Shown here: positions 1 through 64,000 of the stretch, one piece after another
Layout: every line of letters starts with the position of its first letter
Position numbering within the stretch: position 1 is the first letter of the stretch
Source: Escherichia coli
Lineage (GTDB): Bacteria; Pseudomonadota; Gammaproteobacteria; Enterobacterales; Enterobacteriaceae
Reading direction: 5' to 3' (one strand)
NCBI RefSeq assembly: GCF_001677475.2
Contig: NZ_CP015229.1
Length of the DNA stretch: 64,000 nt
Program-made: the position numbers and the translations under genes
The notes under the pieces: model-generated
Told to the model about the DNA's origin: nothing
Databases searched by the model: none
Seen by the model: the letters and a program-made list of their open reading frames with translations, nothing else

Positions 1-1150
<1,150 letters not shown>

Positions 1151-1243
1151 ACAACGCCGAAGCTGTTTTGGCGGATTGAGAGAAGATTTTCAGCCTGATA
1201 CAGATTAAATCAGAACGCAGAAGCGGTCTGATAAAACAGAATT

Positions 1244-1363
1244 TGCCTGGCGGCCGTAGCGCGGTGGTCCCACCTGACCCCATGCCGAACTCAGAAGTGA
1301 AACGCCGTAGCGCCGATGGTAGTGTGGGGTCTCCCCATGCGAGAGTAGGGAACTGCCAGGCAT
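1244..1363 (+). rRNA. rrfB: 5S ribosomal RNA
   Basis: 120-nt sequence UGCCUGGCGGC...GGAACUGCCAGGCAU, canonical enterobacterial 5S. Confidence 0.97.
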
Positions 1364-1366
1364 CAA

Positions 1367-1410
1367 ATAAAACGAAAGGCTCAGTCGAAAGACTGGGCCT
1401 TTCGTTTTAT
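1367..1410 (+). terminator. rrn operon T1 intrinsic terminator
   Basis: Hairpin AAACGAAAGGCUCAGUCGAAAGACUGGGCCUUUCGUUUU followed by U-rich tract; matches the classic rrnB T1 sequence used in cloning vectors. Confidence 0.9.
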
Positions 1411-1543
1411 CTGTTGTTTGTCGGTGAACGCTCTCCTGAGTAGGACAAATCCGCCGGGAGCGGATTTGAACGTTGCGAAGCAACGGCCCGGAGGGTGGCG
1501 GGCAGGACGCCCGCCATAAACTGCCAGGCATCAAATTAAGCAG

Positions 1544-1580
1544 AAGGCCCGGTCGGAAGACTGGGCCTTTTTGCGTTTCT
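1544..1580 (+). terminator. rrn operon T2-like intrinsic terminator
   Basis: Hairpin GGCCCGGUCGGAAGACUGGGCC followed by UUUUUGCGUUU; preceded by a short copy of the 5S 3' end (CUGCCAGGCAUCAAAU). Confidence 0.75.
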
Positions 1581-1665
1581 ACAAACTCTCCCTGTCGTCA
1601 TAACTACAAGCCATCCCCCCACAGATACGGTAAACTAGCCTCGTTTTTGCATCAGGAAAGCAGCT

Positions 1666-2694
1666 ATGAACCACTCCTTAAAACCCTGGAACACATTTGG
1701 CATTGATCATAATGCTCAGCACATTGTATGTGCCGAAGACGAACAACAACTACTCAATGCCTGGCAGCATGCAACCGCAGAAGGGCAACCCGTTCTTATT
1801 CTGGGTGAAGGAAGTAATGTACTTTTTCTGGAAGACTATCGCGGCACGGTGATCATCAACCGGATCAAAGGTATCGAAATTCATGATGAACCTGATGCGT
1901 GGTATTTACATGTAGGAGCCGGAGAAAACTGGCATCGCCTGGTAAAATACACTTTGCAGGAAGGTATGCCTGGTCTGGAAAATCTGGCATTAATTCCTGG
2001 TTGTGTCGGCTCATCACCTATCCAGAATATTGGTGCTTATGGCGTAGAATTACAGCGAGTTTGCGCTTATGTTGACTGTGTTGAACTGGCGACAGGCAAG
2101 CAAGTGCGCTTAACTGCCAAAGAGTGCCGTTTTGGCTATCGCGACAGTATTTTTAAACATGAATACCAGGACCGCTTCGCTATTGTAGCCGTAGGTCTGC
2201 GTCTGCCAAAAGAGTGGCAACCTGTACTAACGTATGGTGACTTAACTCGTCTGGATCCTACAACAGTAACGCCACAGCAAGTATTTAATGCGGTGTGTCA
2301 TATGCGCACCACCAAACTCCCTGATCCAAAAGTGAATGGCAATGCCGGTAGTTTCTTCAAAAACCCTGTTGTATCTGCCGAAATGGCTAAAGCATTACTG
2401 GCTCAATTTCCAACAGCACCAAATTACCCCCAGGTGGATGGTTCAGTAAAACTGGCAGCAGGTTGGCTTATCGATCAGTGCCAGCTAAAAGGGATGCAAA
2501 TGGGTGGGGCTGCGGTGCACCGTCAACAGGCGTTAGTTCTCATCAATGAAGGCAATGCAAAAAGCGAAGATGTGGTGCAACTGGCACACCATGTAAGACA
2601 AAAAGTGGGTGAAAAATTTAATGTCTGGCTTGAGCCTGAAGTTCGCTTTATTGGTGCATCAGGTGAAGTTAGCGCAGTGGAGACGATTTCATGA
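1666..2694 (+). CDS. murB: UDP-N-acetylenolpyruvoylglucosamine reductase
   Basis: 342-aa ORF, ATG start, matches recalled MurB; 4-bp overlap with birA. Confidence 0.96.
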
Positions 2695-3656
2695 AGGATA
2701 ATACCGTTCCGCTGAAATTAATCGCGCTGTTAGCGAATGGCGAATTTCACTCTGGTGAGCAGTTGGGTGAAACGTTAGGAATGAGCCGGGCGGCTATTAA
2801 TAAACACATTCAGACACTGCGTGACTGGGGCGTTGATGTCTTTACCGTTCCGGGTAAAGGATACAGCCTGCCTGAGCCTATCCAGTTACTTAATGCTGAA
2901 CAGATATTGGGTCAGCTGGATGGCGGTAGTGTAACTGTGCTGCCAGTGATTGACTCCACGAATCAGTACCTTCTTGATCGTATCGGAGAGCTTAAATCGG
3001 GCGATGCCTGCGTTGCAGAATACCAGCAGGCTGGCCGTGGTCGCCGGGGTCGGAAATGGTTTTCGCCTTTTGGCGCAAACTTATATTTGTCGATGTTCTG
3101 GCGTCTGGAACAAGGCCCGGCGGCGGCGATTGGTTTAAGTCTGGTTATCGGTATCGTGATGGCGGAAGTATTACGCAAGCTGGGTGCAGATAAAGTTCGT
3201 GTTAAATGGCCTAATGACCTCTATCTGCAGGATCGCAAGCTGGCAGGCATTCTTGTGGAGCTGACTGGCAAAACCGGCGATGCGGCGCAAATAGTCATTG
3301 GAGCCGGGATCAACATGGCAATGCGTCGTGTTGAAGAGAGTGTCGTTAATCAGGGGTGGATCACGCTGCAGGAAGCGGGGATCAATCTCGATCGTAATAC
3401 GTTGGCGGCCATGCTAATACGTGAATTACGCGCGGCGCTGGAACTCTTCGAACAAGAAGGATTGGTACCTTATCTTTCGCGCTGGGAAAAGCTGGATAAT
3501 TTTATTAATCGCCCAGTGAAACTTATCATTGGTGATAAAGAAATATTTGGCATTTCACGCGGAATAGACAAACAGGGCGCTTTATTGCTTGAGCAGGATG
3601 GAATAATAAAACCCTGGATGGGCGGTGAAATATCCCTGCGTAGTGCAGAAAAATAA
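2691..3656 (+). CDS. birA: Biotin-[acetyl-CoA-carboxylase] ligase / bio operon repressor
   Basis: 321-aa ORF with N-terminal HTH and biotin ligase GRGRRGR motif; ATGA overlap with murB stop. Confidence 0.96.
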
Positions 3657-3657
3657 G

Positions 3658-3682
3658 AAGGGGAGCATTAGCTCCCCTGTAA
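3658..3682. terminator. Bidirectional intrinsic terminator between convergent birA and coaA
   Basis: Palindrome AAGGGGAGC-AUUA-GCUCCCCU flanked by A/T-rich runs on both sides. Confidence 0.7.
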
Positions 3683-3683
3683 A

Positions 3684-4634
3684 TTATTTGCGTAGTCTGA
3701 CCTCTTCTACCGCATGATTAGCACTTTTCGTCAGGATTAAACTGGCGCGCTCGCGAGTAGGTAGAATATTTTGCTTTAAGTTCAGCCAGTTGATCTCTTT
3801 CCACAATGTCATGGCTGTCTTAATCGCTTCTTCTTTAGTTAATTTCGCGTAGTTATGAAAATAGGAATCCGGGTCTGTAAAAGCCCCTTCGCGGAATTTC
3901 AGAAAACGGTTGATATACCACGTCTGAAGTAAGTCTTCCGGTGCATCAACATATATCGAAAAATCGACAAAATCAGAAACAAATACATGATGTGGATCGT
4001 GTGGATAATCCATCCCGCTCTGTAAGACATTTAACCCTTCAAGAATTAAAATATCAGGCTGAACAACAGTTTTATCTCCATCCGGGATCACATCATAAAT
4101 AAGATGCGAGTAAACAGGGGCTGTAACGTTTGGCACGCCGGATTTGAGATCGGAAACAAACTTCACCAGGCGATGCATATCATACGATTCCGGGAAGCCT
4201 TTCTTCTTCATCAGACCACGTTCTTTCAGAACCTGATTAGGGTGAAGGAAGCCATCTGTAGTGATCAGTTCAACACGACGATGTTCCGGCCAACGGCTTA
4301 ATAGCGCCTGCAATACACGGGCGGTTGTACTTTTCCCCACCGCGACACTACCAGCAATACTGATAATGTAAGGAATGCGTTGCCCGTTGGTACCAAGAAA
4401 CTGTTCCAGAACTGCCTGACGGCGCAGATTCGAGCTTATATAGAAGTTCAGCAAACGTGACAGAGGTAAATAGATCTCGGCAACTTCTTCTAACGAGAGA
4501 TCTTCATTAATACCTTTGAGACGGGCGATCTCATCTTCCGATAACGTCATAGGTACGGAATCACGCAGAGCTGCCCACTGGTTGCGGTCAAACTGTAGGT
4601 AAGGCGTCATTAACGTTTGCTCTTTTATACTCAT
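3684..4634 (-). CDS. coaA: Pantothenate kinase (type I)
   Basis: ORF track gives 323 aa; start set to internal ATG giving 316 aa ([15 protein letters not shown]...), P-loop GSVAVGKST. Confidence 0.93.
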
Positions 4635-4951
4635 AAGCATGTTTCTGGCGGTCATAGCTCTATCGGCAAGCGATATTTGCCATGGCGCGTCACAGTTCTG
4701 TTGAATGGGTCAATGGGCAGGAGGGTAACACCAGATGGGGAGGAATAATAAGAAAAAATCTCTCCCAGGAAGCTATCGTTGAAAAGCAATGTGACAGATA
4801 TTCCATCCGATAAAAAGAATTATGGTTTAGCAGGAGCGCATTGTTGAGCACAATGATGTTGAAAAAGTGTGCTAATCTGCCCTCCATTCGGCTGTTTCTT
4901 CATCGTGTCGCATAAAATGTGACCAATAAAACAAATTATGCAATTTTTTAG

Positions 4952-4980
4952 TTGCATGAACTCGCATGTCTCCATAGAAT
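4952..4980 (+). promoter_or_regulatory. Sigma70 promoter of the thrU-tyrU-glyT-thrT-tufB operon
   Basis: -35 TTGCAT, 17-bp spacer, -10 TAGAAT about 15 nt upstream of thrU; AT-rich UP-like tract immediately upstream. Confidence 0.6.
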
Positions 4981-4994
4981 GCGCGCTACTTGAT

Positions 4995-5070
<76 letters not shown>

Positions 5071-5078
5071 TCAAGTCC

Positions 5079-5163
<85 letters not shown>

Positions 5164-5279
5164 ATTTCGGCCACGCGATGGCGTAGCCCGAGACGATAAG
5201 TTCGCTTACCGGCTCGAATAAAGAGAGCTTCTCTCGATATTCAGTGCAGAATGAAAATCAGGTAGCCGAGTTCCAGGAT

Positions 5280-5354
<75 letters not shown>

Positions 5355-5360
5355 AGATGT

Positions 5361-5436
5361 GCTGATATAGCTCAGTTGGTAGAGCGCACCCTTGGTAAGG
5401 GTGAGGTCGGCAGTTCGAATCTGCCTATCAGCACCA
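5361..5436 (+). tRNA. thrT: tRNA-Thr (anticodon GGU)
   Basis: 76-nt sequence GCUGAUAUAGCUCAGUUGGUAGAGC...CUAUCAGCACCA. Confidence 0.95.
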
Positions 5437-5514
5437 CTTCTTTTCTCCTTCCTGTTTTTTCCTTCTGTTTATTGCATTCAACAAGTCGGGCATGTTGCCT
5501 GGTTGATGTGGTGA

Positions 5515-6735
<1,221 letters not shown>

Positions 6736-6763
6736 TTGCCGATAACATTTGACGCAATGCGCA

Positions 6764-6795
6764 CTAAAAGGGCATCATTTGATGCCCTTTTTGCA
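6764..6795 (+). terminator. tufB intrinsic terminator
   Basis: Hairpin AAAAGGGCAUCAUUUGAUGCCCUUUUUG. Confidence 0.8.
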
Positions 6796-6964
6796 CGCTT
6801 TCGTACCAGAACCTGGCTCATCAGTGATTTTCTTTGTCATAATCATTGCTGAGACAGGCTCTGTTGAGGGCGTATAATCCGAAAAGCTAATACGCGTTTC
6901 GATTTGGTTTGCCTCGCGATCGCGGGGTGAAAATGTTTGTAGAAAACTTCTGACAGGTTGGTTT

Positions 6965-7348
6965 ATGAGTGCGAATACCGAAGCTCAAGGAAGCGGGCGC
7001 GGCCTGGAAGCGATGAAGTGGGTCGTTGTGGTGGCATTGCTCCTGGTGGCGATTGTCGGCAACTATCTTTATCGCGACATTATGCTGCCGCTGCGTGCGC
7101 TGGCCGTAGTAATTCTGATTGCTGCAGCGGGTGGTGTCGCGCTGTTAACGACAAAAGGTAAAGCTACCGTTGCTTTTGCCCGTGAAGCGCGTACCGAAGT
7201 CCGTAAGGTCATTTGGCCGACTCGCCAGGAAACATTGCACACCACGCTGATTGTGGCTGCGGTTACCGCAGTAATGTCACTGATCCTGTGGGGACTGGAT
7301 GGTATTCTGGTTCGCCTGGTATCCTTTATCACTGGCCTGAGGTTCTGA
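6965..7348 (+). CDS. secE: Protein translocase subunit SecE
   Basis: 127-aa ORF with three TM segments; immediately precedes nusG. Confidence 0.96.
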
Positions 7349-7349
7349 G

Positions 7350-7895
7350 ATGTCTGAAGCTCCTAAAAAGCGCTGGTACGTCGTTCAGGCGTTTTCCGGT
7401 TTTGAAGGCCGCGTAGCAACGTCGCTGCGTGAGCATATCAAATTACACAACATGGAAGATTTGTTTGGTGAAGTCATGGTACCAACCGAAGAAGTGGTTG
7501 AAATCCGTGGCGGTCAGCGTCGCAAAAGCGAACGTAAATTCTTCCCTGGCTACGTCCTCGTTCAGATGGTGATGAACGACGCGAGCTGGCACCTGGTGCG
7601 CAGCGTACCGCGTGTGATGGGCTTCATCGGTGGTACTTCCGATCGTCCTGCGCCAATCAGCGATAAAGAAGTCGATGCGATTATGAACCGCCTGCAGCAG
7701 GTTGGTGATAAGCCGCGTCCGAAAACGCTGTTTGAACCGGGTGAAATGGTCCGTGTTAATGATGGTCCGTTCGCTGACTTCAACGGTGTTGTTGAAGAAG
7801 TGGATTACGAGAAATCTCGTCTGAAAGTGTCTGTTTCTATCTTCGGTCGTGCGACCCCGGTAGAGCTGGACTTCAGCCAGGTTGAAAAAGCCTAA
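7350..7895 (+). CDS. nusG: Transcription termination/antitermination factor NusG
   Basis: 181-aa ORF with NGN and KOW regions. Confidence 0.97.
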
Positions 7896-7934
7896 CCCAG
7901 CGATCAAAAAAGCGGCGATTTAATCGTTGCACAA

Positions 7935-7975
7935 GGCGCGAGATTGGAATACAATTTCGCGCCTTTTGTTTTTAT
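7935..7975 (+). terminator. Intrinsic terminator/attenuator downstream of nusG
   Basis: Hairpin GGCGCGAGAUUGGAAUACAAUUUCGCGCC followed by UUUUGUUUUU. Confidence 0.7.
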
Positions 7976-7990
7976 GGGCCTTGCCCGTAA

Positions 7991-9190
<1,200 letters not shown>

Positions 9191-9602
9191 TGCCTTTACG
9201 TGGGCGGTGATTTTGTCTACAATCTTACCCCCACGTATAATGCTTAATGCAGACGTATATCCGAGATATTCGGGTTGTGGCAAGGCGGCAACTGAGTGAG
9301 TCGCCAGGAGCATAGCTAACTATGTGACTGGTGCGAACGAAGGAAGCCAACGCCGCCACAAGCTGAATAGCGACGGATAGAAAAGATTTGTTCGTTGGAG
9401 CCTGGCCTATCCAGGCCTCCGTCGAAGACCGCAGGAGTTTCGCAAGAAACTTAATCCCCTGCGTAGACGGTGACAGAACGCTAAGATTATTCTTTTATAT
9501 TCTGGCTTGTTTCTGCTCACCGTAATTAAGACGCTCTCTCCGTTTGGAGGAGTGAAGTGAGTTCCAGAGATTTTCTCTGGCAAACATCCAGGAGCAAAGC
9601 TA
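9191..9602 (+). promoter_or_regulatory. rplJL-rpoBC promoter and long structured leader (L10-L7/L12 autoregulatory region)
   Basis: 412-nt non-coding gap before rplJ at the position of the known L10 leader; no ORF of 60 aa or more on the sense strand. Confidence 0.6.
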
Positions 9603-10100
9603 ATGGCTTTAAATCTTCAAGACAAACAAGCGATTGTTGCTGAAGTCAGCGAAGTAGCCAAAGGCGCGCTGTCTGCAGTAGTTGCGGATTCCCGTGGCGT
9701 AACTGTAGATAAAATGACTGAACTGCGTAAAGCAGGTCGCGAAGCTGGCGTATACATGCGTGTTGTTCGTAACACCCTGCTGCGCCGTGCTGTTGAAGGT
9801 ACTCCGTTCGAGTGCCTGAAAGACGCGTTTGTTGGTCCGACCCTGATTGCATACTCTATGGAACACCCGGGCGCTGCTGCTCGTCTGTTCAAAGAGTTCG
9901 CGAAAGCGAATGCAAAATTTGAGGTCAAAGCCGCTGCCTTTGAAGGTGAGCTGATCCCGGCGTCTCAGATCGACCGCCTGGCAACTCTGCCGACCTACGA
10001 AGAAGCAATTGCACGCCTGATGGCAACCATGAAAGAAGCTTCGGCTGGCAAACTGGTTCGTACTCTGGCTGCTGTACGCGATGCGAAAGAAGCTGCTTAA
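9603..10100 (+). CDS. rplJ: 50S ribosomal protein L10
   Basis: 165-aa ORF. Confidence 0.98.
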
Positions 10101-10166
10101 TCGCAGTTATCTTTTTAACGCATTCGCTTACGTATAAACTTATTCTGATATTCAGGAACAATTTAA

Positions 10167-10532
<366 letters not shown>

Positions 10533-10570
10533 GCCAACCCTTCCGGTTGCAGCCTGAGAAATCAGGCTGA

Positions 10571-10602
10571 TGGCTGGTGACTTTTTAGTCACCAGCCTTT
10601 TT
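10571..10602 (+). terminator. rplL-rpoB intergenic attenuator (partial terminator)
   Basis: Hairpin GGCUGGUGACUUUUUAGUCACCAGCC followed by UUUUUG, in the 319-nt rplL-rpoB spacer. Confidence 0.75.
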
Positions 10603-10851
10603 GCGCTGTAAGGCGCCAGTAGCGTTTCACACTGTTTGACTACTGCTGTGCCTTTCAATGCTTGTTTCTATCGACGACTTAATATACTGCGACAGGACGT
10701 CCGTTCTGTGTAAATCGCAATGAAATGGTTTAAGCGTGATAGCAACAGGCATTGCGGAAAGTGTTCCATTTTCCGGTCAACAAAATAGTGTTGCACAAAC
10801 TGTCCGCTCAATGGACAGATGGGTCGACTTGTCAGCGAGCTGAGGAACCCT

Positions 10852-13800
10852 ATGGTTTACTCCTATACCGAGAAAAAACGTATTCGTAAGGATTTTGGTA
10901 AACGTCCACAAGTTCTGGATGTACCTTATCTCCTTTCTATCCAGCTTGACTCGTTTCAGAAATTTATCGAGCAAGATCCTGAAGGGCAGTATGGTCTGGA
11001 AGCTGCTTTCCGTTCCGTATTCCCGATTCAGAGCTACAGCGGTAATTCCGAGCTGCAATACGTCAGCTACCGCCTTGGCGAACCGGTGTTTGACGTCCAG
11101 GAATGTCAAATCCGTGGCGTGACCTATTCCGCACCGCTGCGCGTTAAACTGCGTCTGGTGATCTATGAGCGCGAAGCGCCGGAAGGCACCGTAAAAGACA
11201 TTAAAGAACAAGAAGTCTACATGGGCGAAATTCCGCTCATGACAGACAACGGTACCTTTGTTATCAACGGTACTGAGCGTGTTATCGTTTCCCAGCTGCA
11301 CCGTAGTCCGGGCGTCTTCTTTGACTCCGACAAAGGTAAAACCCACTCTTCGGGTAAAGTGCTGTATAACGCGCGCATCATCCCTTACCGTGGTTCCTGG
11401 CTGGACTTCGAATTCGATCCGAAGGACAACCTGTTCGTACGTATCGACCGTCGCCGTAAACTGCCTGCGACCATCATTCTGCGCGCCCTGAACTACACCA
11501 CAGAGCAGATCCTCGACCTGTTCTTTGAAAAAGTTATCTTTGAAATCCGTGATAACAAGCTGCAGATGGAACTGGTGCCGGAACGCCTGCGTGGTGAAAC
11601 CGCATCTTTTGACATCGAAGCTAACGGTAAAGTGTACGTAGAAAAAGGCCGCCGTATCACTGCGCGCCACATTCGCCAGCTGGAAAAAGACGACGTCAAA
11701 CTGATCGAAGTCCCGGTTGAGTACATCGCAGGTAAAGTGGTTGCTAAAGACTATATTGATGAGTCTACCGGCGAGCTGATCTGCGCAGCGAACATGGAGC
11801 TGAGCCTGGATCTGCTGGCTAAGCTGAGCCAGTCTGGTCACAAGCGTATCGAAACGCTGTTCACCAACGACCTGGATCACGGCCCGTATATCTCTGAAAC
11901 CTTACGTGTCGACCCAACTAACGACCGTCTGAGCGCACTGGTAGAAATCTACCGCATGATGCGCCCTGGCGAGCCGCCGACTCGTGAAGCAGCTGAAAGC
12001 CTGTTCGAGAACCTGTTCTTCTCCGAAGACCGTTATGACCTGTCTGCGGTTGGTCGTATGAAGTTCAACCGTTCTCTGCTGCGCGAAGAAATCGAAGGTT
12101 CCGGTATCCTGAGCAAAGACGACATCATTGATGTTATGAAAAAACTCATCGATATCCGTAACGGTAAAGGCGAAGTCGATGATATCGACCACCTCGGCAA
12201 CCGTCGTATCCGTTCCGTTGGCGAAATGGCGGAAAACCAGTTCCGCGTTGGCCTGGTACGTGTAGAGCGTGCGGTGAAAGAGCGTCTGTCTCTGGGCGAT
12301 CTGGATACCCTGATGCCTCAGGATATGATCAACGCCAAGCCGATTTCCGCAGCAGTGAAAGAGTTCTTCGGTTCCAGCCAGTTGTCTCAGTTTATGGACC
12401 AGAACAACCCGCTGTCTGAGATTACGCACAAACGTCGTATCTCCGCACTCGGCCCAGGCGGTCTGACCCGTGAACGTGCAGGCTTCGAAGTTCGAGACGT
12501 ACACCCGACTCACTACGGTCGCGTATGTCCAATCGAAACCCCTGAAGGTCCGAACATCGGTCTGATCAACTCTCTGTCCGTGTACGCACAGACTAACGAA
12601 TACGGCTTCCTTGAGACTCCGTATCGTAAAGTGACTGACGGTGTTGTAACCGACGAAATTCACTACCTGTCTGCTATCGAAGAAGGCAACTACGTTATCG
12701 CTCAGGCGAACTCCAACCTGGATGAAGAAGGCCACTTCGTAGAAGACCTGGTAACTTGCCGTAGCAAAGGCGAATCCAGCTTGTTCAGCCGCGACCAGGT
12801 TGACTACATGGACGTATCCACTCAGCAGGTGGTATCCGTCGGTGCGTCCCTGATCCCGTTCCTGGAACACGATGACGCCAACCGTGCATTGATGGGTGCG
12901 AACATGCAACGTCAGGCCGTTCCGACTCTGCGCGCTGATAAGCCGCTGGTTGGTACGGGTATGGAACGTGCTGTTGCCGTTGACTCCGGTGTAACTGCGG
13001 TTGCTAAACGTGGCGGTGTCGTTCAGTACGTGGATGCTTCCCGTATCGTTATCAAAGTTAACGAAGACGAGATGTATCCGGGTGAAGCAGGTATCGACAT
13101 CTACAACCTGACCAAATACACCCGTTCTAACCAGAACACCTGTATCAACCAGATGCCGTGTGTGTCTCTGGGTGAACCGGTAGAACGTGGCGACGTGCTG
13201 GCAGACGGTCCGTCCACCGACCTCGGTGAACTGGCGCTTGGTCAGAACATGCGCGTAGCGTTCATGCCGTGGAATGGTTACAACTTCGAAGACTCCATCC
13301 TCGTATCCGAGCGTGTTGTTCAGGAAGACCGTTTCACCACCATCCACATTCAGGAACTGGCGTGTGTGTCCCGTGACACCAAGCTGGGGCCGGAAGAGAT
13401 CACCGCTGACATCCCGAACGTGGGTGAAGCTGCGCTCTCCAAACTGGATGAATCCGGTATCGTTTACATTGGTGCGGAAGTGACCGGTGGTGACATTCTG
13501 GTTGGTAAGGTAACGCCGAAAGGTGAAACTCAGCTGACCCCAGAAGAAAAACTGCTGCGTGCGATCTTCGGTGAGAAAGCGTCTGACGTTAAAGACTCTT
13601 CTCTGCGCGTACCAAACGGTGTATCCGGTACGGTTATCGACGTTCAGGTCTTTACTCGCGATGGCGTAGAAAAAGACAAACGTGCGCTGGAAATCGAAGA
13701 AATGCAGCTCAAACAGGCGAAGAAAGACCTGTCTGAAGAACTGCAGATCCTCGAAGCGGGTCTGTTCAGCCGTATCCGTGCTGTGCTGGTAGCCGGTGGC

Positions 13801-14880
13801 GTTGAAGCTGAGAAGCTCGACAAACTGCCGCGCGATCGCTGGCTGGAGCTGGGCCTGACCGACGAAGAGAAACAAAATCAGCTGGAACAGCTGGCTGAGC
13901 AGTATGACGAACTGAAACACGAGTTCGAGAAGAAACTCGAAGCGAAACGCCGCAAAATCACCCAGGGCGACGATCTGGCACCGGGCGTGCTGAAGATTGT
14001 TAAGGTATATCTGGCGGTTAAACGCCGTATCCAGCCTGGTGACAAGATGGCAGGTCGTCACGGTAACAAGGGTGTAATTTCTAAGATCAACCCGATCGAA
14101 GATATGCCTTACGATGAAAACGGTACGCCGGTAGACATCGTACTGAACCCGCTGGGCGTACCGTCTCGTATGAACATCGGTCAGATCCTCGAAACCCACC
14201 TGGGTATGGCTGCGAAAGGTATCGGCGACAAGATCAACGCCATGCTGAAACAGCAGCAAGAAGTCGCGAAACTGCGCGAATTCATCCAGCGTGCTTACGA
14301 TCTGGGCGCTGACGTTCGTCAGAAAGTTGACCTGAGTACCTTCAGCGATGAAGAAGTTATGCGTCTGGCTGAAAACCTGCGCAAAGGTATGCCAATCGCA
14401 ACGCCGGTCTTCGACGGTGCGAAAGAAGCAGAAATTAAAGAGCTGCTGAAACTTGGCGACCTGCCGACTTCTGGTCAGATCCGCCTGTACGACGGTCGCA
14501 CTGGTGAACAGTTCGAACGTCCGGTAACCGTTGGTTACATGTACATGCTGAAACTGAACCACCTGGTCGACGACAAGATGCACGCGCGTTCCACCGGTTC
14601 TTACAGCCTGGTTACTCAGCAGCCGCTGGGTGGTAAGGCACAGTTCGGTGGTCAGCGTTTCGGGGAGATGGAAGTGTGGGCGCTGGAAGCATACGGCGCA
14701 GCATACACCCTGCAGGAAATGCTCACCGTTAAGTCTGATGACGTGAACGGTCGTACCAAGATGTATAAAAACATCGTGGACGGCAACCATCAGATGGAGC
14801 CGGGCATGCCAGAATCCTTCAACGTATTGTTGAAAGAGATTCGTTCGCTGGGTATCAACATCGAACTGGAAGACGAGTAA
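10852..14880 (+). CDS. rpoB: DNA-directed RNA polymerase subunit beta
   Basis: ORF track gives 1353 aa from an upstream GTG/TTG; start set to ATG giving 1342 aa ([20 protein letters not shown]...). Confidence 0.97.
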
Positions 14881-14956
14881 TTCTCGCTCAAACAGGTCAC
14901 TGCTGTCGGGGTAAAACCCGGCAGCGGATTGTGCTAACTCCGACGGGAGCAAATCC

Positions 14957-17900
14957 GTGAAAGATTTATTAAAGTTTCTGAAAGCGCAGACTAAAACCGA
15001 AGAGTTTGATGCGATCAAAATTGCTCTGGCTTCGCCAGACATGATCCGTTCATGGTCTTTCGGTGAAGTTAAAAAGCCGGAAACCATCAACTACCGTACG
15101 TTCAAACCAGAACGTGACGGCCTTTTCTGCGCCCGTATCTTTGGGCCGGTAAAAGATTACGAGTGCCTGTGCGGTAAGTACAAGCGCCTGAAACACCGTG
15201 GCGTCATCTGTGAGAAGTGCGGCGTTGAAGTGACCCAGACTAAAGTACGCCGTGAGCGTATGGGCCACATCGAACTGGCTTCCCCGACTGCGCACATCTG
15301 GTTCCTGAAATCGCTGCCGTCCCGTATCGGCCTGCTGCTCGATATGCCGCTGCGCGATATCGAACGCGTACTGTACTTCGAATCCTATGTGGTTATCGAA
15401 GGCGGTATGACCAACCTGGAACGTCAGCAGATCCTGACTGAAGAGCAGTATCTGGACGCGCTGGAAGAGTTCGGTGACGAATTCGACGCGAAAATGGGTG
15501 CGGAAGCAATCCAGGCCCTGCTGAAGAGCATGGATCTGGAGCAAGAGTGCGAACAGCTGCGTGAAGAGCTGAACGAAACTAACTCCGAAACCAAGCGTAA
15601 AAAGCTGACCAAGCGTATCAAACTGCTGGAAGCGTTCGTTCAGTCTGGTAACAAACCAGAGTGGATGATCCTGACCGTTCTGCCGGTACTGCCGCCAGAT
15701 CTGCGTCCGCTGGTTCCGCTGGATGGTGGTCGTTTCGCGACTTCTGACCTGAACGATCTGTATCGTCGCGTCATTAACCGTAACAACCGTCTGAAACGTC
15801 TGCTGGATCTGGCTGCGCCGGACATCATCGTACGTAACGAAAAACGTATGCTGCAGGAAGCGGTTGACGCCCTGTTGGATAACGGTCGTCGCGGTCGTGC
15901 GATCACCGGTTCTAACAAGCGTCCTCTGAAATCTTTGGCCGACATGATCAAAGGTAAACAGGGTCGTTTCCGTCAGAACTTGCTCGGTAAGCGTGTTGAC
16001 TACTCCGGTCGTTCTGTAATCACCGTAGGTCCATACCTGCGTCTGCATCAGTGCGGTCTGCCGAAGAAAATGGCACTGGAGCTGTTCAAACCGTTCATCT
16101 ATGGCAAGCTGGAACTGCGTGGTCTTGCTACCACCATTAAAGCTGCGAAGAAAATGGTTGAGCGCGAAGAAGCTGTCGTTTGGGATATCCTGGACGAAGT
16201 TATCCGCGAACACCCGGTACTGCTGAACCGTGCACCGACTCTGCACCGTCTGGGTATCCAGGCATTTGAACCGGTACTGATCGAAGGTAAAGCTATCCAG
16301 CTGCACCCGCTGGTTTGTGCGGCATATAACGCCGACTTCGATGGTGACCAGATGGCTGTTCACGTACCGCTGACGCTGGAAGCCCAGCTGGAAGCGCGTG
16401 CGCTGATGATGTCTACCAACAACATCCTGTCCCCGGCGAACGGCGAACCAATCATCGTTCCGTCTCAGGACGTTGTTCTGGGTCTGTACTATATGACCCG
16501 TGACTGTGTTAACGCCAAAGGCGAAGGCATGGTGCTGACTGGCCCGAAAGAAGCAGAACGTCTGTATCGCTCTGGTCTGGCTTCTCTGCATGCGCGCGTT
16601 AAAGTGCGTATCACCGAGTATGAAAAAGATGCTAACGGTGAATTAGTAGCGAAAACCAGCCTGAAAGACACGACTGTTGGCCGTGCCATTCTGTGGATGA
16701 TTGTACCGAAAGGTCTGCCTTACTCCATCGTCAACCAGGCGCTGGGTAAAAAAGCAATCTCCAAAATGCTGAACACCTGCTACCGCATTCTCGGTCTGAA
16801 ACCGACCGTTATTTTTGCGGACCAGATCATGTACACCGGCTTCGCCTATGCAGCGCGTTCTGGTGCATCTGTTGGTATCGATGACATGGTCATCCCGGAG
16901 AAGAAACACGAAATCATCTCCGAGGCAGAAGCAGAAGTTGCTGAAATTCAGGAGCAGTTCCAGTCTGGTCTGGTAACTGCGGGCGAACGCTACAACAAAG
17001 TTATCGATATCTGGGCTGCGGCGAACGATCGTGTATCCAAAGCGATGATGGATAACCTGCAAACTGAAACCGTTATTAACCGTGACGGTCAGGAAGAGAA
17101 GCAGGTTTCCTTCAACAGCATCTACATGATGGCCGACTCCGGTGCGCGTGGTTCTGCGGCACAGATTCGTCAGCTTGCTGGTATGCGTGGTCTGATGGCG
17201 AAGCCGGATGGCTCCATCATCGAAACGCCAATCACCGCGAACTTCCGTGAAGGCCTGAACGTACTCCAGTACTTCATCTCCACCCACGGTGCTCGTAAGG
17301 GTCTGGCGGATACCGCACTGAAAACTGCGAACTCCGGTTACCTGACTCGTCGTCTGGTTGACGTGGCGCAGGACCTGGTGGTTACCGAAGACGATTGTGG
17401 TACCCATGAAGGTATCATGATGACTCCGGTTATCGAGGGTGGTGACGTTAAAGAGCCGCTGCGCGATCGCGTACTGGGTCGTGTAACTGCTGAAGACGTT
17501 CTGAAGCCGGGTACTGCTGATATACTCGTTCCGCGCAACACGCTGCTGCACGAACAGTGGTGTGACCTGCTGGAAGAGAACTCTGTCGACGCGGTTAAAG
17601 TACGTTCTGTTGTATCTTGTGACACCGACTTTGGTGTATGTGCGCACTGCTACGGTCGTGACCTGGCGCGTGGCCACATCATCAACAAAGGTGAGGCAAT
17701 CGGTGTTATCGCGGCACAGTCCATCGGTGAACCGGGTACACAGCTGACCATGCGTACGTTCCACATCGGTGGTGCGGCATCTCGTGCGGCTGCTGAATCC
17801 AGCATCCAGGTGAAAAACAAAGGTAGCATCAAGCTCAGCAACGTGAAGTCGGTTGTGAACTCCAGCGGTAAACTGGTTATCACTTCCCGTAACACCGAAC

Positions 17901-19180
17901 TGAAACTGATCGACGAATTCGGTCGTACCAAAGAAAGCTACAAAGTGCCTTACGGTGCGGTACTGGCGAAAGGCGATGGCGAACAGGTTGCTGGTGGCGA
18001 AACCGTTGCAAACTGGGACCCGCACACCATGCCGGTTATCACCGAAGTAAGCGGTTTTGTACGCTTTACTGACATGATCGACGGCCAGACCATTACGCGT
18101 CAGACCGACGAACTGACCGGTCTGTCTTCGCTGGTGGTTCTGGATTCCGCAGAACGTACCGCAGGTGGTAAAGATCTGCGTCCGGCACTGAAAATCGTTG
18201 ATGCTCAGGGTAACGACGTTCTGATCCCGGGTACCGATATGCCTGCGCAGTACTTCCTGCCGGGTAAAGCGATTGTTCAGCTGGAAGATGGCGTACAGAT
18301 CAGCTCTGGTGACACCCTGGCGCGTATTCCGCAGGAATCCGGCGGTACCAAGGACATCACCGGTGGTCTGCCGCGCGTTGCGGACCTGTTCGAAGCACGT
18401 CGTCCGAAAGAGCCGGCAATCCTGGCTGAAATCAGCGGTATCGTTTCCTTCGGTAAAGAAACCAAAGGTAAACGTCGTCTGGTTATCACCCCGGTAGATG
18501 GTAGCGATCCGTACGAAGAGATGATTCCGAAATGGCGTCAGCTCAACGTGTTTGAAGGTGAACGTGTAGAACGTGGTGACGTAATTTCCGACGGTCCGGA
18601 AGCGCCGCACGACATTCTGCGTCTGCGTGGTGTTCATGCTGTTACTCGTTACATCGTTAACGAAGTACAGGACGTATACCGTCTGCAGGGCGTTAAGATT
18701 AACGATAAACACATCGAAGTTATCGTTCGTCAGATGCTGCGTAAAGCTACCATCGTTAACGCGGGCAGCTCCGACTTCCTGGAAGGCGAACAGGTTGAAT
18801 ACTCTCGCGTCAAGATCGCAAACCGCGAACTGGAAGCGAACGGCAAAGTGGGTGCAACTTACTCCCGCGATCTGCTGGGTATCACCAAAGCGTCTCTGGC
18901 AACCGAGTCCTTCATCTCCGCGGCATCGTTCCAGGAGACCACTCGCGTGCTGACCGAAGCAGCCGTTGCGGGCAAACGCGACGAACTGCGCGGCCTGAAA
19001 GAGAACGTTATCGTGGGTCGTCTGATCCCGGCTGGTACCGGTTACGCGTATCACCAGGATCGTATGCGTCGCCGTGCTGCGGGTGAAGCTCCGGCTGCAC
19101 CGCAGGTGACTGCAGAAGACGCATCTGCCAGCCTGGCAGAACTGCTGAACGCAGGTCTGGGCGGTTCTGATAACGAGTAA
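14957..19180 (+). CDS. rpoC: DNA-directed RNA polymerase subunit beta'
   Basis: 1407-aa ORF starting GTG ([17 protein letters not shown]...), zinc-binding Cys cluster, NADFDGD active site. Confidence 0.98.
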
Positions 19181-19201
19181 TCGTTAATCCGAAAATAACG
19201 T

Positions 19202-19228
19202 AAAAACCCGCTTCGGCGGGTTTTTTTA
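19202..19228 (+). terminator. rpoC intrinsic terminator
   Basis: Hairpin AAAAACCCGCUUCGGCGGGUUUUUUUA 22 nt after the rpoC stop. Confidence 0.85.
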
Positions 19229-19261
19229 TGGGAGTTATTCAGAGGGCAAAGTCTTCACGGG

Positions 19262-19308
19262 AAATATTAAGAAAGGCAGGGCGAAACGAGGAAGAAGCTT
19301 TTCGCCCT
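19262..19308 (-). terminator. Putative terminator of the thi operon
   Basis: Minus-strand hairpin CAGGGCGAAA...UUUCGCCCUG followed by a U-rich tract downstream of the thiH stop. Confidence 0.4.
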
Positions 19309-19421
19309 GGACAACATTCCTGCTGACGGCACTACCATAAAAAAACACAACGCTTTCAACAACCTTGCGTTTTTCATCTTCCGGAGCTGCTCGGAATAAA
19401 TTTACGTTCTTACATTCCGTC

Positions 19422-20555
19422 TCATGGCCTTTGCGAGGCGCGTCCCAGATAGCTGTCCCAGTCTTTCCATACCGGCTGCAAACCCTGAGCGGTTAACGCG
19501 GCAGCAACCGCTTCCGGTCTGCGATCGTCGTGTGGTGAGAACTGTTCCAGCTCGGGGTGATTGTCGGCATAACCCCCTGGCTGCGTTTTCGAGAAGGCGC
19601 TGACGTTATTGATCGCCAGCGGAATAACGCGATCGCGAAACCACGGTGATTCCCGCGTGGAGAGTGACAGTTCAATCTCCGGTGCAAGCAGTCGGAAGGC
19701 GCAGATGGTTTGCACTAACTGGCGTTCATCCATAATCGACGCAGGCTCAATGCCGCCAGTACACGGGCGCAGGCGCGGAAAGGAGACAGAGTAACGGCTT
19801 TGCCAGTAATGCTGTTGCAGCCATAGCAAATGTTCGGCAACCATATAGCAGTCAACGCGCCAGCTGTCGGAAAGGCCAATTAGCGCGCCGAGGCCTATCT
19901 TATCAATCCCCGCACACCCCAGCCGATCCGGCGTTTCCAGCCGCCAGAAGAAGTCCTGTTTTTTGCCTTTCAGATGATGACGGGCATATGTCGCCTCGTG
20001 ATACGTCTCCTGATAAACCATCACCCCATCGAGACCAAGCTGTTTTAGCTCGGCATATTCCGCCTCCGCCAGCGGTTGCACTTCCAGCTGTAGTGAAGAG
20101 AACTGTTCACGCAGGGCAGGAAGATGACGACGAAAGTAATCCATCCCCACTTTCGCCTGATGTTCACCAGTGACTAATAGCAGATGTTCAAAGCCCATCT
20201 CCCGTATAGCGGCGCTTTCCCTGGCAATATCCGCTTCATCCAGCGTTTTGCGCTTGATGCGGTTGCTCATGGAAAATCCGCAGTACGTGCAGTCGTTAGC
20301 GCAAAGATTGGAAAGATAAAGCGGGACGTAAAGACTGACAACGTTGCCAAATCGTTGACGGGTCAGACGCTGCGCCCGTTGGGCCAGTGGTTCCAGATAG
20401 CCACTGGCGGCTGGCGATAACAGCGCCATCATATCGTCGCGGGTGAGTTGCGAGGCATTTAGCGCCCGCTCTACGTCAGCAGCCGTTTTGCTGTTGATAT
20501 GCAGGCGGATGTCGTCCCAGTCCAGTTGTCGCCAGCGATCGCTGAAGGTTTTCAT
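19422..20555 (-). CDS. thiH: 2-iminoacetate synthase (radical SAM, thiazole biosynthesis)
   Basis: 377-aa ORF with CxxxCxxC radical-SAM motif ([10 protein letters not shown]). Confidence 0.95.
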
Positions 20556-21322
20556 GCCGATGCCTCCAGAAATCCGGTCAGCGGGCTGGTGGCATGAGCA
20601 AAATGACTGCGGCTGCCCGGTCCGGCCTGACGTGCCAGCAGGCCTGCTTCTACCGCCAGGCGAAATGCCTTCGCCATGTTGACGGGATCGTCCGCGACGG
20701 CAATCGCCGTATTCACTAACACCGCGTCGGCCCCCATTTCCAGCGCCTGCGCGGCATGGCTGGGAACGCCGATGCCAGCGTCGACAACCACCGGAACCGT
20801 GGCTTGCTGGATAATAATCTCCAGCATGGCACGGGTTTCCAGTCCCTGATTCGAGCCAATCGGCGCGCCGAGCGGCATCACCGCTGCACAGCCGACTTCT
20901 TCCAGACGTTTACACAATACCGGATCGGCCCCGCAGTAAGGCAGCACGACAAATCCCTGTTGTACCAGCGTTTCGGCGGCTTTCAGGGTTTCGATGGGAT
21001 CGGGCAACAGCCAGCGGGCGTCAGGGTGAATCTCTAATTTTAGCCAGTTTGTGCCTAACGCTTCACGTGCCAGATGGGCGGCGAAAATGGCTTCTTCCGC
21101 TGTTTTCGCCCCGGATGTATTCGGTAGCAGGGTCACACCCGCCGCGATAAGCGGTTCGAGGATAGCGTCGTTGTGCTGGCGCAAGTCGACACGTTTCATC
21201 GCCAGCGTCACCAGTTGGCTGCCGGAAGCGCGAATAGACTCCACCATCAGTTGTGATGAGGCGAATTTCCCGGTGCCGGTAAACAGATGTGAATCAAACG
21301 TTTTGTCCGCAATACGTAACAT
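20552..21322 (-). CDS. thiG: Thiazole synthase
   Basis: ORF track 342 aa is an upstream extension; start set to ATG giving 256 aa ([20 protein letters not shown]...). Confidence 0.93.
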
Positions 21323-21323
21323 C

Positions 21324-21524
21324 TCAACCCCCTGCAATAACCTGAAAAAGCAGGATCTGGTCGCCATCCTGCACGATATGTTGCGCCCACTGCTCACGCG
21401 GGACGATTTGCTGATTAATCGCCAGAGCCGCGCCCGCTTGTCGTTGGTCGAGTTGCTCCAGTAGTTCGTGAACCGTTTGCCCGGCGGCGCACTGCATCGG
21501 TTGATCGTTAAACAGGATCTGCAT
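21324..21524 (-). CDS. thiS: Sulfur carrier protein ThiS
   Basis: 66-aa product [15 protein letters not shown]... ending in GG (ubiquitin-like C-terminus). Confidence 0.92.
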
Positions 21525-22263
21525 TGCTTCCTCCGCATACTGGGCAACCACTGGCGCGGCGCAGCGCCAGGCTGCGCCACTGGCTAGACTTACCGTCGAA
21601 CAGTCGGAGTTCTCCCGCAGGCGTCTCTATACCGCTTAATAACTTAATGGCTTCCAGTGCCTGCAAAGTGCCCATAACCCCGACGACCGGGCCAACCACG
21701 CCCGCCGTGCGGCAGTTGCGTTCAGGCTCCTGGTTATCTGGCCACAGGCAGCGGTAACACCCCTGCTCCCAGGGCGGCGTCAGTACCATCAACTGACCGC
21801 CAAATCCGACCGCGCTGGCGGTGATAAGCGGCGTGTTGAGTGCCACGCAGGCGGCATTAATCTCCTGGCGAGTCGCCATATTGTCGGCACAGTCGAGCAC
21901 CACATCGGCTTGTGCAACCGCATCTTTTAACGCCTCACCCGTTAACCGTTGTTGTAGTGCTGTCAGTTGAATATCGGGATTCAACTGTGTCAGTCGCTGT
22001 TGGCTGACCTGCGATTTCGGGCGATCGATATCTTCAGTGGTAAAGAGGATTTGTCGTTGCAGATTGCTTAAATGCACATCGTCGTCATCTACCAGTACCA
22101 GCGTCCCGACGCCAGCGCCCGCCAGGTACAGCGCAGCAGGTGTCCCCAGCCCGCCAAGACCAATAATCAGCACCTGGCTATCGAGAAGTTTTTGCTGCCC
22201 GTCAAGAGCGATATCGTCGAGCAGGATTTGGCGGCTATAACGCATAAAATCACGGTCATTCAT
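21508..22263 (-). CDS. thiF: ThiS adenylyltransferase (E1-like)
   Basis: 251-aa product [15 protein letters not shown]... with GxGxxG nucleotide-binding motif and C-terminal CxxC. Confidence 0.93.
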
Positions 22264-22890
22264 CGCCAACTCCTGCAATTTCCTGCAACTGTGCCGTTGC
22301 CAAACGCCAGTCTGCGGCTTGAGTAATGGCGCTGACAACGGCGATACTGCCGACACCCGTCGCCATTACCGCTGGCGCGCGCGCCAGACTGATACCGCCA
22401 ATCGCCACGGTGGGATAATCCGCCAGTCGCTCAACATGCCGTGCCAGCTGTTCCAGCCCCTGCGGTGCAGAAGGCATCTGTTTGGTTTGCGTCGGGAACA
22501 CATGTCCCAGCGCGATATAAGAAGGGCGTGCTGCCAGCGCGACGTCGATTTCCATATCATCATGGGTCGAAACGCCCAGCCGCAGACCAGCCGCGCGGAT
22601 GGCGCTGAGATCGGTGGCTTGCAAATCTTCCTGCCCCAAATGGACGCCATACGCCTGATGCTTGATCGCCAGCCGCCAGTAATCGTTGATAAACAATCGC
22701 GCGTTATAGCGGCGGCCCAGTGTAATTGCCGTCACGACATCGGCTTCCACCTCTTCATCGCGCCGATCTTTGATGCGTAGCTGGAGAGTACGTACACCTG
22801 CATCCAACAGACGTTCGATCCACTGTACGCTGTCCACCACCGGGTACAGTCCTAAACGAAAGGGTACAGGAGGAAAATCAGGCTGATACA

Positions 22891-22891
<1 letters not shown>
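22256..22891 (-). CDS. thiE: Thiamine-phosphate synthase
   Basis: 211-aa product [19 protein letters not shown]...; an ATG one codon upstream (22894) is an alternative start. Confidence 0.92.
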
Positions 22892-24789
<1,898 letters not shown>

Positions 24790-24794
24790 TCATT

Positions 24795-24960
24795 CCAAAA
24801 AGTTAAGGACGTGGCTTGTCAGACGACGGATGAAGCAAGAGACGATCGCCGCAGGGGCGATGCGATAGCAGATTAACTCTTGTTCCCTTCGCAGGTATTA
24901 GCCTGATCAGGTTCCGCGGATCCCGAATAAACGGTCTCAGCCAGTTAAGGCACTCCGACA
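24795..24960 (-). promoter_or_regulatory. TPP riboswitch (thi-box) in the thiC leader
   Basis: Minus-strand leader contains ...GGAGUGCCUUAACUGGCUGAGACCGUUUAUUCGGGAUCCGCGGAACCUGAUCAGGCUAAUACCUGCGAAGGGAACAAG..., carrying the conserved CUGAGA core and flanking helices of the TPP aptamer. Confidence 0.8.
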
Positions 24961-24984
24961 AGAAATTAGCCCCACACACGGGGC
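24960..24984 (-). terminator. Putative rsd terminator
   Basis: Minus-strand hairpin GCCCCGUGUGUGGGGC followed by UAAUUUCUU. Confidence 0.45.
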
Positions 24985-25018
24985 GTTGAATGTAAATTAC
25001 GCGTTAACAGCGTAGAAC

Positions 25019-25495
25019 TCAAGCGGGATGTTTGACGCGGGCGGCGTCAAGTACCAGCAGAATCAACTTATCTTCCAGCACAAAGCGTGCTTCCAGCGCC
25101 TCGCCGATGTCAGATAAAACCTGTTGAAACTCAAGGTAATTATCATGATCGATGGCGGTTTCCAGGCTGGAATCGTAGTAATCCATAATCTGTTGGGTAT
25201 TGGCTTCGAGTTGCGGCCAAATCTTCGCGGCGCGCGCGAGTTGCCCGTTGCCTTCCAGCTTATGAAGAATGCGCTCATAAATACTGAAATGTCCGGCAGA
25301 CAAGTAATCGACCAGGCTCTGACAAAAATCATCAAGGGCTTTTTCGTTTAGCCTCATGTACGATTCTTTGCCAGGCTTAATGCCAACCAGATTGTAGTAA
25401 GCCACGAGCAGATGCTTACGTACATGTAGCCAGCGATCAACCAGTTTGTTACTTCCTCTGACGCGCTCCGTCAGGTTATCGAGCTGGTTAAGCAT
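25019..25495 (-). CDS. rsd: Regulator of sigma D (anti-sigma70)
   Basis: 158-aa ORF MLNQLDNLTERVRGSNKLVDRWLHVRKHLL... Confidence 0.93.
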   Translation of the reverse strand: MLNQLDNLTERVRGSNKLVDRWLHVRKHLLVAYYNLVGIKPGKESYMRLNEKALDDFCQSLVDYLSAGHFSIYERILHKLEGNGQLARAAKIWPQLEANTQQIMDYYDSSLETAIDHDNYLEFQQVLSDIGEALEARFVLEDKLILLVLDAARVKHPA

Positions 25496-25589
25496 GATTG
25501 ACTCCGCAAGTTTGTATTCAAAAACTGCTCTGTGAGAAATGTAAAAACCATGTTAAACATGCCAGTGATGCAAAGGTAGTGCAAGAGCT

Positions 25590-26363
25590 ATGGATCGTAT
25601 AATTGAAAAATTAGATCACGGCTGGTGGGTCGTCAGCCATGAACAAAAATTATGGTTGCCGAAGGGAGAATTGCCATATGGCGAAGCGGCAAATTTCGAT
25701 CTTGTGGGTCAGCGCGCACTACAAATCGGCGAATGGCAGGGGGAACCTGTTTGGTTAGTACAACAGCAGCGGCGTCACGATATGGGGTCGGTACGTCAGG
25801 TCATTGATCTCGATGTTGGGCTGTTTCAACTGGCCGGACGTGGCGTGCAACTGGCGGAGTTTTACCGATCGCATAAATACTGTGGTTACTGCGGGCATGA
25901 AATGTATCCAAGCAAAACCGAATGGGCGATGCTGTGCAGCCATTGCCGTGAGCGTTACTACCCGCAAATCGCCCCCTGCATTATTGTTGCCATCCGTCGC
26001 GATGATTCGATCCTCCTCGCCCAGCATACCCGCCATCGTAACGGTGTCCATACAGTACTTGCCGGATTCGTCGAAGTGGGTGAAACCCTCGAGCAGGCAG
26101 TCGCGCGGGAAGTGATGGAAGAGAGCGGCATCAAAGTCAAAAATCTGCGTTATGTGACCTCCCAACCGTGGCCGTTTCCCCAGTCTTTAATGACCGCGTT
26201 TATGGCGGAATATGACAGCGGCGAGATCGTGATCGACCCGAAAGAATTGCTCGAGGCGAACTGGTATCGCTATGACGATTTGCCATTACTCCCGCCGCCC
26301 GGCACTGTAGCGCGCCGTCTGATAGAAGATACGGTGGCGATGTGTCGGGCAGAGTATGAGTGA
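25590..26363 (+). CDS. nudC: NADH pyrophosphatase (Nudix)
   Basis: 257-aa ORF with zinc-ribbon Cys (CGYCGH...CSHC) and Nudix box. Confidence 0.94.
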
Positions 26364-26402
26364 TGATACACTGACCGCCTGACGCACTAAGGAACAGCCA
26401 AA

Positions 26403-27467
26403 ATGACCGAACTTAAAAACGATCGTTATCTGCGGGCGCTGCTGCGCCAGCCCGTTGATGTCACTCCAGTATGGATGATGCGCCAGGCGGGTCGCTATCT
26501 ACCAGAATATAAAGCCACGCGTGCTCAGGCGGGCGATTTTATGTCGCTGTGCAAAAACGCCGAACTGGCGTGCGAAGTGACTTTGCAGCCGCTGCGTCGC
26601 TATCCGTTGGACGCGGCGATCCTCTTTTCCGATATCCTCACCGTGCCGGACGCGATGGGGTTAGGGCTCTATTTTGAAGCCGGAGAAGGTCCTCGTTTTA
26701 CCTCGCCAGTCACCTGCAAAGCTGACGTTGATAAACTGCCAATTCCGGATCCGGAAGATGAACTGGGTTACGTGATGAACGCGGTGCGTACCATTCGCCG
26801 CGAACTGAAAGGCGAAGTGCCGCTGATTGGTTTTTCCGGCAGTCCGTGGACGCTGGCGACCTACATGGTGGAAGGCGGCAGCAGCAAAGCGTTCACCGTG
26901 ATCAAAAAAATGATGTATGCCGATCCGCAGGCGCTGCATGCTCTGCTCGATAAACTGGCGAAAAGCGTCACTTTGTATCTGAATGCGCAGATTAAAGCCG
27001 GTGCTCAGGCTGTGATGATTTTCGACACCTGGGGCGGCGTGCTTACCGGGCGCGATTATCAACAGTTCTCGCTTTATTACATGCATAAAATTGTTGATGG
27101 TTTACTGCGTGAAAACGACGGTCGCCGCGTACCGGTCACGCTGTTTACCAAAGGCGGCGGACAGTGGCTGGAAGCCATGGCAGAAACCGGTTGCGATGCG
27201 CTGGGCCTCGACTGGACAACGGATATCGCCGATGCGCGCCGCCGCGTGGGCAATAAAGTCGCGTTGCAGGGTAATATGGATCCGTCGATGCTGTACGCGC
27301 CGCCAGCCCGCATTGAAGAAGAAGTAGCGACTATACTTGCAGGTTTCGGTCACGGCGAAGGTCATGTCTTTAACCTTGGTCACGGCATTCATCAGGATGT
27401 GCCGCCAGAACATGCTGGCGTGTTTGTGGAGGCAGTGCATCGCTTATCTGAACAGTATCACCGCTAA
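26403..27467 (+). CDS. hemE: Uroporphyrinogen decarboxylase
   Basis: 354-aa [39 protein letters not shown]... Confidence 0.96.
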
Positions 27468-27476
27468 GGAGTGATT

Positions 27477-28148
27477 ATGGATCTCGCGTCATTACGCGCT
27501 CAACAAATCGAACTGGCTTCTTCTGTGATCCGCGAGGATCGACTCGATAAAGATCCGCCGGATCTGATCGCCGGAGCCGATGTCGGGTTTGAGCAGGGCG
27601 GAGAAGTGACGCGAGCGGCGATGGTGCTGCTGAAATACCCCTCGCTTGAGCTGGTGGAGTATAAAGTGGCCCGCATCGCCACCACCATGCCTTACATTCC
27701 AGGTTTTCTTTCCTTCCGCGAATATCCTGCGCTGCTGGCAGCGTGGGAGATGCTGTCGCAAAAGCCGGATTTAGTGTTTGTCGATGGTCACGGGATCTCG
27801 CATCCTCGCCGTCTTGGCGTCGCCAGCCACTTTGGTTTGCTGGTGGATGTGCCGACCATTGGCGTGGCGAAAAAACGGCTCTGCGGTAAATTCGAACCGC
27901 TCTCCAGCGAACCGGGCGCGCTGGCCCCACTGATGGATAAAGGCGAGCAGCTGGCCTGGGTCTGGCGCAGCAAAGCGCGCTGTAACCCGTTGTTTATCGC
28001 TACCGGTCATCGGGTCAGCGTGGACAGCGCGCTGGCGTGGGTACAACGCTGCATGAAAGGCTATCGTCTGCCGGAGCCAACGCGCTGGGCGGACGCGGTG
28101 GCCTCGGAACGTCCGGCGTTCGTGCGCTATACAGCAAATCAGCCCTAA
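27477..28148 (+). CDS. nfi: Endonuclease V
   Basis: ORF track 225 aa from GTG; start set to ATG giving 223 aa ([13 protein letters not shown]...). Confidence 0.93.
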
Positions 28149-28190
28149 TTCAGGTAAACTGCGGATAATTTCCGTATTTGAGAACTCAAC

Positions 28191-28781
28191 ATGTTACAAA
28201 ACCCAATTCATCTGCGTCTGGAGCGCCTGGAAAGCTGGCAGCATGTCACTTTCATGGCTTGCTTATGCGAACGCATGTACCCCAATTACGCCATGTTTTG
28301 CCAGCAAACCGGTTTTGGCGATGGGCAAATTTACCGCCGTATTCTCGATCTCATCTGGGAAACGCTGACCGTCAAAGACGCAAAAGTAAATTTCGACAGC
28401 CAACTGGAGAAATTTGAAGAAGCGATTCCTTCAGCCGACGATTTCGATCTGTACGGCGTTTATCCGGCAATCGATGCATGCGTGGCGTTAAGTGAACTGG
28501 TCCATTCGCGTTTGAGTGGTGAAACGCTCGAACACGCGGTAGAAGTGAGTAAGACCTCCATCACAACCGTTGCGATGCTGGAAATGACTCAGGCTGGTCG
28601 CGAAATGAGCGATGAAGAGCTCAAAGAAAACCCAGCTGTAGAGCAAGAATGGGATATTCAGTGGGAAATATTCCGACTTTTAGCTGAGTGCGAAGAACGC
28701 GACATCGAGCTGATAAAAGGCCTTAGGGCAGACCTGCGTGAGGCGGGTGAGAGCAATATTGGTATAATTTTTCAGCAATAA
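28191..28781 (+). CDS. yjaG: DUF416-family protein of unknown function
   Basis: 196-aa ORF, position conserved between nfi and hupA. Confidence 0.88.
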   Translation: MLQNPIHLRLERLESWQHVTFMACLCERMYPNYAMFCQQTGFGDGQIYRRILDLIWETLTVKDAKVNFDSQLEKFEEAIPSADDFDLYGVYPAIDACVALSELVHSRLSGETLEHAVEVSKTSITTVAMLEMTQAGREMSDEELKENPAVEQEWDIQWEIFRLLAECEERDIELIKGLRADLREAGESNIGIIFQQ

Positions 28782-28967
28782 GACCAGAAAACGTGATTTA
28801 ACGCCTGATTTGTCGTACCTGGAGTCTTCCCTTTCGCCCCCCGTCTGGTCTACATTTGGGGGGCGAAAAAAAGTGGCTATCGGTGCGTGTATGCAGGAGA
28901 GTGCTATTCTGGCATTTCCGTCGCACTCGATGCTTAGCAAGCGATAAACACATTGTAAGGATAACTT

Positions 28968-29240
28968 ATGAACAAGACTCAACTGATTGATGTAATTGCA
29001 GAGAAAGCAGAACTGTCCAAAACCCAGGCTAAAGCTGCTCTGGAGTCCACTCTGGCTGCAATTACTGAGTCTCTGAAAGAAGGCGATGCTGTACAACTGG
29101 TTGGTTTCGGTACCTTCAAAGTGAACCACCGCGCTGAGCGTACTGGCCGCAACCCGCAGACCGGTAAAGAAATCAAAATTGCCGCAGCTAACGTACCGGC
29201 ATTTGTTTCTGGCAAGGCACTGAAAGACGCAGTTAAGTAA
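28968..29240 (+). CDS. hupA: DNA-binding protein HU-alpha
   Basis: 90-aa [31 protein letters not shown]... Confidence 0.98.
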
Positions 29241-29267
29241 GATTGCGTGGCAGTGAACAGTTTTAAC

Positions 29268-29298
29268 GAAGGGGTGGTTTCACCCCTTTTGTCTTTCT
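29268..29298 (+). terminator. hupA intrinsic terminator
   Basis: Hairpin AAGGGGUG-GUUU-CACCCCUU followed by UUUGUCUUUCU. Confidence 0.8.
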
Positions 29299-29312
29299 GG
29301 CGTCGATCATTG

Positions 29313-29948
29313 ATGCTGGCTGGTGCTCTGTTTCTCACTGCCTGTAGCCACAACTCTTCACTTCCTCCCTTTACCGCCAGTGGATTTGCTGAAGACCAGG
29401 GCGCGGTACGTATCTGGCGAAAAGACAGCGGCGATAATGTGCATCTGCTTGCCGTGTTTAGCCCGTGGCGCAGTGGCGATACCACGACGCGAGAGTATCG
29501 CTGGCAGGGCGATAACCTCACGCTCATCAATATCAATGTTTACAGCAAACCGCCGGTGAACATTCGTGCGCGTTTTGACGATCGCGGCGATCTGAGCTTT
29601 ATGCAACGTGAATCCGATGGGGAAAAGCAGCAGCTTTCTAACGACCAAATCGATTTATACCGTTATCGTGCTGATCAGATCCGCCAGATTAGCGATGCCT
29701 TACGTCAGGGGAGAGTCGTGCTGCGCCAGGGGCGCTGGCATGCGATGGAACAGACCGTGACCACCTGCGAAGGGCAAACCATTAAACCTGATTTAGATTC
29801 GCAGGCGATAGCGCATATCGAGCGCCGCCAGAGCCGCTCTTCTGTTGATGTCAGCGTGGCATGGCTGGAAGCGCCCGAAGGTTCGCAATTACTGTTAGTG
29901 GCAAACTCTGATTTCTGTCGCTGGCAACCCAACGAGAAAACGTTCTGA
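29313..29948 (+). CDS. yjaH: Predicted lipoprotein, DUF1481 family
   Basis: Start set to ATG after the hupA terminator, giving MLAGALFLTACS lipobox signal; ORF track maximal ORF (GTG 29247, 233 aa) would span the terminator. Confidence 0.7.
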   Translation: MLAGALFLTACSHNSSLPPFTASGFAEDQGAVRIWRKDSGDNVHLLAVFSPWRSGDTTTREYRWQGDNLTLININVYSKPPVNIRARFDDRGDLSFMQRESDGEKQQLSNDQIDLYRYRADQIRQISDALRQGRVVLRQGRWHAMEQTVTTCEGQTIKPDLDSQAIAHIERRQSRSSVDVSVAWLEAPEGSQLLLVANSDFCRWQPNEKTF

Positions 29949-29949
29949 T

Positions 29950-30375
29950 TTACCAGTGGCCCATACCCATATGACCGCCACCACCGCAGCCGCCGTAGCC
30001 CATGCCCATTCCGGCTCCGCGCGGAATACCCGCTTCAGCCATCGCAATATCCCGTTTCACCCGTAACTCATCTAACGACTGACGCAAATTCTCCATCTCT
30101 TTGGCGACCGCGTTAATTTTGCTGCTATCCGGTGGGTTCGCGGCTAACAGGGCATTGTATTCATAACGCTTCGTCACCAGTTGCTGTTGCAGTGCGCTGC
30201 TTTGAGCGTAAAAGTCATTATGGATTTTCTGCCACGCTGTCTGTTGTTCGCTGGTCAAAGGCGCGGCATTTTGCTGCCACATACCGTGTCCGCCGTGAGC
30301 AAATGCAGATGTCGATCCCATCGCCATTGCTGAAAGCGCCATCATTACCAGGGCAATTTTCGTGTTCCGTTTCAT
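29950..30375 (-). CDS. zraP: Zinc-resistance-associated periplasmic protein
   Basis: Start set to ATG giving 141 aa (MKRNTKIALVMMALSAMAMG... signal peptide, Gly/Met/His-rich C-terminus). Confidence 0.9.
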   Translation of the reverse strand: MKRNTKIALVMMALSAMAMGSTSAFAHGGHGMWQQNAAPLTSEQQTAWQKIHNDFYAQSSALQQQLVTKRYEYNALLAANPPDSSKINAVAKEMENLRQSLDELRVKRDIAMAEAGIPRGAGMGMGYGGCGGGGHMGMGHW

Positions 30376-30410
30376 GGTTAATCCTCCAGTGGTTGTCTTA
30401 CTTCGGGTAT

Positions 30411-30426
30411 TGCATCTTCCGTGCCA
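30411..30426 (-). promoter_or_regulatory. Sigma54 promoter of zraP
   Basis: Minus-strand TGGCAC-GGAAGA-TGCA with GG/GC spaced 10 nt, about 35 nt upstream of the zraP start. Confidence 0.65.
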
Positions 30427-30469
30427 ACGATGAAACGCTGATATGACGGGTAATCTGGCATGATAAACG

Positions 30470-30515
30470 AGTAAAAATGACTCGCCTGCTGCGGGTAGCG
30501 AGTCATTTTTACTCA
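30470..30515. promoter_or_regulatory. ZraR enhancer site (inverted repeat) between zraP and zraS
   Basis: Perfect 17-bp inverted repeats GAGTAAAAATGACTCGC ... GCGAGTCATTTTTACTC separated by 12 bp. Confidence 0.7.
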
Positions 30516-30565
30516 TTGAAACTTAAGCCTTTGTGTTACAGCGCAGGGTAAGCGCTGATAAAAGA

Positions 30566-30581
30566 TGGCATGATTTCTGCT
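30566..30581 (+). promoter_or_regulatory. Sigma54 promoter of zraSR
   Basis: TGGCAT-GATTT-CTGC with GG/GC spaced 10 nt, about 30 nt upstream of the zraS ATG. Confidence 0.55.
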
Positions 30582-30612
30582 GTCAGAAAGGGATGAGCAG
30601 GCAAAGAAGAAG

Positions 30613-31989
30613 ATGCGTTTTATGCAACGTTCTAAAGACTCCTTAGCTAAATGGTTAAGCGCGATCCTCCCCGTGGTCATTGTTGGGCTGGTGGGGCTGT
30701 TTGCGGTGACTGTGATTCGCGATTATGGGCGCGAGACTGCCGCCGCCAGACAAACGCTGCTGGAAAAAGGCAGTGTACTTATCCGTGCTCTCGAATCCGG
30801 CTCGCGCGTCGGCATGGGGATGCGCATGCATCATGCGCAGCAGCAGGCATTACTGGAAGAAATGGCCGGGCAGCCTGGTGTACGTTGGTTTGCGGTCACG
30901 GATGAACAAGGAACAATCGTGATGCATAGCAACTCCGGCATGGTGGGAAAACAGCTTTATTCCCCGCAGGAAATGCAGCAGTTACATCCGGGAGATGAAG
31001 AAGCGTGGCGGCGGATCGATAGCGCAGACGGCGAGCCTGTTCTGGAAATTTATCGCCAGTTTCAACCGATGTTTGCTGCTGGAATGCACCGGATGCGCCA
31101 TATGCAGCAGTATGCCGCGACACCACAAGCAATTTTCATCGCTTTCGACGCCAGTAATATTGTGAGTGCCGAAGATCGTGAGCAGAGAAACACCCTGATT
31201 ATCCTTTTCGCCCTGGCGACGGTCTTGCTGGCAAGCGTATTGTCATTCTTCTGGTATCGCCGCTATCTGCGCTCGCGCCAGCTTCTACAAGATGAAATGA
31301 AGCGCAAAGAGAAGCTGGTGGCGCTGGGGCATCTTGCGGCAGGCGTTGCCCACGAAATCCGTAACCCACTTTCCTCGATTAAAGGACTGGCGAAATACTT
31401 TGCCGAGCGCGCGCCTGCAGGGGGAGAAGCGCATCAACTGGCGCAGGTGATGGCGAAAGAGGCCGACCGTTTAAACCGCGTGGTAAGCGAGTTGCTGGAA
31501 CTGGTTAAGCCAACGCATCTGGCTTTGCAGGCGGTGGATCTCAACACGCTGATTAACCACTCATTACAGCTGGTAAGCCAGGATGCAAACAGCCGGGAGA
31601 TCCAGTTACGCTTTACCGCCAACGACACATTACCGGAAATTCAGGCCGATCCGGACAGGCTGACTCAGGTCCTGTTGAATCTCTATCTCAATGCTATTCA
31701 GGCGATTGGTCAGCATGGCGTGATTAGCGTGACGGCCAGCGAAAGCGGCGCGGGCGTGAAAATTAGCGTTACCGACAGCGGTAAGGGAATTGCGGCAGAT
31801 CAGCTTGAAGCCATCTTCACCCCGTACTTCACCACCAAAGCCGAAGGCACCGGACTGGGGCTGGCGGTCGTGCATAATATTGTTGAACAACACGGTGGTA
31901 CAATTCAGGTCGCAAGCCAGGAGGGAAAAGGCGCAACGTTCACCCTCTGGCTTCCGGTCAATATTACGCGTAAGGACCCACAAGGATGA
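30613..31989 (+). CDS. zraS: Sensor histidine kinase of the ZraSR two-component system
   Basis: 458-aa ORF with TM N-terminus, H-box (HEIRNPL) and ATPase G-boxes. Confidence 0.93.
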   Translation: MRFMQRSKDSLAKWLSAILPVVIVGLVGLFAVTVIRDYGRETAAARQTLLEKGSVLIRALESGSRVGMGMRMHHAQQQALLEEMAGQPGVRWFAVTDEQGTIVMHSNSGMVGKQLYSPQEMQQLHPGDEEAWRRIDSADGEPVLEIYRQFQPMFAAGMHRMRHMQQYAATPQAIFIAFDASNIVSAEDREQRNTLIILFALATVLLASVLSFFWYRRYLRSRQLLQDEMKRKEKLVALGHLAAGVAHEIRNPLSSIKGLAKYFAERAPAGGEAHQLAQVMAKEADRLNRVVSELLELVKPTHLALQAVDLNTLINHSLQLVSQDANSREIQLRFTANDTLPEIQADPDRLTQVLLNLYLNAIQAIGQHGVISVTASESGAGVKISVTDSGKGIAADQLEAIFTPYFTTKAEGTGLGLAVVHNIVEQHGGTIQVASQEGKGATFTLWLPVNITRKDPQG

Positions 31990-33311
31990 CGCACGATAAT
32001 ATCGATATTCTGGTGGTGGATGATGACATTAGCCACTGCACTATTTTGCAGGCTTTACTGCGCGGCTGGGGCTATAACGTCGCGCTGGCGAACAGCGGGC
32101 GACAGGCGCTGGAGCAGGTGCGGGAGCGAGTTTTTGATCTTGTGCTTTGCGATGTGCGAATGGCAGAGATGGATGGCATCGCCACGCTGAAAGAGATCAA
32201 AACATTAAACCCCGCGATTCCGGTGCTGATTATGACCGCGTACTCCAGCGTCGAGACGGCGGTAGAGGCGTTGAAAACCGGGGCGCTGGATTATCTCATC
32301 AAGCCGCTGGATTTCGATAACCTGCAGGCGACGCTGGAAAAGGCGCTCGCACATACGCACAGTGTTGACGCTGAAACGCCTGCGGTGTCTGCCAGCCAGT
32401 TCGGTATGGTCGGTAAAAGCCCGGCGATGCAACACCTGCTCAGTGAAATCGCCCTCGTCGCGCCATCGGAAGCCACGGTGCTGATCCACGGCGATTCCGG
32501 CACCGGTAAAGAGTTGGTCGCCAGGGCGATTCACGCCAGTAGCGCACGGAGTGAAAAACCACTGGTAACGCTCAACTGTGCGGCACTCAACGAATCCTTG
32601 CTGGAATCTGAATTGTTCGGTCACGAAAAAGGGGCGTTTACTGGAGCTGATAAACGCCGGGAAGGGCGCTTTGTTGAGGCGGATGGCGGCACGTTGTTTC
32701 TCGATGAAATTGGCGATATCTCGCCGATGATGCAGGTGCGTCTGCTACGTGCGATTCAGGAGCGCGAAGTTCAGCGTGTCGGTAGCAACCAGACTATTTC
32801 GGTTGATGTCCGGCTGATTGCGGCGACTCATCGCGATCTTGCCGCAGAGGTGAATGCCGGGCGTTTTCGCCAGGATCTCTACTATCGCCTGAATGTGGTG
32901 GCGATTGAAGTACCGTCGCTGCGGCAACGGCGGGAAGATATTCCTCTGCTGGCTGGTCATTTTCTTCAGCGCTTTGCCGAACGTAATCGCAAGGCGGTAA
33001 AAGGTTTTACGCCCCAGGCGATGGATCTGCTGATTCATTACGACTGGCCGGGCAATATTCGTGAGCTGGAAAATGCGGTGGAACGGGCAGTGGTGCTGCT
33101 GACCGGGGAATATATTTCCGAACGCGAGCTGCCGCTGGCGATTGCCAGTACGCCGATCCCGCTGGTACAAAGTCAGGATATTCAGCCGCTGGTGGAAGTC
33201 GAAAAAGAAGTGATTCTGGCGGCACTGGAGAAAACGGGCGGCAACAAAACCGAAGCCGCCCGTCAGTTAGGGATCACGCGCAAAACGCTATTGGCAAAAC
33301 TGTCGCGTTAG
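31986..33311 (+). CDS. zraR: Sigma54-dependent response regulator ZraR
   Basis: 441-aa ORF with receiver domain, AAA+ sigma54-activation domain (GAFTGA) and C-terminal HTH. Confidence 0.95.
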
Positions 33312-34597
33312 TTCTGCTCGCGTTCGATAGCGCGCCAGCCGATATCTTTCCGGCAGAAGCAGTCATCCCAGTGGATATCAGTCATTAAGTCATAGGCGCG
33401 TTTCTGCGCTTCTGCCACGGTATGACCCAGCGCGGTGACGCACAGTACGCGCCCGCCGCTGGTCACCACCTGCTCGTCATCTGCCAGTTTTGTGCCCGCG
33501 TGGAACACTTTGCCGCCTTCGACTTCTTCCAGGGGCAGGCCGTGGATCACATCGCCAGTGCGATAATCGCCCGGATATCCACCCGCAGCCATCACCACGC
33601 CGAGAGAAGCGCGTTCATCCCACTCGGACGTTTTCTCGTCCAGCTTGCCTTCACAGGCCGCCAGGCAAAGCTCAACCAGATCGGACTTCATGCGCAGCAT
33701 AATCGGCTGGGTTTCCGGATCGCCAAAGCGGCAGTTAAATTCAATAACCTTCGGATTGCCCTGTTTGTCGATCATCAGGCCCGCGTAGAGAAAACCAGTG
33801 TAGGTGTTGCCTTCTGCCGCCATGCCTTTCACGGTTGGCCAGATAATTCGTTCCATCGTGCGCTGATGAACCTCATCGGTCACTACTGGCGCAGGGGAGT
33901 AAGCGCCCATCCCGCCGGTGTTCGGCCCGGTATCTTTATCGCCTACGCGTTTGTGATCCTGGCTGGTGGCCATCGGCAGCACATGCTCACCGTCCACCAT
34001 CACGATAAAGCTCGCTTCTTCGCCGTCGAGGAACTCTTCGATAACGATGCGATGCCCCGCGTCGCCAAAAGCGTTGCCCGCCAGCATATCGTGAACAGCC
34101 GCTTCCGCTTCTTCCTGCGTCATCGCCACGATAACGCCTTTCCCGGCAGCCAGACCGTCAGCTTTAATGACGATTGGCGCGCCTTTCTCACGCAGATACG
34201 CCAGCGCAGGTTCTACCTCGGTGAAGTTCTGGTATTCCGCCGTAGGGATCTGATGGCGGGCCAGGAAATCCTTGGTAAACGCTTTCGAGCCTTCCAGCTG
34301 CGCGGCACCTGCGGTTGGGCCGAAGATTTTCAGCCCGGCGGCGCGGAAGGTATCCACCACGCCTTTCACCAGTGGCGCTTCCGGGCCGACGATGGTTAGA
34401 TCGATCTTTTCGTTTTGCGCGAAATCCAGCAGCGCCGGGATATCGGTTACGCCGATAGCGACGTTTTGCAGTGCAGGCTCCAGCGCAGTGCCTGCGTTAC
34501 CCGGAGCAACAAAAACAGTTTCAACCAGCGGCGACTGGGCCGCTTTCCAGGCCAGCGCGTGCTCGCGCCCGCCGTTACCAATCACTAATACTTTCAT
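33308..34597 (-). CDS. purD: Phosphoribosylamine--glycine ligase
   Basis: 429-aa ORF MKVLVIGNGGREHALAWKAAQS... Confidence 0.96.
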   Translation of the reverse strand: MKVLVIGNGGREHALAWKAAQSPLVETVFVAPGNAGTALEPALQNVAIGVTDIPALLDFAQNEKIDLTIVGPEAPLVKGVVDTFRAAGLKIFGPTAGAAQLEGSKAFTKDFLARHQIPTAEYQNFTEVEPALAYLREKGAPIVIKADGLAAGKGVIVAMTQEEAEAAVHDMLAGNAFGDAGHRIVIEEFLDGEEASFIVMVDGEHVLPMATSQDHKRVGDKDTGPNTGGMGAYSPAPVVTDEVHQRTMERIIWPTVKGMAAEGNTYTGFLYAGLMIDKQGNPKVIEFNCRFGDPETQPIMLRMKSDLVELCLAACEGKLDEKTSEWDERASLGVVMAAGGYPGDYRTGDVIHGLPLEEVEGGKVFHAGTKLADDEQVVTSGGRVLCVTALGHTVAEAQKRAYDLMTDIHWDDCFCRKDIGWRAIEREQN

Positions 34598-34608
34598 CTA
34601 TTGCTCCA

Positions 34609-36198
34609 TTAATGGCGGAAGTGGCGCATGTCGGTGAAGAGCATTGCAATACCGTGTTCATCGGCGGCGGCAATCACTTCGTCATCACGGATAGAACCGC
34701 CAGGCTGGATTACGCAGGTCACGCCCGCAGCGGCGGCGGCATCAATACCGTCGCGGAACGGGAAGAACGCGTCAGAAGCCATCGAGGAACCTTTCACTTC
34801 CAGACCTTCATCGGCCGCTTTAATACCGGCGATTTTCGCGGAGTACACGCGGCTCATCTGGCCCGCGCCAATGCCGATGGTCATATTGTTTTTGGCATAG
34901 ACGATGGCGTTGGATTTCACGAACTTCGCCACCTTCCAGCAGAACAGCGCATCACGCAGTTCCTGTTCGCTCGGCTGGCGTTTGGTGACGACGCGCAGTT
35001 CTTCCGCACCGACCATGCCCAGATCGCGATCCTGAACCAGCAGACCGCCGTTCACGCGTTTGAAATCAAGACCCGGAACACGCTCGCCCCACTGACTGCA
35101 GGTCAGGACGCGTACGTTCTGTTTGGTGGCGGTGATTTTCAGGGCTTCTTCGCTGGCGGACGGCGCAATAATCACTTCAACAAACTGACGAGAAATGATG
35201 GCCTGCGCGGTTTCCGCATCCAGCTCGCGGTTAAAGGCGATAATGCCGCCGAATGCGGAGGTCGGGTCGGTTTTGTACGCGCGATCGTAAGCATCAAGAA
35301 TGGAATTGCCGATAGCCACGCCGCAAGGGTTGGCGTGCTTCACAATCACACATGCCGGCTCGGCGAACTCTTTCACGCACTCCAGCGCCGCATCGGTATC
35401 GGCGATGTTGTTATAAGAGAGGGCTTTACCCTGAACCTGGATTGCGGTAGCAACGGAGGCTTCTTTCACATTCTCTTCTATATAGAAGGCAGCCTGCTGG
35501 TGGCTGTTCTCGCCGTAACGCATATCCTGCTTCTTAATGAAGTTCAGGTTCAGCGTGCGTGGGAAGCGACCGGCGGCTTCTTTGCTTTCACCGTGATAGG
35601 CTGGGACCATGCTGCCGAAGTAGTTGGCAATCATGCTGTCGTAGGCGGCGGTATGTTCAAAGGCTTTGATAGCGAGATCGAAACGGGTTGCAAGCAGAAG
35701 CGATCCTTCGTTGGCATCCATCTCTTTAATGATGGCGTCGTAGTCGCTGCTCTTCACCACGATGGCGACATCTTTATGGTTCTTGGCGGCGGAGCGCACC
35801 ATCGTTGGGCCGCCGATATCGATGTTCTCAACCGCATCTTCCAGCGAGCAACCTTCACGGGCAACGGTCTGGGCGAACGGATACAGGTTAACAACCACCA
35901 TATCGATAGGCTGGATCTGATGTTCTTCCATAATGGCATCGTCCTGGCCGCGACGGCCCAGAATGCCACCATGTACTTTCGGATGCAGGGTCTTCACGCG
36001 TCCATCCATCATCTCCGGGAAACCGGTGTAATCGGAAACTTCGGTTACCGGCAGACCTTTTTCTGCTAACAGACGGGCAGTGCCCCCTGTAGACAGCAGC
36101 TCCACACCGCGTGCGGAAAGTGCCTGGGCGAATTCGACGATACCGGCTTTGTCAGAAACACTGAGCAGAGCGCGGCGGACTGGACGACGTTGTTGCAT
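34609..36198 (-). CDS. purH: Bifunctional AICAR transformylase / IMP cyclohydrolase
   Basis: 529-aa ORF. Confidence 0.96.
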
Positions 36199-36304
36199 GG
36201 TAAATCCCCTGGATTTGACTATTACAGAGAGCGTTAGCTGAATTTTTCGCGAAAAACTCAGCTAACGCCCCTAACGGGGCATCCTTATTTTTCGCCCGCA
36301 TTGT

Positions 36305-36321
36305 AACGAAAACGTTTGCGC
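36305..36321. promoter_or_regulatory. PurR operator (PUR box) in the purHD promoter
   Basis: Minus-strand GCGCAAACGTTTTCGTT matches the PUR-box core GCAAACGTTT, about 110 nt upstream of the purH start. Confidence 0.6.
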
Positions 36322-36492
36322 AACGCTCGCGAATTTTTCTCTTTCAATGGTGATCACAATTTTGACAGTGTTTACCGTGGGAAAAATACAGAAATTACAT
36401 TGATGATTGTGGATAACTCTGTGCGTAAAAAGGTATAAAGCGGGGTTTTGCTGGGGAATGCAGCAGTCAGTCATTTTTCTGCAATTTTTCTA

Positions 36493-36520
36493 TTGCGGCC
36501 TGCGGAGAACTCCCTATAAT
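36493..36520 (+). promoter_or_regulatory. rRNA operon promoter P1
   Basis: -35 TTGCGG, 16-bp spacer, -10 TATAAT followed by GC-rich discriminator GCGCC, as in rrn P1 promoters. Confidence 0.7.
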
Positions 36521-36602
36521 GCGCCTCCATCGACACGGCGGATGTGAATCACTTCACACAAGCAGTCGGTTCGGTTGAAGAGAAAAATCCTGAAATTCAG
36601 GG

Positions 36603-36630
36603 TTGACTCTGAAAGAGGAAAGCGTAATAT
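36603..36630 (+). promoter_or_regulatory. rRNA operon promoter P2
   Basis: -35 TTGACT, 16-bp spacer, -10 TAATAT about 110 nt after P1. Confidence 0.65.
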
Positions 36631-36814
36631 ACGCCACCTCGCGACAGTGAGCTGAAAGCCGCGTCGCAACTGCTCTTTAACAATTTATCAGACAATCTGT
36701 GTGGGCACTCGAAGATACGGATTCTTAACGTCGCAAGACGAAAAATGAATACCAAGTCTCAAGAGTGAACACGTAATTCATTACGAAGTTTAATTCTTTG
36801 AGCATCAAACTTTT

Positions 36815-38356
<1,542 letters not shown>

Positions 38357-38441
38357 CCTTAAAGAACTGTGCTTTGCAGTGCTCACACAGATTGTCTGAT
38401 AGAAAGTGAAAAGCAAGGCGTCTTGCGAAGCAGACTGATAC

Positions 38442-38517
38442 GTCCCCTTCGTCTAGAGGCCCAGGACACCGCCCTTTCACGGCGGTAACAGGGGTTCGAA
38501 TCCCCTAGGGGACGCCA
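38442..38517 (+). tRNA. gltV: tRNA-Glu (anticodon UUC) in the 16S-23S spacer
   Basis: 76-nt sequence GUCCCCUUCGUCUAGAGGCCCAGGACACCGCCCUUUCACGGCGGUAACAGGGGUUCGAAUCCCCUAGGGGACGCCA. Confidence 0.96.
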
Positions 38518-38710
38518 CTTGCTGGTTTGTGAGTGAAAGTCACCTGCCTTAATATCTCAAAATTCATCTTCGGGTGATGTTTGAGATATTTGCTCTTTAA
38601 AAATCTGGATCAAGCTGAAAATTGAAACACTGAACAACGAAAGTTGTTCGTGAGTCTCTCAAATTTTCGCAACACGATGATGAATCGAAAGAAACATCTT
38701 CGGGTTGTGA

Positions 38711-41612
<2,902 letters not shown>

Positions 41613-41709
41613 ACAACGCCGAAGCTGTTTTGGCGGATGAGAGAAGATTTTCAGCCTGATACAGATTAAATCGACAGGTCAGAACATGACGTGTTGATAA
41701 AACAGAATT

Positions 41710-41829
41710 TGCCTGGCGGCCGTAGCGCGGTGGTCCCACCTGACCCCATGCCGAACTCAGAAGTGAAACGCCGTAGCGCCGATGGTAGTGTGGGGTCTCC
41801 CCATGCGAGAGTAGGGAACTGCCAGGCAT
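41710..41829 (+). rRNA. rrfE: 5S ribosomal RNA
   Basis: 120-nt sequence identical to the 5S copy at 1244-1363. Confidence 0.97.
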
Positions 41830-41832
41830 CAA

Positions 41833-41876
41833 ATAAAACGAAAGGCTCAGTCGAAAGACTGGGCCTTTCGTTTTAT
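41833..41876 (+). terminator. rrn T1 intrinsic terminator (rrnE copy)
   Basis: Same hairpin and U-tract as at 1367-1410. Confidence 0.88.
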
Positions 41877-41983
41877 CTGTTGTTTGTCGGTGAACGCTCT
41901 CCTGAGTAGGACAAATCCGCCGGGAGCGGATTTGAACGTTGCGAAGCAACGGCCCGGAGGGTGCCAGGCATCAAATTAAGCAG

Positions 41984-42014
41984 AAGGCTCAGTCGGAAGA
42001 CTGGGCCTTTTTGC
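41984..42014 (+). terminator. rrn T2-like terminator (rrnE copy)
   Basis: Hairpin AAGGCUCAGUCGGAAGACUGGGCCUUUUUGC. Confidence 0.7.
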
Positions 42015-42032
42015 ATTGGCGCAGAAAATAAT

Positions 42033-42057
42033 GCCGGATGCGACGCTGGCGCGTCTG
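42033..42057. repeat. Truncated REP-like element
   Basis: GCCGGATGCGACGCTGGCGCGTC matches the 5' half of the REP consensus. Confidence 0.5.
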
Positions 42058-42089
42058 CTCCAGCTTACGCAGGCACGATAGGGGGCAGC

Positions 42090-42533
42090 TTATTCCCCCA
42101 CATATGCCAGATTCAGCAATGGATACGGTTTCCCCAAATCGTCCACCTCAGAGCGTCCCGTAACCTTAAAACCCACCTTCTTATAGAACCCAACCGCCTG
42201 CTCATTTTGCTCATTAACATTGGTTGTCAGTTCCGGGGCCATTGAGAGCGCATGCTCCACCAGCATCCGACCCACGCCGCAGCCGCACACATCAGGATCG
42301 ATAAACAGCGCATCCATATGCTGCCCACTTAACAACATAAACCCAACCGGCTGATCCCGTTCATTAACCGCGACCCACAACGGTGCTTCCGGCAGAAAGG
42401 AACGCACCAGCTCTTCCAGCTCGGCCCGATACTCCGCTGATAAAAAATCGTGGGTGGCATCGACAGATCGACACCAAATCGCAACGAGTTCTTCCCCTTC
42501 CTCATGCCGCGAGCGGCGAATACTAATAACCAT
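42090..42533 (-). CDS. yjaB: GNAT-family N-acetyltransferase
   Basis: 147-aa ORF with acetyl-CoA-binding motif (GCGVGRMLV). Confidence 0.9.
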   Translation of the reverse strand: MVISIRRSRHEEGEELVAIWCRSVDATHDFLSAEYRAELEELVRSFLPEAPLWVAVNERDQPVGFMLLSGQHMDALFIDPDVCGCGVGRMLVEHALSMAPELTTNVNEQNEQAVGFYKKVGFKVTGRSEVDDLGKPYPLLNLAYVGE

Positions 42534-42646
42534 TTTCTCTCCTTTTCGTCATTCTTATATTCTAACGTAGCCTTTTCCTTGAAACTTTCTCACCTTCAAC
42601 ATGCAGGCTCGACATTGGCAAATTTTCTGGTTATCTTCAGCTATCT

Positions 42647-42674
42647 GGATGTCTAAACGTATAAGCGTATGTAG
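42647..42674 (+). promoter_or_regulatory. Possible tandem MetJ boxes upstream of metA
   Basis: Three 8-bp units GGATGTCT-AAACGTAT-AAGCGTAT resembling the AGACGTCT met-box consensus (5-6/8 each). Confidence 0.3.
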
Positions 42675-42689
42675 TGAGGTAATCAGGTT

Positions 42690-43619
42690 ATGCCGATTCG
42701 TGTGCCGGACGAGCTACCCGCCGTCAATTTCTTGCGTGAAGAAAACGTCTTTGTGATGACAACTTCTCGTGCGTCTGGTCAGGAAATTCGTCCACTTAAG
42801 GTTCTGATCCTTAACCTGATGCCGAAGAAGATTGAAACTGAAAATCAGTTTCTGCGCCTGCTTTCAAACTCACCTTTGCAGGTCGATATTCAGCTGTTGC
42901 GCATCGATTCCCGTGAATCGCGCAACACGCCCGCAGAGCATCTGAACAACTTCTACTGTAACTTTGAAGATATTCAGGAACAGAACTTTGACGGTCTGAT
43001 TGTAACCGGTGCGCCGCTGGGCCTAGTGGAGTTTAATGATGTCGCTTACTGGCCGCAGATCAAACAGGTGCTGGAGTGGTCGAAAGATCACGTCACCTCG
43101 ACGCTGTTTGTCTGCTGGGCGGTACAGGCCGCGCTCAATATCCTCTACGGCATTCCTAAGCAAACCCGCACCGACAAACTCTCTGGCGTTTACGAGCATC
43201 ATATTCTCCATCCTCATGCGCTTCTGACGCGTGGTTTCGATGATTCATTCCTGGCACCACATTCGCGCTATGCTGACTTTCCGGCAGCGTTGATTCGTGA
43301 TTACACCGATCTGGAAATTCTGGCAGAGACGGAAGAAGGGGATGCATATCTGTTTGCCAGCAAAGATAAGCGCATTGCCTTTGTGACGGGCCATCCCGAA
43401 TATGATGCGCAAACGCTGGCGCAGGAATTTTTCCGCGATGTGGAAGCCGGACTAGACCCGGATGTACCGTATAACTATTTCCCGCACAATGATCCGCAAA
43501 ATACACCGCGAGCGAGCTGGCGTAGTCACGGTAATTTGCTATTTACCAACTGGCTCAACTATTACGTCTACCAGATCACGCCATACGATCTACGGCACAT
43601 GAATCCAACGCTGGATTAA
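42690..43619 (+). CDS. metA: Homoserine O-succinyltransferase
   Basis: 309-aa [26 protein letters not shown]... Confidence 0.96.
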
Positions 43620-43887
43620 TCTTCTGTGATAGTCGATCGTTAAGCGATTCAGCACCTTACCTCAGGCACCTTAGGGTGCCTTTTTTATTTCCGAAACGCA
43701 CCTCAGCAGGTGAATAAATTTTATTCATATTGTTATCAATAAGTTATCAAGTATTTTTAATTAAAATGGAAATTGTTTTTGATTTTGATTTTTAAATGAG
43801 TAGTCTTAGTTGTGCTGAACGAAAAGCGCACAACGATCCTTCGTTCACAATGGGGAAGTTTTCGGATCCATGACGAGGAGCTGCACG

Positions 43888-45489
43888 ATGACTGAACAGG
43901 CAACAACAACCGATGAACTGGCTTTCACAAGGCCGTATGGCGAGCAGGAGAAGCAAATTCTTACTGCCGAAGCGGTAGAATTTCTGACTGAGCTGGTGAC
44001 GCATTTTACGCCACAACGCAATAAACTTCTGGCAGCGCGCATTCAGCAGCAGCAGGATATCGATAACGGAACGTTGCCTGATTTTATTTCGGAAACAGCT
44101 TCCATTCGTGATGCTGACTGGAAAATTCGCGGGATTCCTGCGGACTTAGAAGATCGTCGGGTAGAGATTACCGGCCCGGTTGAGCGCAAGATGGTGATCA
44201 ACGCGCTCAACGCCAATGTGAAAGTCTTTATGGCCGATTTCGAAGATTCACTGGCACCAGACTGGAACAAAGTGATCGACGGGCAAATTAACCTGCGCGA
44301 TGCGGTTAACGGCACCATCAGCTATACCAATGAAGCAGGCAAAATTTATCAGCTCAAGCCCAATCCAGCGGTGTTGATTTGTCGGGTACGCGGTCTGCAC
44401 TTGCCGGAAAAACATGTCACCTGGCGTGGTGAGGCAATCCCCGGTAGCCTGTTTGATTTTGCGCTCTATTTCTTCCACAACTATCAGGCACTGTTGGCAA
44501 AGGGCAGTGGTCCCTATTTCTATCTGCCGAAAACCCAGTCCTGGCAGGAAGCGGCCTGGTGGAGCGAAGTCTTCAGCTATGCAGAAGATCGCTTTAATCT
44601 GGCGCGCGGTACCATCAAGGCGACGTTGCTGATTGAAACGCTGCCCGCCGTGTTCCAGATGGATGAAATCCTTCACGCGCTGCGTGACCATATTGTTGGT
44701 CTGAACTGCGGTCGTTGGGATTATATTTTCAGCTATATCAAAACGTTGAAAAACTATCCCGATCGCGTCCTGCCAGACAGACAAGCAGTGACGATGGATA
44801 AACCCTTCCTGAATGCTTACTCACGCCTGTTGATTAAAACCTGCCATAAACGCGGTGCTTTTGCGATGGGCGGCATGGCGGCGTTTATTCCGAGCAAAGA
44901 TGAAGAGCGCAATAACCAGGTGCTCAACAAAGTAAAAGCGGATAAATCGCTGGAAGCCAATAACGGTCACGATGGCACATGGATCGCTCACCCAGGCCTT
45001 GCGGACACGGCAATGGCGGTATTCAACGACATTCTCGGCTCCCGTAAAAATCAGCTTGAAGTGATGCGCGAACAAGACGCGCCGATTACTGCCGATCAGC
45101 TGCTGGCACCTTGTGATGGTGAACGCACCGAAGAAGGTATGCGCGCCAACATTCGCGTGGCTGTGCAGTACATCGAAGCATGGATCTCCGGCAACGGCTG
45201 CGTGCCGATTTATGGCCTGATGGAAGATGCGGCGACGGCTGAAATTTCCCGTACCTCAATCTGGCAGTGGATCCATCATCAAAAAACGTTGAGCAATGGC
45301 AAACCGGTGACCAAAGCCTTGTTCCGCCAGATGCTGGGTGAAGAGATGAAAGTCATTGCCAGCGAACTGGGCGAAGAACGTTTCTCCCAGGGGCGTTTTG
45401 ACGATGCCGCACGCTTGATGGAACAGATCACCACTTCCGATGAGTTAATTGATTTCCTGACCCTGCCAGGCTACCGCCTGTTAGCGTAA
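43888..45489 (+). CDS. aceB: Malate synthase A
   Basis: ORF track 539 aa; start set to ATG giving 533 aa ([23 protein letters not shown]...). Confidence 0.96.
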
Positions 45490-45518
45490 ACCACCACATA
45501 ACTATGGAGCATCTGCAC

Positions 45519-46823
45519 ATGAAAAACCGTACACAACAAATTGAAGAATTACAGAAAGAGTGGACTCAACCGCGTTGGGAAGGCATTACTCGCCCATACA
45601 GCGCGGAAGATGTGGTGAAATTACGCGGTTCAGTCAATCCTGAATGCACGCTGGCGCAACTGGGCGCGGCGAAAATGTGGCGTCTGCTGCATGGCGAGTC
45701 GAAAAAAGGCTACATCAACAGCCTCGGTGCACTGACTGGCGGTCAGGCGCTGCAACAGGCGAAAGCGGGTATTGAAGCAGTCTATCTGTCGGGATGGCAG
45801 GTAGCGGCGGACGCTAACCTGGCGGCCAGCATGTATCCGGATCAGTCGCTCTATCCGGCAAACTCGGTGCCAGCTGTGGTGGAGCGGATCAACAATACTT
45901 TCCGCCGTGCGGATCAGATCCAATGGTCCGCGGGCATTGAGCCGGGCGATCCGCGCTATGTGGATTACTTCCTGCCGATCGTTGCCGATGCGGAAGCCGG
46001 TTTTGGCGGTGTCCTGAATGCCTTTGAACTGATGAAAGCGATGATTGAAGCCGGTGCAGCGGCAGTTCACTTCGAAGATCAGCTGGCGTCAGTGAAGAAA
46101 TGCGGTCACATGGGCGGCAAAGTTTTGGTGCCAACTCAAGAAGCTATTCAGAAACTGGTCGCGGCGCGTCTGGCAGCTGACGTGACGGGCGTTCCAACCA
46201 TACTGGTTGCTCGTACCGATGCCGATGCAGCGGATCTGATTACCTCCGATTGCGACCCGTATGACAGCGAATTTATTACCGGCGAGCGTACCAGTGAAGG
46301 CTTCTTCCGTACTCATGCGGGCATTGAGCAAGCGATCAGCCGTGGCCTGGCGTATGCGCCATATGCTGACCTGGTCTGGTGTGAAACCTCCACGCCAGAC
46401 CTGGAACTGGCGCGTCGCTTTGCACAAGCTATCCACGCGAAATATCCGGGCAAACTGCTGGCTTATAACTGCTCGCCGTCGTTCAACTGGCAGAAAAACC
46501 TCGACGACAAAACTATTGCCAGCTTCCAGCAGCAGCTGTCGGATATGGGCTACAAGTTCCAGTTCATCACCCTGGCAGGCATCCACAGCATGTGGTTTAA
46601 CATGTTCGACCTGGCAAATGCCTATGCCCAGGGCGAAGGCATGAAGCATTACGTTGAGAAAGTGCAGCAGCCGGAATTTGCCGCTGCGAAAGATGGCTAT
46701 ACCTTCGTATCTCACCAGCAGGAAGTGGGTACAGGTTATTTCGATAAAGTGACGACCATTATTCAGGGCGGCACGTCTTCAGTCACCGCGCTGACCGGCT
46801 CCACCGAAGAATCGCAGTTCTAA
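45519..46823 (+). CDS. aceA: Isocitrate lyase
   Basis: ORF track 439 aa; start set to the ATG with GGAG 9 nt upstream giving 434 aa ([15 protein letters not shown]...); KKCGH active-site motif. Confidence 0.95.
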
Positions 46824-46862
46824 CAACCAACGCCCCTTTCCGTAAGGCGAGGGGCGAATTAA

Positions 46863-50763
<3,901 letters not shown>

Positions 50764-51079
50764 TTAAATATCTCATTGTTTATTGATGTCTTGAATTTTA
50801 ACTATCAGAACAGTGAAAAAATTTAATATGATTACAACTAAAGAAATATCATAAATCGCTCAATCTCATAATGCAGCCGTAAAAGTTTCGGTGGAATGAG
50901 ATCTTGCGATTTTGTTAATGATTAAGTGGTTTGATGTTTAAATATAATGCTGAGTTAATAAAAGTGTGTGAAGTGTATGACATTAAGTTATTTTGGCGTC
51001 AATGCGATTAACAGACACCCTTATTCTATTGCCACTCAGGTATGATGGGCAGAATATTGCCTCTGCCCGCCAGAAAAAG

Positions 51080-51904
51080 TCAGCGCATTCCACCGTACGC
51101 CAGCGTCACTTCCTTCGCCGCTTTAATCACCATCGCGCCAAACTCGGTCACGCGGTCATCGGTAATACGTGAAATCGGTCCGGAAATAGAAATTGCGGCA
51201 AACGGTTCACGGTGCTCATCGAAAATACACGCTGCAAGGCAACGTAGCCCCAGCGCATGTTCCTCATCGTCAAATGAATAACCCCGTTTGCGCGTTTGGG
51301 CGAGATCTTCTTTTAAATGCACAGGAGACACCAGCGTTGCGTGGGTATAGGCATGTAACCCTTTGCGGTGCAGCAGCTTCGTCACCTGTTCTTCGCTCAG
51401 TTGGGCTAAAAAGGCTTTACCCGCACCGGAAGCGTGCATAGGTAATTTACCGCCGATAGGCGCGGACATTCGCATCAGGTGGGTACACTGTACCTGGTCG
51501 ATAATAATCGCTTCATGATCGCTTTGATCAAGCACCGCCATATTGACCGTTTCGCCAGACTCTTCCATTAGATTGCGCAGGATAGGGTGAACAATTGCTA
51601 ACAAATTACGGCTCTGGAGAAAGCTGCTGCCGACCATAAAGGCATGTGCGCCGATTGCCCAGTGTCCCAGTTCGCCAACCTGACGCACGAAACCCTGCTG
51701 TTGCATCGTGGTTAGCAGGCGGTGGGTCGTGGAATTGGGTAACCCGGCTTGTTGCGCCAGTTCCGTGAGTGCCACACTGCCATTGGATTCGGCAATCCAC
51801 TCCAGTAATTTCAGGCCACGCGTTAAAGACTGAACCTGTCCAGTTGCTGGTGCGGTGGCAACGGCGGGTTTTCTGCCGCGTTTCGCGGGAATGGGTGCGA
51901 CCAT
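51080..51904 (-). CDS. iclR: Glyoxylate-bypass operon repressor IclR
   Basis: ORF track 287 aa; start set to ATG with AAGGAG upstream giving 274 aa (MVAPIPAKRGRKPAVATAPATGQVQ...). Confidence 0.94.
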   Translation of the reverse strand: MVAPIPAKRGRKPAVATAPATGQVQSLTRGLKLLEWIAESNGSVALTELAQQAGLPNSTTHRLLTTMQQQGFVRQVGELGHWAIGAHAFMVGSSFLQSRNLLAIVHPILRNLMEESGETVNMAVLDQSDHEAIIIDQVQCTHLMRMSAPIGGKLPMHASGAGKAFLAQLSEEQVTKLLHRKGLHAYTHATLVSPVHLKEDLAQTRKRGYSFDDEEHALGLRCLAACIFDEHREPFAAISISGPISRITDDRVTEFGAMVIKAAKEVTLAYGGMR

Positions 51905-51927
51905 GACAGTCTCCTTTTTCTGTATCG

Positions 51928-51942
51928 TGGAAATCATTTTCA
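51928..51942. promoter_or_regulatory. IclR box (autoregulatory operator) in the iclR promoter
   Basis: TGGAAATCATTTTCA matches the palindromic IclR consensus TGGAAAT-N-ATTTCCA, 24 nt upstream of the iclR start. Confidence 0.55.
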
Positions 51943-52103
51943 TTTTTATTGTTAGCTAATGCAATAGTTGCTGAACTGATCCGATGAGTTAATGTTGAAC
52001 AAATCTCATGTTGCGTGGTGGTCGCTTTTACCACAGATGCGTTTATGCCAGTATGGTTTGTTGAATTTTTATTAAATCTGGGTTGAGCGTGTCGGGAGCA
52101 AGT

Positions 52104-55787
<3,684 letters not shown>

Positions 55788-55817
55788 TTCACAAATCTGT
55801 CACTTTTCCTTACAACA

Positions 55818-55852
55818 AACAGGGCGCTCAATGAGTGCCCTGTCTCTTTATT
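55818..55852 (+). terminator. metH intrinsic terminator
   Basis: Hairpin CAGGGCGCUCAAUGAGUGCCCUG followed by UCUCUUUAUU. Confidence 0.75.
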
Positions 55853-56006
55853 AATATGAAACACTTATACTGGAAACAGGCTGGAATAATCTTAGCCGGA
55901 AAAACGAATGTCAAAAGGCACAGTAAAGATGCCAGTCAGCGTGTTTCCGGTCCTTTGGTCATTCAATTGCTTCAGGAACATATAACGATAAGGAGAACCT
56001 GAACTC

Positions 56007-57638
56007 GTGTTAACGCTGCTTCACCTGCTTTCTGCCGTCGCCCTGCTGGTCTGGGGGACTCATATTGTTCGAACCGGCGTAATGCGCGTCTTCGGCGCGC
56101 GTTTGCGTACTGTCCTTAGCCGGAGCGTCGAAAAAAAGCCGCTCGCCTTTTGCGCGGGGATCGGCGTTACCGCACTGGTGCAGAGCAGTAATGCCACCAC
56201 CATGCTGGTGACCTCGTTCGTCGCTCAGGATCTGGTAGCCCTCGCACCGGCTCTGGTGATTGTGCTGGGTGCAGATGTCGGGACGGCGCTAATGGCGCGT
56301 ATTCTCACCTTCGACTTATCCTGGCTGTCACCATTACTTATTTTTATCGGCGTGATTTTTTTCCTCGGACGCAAACAGTCACGCGCCGGGCAACTGGGCC
56401 GCGTCGGTATTGGTCTTGGGCTGATTTTACTGGCGCTGGAGTTGATTGTGCAGGCCGTAACGCCGATCACTCAGGCAAACGGCGTTCAGGTGATCTTTGC
56501 CTCGCTGACTGGCGACATTTTGCTGGATGCGCTGATTGGTGCGATGTTCGCCATTATCAGCTACTCCAGCCTTGCTGCTGTACTGCTGACCGCGACTTTG
56601 ACCGCCGCAGGCATTATCTCTTTCCCAGTGGCGCTTTGTCTGGTGATTGGGGCAAACCTCGGTTCCGGCCTGCTGGCGATGCTCAACAACAGTGCCGCCA
56701 ATGCCGCAGCCCGCCGTGTCGCGCTGGGTAGTCTGCTGTTTAAGCTGGTGGGTAGCCTGATTATCCTGCCGTTTGTCCATTTGCTGGCAGAGACAATGGG
56801 GAAGTTGTCATTGCCAAAAGCGGAACTGGTGATCTATTTCCACGTCTTCTACAACCTTGTACGTTGCCTGGTCATGCTGCCATTTGTTGACCCGATGGCA
56901 CGGTTTTGCAAAACGATTATTCGCGATGAACCGGAACTGGATACCCAGCTACGGCCTAAACATCTGGATGTCAGCGCGCTGGATACGCCCACGCTTGCTC
57001 TGGCGAACGCCGCGCGCGAAACCCTGCGCATTGGCGACGCCATGGAACAGATGATGGAAGGGTTGAATAAAGTGATGCACGGCGAGCCACGGCAGGAGAA
57101 AGAGCTGCGTAAGCTGGCAGATGATATCAACGTTCTCTATACCGCCATTAAGCTGTATCTGGCGCGGATGCCAAAAGAAGAGCTGGCGGAGGAAGAGTCG
57201 CGCCGCTGGGCGGAGATCATCGAAATGTCGCTCAACCTTGAACAGGCCTCCGATATCGTCGAGCGCATGGGGAGTGAAATTGCCGACAAATCACTGGCAG
57301 CACGGCGGGCATTTTCGCTTGATGGGTTGAAGGAACTGGATGCGCTCTATGAGCAATTGCTCAGTAATTTAAAGCTGGCAATGTCGGTGTTCTTCTCTGG
57401 CGATGTCACCAGCGCTCGTCGTTTGCGCCGCAGCAAGCATCGCTTTCGCATTCTTAATCGCCGCTATTCCCACGCCCACGTCGATCGCCTGCATCAGCAA
57501 AACGTGCAAAGCATTGAAACCAGTTCGCTACATTTAGGCTTACTGGGAGATATGCAGCGTCTGAACTCGCTGTTTTGTTCGGTGGCTTACAGTGTGCTGG
57601 AACAGCCGGATGAAGATGAAGGACGGGACGAGTATTAA
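56007..57638 (+). CDS. yjbB: Na+/phosphate-symporter-family membrane protein (PhoU-like C-terminal domain)
   Basis: 543-aa ORF starting GTG, multiple TM segments. Confidence 0.92.
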   Translation: MLTLLHLLSAVALLVWGTHIVRTGVMRVFGARLRTVLSRSVEKKPLAFCAGIGVTALVQSSNATTMLVTSFVAQDLVALAPALVIVLGADVGTALMARILTFDLSWLSPLLIFIGVIFFLGRKQSRAGQLGRVGIGLGLILLALELIVQAVTPITQANGVQVIFASLTGDILLDALIGAMFAIISYSSLAAVLLTATLTAAGIISFPVALCLVIGANLGSGLLAMLNNSAANAAARRVALGSLLFKLVGSLIILPFVHLLAETMGKLSLPKAELVIYFHVFYNLVRCLVMLPFVDPMARFCKTIIRDEPELDTQLRPKHLDVSALDTPTLALANAARETLRIGDAMEQMMEGLNKVMHGEPRQEKELRKLADDINVLYTAIKLYLARMPKEELAEEESRRWAEIIEMSLNLEQASDIVERMGSEIADKSLAARRAFSLDGLKELDALYEQLLSNLKLAMSVFFSGDVTSARRLRRSKHRFRILNRRYSHAHVDRLHQQNVQSIETSSLHLGLLGDMQRLNSLFCSVAYSVLEQPDEDEGRDEY

Positions 57639-57652
57639 TATTGTGAATCCTG

Positions 57653-57723
57653 TAGGCCTGATAAGACGCGTCAAGCGTCGCATCAGGCACTATGAACAAG
57701 ATGCCGGATCATGCATCCGGCAA
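57653..57723. repeat. REP elements between convergent yjbB and pepE
   Basis: GTAGGCCTGATAAGACGCGTCAAGCGTCGCATCAGGC and GATGCCGGATCATGCATCCGGCA match REP consensus families. Confidence 0.75.
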
Positions 57724-57728
57724 TTCAC

Positions 57729-58418
57729 TTAAAAACGGTGACCTGCTTCCAGCGGCACCGCTTCTTCACCAGCTTTAAACACATAAGTGGTGTTCGGGCC
57801 ACCCAGCGTAGCGTGACCTTTACTCACCGTGATCCAGTTACCTTCCGGTAGACCAATAATTGTGAGTTCTGGCGCGACGACCAGCAGTTCGCGAATACGC
57901 TGCTCACGGGTTTCACCTTTATGGCCTTCCGGCAGCGCGTTGGTGAAGTGCGGGTTGATTTGCAGCGGGAACAGATTCAGCGCATCGAAACCTTGCGGAT
58001 CGACAATCGGCATATCGTTGGTGGTACGAATGGTTGGGCAAGCAAGGTTAGCGCCTGCGCTCCAGCCAACATACAGCGCGCCACGTTTAACCACGTCAGT
58101 AATTGGTGCCAGCAGCCCGCGCTCGCGGCACTGTTTCAGCAACTGGAAAGTATTACCGCCGCCGACAATCACGATCTCAGCATTTTCAATCGCGGCAACG
58201 GGATCGACAACGCTATGAATACCGGTGACAGAAACACCCAGCGGAGCGAGAACCGCAGCCGTTTTCGCTGTGTAATCATCCCAGGTCTGCGTTACGCCCG
58301 CGAAAGGAATAAATACCGCTGAACGGCGACCCTGCAACTGTTCAGCAATTAGCGGCAGTGCATGTTCCAGCCAGGCTTTACCCGGCAGCGTCGAGTTACT
58401 CAATAAAAGCAGTTCCAT
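57729..58418 (-). CDS. pepE: Dipeptidase E (alpha-aspartyl dipeptidase)
   Basis: 229-aa [31 protein letters not shown]... Confidence 0.95.
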
Positions 58419-58543
58419 TACTTCTCCGGTTAGTAAGAAATCACGGAAGGAATGCTACCACTGCGAATTTAACCACTTACTGACATGGCTCACGATGTCA
58501 CGTATTGCACCGGGCGCTGAGACTGATGACAAACACAGCATTG

Positions 58544-58641
58544 CCTGATGCGCTACGCTTACCAGGCCTACCAGATAACTGCAATATATTGAATTTTCGA
58601 GATTATGTATGCCGAATAAGGCTTCATTCCGCATCCGGCAT
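58544..58641. repeat. BIME-like pair of inverted REP elements in the pepE-sorE spacer
   Basis: GCCTGATGCGCTACGCTTACCAGGCCTAC and ATGCCGAATAAGGCTTCATTCCGCATCCGGCAT in opposite orientation. Confidence 0.7.
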
Positions 58642-58799
58642 AAACAATGTGCACTTTGCCACCAATTTGAGCGCCCCTTAAGGCGCTGATGTTTTTTATC
58701 CTTCTCGTGCAAATTGTGCTGCTTCAGCAATCAGCCGCACATCAGGTCGCGAAGTTGCCGCGGCGACCAGCCAGCGACATGCAGAGTTAAGTAGCGCGA

Positions 58800-60029
58800 T
58801 TAATCATGGGAAATTGCCTCTGCATGGGCGAGCAGGTATTGCTCCGCCTCACCGGACCAGATCCCCTGATGACGCGCCAGAATCGCCGCCAGTGCTTGAT
58901 CCTGAATCTGCGTGAGTGACGTCAGCGGCAGGTATTTCCCGGTATACACCAGCTTTTTGCCGCCGCCGACGGCAGGCAATTCAAGCGTGGTTTCGCCCGC
59001 GGCATTCAGCCCAAGAATATGTGTTACCACTTTTGCGGCCTGCACTTTTTTCTCTTCAATCAATTTGACCGCTGCGCGCATGTCGTCGGTATTGCCGCCT
59101 GACGTGCCCACGTAGTGGGTAAATGCATAATGCACATCGTAGAAATTAATTGGCGCGCTGAAATGTTTATCCTGCGGTCCGGCGAAGAAATTCAGGCAAC
59201 CATCCGTCGCCAGCAAGGAAGAGGCGAGAGTCACCAGTCCTTCATTAGGCACAAAGACGAAAATATCATCGAAGCCGTGACCGCCACTCAGCGCCATTAA
59301 CGTATCAAATGCTGCATCGGTGGCATTGAGATAATGAATCAGTGTTTGCGGTTCTGATGGATAGTGCTTCCGCGCATAACTCAATTTATCGTTGTCGGTA
59401 TCGGTAATGACGAGCAGCGACGGGTTAACGGGTCCATGTAGCGCATAATCAATCGCCAACAGTCCCATTGGTCCGGTGCCGCCGAGGATCAGCGTGCGCC
59501 CTTGCGGGCGAATCCCCATCGTGTGGTTATAACTACCTTCCTGAAGATGATAGTTGGCGTTGAACGCGCCAATCACGCAGGAAAGCGGTTCAACCAGCGA
59601 GCCTTCAAAATAGGTTTCGCCGTCGTATGCCAGCAGGCAATCTTGTTCCATGACCTCGTTGGGAATAACTACATGCGTGGCTTCGCCGCCTACCCACGGG
59701 AAGGAGTAGCCGGGGCAGTCCGGGCGGTCGGGGAGTTGCAGGTTGGCCTGAATCACATAACGCTGACCCGGCTGGAATTTGTGCTGCCACTTTTTACCCA
59801 CGGCCAGAATATCGCCGCAAAACTCGTGGCCGATGATGATTGGGTTGGTCGCCACATCGTCGGGTACTTTTTTATGGTTTTCACCCAGATTGGCCTCTTT
59901 CCAGGAAGAGAGGCACAGGCTGTCAGTGACCACCGTCGCGAGGATTTCATCCTCCTGCATTTCAGGAAGATCAAAGGTTTCCAGGCGTAAATCACGTTTA
60001 CCATAAAGACGCAGAGCTGTTGTTTTCAT
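58800..60029 (-). CDS. sorE: L-sorbose-1-phosphate reductase (Zn-dependent dehydrogenase family)
   Basis: ORF track 413 aa; start set to ATG with GAGGTGG 6 nt upstream giving 409 aa (MKTTALRLYGKRDLRLETF...); last gene of a PTS operon. Confidence 0.85.
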   Translation of the reverse strand: MKTTALRLYGKRDLRLETFDLPEMQEDEILATVVTDSLCLSSWKEANLGENHKKVPDDVATNPIIIGHEFCGDILAVGKKWQHKFQPGQRYVIQANLQLPDRPDCPGYSFPWVGGEATHVVIPNEVMEQDCLLAYDGETYFEGSLVEPLSCVIGAFNANYHLQEGSYNHTMGIRPQGRTLILGGTGPMGLLAIDYALHGPVNPSLLVITDTDNDKLSYARKHYPSEPQTLIHYLNATDAAFDTLMALSGGHGFDDIFVFVPNEGLVTLASSLLATDGCLNFFAGPQDKHFSAPINFYDVHYAFTHYVGTSGGNTDDMRAAVKLIEEKKVQAAKVVTHILGLNAAGETTLELPAVGGGKKLVYTGKYLPLTSLTQIQDQALAAILARHQGIWSGEAEQYLLAHAEAISHD

Positions 60030-60080
60030 AAACCACCTCATGTTGAGCTATGGCCCCGGCAGTCGTGCCGGGGCGAAGAA

Positions 60081-60905
60081 TCAGGACAGGAAGCCCAGCG
60101 CATTGCCGATAATCCCTAAGCCAAACAGGGCGAAAATCAGCCATACCGGGTTAATTTTTTTGTTAAGCAGACGAACCATCAGTAGCGTCAGACCGAGCGC
60201 CAGCAAACCAGGGCAAAGTTGGTCGAGAATGTTCTGCACGGTCATGGTGACGGTGGAGCCATCGGCGGCATGCGTTTGTGAAACCACCAACGGTACGTTG
60301 ATTGACGTCCATTTGGTGACCAGCACGCCCATCACAAACAGTCCGAGAATCGACGCGCCTTCGGTGAGTTTTTGCAGCACATTCCCGCCCATATCGCTGA
60401 CGATATTCACCCCTTTGCGAAAGCCGAGCTGTAGGCCATACCACTTCATCGCCAGACGCACCGCATTGAAAATAAAGAAAAACAAAAGCGGGCCGAGGAT
60501 GTTGCCCGAAAGTGCCAGAGATGCGCCGAGCGCAGCGGTAATCGGGCGCAGCGTTCCCCAGACCAGTGGATCGCCAACTCCTGCCAATGGTCCCATCAGA
60601 CCGACTTTGATGCCGTTAATGGTACCGTCATCAATTTCCGCGCCGTTGGCCCGCGCCTCTTCCATGGCGGCAGTGACGCCGATGACCGGGCCACATACGG
60701 CTGGCGTGGTATTGAAGAACACCAGGTGTCGCCTGAGCGCCGCAACCTGATCCTCTTTTAATGGGTAAAGTCGCTTGATGGCGGGGATCATGTCGTAGCA
60801 AAAAACCAGCCCGTGAATACGTTCAAAGTTAAAGGACGCCTGTTGCAGGTTGGAGCGCAGAAACATGCTCACCAGATCGCTGCGTGTAATTTTTCTCTGT
60901 TCCAT
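60081..60905 (-). CDS. sorM: PTS mannose/sorbose-family EIID component
   Basis: ORF track 284 aa from TTG; start set to ATG with GGAG upstream giving 274 aa; IID-type membrane protein. Confidence 0.85.
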   Translation of the reverse strand: MEQRKITRSDLVSMFLRSNLQQASFNFERIHGLVFCYDMIPAIKRLYPLKEDQVAALRRHLVFFNTTPAVCGPVIGVTAAMEEARANGAEIDDGTINGIKVGLMGPLAGVGDPLVWGTLRPITAALGASLALSGNILGPLLFFFIFNAVRLAMKWYGLQLGFRKGVNIVSDMGGNVLQKLTEGASILGLFVMGVLVTKWTSINVPLVVSQTHAADGSTVTMTVQNILDQLCPGLLALGLTLLMVRLLNKKINPVWLIFALFGLGIIGNALGFLS

Positions 60906-60915
60906 GATGGCTCCG

Positions 60916-61713
60916 TTAATCGTCAAGTTGGTCAAGGGCGGTGGAGGCGGTGGCCTGGAGTTGAGGTTCAGCTTTACGCCACTGTGGATTTAGCTGGATG
61001 TAGACCAGGGCCATGATCACGCCGACGCCACCGAACGCCAGCAGACTGAGATCGAGGTAGCCACCTGCGAGGAAACCGAGGAAAAAGAAAGGCATCAAAT
61101 ATTTCACGCCCATCATACGTAGCACCATGGCGTAACCGACCACCACGATAAAACCGCCAGCAATTTGCAGACCTCGGGTCACAAATTCGGGAATGGCGTT
61201 TAACATATTGCTGACCATATCGGCGCTGACGAACAGCGAGACAATCAGTGCCGGAATGGCGACGCGCAGCGCCTGCACGCCAAGCGCGGAGACATGCAGA
61301 ATATCGAGAGTGCGAAACCGCGCCTCTTCTGCTGCTTTATCCGCCGCGTGCTGGAACACTACGGTGATGGTACGGGCAAACACAGTCAGCACCTGGCCTG
61401 CCGCAGCCACAGGCAACGCGATGGCGATTCCGGTGGCGATGCTTTGCTGACCAACGATAACCAGAATGGCGGAGATTATGCTGGCGAGTGCAGAATCTGG
61501 AGATTGCGCCGCGCCGACGTTCATCCAGCCGAGAGCTATCAATTCCAGCGTACCGCCGAGTATTATTCCGGTTTTTAAATCACCGAGAATTAAACCAATC
61601 ACCGTACAGGCAATTAACGGGCGATGAGTCTGAAATTCATCCAGCACGCTGCCCATTCCGGCAATACAGGAAAAAAGAAATATAGCAATAATTTGTAGGG
61701 TACTTATTTCCAT
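60916..61713 (-). CDS. sorA: PTS mannose/sorbose-family EIIC component
   Basis: 265-aa hydrophobic ORF (MEISTLQIIAIFLFSCIAGMGSVLDEF...). Confidence 0.88.
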   Translation of the reverse strand: MEISTLQIIAIFLFSCIAGMGSVLDEFQTHRPLIACTVIGLILGDLKTGIILGGTLELIALGWMNVGAAQSPDSALASIISAILVIVGQQSIATGIAIALPVAAAGQVLTVFARTITVVFQHAADKAAEEARFRTLDILHVSALGVQALRVAIPALIVSLFVSADMVSNMLNAIPEFVTRGLQIAGGFIVVVGYAMVLRMMGVKYLMPFFFLGFLAGGYLDLSLLAFGGVGVIMALVYIQLNPQWRKAEPQLQATASTALDQLDD

Positions 61714-61778
61714 GATTTGTCACCTTTTAAGTGTCGTCATCCCTGCCTGTTAAAGCATATGTACACAGGCGCTATTAT

Positions 61779-62273
61779 TTAATTTGCGATTAACTGTTCG
61801 TTTATTTTGTCGATAATATTGATTGAGGGATCTGACGCTACGACGCGTAAATCCAGTATGACGCCAAGATTATTTAACTCATGAAATGCGTTAATATCAT
61901 CATCATCTAATGAAACCGCTTTGGTTAACTGTTTTTTACCGGGCCGCCAGGCCATGCCGCCAATATTCAGGGTGTCTATTTTTACCCCCTGGCGAACCAT
62001 CGCTAAGGCATCCTGTGGGCGAGTGAAAAGATAAAAAACGGTTTCGTCCTGATATTGCGGGTTGTGATAAACCGCGACGGCTTTTTCAATATTGACCACG
62101 TTAACCTTCATTCCCGGTGGCGCAGCCTGACGCAATAATGTCCGGCGCACTTCATCGTTATAAACTTCGTCATTGCAGATAATAATGCGCTGGGCGTTAG
62201 CCACTTTCGACCAGACGGTAGTGACCTGGCCGTGGATCAGGCGGTCATCAATGCGGGCGAGCGTAATGTTCAT
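61779..62273 (-). CDS. sorB: PTS mannose/sorbose-family EIIB component
   Basis: 164-aa ORF with IIB phospho-His motif RIDDRLIHGQV. Confidence 0.88.
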   Translation of the reverse strand: MNITLARIDDRLIHGQVTTVWSKVANAQRIIICNDEVYNDEVRRTLLRQAAPPGMKVNVVNIEKAVAVYHNPQYQDETVFYLFTRPQDALAMVRQGVKIDTLNIGGMAWRPGKKQLTKAVSLDDDDINAFHELNNLGVILDLRVVASDPSINIIDKINEQLIAN

Positions 62274-62680
62274 CAGAAATCCTCCTCTGCTGTTGCCACC
62301 TGTCTCCAGACGACGCAGGTTTGCTTTGCGATTTGCGTCAGGTGTTCACACAGTTCATCAACATTCATGCTGTCCTGGTTATCAACCAGTTCGAGCGCCA
62401 GCGGCAGAGAAAGGCCGCTGATTACCCGCAGACGAGGATTGCGCATCGCAAGCATCGCTGCCGCATTCCACGGGCTGCCGCACTGTAAATCCACGGCGAT
62501 TAGCCACTCGTCATGATTGTGAATGCTCACTAACTTCTCCAGCTTTGCCACAATGTCTCCGGCGTTCTCGCCGGGCACAAATTCAACGGCTTCAACATTG
62601 GCGTTGCCGTAAACCATCTGAACCGATTCCAGCATGGCGCAAGCTAATTTGCCGTGGGCACAAAAAATGGCGTTGACCAT
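62273..62680 (-). CDS. sorF: PTS mannose/sorbose-family EIIA component
   Basis: 135-aa ORF (MVNAIFCAHGKLA...); stop overlaps the sorB start. Confidence 0.86.
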   Translation of the reverse strand: MVNAIFCAHGKLACAMLESVQMVYGNANVEAVEFVPGENAGDIVAKLEKLVSIHNHDEWLIAVDLQCGSPWNAAAMLAMRNPRLRVISGLSLPLALELVDNQDSMNVDELCEHLTQIAKQTCVVWRQVATAEEDF

Positions 62681-62689
62681 AAAGCCTCC

Positions 62690-63496
62690 TTATCCGCGTG
62701 TTTTGCCGCCCGCAATGTTAGTGGTTACTCCGGTGATGTAGCTGGCGCGTTCAGACAGCAGATAACAAACAAAATCAGCGACTTCTGCTAATCTTCCGGC
62801 GCGCCCAATAGGAATGGCGTTTTTGGTATAGCCTTCACGCAGCTGCTCGACGGTGATATTGCGCGTCCACGCCAGCGCTTCTTCATATTCCGGCGTGCGC
62901 AGTCCTGTTTTTTCCAGAATCCCCGGCGCGATACCGACCACACGGATACCGTGCTTACCCAGCTCTTTCGACCAGGAACGAGTGAAGCTATTGAGCGCAG
63001 CTTTAGTGGCGGCGTAGCAGCTCTGGCCTTCTGAGCCTTCCAGCCCACTTTCTGAGGAAACATTCACAATCACGCCATCGTGTTGTTTGACCATCTGTCG
63101 CGCCACCGCCTGCGACATCAGAAAAACGCCTTTCTGGTTGATATTGACCATTTTTTCGAATGCAGCTTCGTTGAGTTCATACTGCCCGGCAGGCGCTTTC
63201 TCATCGACCAGCAGACGCGGGAAATTGACCCCGGCGTTATTGACCAGACCGTCGATGCGATCAAAACGCTGGATAATTTCCGCTACCGTATGATTTACCT
63301 CTTTGGCGCTGGAAATATCGGTCGGCCAAAACTGATAGCCTTTATGACCTTCATATTGTCCATCGCCACCGTGAATATCGACCATCTGTACATTCGCGCC
63401 TTGTGCTAATAATTCCTCTACAATCGCCAGACCAATACCGGATGCGCCGCCGGTGACGATAATGATTTTATCCTGCAAATTTAACCACGTTTGCAT
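62690..63496 (-). CDS. sorD: Sorbitol(glucitol)-6-phosphate 2-dehydrogenase (short-chain dehydrogenase/reductase)
   Basis: 268-aa ORF with TGGASGIG cofactor motif and YxxxK catalytic pair. Confidence 0.86.
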   Translation of the reverse strand: MQTWLNLQDKIIIVTGGASGIGLAIVEELLAQGANVQMVDIHGGDGQYEGHKGYQFWPTDISSAKEVNHTVAEIIQRFDRIDGLVNNAGVNFPRLLVDEKAPAGQYELNEAAFEKMVNINQKGVFLMSQAVARQMVKQHDGVIVNVSSESGLEGSEGQSCYAATKAALNSFTRSWSKELGKHGIRVVGIAPGILEKTGLRTPEYEEALAWTRNITVEQLREGYTKNAIPIGRAGRLAEVADFVCYLLSERASYITGVTTNIAGGKTRG

Positions 63497-63565
63497 AACA
63501 GACTCCTGATTTTAGATAATAGGGACCCGCCGTAATTTTTATTACGGTAAACATCGGGAAGATTT

Positions 63566-64000
63566 TTATTTCAGTAATAGTTCAGCTGTGCTGCTATTCG
63601 TTACCAGACAATTAATATATTTTCCACGCAGTGCACCAACAATTCCGCTGTATTTTTCTTCACTCATGGCAATGCCAATGGAATATCGTGCCTGCTTTAA
63701 TTTATTCATTTCGATAGAGAGTGTTTTTTCGCTCATATTCGTTTCAACCATTGCGCCGTGAATATCAAAAAAGCGCGAGCAAATATCGCCAGCAACCTGG
63801 CGGGCATTCAGGTCGTCACTCTCTTCACCACCATAAAACGCATGCCAGTTAGCGCCGTCGCGAATGGCCGGTGAGCCAATTCCCACCAGGGCGACATCCA
63901 GATTATCCCAGTAGGCAGAGATGGTTTTAAAGTGCTGAGACTGCATGATCCCATTACGAATTAATGGGTTATCCAGCAGAGCCGGAAAATCCGCGAGATG
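63566..64000 (-). CDS. sorC: SorC-family transcriptional regulator of the sor operon, C-terminal part only (5' end beyond the window)
   Basis: Reading frame stays open from 63566 to the window end (...HLADFPALLDNPLIRNGIMQSQHFKTISAYWDNLDVALVGIGSPA...); sugar-phosphate-binding domain of SorC/DeoR type. Confidence 0.75.
   Translation of the reverse strand, partial: HLADFPALLDNPLIRNGIMQSQHFKTISAYWDNLDVALVGIGSPAIRDGANWHAFYGGEESDDLNARQVAGDICSRFFDIHGAMVETNMSEKTLSIEMNKLKQARYSIGIAMSEEKYSGIVGALRGKYINCLVTNSSTAELLLK

Follow-up and report, generated by a model that had tools for sequence, protein, structure and literature searches.

The hairpin between pepE and sorE of Escherichia coli is probably the 3' stem-loop of an ancestral sor-sdhL unit whose last gene has decayed

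The 381-bp interval between pepE and sorE in this Escherichia coli genome, in which both flanking genes lie on the minus strand, raises the question of what its hairpin belongs to: the structure looks like a terminator only for a plus-strand transcript, although no plus-strand gene precedes it. The window, that is, the whole 64,000-nt stretch of contig NZ_CP015229.1 that was analysed, had been given a sequence-only reading in which three explanations were offered: a small divergent or antisense RNA from the pepE promoter region, a remnant of the ancestral junction, or an insulator between the island and the core. We find, from comparison of related loci, that the hairpin at 58670-58687 is probably the ancestral 3' stem-loop of the minus-strand sor-sdhL unit, orphaned by the decay of sdhL. 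The features of the interval and its flanks, with the basis for each, are as follows.

57729-58418, minus strand: pepE (dipeptidase E) coding sequence; open reading frame, annotated as pepE in matching genomes
58419-58511, no strand assigned: pepE upstream region common to sor-positive and sor-negative E. coli; alignments
58512-58518, no strand assigned: GGGCGCT, the hairpin arm in a third copy; matches AGCGCCC at 58670-58676 in inverted orientation
58513-58658, no strand assigned: BIME-containing unit (REP pair and flanks); blastn against Pseudocitrobacter faecalis
58543-58571, no strand assigned: Y-type REP palindrome GCCTGATGCGCTACGCTTACCAGGCCTAC; sequence, multi-copy family, weak naRNA4 match
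58572-58606, no strand assigned: L-like motif with TGCAATATATTGAATTT between the REPs; sequence, weak Rfam ES036 match
58607-58641, no strand assigned: degenerate Z-type REP palindrome; sequence
58670-58687, minus strand: conserved stem-loop with arms 58670-58675 and 58682-58687; fold, and conservation 3' of the sdhL stop
58688-58700, plus strand: GATGTTTTTTATC, T-rich tail; complement of the sdhL last codon, TAA stop and A-rich spacer
58696-58749, minus strand: 3' remnant of sdhL, encoding ...RPDVRLIAEAAQFAREG and then a stop; translation, 90% identity to E67 L005:6001-6070
58750-58807, minus strand: 5' remnant of sdhL; 58750-58900 matches L005:6772-6922
58800-60041, minus strand: sorE (L-sorbose 1-phosphate reductase), with which the intact part of the operon now ends; open reading frame and annotation

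Comparison of the interval with 5,426 complete E. coli genomes distinguished three alleles. The whole 381-bp stretch is carried by 2,681 of these genomes. In sor-negative genomes, such as K-12, the first 81-90 nt are followed by an unrelated 86-bp filler and then by rluF, and in the E67-type allele (177 genomes, E67 included) an intact sdhL gene is present. The first 81-90 nt are matched in 5,424 of the 5,426 genomes; the K-12 spacer aligns to interval positions 1-90, and the E67 spacer aligns to that of K-12 over 1-96. The comparison with sor-negative strains, which the sequence-only reading had proposed as a means of defining the insertion boundary, places the end of the common pepE-side sequence between 58508 and 58514, where homology stops in the alignment. 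The K-12-type filler (L002 3091-3176) has no homology anywhere in the sor-positive locus. On the other side of pepE, which is convergent with yjbB, a REP pair lies between the two genes at 57655-57722; this pair has a sub-threshold Rfam naRNA4 match (47.1 bits versus a gathering score of 59.5) and includes a minus-strand terminator-like hairpin (57722-57702) directly 3' of pepE. In the Sakai genome (O157:H7; L001 4664-6382), the Mu-like prophage Sp18 interrupts sorM and thus breaks the sor operon, but the pepE-sorE stretch is still conserved.

The interval had been described as a spacer between two genes, but part of it is the remnant of a third: positions 58696-58807 are a 112-bp minus-strand stub of sdhL, a shikimate-dehydrogenase-like gene. 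The right half of the spacer, used as a query, gave a 70-nt match inside an E67 gene annotated as shikimate 5-dehydrogenase. The intact E67 gene (L005 6017-6829) encodes 270 amino acids and lies between sorE and pepE on the sor strand, with its ATG overlapping the sorE stop codon; its product matches Haemophilus influenzae SdhL HI0607 (PDB 1NPY) with E = 2.5e-111 and contains Pfam shikimate-dehydrogenase domains. Both ends of this gene are collinear with the window, in which 58680-58749 and 58750-58900 match L005:6001-6070 and 6772-6922, respectively, at 90-91% identity, and the sdhL ATG (58805-58807) overlaps the sorE stop codon (58800-58802; ATGATTAA). The window copy carries two disabling lesions, a nonsense TAA at sdhL codon 7 (58787-58789) and, at the junction between 58749 and 58750, a clean 701-bp out-of-frame gap relative to intact sdhL. 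By homology to both ends and by these lesions, 58696-58807 is an sdhL pseudogene. The deletion junction appears to be identical in the 2,681 genomes, each of which matches the stretch as one piece, and in every genome inspected no feature is annotated beneath the match to the sdhL remnant; an unannotated pseudogene is thus flagged in about half of E. coli genomes. The gene is also intact in other Escherichia and in Pseudocitrobacter, Citrobacter, Klebsiella, Raoultella and Kluyvera.

The E67 allele has a history of its own. Its homology to the window starts at 58680, such that the BIME and one arm of the hairpin are lost, and it has no comparable hairpin there. Derivation of this allele from the window type by a single deletion was considered and rejected; a clear breakpoint is seen on the right (58680), whereas the left does not reduce to a single event. 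The E67/ST648 allele is 90-91% identical to window positions 58680-58900, which take in both ends of sdhL and ~100 nt at the 3' end of sorE, and because this identity lies below the 94-99% found among window-type alleles of the spacer, the comparison suggests that the E67/ST648 allele was imported by recombination from a divergent lineage. In Escherichia sp. MOD1-EC7003 (L009) and E. albertii (L012), the best sorE tblastn segment covers only ~250 of 413 residues; sorE may be disrupted in these two loci despite an intact sdhL. With respect to function, SdhL also matches PDB 7COK at 2e-16, and some enzymes of the shikimate-dehydrogenase family are 5-ketofructose reductases (PMC7954740). We speculate that SdhL may act on a sorbose-related ketose rather than on shikimate.

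The hairpin itself is as the sequence-only reading described it, with plus-strand letters AGCGCC, CCTTAA and GGCGCT (58670-58687), but the tail that follows (GATGTTTTTTATC) extends through 58700, 2 nt beyond the end given there (58698). On the minus strand the hairpin reads AGCGCC-UUAAGG-GGCGCU, and the stem begins 9 nt past the sdhL stop codon. In a terminator scan, which reported 6 sites in all in 1.4 kb versus 1.5 ± 1.1 in shuffles, only the plus strand of the hairpin scored as terminator-like (6 pairs, 5 GC, a 6-nt loop and the tail GATGTTTTTT, with 7 T in 8 nt). Thus, under simple criteria, the earlier statement that terminator geometry exists only for a plus-strand transcript is correct in this genome: the plus strand has a GC-rich stem-loop with a U-tract within a few nucleotides, while on the E. 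coli minus strand CAAAUUGGUGG takes the place of a U-tract 3' of the stem (CAAATTGGTGG in the window, where no 8-nt stretch has more than 3 T). The statement that no plus-strand gene is annotated upstream is likewise borne out, and extends to promoter-like sites. The predicted fold has an energy of -11.7 kcal/mol on the plus strand, where it can be extended to an imperfect 10-pair stem abutting the U-run, and of -13.0 kcal/mol on the minus strand; a 4-nt GAUG sits between the plus-strand stem and the U-run. With z near -2.5 and 3 of 200 shuffles folding equally well, the fold statistics alone are modestly better than chance. We judge the hairpin to be real because its arms are conserved across seven genera, and not because of these statistics.

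Among the findings that the sequence-only reading had named as undoing its case was membership of the hairpin in a REP family present at many other loci, and this was not what we found. No second copy of the hairpin occurs in the window, even at up to 3 mismatches, and 58642-58799, which includes it, occurs at a median of 1 place per E. coli genome; membership of a REP or other repeat family was therefore rejected. The hairpin is 100% identical in 2,110 of 2,657 genomes.

The T-rich tail that gives the plus strand its terminator-like appearance can be read as the end of the gene on the other strand. On the minus strand, 58688-58700 reads GAT AAAAAA CATC, with the sdhL TAA stop at 58696-58698; that is, the strand reads GGA TAA AAAACATC and then enters the stem. 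The plus-strand geometry arises because the T-run complements the last codon GGA, the stop TAA and the A-rich spacer, which is TAAAAAACATC here and TAAGAAACATC in other Escherichia. The E67 allele resembles other Escherichia in having TAAGAAACATC, which is TTTCTT when read on the plus strand and still leaves 6 T in 8. Among the relatives compared, an uninterrupted T-run on the opposite strand is limited to the E. coli pseudogene allele. The form in this window, T6, is found in 42 genomes, and a form one base longer in 1,833 + 235 genomes; this longer form is T7 in Sakai and ST131, where its identity was seen, and the T7 count is derived from the one-base-longer matches. In the pseudogene-bearing lineage of E. 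coli, one G-to-A substitution (TAAGAAAC to TAAAAAAC) gave T6, and T7 arose by a slippage insertion; the plus-strand terminator look is then a by-product of the end of the minus-strand gene.

To which gene the hairpin belongs is best seen from its distribution. A scan with one genome per species yielded 80 loci with sdhL relatives, and 36 Enterobacteriaceae loci were examined for the stem. The stem, (G)AGCGCC-loop-GGCGCT(C), lies 2-17 nt past the sdhL stop codon in 23 of the 36 loci, from Escherichia, Pseudocitrobacter, Citrobacter, Kluyvera, Klebsiella and Raoultella; its arms are at least 90% conserved, and its loop is free in sequence and 4 to 7 nt long. The stem is kept whatever comes downstream (BIME, pepE, ccdAB or other genes), and is also found in two Kluyvera loci that have sdhL and no sorE within the 3 kb examined upstream. 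Five taxa (L014, L016, L018, L020 and L027) have U-rich tails in the sor sense, and three taxa that lack this stem (L034, L037 and L041) have different sense-strand hairpins with U-rich tails at the same position. Across 22 taxa, base-pair counts favour neither strand: 82.3% of cells are paired on the sense strand versus 81.8% on the antisense strand, with a nearly invariant core in which the six pairs include 5 unpaired cells in the sense orientation and 7 in the antisense; one pair in the outer stem shows an AU/UA swap. In three non-coli Escherichia the stem is degraded (-3.4 to -7.1 kcal/mol), and for this reason the constraint on it may be weak within Escherichia.

On the minus strand, then, a stable stem-loop lies just past the stop codon of the last gene and is conserved with that gene. 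Because the stem follows the sdhL stop across genera, whatever lies downstream, the comparison essentially establishes that it was inherited as the 3' stem-loop of the minus-strand sor-sdhL unit. Of the three earlier suggestions, a remnant of the ancestral junction comes nearest, although what the hairpin descends from is the end of sdhL and not a pepE-rluF junction.

The two inverted REP elements that had been placed at 58544-58641 are present, at 58543-58641. They comprise a Y-REP and an inverted Z-REP with a ~35-bp L motif between them, and the region 58500-58669 is multi-copy, occurring at 23 to at least 50 places per E. coli genome among the matches listed (the count is a lower bound in 4,100 records), as expected of a BIME-1/RIP element. 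An Rfam search of the interval gave only sub-threshold, REP-derived matches, to naRNA4 and ES036 (18.7 bits, below the gathering score), and the orthologous Z-type REPs are canonical in other Escherichia. BIME-1, or RIP (RIB), elements consist of a Y-REP, an L motif with an IHF site and a Z1-REP, and are found at operon 3' ends; REPs in this position stabilise the upstream mRNA, and BIMEs attenuate transcription. The L-like motif at 58572-58606 resembles, by eye, an IHF-binding core of the WATCAANNNNTTR type (ATTCAATATATTG on the minus strand), which we take to be a putative site. In every non-coli Escherichia with intact sdhL that was examined, the hairpin is followed by the BIME unit, and therefore the ancestral Escherichia state was gene, hairpin and BIME. 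The window type arose from this state through the 701-bp deletion, and the E67 type lost the BIME and one arm of the hairpin. In the E. albertii type strain (L012 3577-4100), a ~150-bp unit that starts inside the hairpin loop is present in at least 3 tandem copies.

With 701 bp lost from sdhL and a nonsense codon gained, here and in about half of E. coli, the hairpin now looks orphaned beside the 112-bp stub that was left. We propose that the sorbose-induced minus-strand mRNA ends in the hairpin together with the adjoining BIME-1-like REP unit on its 3' side; the hairpin could terminate transcription weakly or block 3' exonucleases, with further stability and attenuation coming from the REP stems, and read-through into pepE would be limited. 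Because the E. coli sense strand lacks a U-tract, any minus-strand role of the hairpin would be at best weak, or would draw on Rho or the REPs for help. The feature is real and ordinary: an operon-end hairpin, a BIME and a pseudogene stub, all of known kinds. The apparent oddity is explained by decay of the last gene at what is otherwise a normal operon end, and is of little importance in itself. The locus does provide a natural allele series (hairpin and BIME, neither, and T6 versus T7) that suits tests of read-through from a sugar-induced operon into pepE.

Some relatives have a second gene unit at this position. Five full loci, from Klebsiella, Citrobacter, Kluyvera and Pseudocitrobacter, and one unclassified Enterobacteriaceae MAG carry a convergent ccdA-ccdB pair in the space between sdhL and pepE, with Pfam matches at 6e-24 for CcdB and 2e-24 for CcdA.

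L030 3842-4452 and L051 3840-4447, also L019, L025, L038 and L069; convergent to sdhL: ccdAB cassette; Pfam

In these loci the ccdB stop codon abuts the hairpin, such that the stem sits between two converging units, where a bidirectional terminator would be expected. The plus-strand geometry of the window's hairpin might be the relic of a bidirectional terminator shared in the past with a convergent ccdAB cassette between sdhL and pepE, a cassette that Escherichia would have lost and in whose place the BIME now lies. That such a cassette can decay here is evident from the ccdA fragments in L008, L013 and L023, and from P. faecalis L007 and the MAG L008, which have ccdA-like sequence only, with a BIME beside the hairpin (the L007 sequence was recognised by eye and has no tblastn match). 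However, no ccdAB remnant was detectable in the window or in any Escherichia locus compared, the antisense tails in the ccdAB-bearing taxa are modestly T-rich (3-5 of 8), and the T-run has been strengthened, not decayed, in Escherichia; moreover, the cassette is equally explicable as a later insertion in the other genera. We consider this relic unlikely, and note that it is compatible with descent of the hairpin from the sor-sdhL unit.

If any plus-strand polymerases arrive, the hairpin could stop them, and in the genera with ccdAB it is positioned to do so; plus-strand termination in this genome is physically plausible, with no known plus-strand gene or promoter-like site for it to serve. In its strongest form, the hairpin would be a working plus-strand intrinsic terminator that stops transcription from the pepE/BIME side before it runs antisense into the sor operon, acting as an insulator and possibly defining a short non-coding RNA; the transcription would come from a divergent start in the CRP region, from pervasive initiation or from yjbB read-through. 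The plus strand is the sole strand to pass the terminator criteria (6-bp stem, 5 GC pairs, 7 T in 8 nt), its fold of -11.7 kcal/mol can extend to the imperfect 10-pair stem that abuts the U-run, and the hairpin is invariant in 2,110 of the 2,657 genomes. In addition, the tail has moved from TTTCTT through T6 to T7 in E. coli, with the longer form dominant (1,833 + 235 versus 42), and this T-richer tail could reflect selection for a plus-strand role. Nevertheless, the GAUG separates the 6-bp stem from the U-run, a T6/T7 polymorphism is expected from neutral homopolymer slippage, and the stem was inherited from a minus-strand context.

Searches for a plus-strand transcript or its source also argue against a working plus-strand terminator. 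A scan of both strands of 57600-59000 found no promoter-like sites, an Rfam search of the stretch found no RNA family above threshold, and there is no conserved plus-strand ORF, since the plus-strand ORFs run through the REPs or shift frame with T6/T7. A 33-amino-acid plus-strand ORF (58689-58790) was rejected as a small protein, because it runs over the sdhL remnant and is thrown into another frame between strains by the T6/T7 difference. An orphan rluF promoter firing into the spacer was likewise rejected: the rluF-proximal 35 bp, with a TATATT box, stay beside rluF at the far sor junction, and the pepE side has no promoter-like site. We found no transcript 3'-end data for the pepE-sorE locus in the literature, sorbose papers included, and the portion of the supplementary text available from a study of intergenic small genes in O157 Sakai has no entry for the locus. 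Given the lack of a promoter-like site, an Rfam family or an entry in that portion of the Sakai supplement, the small divergent or antisense RNA from the pepE promoter region finds no support, and a working plus-strand terminator seems rather improbable. It is similarly doubtful, and if anything slightly more so, that the hairpin was co-opted as a plus-strand terminator after sdhL decayed, with the tail sharpened from TTTCTT through T6 to T7, and that it now shields the sor operon from antisense transcription from the pepE/BIME region or defines a short non-coding RNA ending near 58698.

The inverted repeat might act as DNA and not through RNA structure, either as a protein-binding palindrome or as an AGCGCCC/GGGCGCT recombination substrate that inverts the BIME unit. 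The arms are nearly invariant and show little covariation, and the unit at 58513-58658 is inverted relative to P. faecalis L007 3834-3979 (blastn, 79.6% over 147 nt, E = 8e-33), with the arm copies GGGCGCT (58512-58518) and AGCGCCC (58670-58676) bracketing exactly the inverted segment. When 211 nt of the minus strand are folded, the two distal copies pair with each other around the BIME. However, a loop that varies from 4 to 7 nt and is free in sequence is unusual for a spaced DNA operator, single changes that are G-U compatible and the AU-to-UA swap in the outer stem preserve pairing, and a site just past a stop codon is where RNA 3' structures are typically found; the inversion, having happened once in history, is no evidence of function. 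A role as DNA is thus very unlikely. A chance hairpin with neither history nor function, for which one could cite the modest single-sequence statistics (z = -2.5, 3 of 200 shuffles), is refuted for practical purposes by the presence of the same arms in the same place beside the same gene in seven genera.

In relatives the operon is sorCDFBAME-sdhL, with the start codon of sdhL overlapping the end of sorE; sorM, sorE and sdhL are contiguous in 29 Enterobacteriaceae loci, and sdhL adjoins pepE in the same orientation in at least 26. The conservation of the sor-sdhL-pepE order in at least 26 loci argues that the sor locus beside pepE is ancestral and that the K-12 arrangement is a loss. The sor-negative K-12 type thus looks like the loss of an ancestral sor-sdhL locus rather than an empty insertion site, which agrees with the reported presence of the sor operon in more than 86% of genomes, phylogroups A and B1 excepted (PMC12817954). 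Since the conserved order makes the sor locus look ancestral, the premise of an insulator between an island and the core is weak.

The hairpin and its surroundings share much with known systems, but differ from each in some respect. Like intrinsic terminators, the hairpin has a GC-rich stem of 6-9 bp and a short loop a few nucleotides past the last stop codon of an operon, flanked 5' by A-rich and, in some taxa, 3' by U-rich sequence; unlike them, in the window it has its U-tract on the gene-less strand and none on the sense strand, and termination is predicted only. Like bidirectional terminators, it is flanked in Klebsiella, Citrobacter and Pseudocitrobacter by two genes, sdhL and ccdB, that converge on it. 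The REP unit resembles BIME-1/RIP elements in its order of Y-REP, L-like motif and Z-REP, in its multiple copies and in its location at an operon 3' end, but its Z-REP is degenerate, its IHF site is one by resemblance only, and the hairpin falls outside the family.

The sdhL gene itself has been reported in E. coli as an ST648-specific gene inserted "upstream" of the sor operon, in a 2025 paper in which sorbose induced sdhL with an L2FC of 6.0, versus 5.7 for the sor genes, and the sdhL protein with 6.8 (PMC12817954). The ST648 gene is the same as the intact E67-type allele, of which the window keeps only the 112-bp remnant. In contrast to the upstream, ST-specific placement in that paper, the comparison here puts sdhL downstream of sorE, with overlapping start and stop codons, and finds it ancestral; this arrangement indicates that sdhL is the translationally coupled, ancestral eighth gene of the sor operon, and not an ST648-specific insertion.

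What the first reader, a model, noticed from the sequence alone, without database searches (positions are those of the whole stretch)
58800..64000. Accessory L-sorbose PTS operon (sorCDFBAME) downstream of pepE
Seven minus-strand genes form a complete mannose-family PTS (EIIA 135 aa, EIIB 164 aa with RIDDRLIHGQ, EIIC 265 aa, EIID 274 aa) flanked by an SDR dehydrogenase (sorD), a Zn-dependent reductase (sorE) and a SorC-type regulator. This is the gene order of the Klebsiella/E. coli sor operon. In the K-12 reference, pepE is followed directly by rluF, so this is strain-variable cargo inserted at the pepE locus. It is known biology rather than novel, but it is the main accessory block in the window and its distal junction lies beyond the window end.
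Basis: partly seen in the sequence, partly recalled or inferred. Interest (0 to 1): 0.4.

Follow-up and report, generated by a model that had tools for sequence, protein, structure and literature searches.

The report
Known L-sorbose operon, ancestral not inserted
This is the well-known E. coli operon for taking up and burning the sugar L-sorbose; it is ordinary, except that comparison with other genera shows it is an old resident of this site that K-12 lost, not cargo that this strain gained.

Summary
Window 58800-64000 (minus strand) carries sorE, sorM (EIID, 274 aa), sorA (EIIC, 265), sorB (EIIB, 164, RIDDRLIHGQ), sorF (EIIA, 135), sorD (SDR, 268) and the last ~144 of 315 codons of sorC, which the window end cuts.

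The proteins are 97-100% identical to the E. coli CFT073 operon, which was cloned and shown to confer growth on L-sorbose. SorB matches the solved K. pneumoniae SorB far better than ManX.

The "inserted cargo" reading is not supported. The order lysC-yjbD-rluF-sorCDFBAME-sdhL-pepE-yjbB-metH recurs in other Escherichia species, Citrobacter, Pseudocitrobacter, Klebsiella, Raoultella and Enterobacter. Synonymous divergence of the sor genes tracks that of the flanking core genes. No repeats or mobility genes flank the block.

E. coli is essentially biallelic here: 2865 of 5426 complete genomes are sor+, and 2557 carry the K-12 allele, in which 6.3-6.9 kb is replaced by an unrelated 80-bp filler.

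That gene is intact after sorE in most other genera and in 177 E. coli genomes.

Verdict: already known biology, low interest.

The parts
57729..58418 (-). pepE (dipeptidase E), a conserved core gene flanking the locus
   Evidence: ORF of 229 aa. NF003642 PepE, 356 bits against a cut-off of 156. Annotated as pepE in Ch1, K-12 and CFT073.
58499..58500 (.). Left boundary of the DNA absent from K-12; sequence shared with sor-negative genomes ends here
   Evidence: sor-negative genomes match the query only up to position 900-909, which is window 58499-58508. K-12 aligns with the window only up to this point. Relative to the sdhL-intact allele, shared sequence continues to about 58516.
58543..58639 (.). 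Pair of inverted REP elements (BIME-like), lying inside a ~170-bp segment (58509-58679) that is absent from the sdhL-intact allele
   Evidence: 58607-58639 (minus strand) fits the REP consensus that recurs in other intergenic regions of CFT073; 58543-58561 is the start of a shorter REP-like copy on the plus strand; this segment has no counterpart in L004.
58670..58697 (+). G+C-rich hairpin followed by a T-run (terminator-like on the plus strand), just outside the sdhL remnant
   Evidence: This is a consensus match only; its function was not tested.
58696..58807 (-). Remnant of sdhL (shikimate-dehydrogenase-like gene, HI0607 family). The first ~20 codons (58750-58807) carry a TAA at codon 7. 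The last ~13-17 codons (58696 to about 58734-58745) also survive, while ~716 bp in between are deleted. The ATG overlaps the sorE stop in the sequence ATGATTAA.
   Evidence: window 58750-58830 aligns with L004 4696-4776, and window 58680-58734 with L004 3925-3979. Translations read INRAT*LCMSLAGR... and ...RPDVRLIAEAAQFAREG*, against intact SdhL MINRDTQLCMSLAGRPGNFG...VRPDAQLIAEAAQFAREG*.
58800..60029 (-). sorE, L-sorbose-1-phosphate reductase (medium-chain dehydrogenase family), 409 aa
   Evidence: RefSeq annotates the orthologue as sorE; 99.3% aa identity to CFT073 c4981, with GHE and GTGPMG motifs present. Pfam ADH_N and ADH_zinc_N (weak hits). PMC12817954: a sorE knock-out abolishes sorbose use.
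60081..60905 (-). sorM, EIID of the sorbose PTS, 274 aa
   Evidence: TIGR00828, 467 bits against a cut-off of 293; 98.2% identity to CFT073 c4982; carries G34V at a column invariant in 37 orthologues; this exact protein is on record in 61 blocks of the assembly index.
60916..61713 (-). sorA, EIIC of the sorbose PTS, 265 aa
   Evidence: TIGR00822, 424 bits against a cut-off of 340; 97.0% identity to CFT073 c4983.
61779..62273 (-). sorB, EIIB of the sorbose PTS, 164 aa, with the phosphorylated-histidine motif RIDDRLIHGQ
   Evidence: 304 bits to K. pneumoniae SorB (PDB 1NRZ) against 171 bits to the ManX IIB domain. TIGR00854; motif at residues 7-16.
62273..62680 (-). sorF, EIIA of the sorbose PTS, 135 aa; its stop overlaps the sorB start by 1 nt
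   Evidence: TIGR00824, 148 bits against a cut-off of 98; 97.0% identity to CFT073 c4985, with AHG at residues 8-10.
62690..63496 (-). sorD, D-glucitol-6-phosphate dehydrogenase (short-chain dehydrogenase), 268 aa
   Evidence: PRK06171, 499 bits against a cut-off of 304. TGGASGIG and YAATK motifs present, 98.5% identity to CFT073 c4986. G79D at a column invariant in 34 orthologues; this exact protein is on record in 101 blocks of the assembly index.
63566..64000 (-). sorC, 3' part only (about the last 144 of 315 codons: part of the sugar-binding domain). The HTH domain, promoter and operators lie beyond the window end.
   Evidence: 143/143 aa identical to CFT073 c4987; the full-length orthologue scores 612 bits to K. 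pneumoniae SorC (PDB 2W48); in the assembly 100% identical to the window, sorC is an intact 315-aa gene (L093 1984-2931).

Best explanation
The region is the chromosomal L-sorbose utilisation operon sorCDFBAME of E. coli, at its usual place between pepE and rluF.

Mechanism (established for the Klebsiella and E. coli sor system; inferred here by orthology):
1. SorF (EIIA) and SorB (EIIB) relay phosphate from PEP, via EI and HPr, to the membrane pair SorA/SorM (EIIC/EIID).
2. SorA/SorM import L-sorbose as L-sorbose-1-phosphate.
3. SorE reduces that to D-glucitol-6-phosphate.
4. SorD oxidises D-glucitol-6-phosphate to fructose-6-phosphate, which enters glycolysis.
5. SorC, the first gene, controls the operon in response to sorbose.

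The block is not an insertion. It is an old, vertically inherited part of this neighbourhood in Enterobacteriaceae. E. coli carries two alleles at the site. One is sor+. The other, found in K-12 and in most of phylogroups A and B1, has the whole block replaced by an unrelated 80-bp sequence.

The ancestral block had an eighth gene, sdhL, overlapping the sorE stop by 8 nt. In this window, as in about 94% of sor+ E. coli, sdhL is reduced to its two ends and a REP pair has been inserted beside it.
For: Identity as sor:
- Gene content, order and sizes match.
- SorB scores 304 bits to K. pneumoniae SorB (1NRZ) against 171 bits to ManX IIB.
- SorC scores 612 bits to K. pneumoniae SorC (2W48).
- The proteins are 97.0-100% identical to CFT073 c4981-c4987. 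That operon was cloned into DH5alpha and conferred growth on L-sorbose (PMC2831201). The published cloning primer matches window 58770-58799 exactly.

Integrity:
- Six full-length ORFs, with short gaps or overlaps typical of an operon.
- Catalytic and cofactor motifs are present.
- dN/dS is 0.01-0.15 against five comparators.

Ancestral position:
- Among 35 Enterobacterales sor loci, rluF lies immediately upstream of sorC in most, including Escherichia whittamii, Escherichia sp. MOD1-EC7003, Pseudocitrobacter, Citrobacter, Klebsiella, Raoultella and Enterobacter. In those, pepE/yjbB/metH follow downstream.
- dS of the sor genes tracks dS of yjbB and pepE: versus E. whittamii 0.22-0.42 against 0.28-0.44, and versus Citrobacter 0.8-1.9 against 1.0-1.3.
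- No flanking direct or inverted repeats, no mobility genes among the annotated features, and GC of 51-58% over most of the block, like the flanks.

Two alleles:
- 2865 genomes hold at least 80% of the block. 2557 hold the 80-bp filler, 2546 of them at 99% identity or better. Together these are 5422 of 5426.
- PMC12817954 reports the operon in more than 86% of genomes in every phylogroup except A (9.6%) and B1 (12.1%).

sdhL:
- It is intact and overlaps the sorE stop in 29 of 35 enterobacterial loci and in 177 E. coli genomes.
- The remnant was mapped in the window.
Against: - No phenotype is available for this strain.
- The sorC 5' half and the promoter are outside the window. They are intact only by inference from an assembly identical to the window over the overlap.
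- SorM G34V and SorD G79D fall at positions invariant in 34-37 orthologues from other strains and genera, so reduced activity cannot be excluded. However, both exact proteins recur in many assemblies with different nucleotide backgrounds, which argues they are tolerated.
- The K-12 allele is not a clean deletion. Its 80-bp filler matches nothing in the replaced DNA, so how the loss happened is unexplained.
- Outgroups lacking sor (for example Salmonella) were not examined. 'Ancestral' therefore means at least as old as the common ancestor of the genera listed, not proven for the whole family.
- The published statement that Shigella carries the operon but does not use sorbose (PMC2831201) shows that presence does not guarantee the phenotype.
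Confidence: 0.9

Rival explanations
1. One reading: the sor block is horizontally acquired, strain-specific cargo that inserted between pepE and rluF in this lineage, and K-12 shows the ancestral empty site.
For: The block is present in only 53% of complete E. coli genomes and absent from K-12. GC drops to 42-45% around sorB and sorC. Recent papers speak of strains having 'acquired' the operon (PMC13410766).
Against: Synteny is the same in at least six genera. Synonymous divergence equals that of the flanking core genes. No repeats, integrase, IS or tRNA occur at either junction. The 'empty' K-12 site is not empty: it carries an 80-bp filler absent from sor+ alleles. Published counts show the operon in more than 86% of genomes outside phylogroups A and B1 (PMC12817954).
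Confidence: 0.05
2. The genes are a mannose- or fructose-type PTS (a manXYZ paralogue) with associated dehydrogenases, not a sorbose system.
For: EIID also passes the NCBIfam 'PTS mannose transporter subunit IID' subfamily cut-off (411 bits against 365). RefSeq names the PTS subunits only generically. A sorAM knock-out still used sorbose through other PTSs (PMC12817954), so specificities in this family overlap.
Against: EIIA and EIIB are separate proteins, unlike the fused ManX. SorB is much closer to K. pneumoniae SorB than to ManX (304 against 171 bits). The system is linked to sorE and sorD, whose products only make sense for sorbose-1-phosphate. It is 97-100% identical to an operon shown to confer sorbose growth (PMC2831201).
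Confidence: 0.02
3. The operon is present but cryptic or impaired in this particular strain, for example through SorM G34V, SorD G79D or a defect beyond the window. The strain would then be Sor-negative, as reported for Shigella.
For: The two substitutions lie at columns invariant in 34-37 orthologues. Operon decay is seen in relatives: sorE is split in E. albertii and Escherichia sp. MOD1-EC7003, and sorD is split in strain SCPM-O-B-8794. Shigella carries sor genes but did not use sorbose (PMC2831201).
Against: All in-window ORFs are intact. The exact SorM and SorD variants occur in 61 and 101 blocks of the assembly index, including loci only 94-98% identical in DNA, which is what tolerated polymorphisms look like. 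sorC is intact in the identical assembly. The 64-kb window has no IS element (collinear with strain Ch1), which by my own reasoning from general knowledge of Shigella genomes is atypical for Shigella.
Confidence: 0.12

Closest known systems
E. coli CFT073 sor operon c4981-c4987 (cloned; confers growth on L-sorbose; PMC2831201)
   Same: Same seven genes, same order and same chromosomal site. The pepE-sorE spacer is the same length (381 bp) and contains the published cloning-primer site. Protein identity is 97.0-100%.
   Different: There are 3-8 amino-acid differences per protein, including SorM G34V and SorD G79D. The window contains only the 3' part of sorC.
Klebsiella pneumoniae sorCDFBAME operon (the originally characterised system; structures SorB 1NRZ and SorC 2W48)
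   Same: Same gene order and the same inferred pathway (sorbose to sorbose-1-P to glucitol-6-P to fructose-6-P). SorB and SorC align end to end with the solved Klebsiella proteins. Other Klebsiella species carry the operon at the same rluF-pepE site.
   Different: About 74-96% aa identity to Klebsiella and Raoultella orthologues, with SorF the least conserved. Klebsiella-group loci keep an intact sdhL after sorE, whereas the window has only its remnant.
E. coli ST648 / phylogroup F sor locus with sdhL (PMC12817954)
   Same: Same operon and site. The window still carries both ends of the same sdhL gene.
   Different: In ST648-type genomes sdhL is intact (270 aa; 177 of 5426 genomes) and is induced by sorbose. 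Here it is destroyed by a ~716-bp deletion and a stop codon. The paper treats sdhL as an ST-specific insertion, but cross-genus synteny indicates it is a retained ancestral gene.
E. coli manXYZ mannose PTS
   Same: Same PTS family (IIA, IIB, IIC and IID domains) and the same phosphorelay logic.
   Different: ManX is a fused IIAB protein. manXYZ has no linked sorE, sorD or sorC. The sequence match is weaker.

Membership tests
L-sorbose PTS operon (sorCDFBAME) | Seven genes in the order regulator, SDR dehydrogenase, EIIA, EIIB, EIIC, EIID, MDR reductase, all on one strand | tested here: met
   Gaps range from -1 to 69 nt. sorC is only partly inside the window.
L-sorbose PTS operon (sorCDFBAME) | Orthology to the characterised K. 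pneumoniae Sor proteins rather than to Man or Aga systems | tested here: met
   SorB scores 304 bits to 1NRZ against 171 bits to ManX IIB. SorC scores 612 bits to 2W48.
L-sorbose PTS operon (sorCDFBAME) | Near-identity to an E. coli operon with experimentally shown function | tested here: met
   97.0-100% aa identity to CFT073 c4981-c4987. Function shown in PMC2831201 and PMC12817954.
L-sorbose PTS operon (sorCDFBAME) | Chromosomal location in the iclR-metH-pepE neighbourhood | tested here: met
   the order is iclR-metH-yjbB-pepE-sor-rluF.
L-sorbose PTS operon (sorCDFBAME) | Confers growth on or fermentation of L-sorbose, inducible by sorbose | not testable with these tools
   Needs the strain itself. 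Only the orthologous operons were tested, by others.
Mannose-family PTS (IIA/IIB/IIC/IID) | All four domains present, with the conserved phospho-histidines of IIA and IIB | tested here: met
   TIGR00824, TIGR00854, TIGR00822 and TIGR00828 all score above their cut-offs. His in RIDDRLIHGQ of IIB and AHG at residues 8-10 of IIA are present.
Horizontally inserted genomic island | Mobility genes, flanking direct repeats or a tRNA/att site at the junctions | tested here: not met
   No flanking repeats. No integrase, transposase or tRNA among the annotated features of the locus.
Horizontally inserted genomic island | Absent from the same site in related species; divergence out of step with the flanks | tested here: not met
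   Present at the same site in at least six genera. dS of the sor genes matches dS of yjbB and pepE.
SdhL (HI0607-type shikimate-dehydrogenase-like protein): applies to the remnant at 58696-58807 | Full-length ~270-aa protein orthologous to H. influenzae HI0607 | tested here: not met
   The intact allele in L004 scores 378 bits to 1NPY. The window copy keeps only ~20 N-terminal and ~13-17 C-terminal codons, with a stop at codon 7. It is a pseudogene remnant.

The most novel reading that the evidence does not exclude
The enterobacterial sor operon is ancestrally an eight-gene unit, sorCDFBAME-sdhL. The orphan enzyme SdhL (HI0607 family, physiological substrate unknown) has its start codon overlapping the sorE stop and acts on a sorbose-related ketose or its phosphate. 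A distant family member in the PDB is a 5-ketofructose reductase; that this enzyme yields L-sorbose is my recollection, not something checked here. Most E. coli, including this strain, lost sdhL without losing growth on sorbose. The sdhL in ST648/phylogroup F is therefore a retained ancestral gene, not an insertion. The structural part (eighth gene, 8-nt overlap, remnant in the window) is shown here. The enzymatic role is speculation.
Probability: 0.3. Interest if true: 0.35.

Novelty: already known. Interest (0 to 1): 0.12.

Why it matters
The operon itself adds nothing new. It has been characterised in Klebsiella, verified in E. coli CFT073, and recently tied to fitness and virulence of high-risk E. 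coli clones (PMC12817954, PMC13410766).

Two small points may be useful. A 2026 paper lists as unresolved how E. coli 'acquired' the operon. The cross-genus synteny and matching synonymous divergence found here indicate it was inherited and then lost in the K-12-like lineages, so enrichment in pathogens reflects loss in phylogroups A and B1 rather than gain. Second, the remnant of sdhL in the common E. coli allele shows that the sorbose-induced sdhL of ST648 is ancestral. This gives an orphan enzyme family a genomic context that could guide substrate testing.

Tried and rejected
- Flanking repeats: searched at the junctions of the 6.3-kb block in a complete sor+ locus. Only short chance matches were found.
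- Composition: profiled to look for an island signature. Only a mild dip at sorB and sorC.
- Origin of the 80-bp K-12 filler: tested whether it derives from the replaced DNA or from the sorC-rluF spacer. The local alignment score was no better than shuffles (166 of 200 and 484 of 500 shuffles reached it). blastn-short found no hit for filler positions 97-176 in any held locus. A search of E. coli genomes found one copy per sor-negative genome and no other source.
- Signature of an imported sor-negative haplotype: compared rluF, yjbD and pepE alleles. K-12 rluF is unusually divergent (95.4-96.2%) from all other E. coli, including another sor-negative strain, so the pattern does not track the sor state.
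- RNA families: an Rfam scan of 57600-64000 found only a sub-threshold naRNA4/REP match at 57655-57722, between yjbB and pepE, and nothing in the sor block.
- Promoter: the scan of the sorC upstream region in the identical assembly found no sigma-70 consensus, only a repeated near-palindrome.
- SorM G34V and SorD G79D as possible inactivating changes: downgraded after finding the exact proteins in many assemblies with different backgrounds.
- Missing yjaZ as a possible anomaly: it is a common polymorphism.

Full report
**What is in the sequence**

The ORF list for 55000-64000 shows metH (52083-55787, +), yjbB (56007-57638, +) and pepE (57729-58418, -), followed by a run of minus-strand ORFs.
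- 58800-60041: sorE. The RefSeq start gives 58800-60029, 409 aa.
- 60081-60905: EIID, 274 aa from the ATG.
- 60916-61713: EIIC, 265 aa.
- 61779-62273: EIIB, 164 aa.
- 62273-62680: EIIA, 135 aa.
- 62690-63496: SDR dehydrogenase, 268 aa.
- A regulator gene with its stop at 63566, running off the window end.

Gaps between these genes range from -1 to 69 nt, as expected for an operon. NCBIfam puts the four PTS proteins above the curated cut-offs of the mannose/fructose/sorbose IIA, IIB, IIC and IID models, the SDR above PRK06171 (sorbitol-6-phosphate dehydrogenase), and pepE above its equivalog. The motif RIDDRLIHGQ sits at SorB residues 7-16, and the SDR and MDR cofactor and catalytic motifs are present.

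**Is it sor rather than man?**

- SorB scores 304 bits against the solved K. pneumoniae SorB (1NRZ) and 171 bits against the IIB domain of ManX.
- A full-length SorC orthologue scores 612 bits against K. pneumoniae SorC (2W48). The window's SorC fragment is 143/143 identical to that of CFT073.
- All seven proteins are 97.0-100% identical to E. coli CFT073 c4981-c4987.
[quoted passage not shown] The authors report 82-97% protein similarity to the Klebsiella operon (PMC2831201). Their forward cloning primer matches window 58770-58799 exactly.
- Knock-outs of sorE and a knock-in of the operon into an ST10 strain confirm the pathway in E. coli (PMC12817954). A 2026 study links it to fitness and virulence (PMC13410766).

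**How it works**

This is inferred by orthology from the established Klebsiella and E. coli system.
1. EI and HPr phosphorylate SorF (EIIA), which passes the phosphate to SorB (EIIB).
2. SorA/SorM (EIIC/EIID) take up L-sorbose as L-sorbose-1-phosphate.
3. SorE reduces that to D-glucitol-6-phosphate.
4. SorD oxidises D-glucitol-6-phosphate to fructose-6-phosphate.
5. SorC, the first gene, both represses and activates the operon.

In the assembly identical to the window, the sorC upstream spacer has no sigma-70 consensus. It does contain a repeated near-palindrome, GCACAAATGTGC. Both observations would fit activator dependence and SorC operators, but neither was tested.

**Insertion or loss?**

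Megablast of 57600-64000 against 5426 complete E. coli genomes finds at least 80% of the query in 2865 of them. In the rest, the match stops at query position 900-909, which is window 58499-58508.

In K-12, pepE and rluF are 211 bp apart. Alignment shows that 95 bp of K-12 are replaced by 6326 bp in the sor+ strain Ch1. Compared with the sdhL-intact allele, 15 of those 95 bp are shared, which leaves an 80-bp K-12-specific filler. The filler occurs once in each of 2557 genomes, in 2546 of them at 99% identity or better. Because 2865 + 2557 = 5422 of 5426, the site is essentially biallelic.

The filler has no detectable similarity to any part of the replaced DNA. No direct or inverted repeats flank the block, no mobility genes are annotated, and composition is unremarkable apart from a dip to 42-45% GC near sorB and sorC.

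The decisive evidence comes from other species. A scan of one genome per species with SorE returned 35 Enterobacterales sor loci. Mapping 14 proteins onto them gives lysC-yjbD-rluF-sorC-D-F-B-A-M-E-sdhL-pepE-yjbB-metH in these taxa:
- Escherichia whittamii, Escherichia sp. MOD1-EC7003 and a divergent E. coli.
- Three Pseudocitrobacter and eight or more Citrobacter.
- Six Klebsiella and four Raoultella.
- Several Enterobacter-like genomes.

The E. albertii contig is consistent with this order from sorA onward.

Nei-Gojobori estimates show that synonymous divergence of the sor genes tracks that of yjbB and pepE.
- Versus E. whittamii: 0.22-0.42 for sor against 0.28-0.44 for the flanks.
- Versus Citrobacter: 0.8-1.9 against 1.0-1.3.
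- Versus Klebsiella: 0.8-2.4 against 1.1-1.4.

dN/dS is 0.01-0.15 throughout.

This is the pattern of a vertically inherited, selectively maintained block, so the K-12 state is a loss. It agrees with published counts: the operon is in more than 86% of genomes in every phylogroup except A (9.6%) and B1 (12.1%) (PMC12817954).

A minority allele (strain JBEHAAB-19-0176, L004) has an eighth gene annotated as shikimate 5-dehydrogenase (270 aa). It overlaps the sorE stop by 8 nt, in the sequence ATGATTAA. It is a clear orthologue of H. influenzae HI0607/SdhL (378 bits to 1NPY). It is intact in 177 complete E. coli genomes, including SMS-3-5, and follows sorE in 29 of the 35 enterobacterial loci.

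The window keeps only its ends.
- 58750-58807 encodes M-INRAT*LCMSLAGR, with Q7 changed to a stop.
- 58680-58734 aligns with the 3' end and downstream sequence of intact sdhL. Within it, 58696 to about 58745 encodes ...RPDVRLIAEAAQFAREG*.
- About 716 bp in between are deleted.

Next to the remnant, 58509-58679 is an insertion relative to L004. It contains two inverted REP elements and a terminator-like hairpin. CFT073 has a spacer of the same 381-bp length. All sor+ rows sampled across the identity range align to the window in one piece, so this decayed form is the common one.

PMC12817954 notes sdhL as present only in ST648, induced by sorbose, and describes such differences as ST-specific insertions. 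The remnant and the cross-genus synteny indicate instead that sdhL is ancestral and was deleted in most E. coli.

**State of the operon in this strain**

The window is 100% identical over 6825 and 4311 bases to contig ABOZJW010000006.1 of assembly GCA_033753315.1. There, sorC is an intact 315-aa gene, followed by a 347-bp spacer and rluF. That places the far junction about 826 bp beyond the window end.

Comparing each protein with 34-37 orthologues finds just two residues unique to the window at otherwise invariant columns: SorM G34V and SorD G79D. Both exact proteins are on record in many assemblies (61 and 101 index blocks), including loci only 94-98% identical in DNA. They look like tolerated polymorphisms, but an effect on activity cannot be excluded without a growth test.

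Decay does happen in relatives: sorE is split in E. albertii and in Escherichia sp. MOD1-EC7003, and sorD is split in strain SCPM-O-B-8794.

**Verdict**

This is the known E. coli L-sorbose operon at its known site, intact as far as the window shows.

Novelty: already known. The modest additions are three:
- The direction of the polymorphism: an ancestral block, with loss in the K-12-like allele through replacement by an unexplained 80-bp filler.
- The recognition of an sdhL remnant.
- The two unusual substitutions, SorM G34V and SorD G79D.

Interest is low.

Noticed in passing
window 58696-58807 (remnant); intact copy at L004 3941-4753: An eighth gene, sdhL (an HI0607-type shikimate-dehydrogenase-like enzyme of unknown substrate), follows sorE with an 8-nt overlap in most enterobacterial genera and in 177 E. 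coli genomes. The window keeps only its two ends, with a stop at codon 7. The PDB hit list for SdhL includes a distant family member annotated as 5-ketofructose reductase (7COK, 63 bits); a link to sorbose chemistry is my own speculation.
   Followed up: partly
K-12 locus L002 3916-3995 (the sor-negative allele; not in the window): The sor-negative allele is not a clean deletion. An 80-bp sequence with no similarity to the replaced 6.3-6.9 kb sits at the junction. It is a single near-identical copy in 2557 of 5426 genomes, and its origin is unexplained.
   Followed up: partly
window 60804-60806 (SorM codon 34) and 63260-63262 (SorD codon 79): SorM G34V and SorD G79D fall at columns invariant in 34-37 orthologues across genera. 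Yet the exact proteins recur in many public assemblies with different nucleotide backgrounds, so they are probably tolerated polymorphisms. Any functional effect is untested.
   Followed up: partly
window 19181-19421: yjaZ (htrC) is missing between rpoC (stop codon ends at 19180) and thiH (stop codon at 19422-19424). About 28 bp stand in place of ~950 bp in strain Ch1. The same rpoC-thiH junction is found in 1633 of 5426 complete E. coli genomes, so it is a common polymorphism.
   Followed up: yes
window 57655-57722: The REP element between yjbB and pepE gives a sub-threshold Rfam match to naRNA4 (47 bits against a gathering score of 59.5).
   Followed up: no
L093 1810-1968 (sorC upstream spacer, ~350-510 bp beyond the window end): A near-palindrome, GCACAAATGTGC, occurs two to three times upstream of sorC, and no sigma-70 consensus promoter is found. 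These are candidate SorC operators at an activator-dependent promoter.
   Followed up: no
L042 (E. albertii), L044 (Escherichia sp. MOD1-EC7003), L008 (E. coli SCPM-O-B-8794), L009: Independent decay of sor genes in relatives: sorE is split in L042 and L044, sorD is split in L008, and sdhL is split in L009. This suggests the operon is often under relaxed selection.
   Followed up: no
L002 4031-4903 (K-12 rluF) compared with other E. coli: K-12 rluF is only 95.4-96.2% identical to rluF of five other E. coli, including another sor-negative strain. Neighbouring genes are 97-99% identical. This looks like a local recombinant patch unrelated to the sor state. K-12 and the window lineage also carry ~130 bp between rluF and yjbD that Ch1 lacks.
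   Followed up: partly
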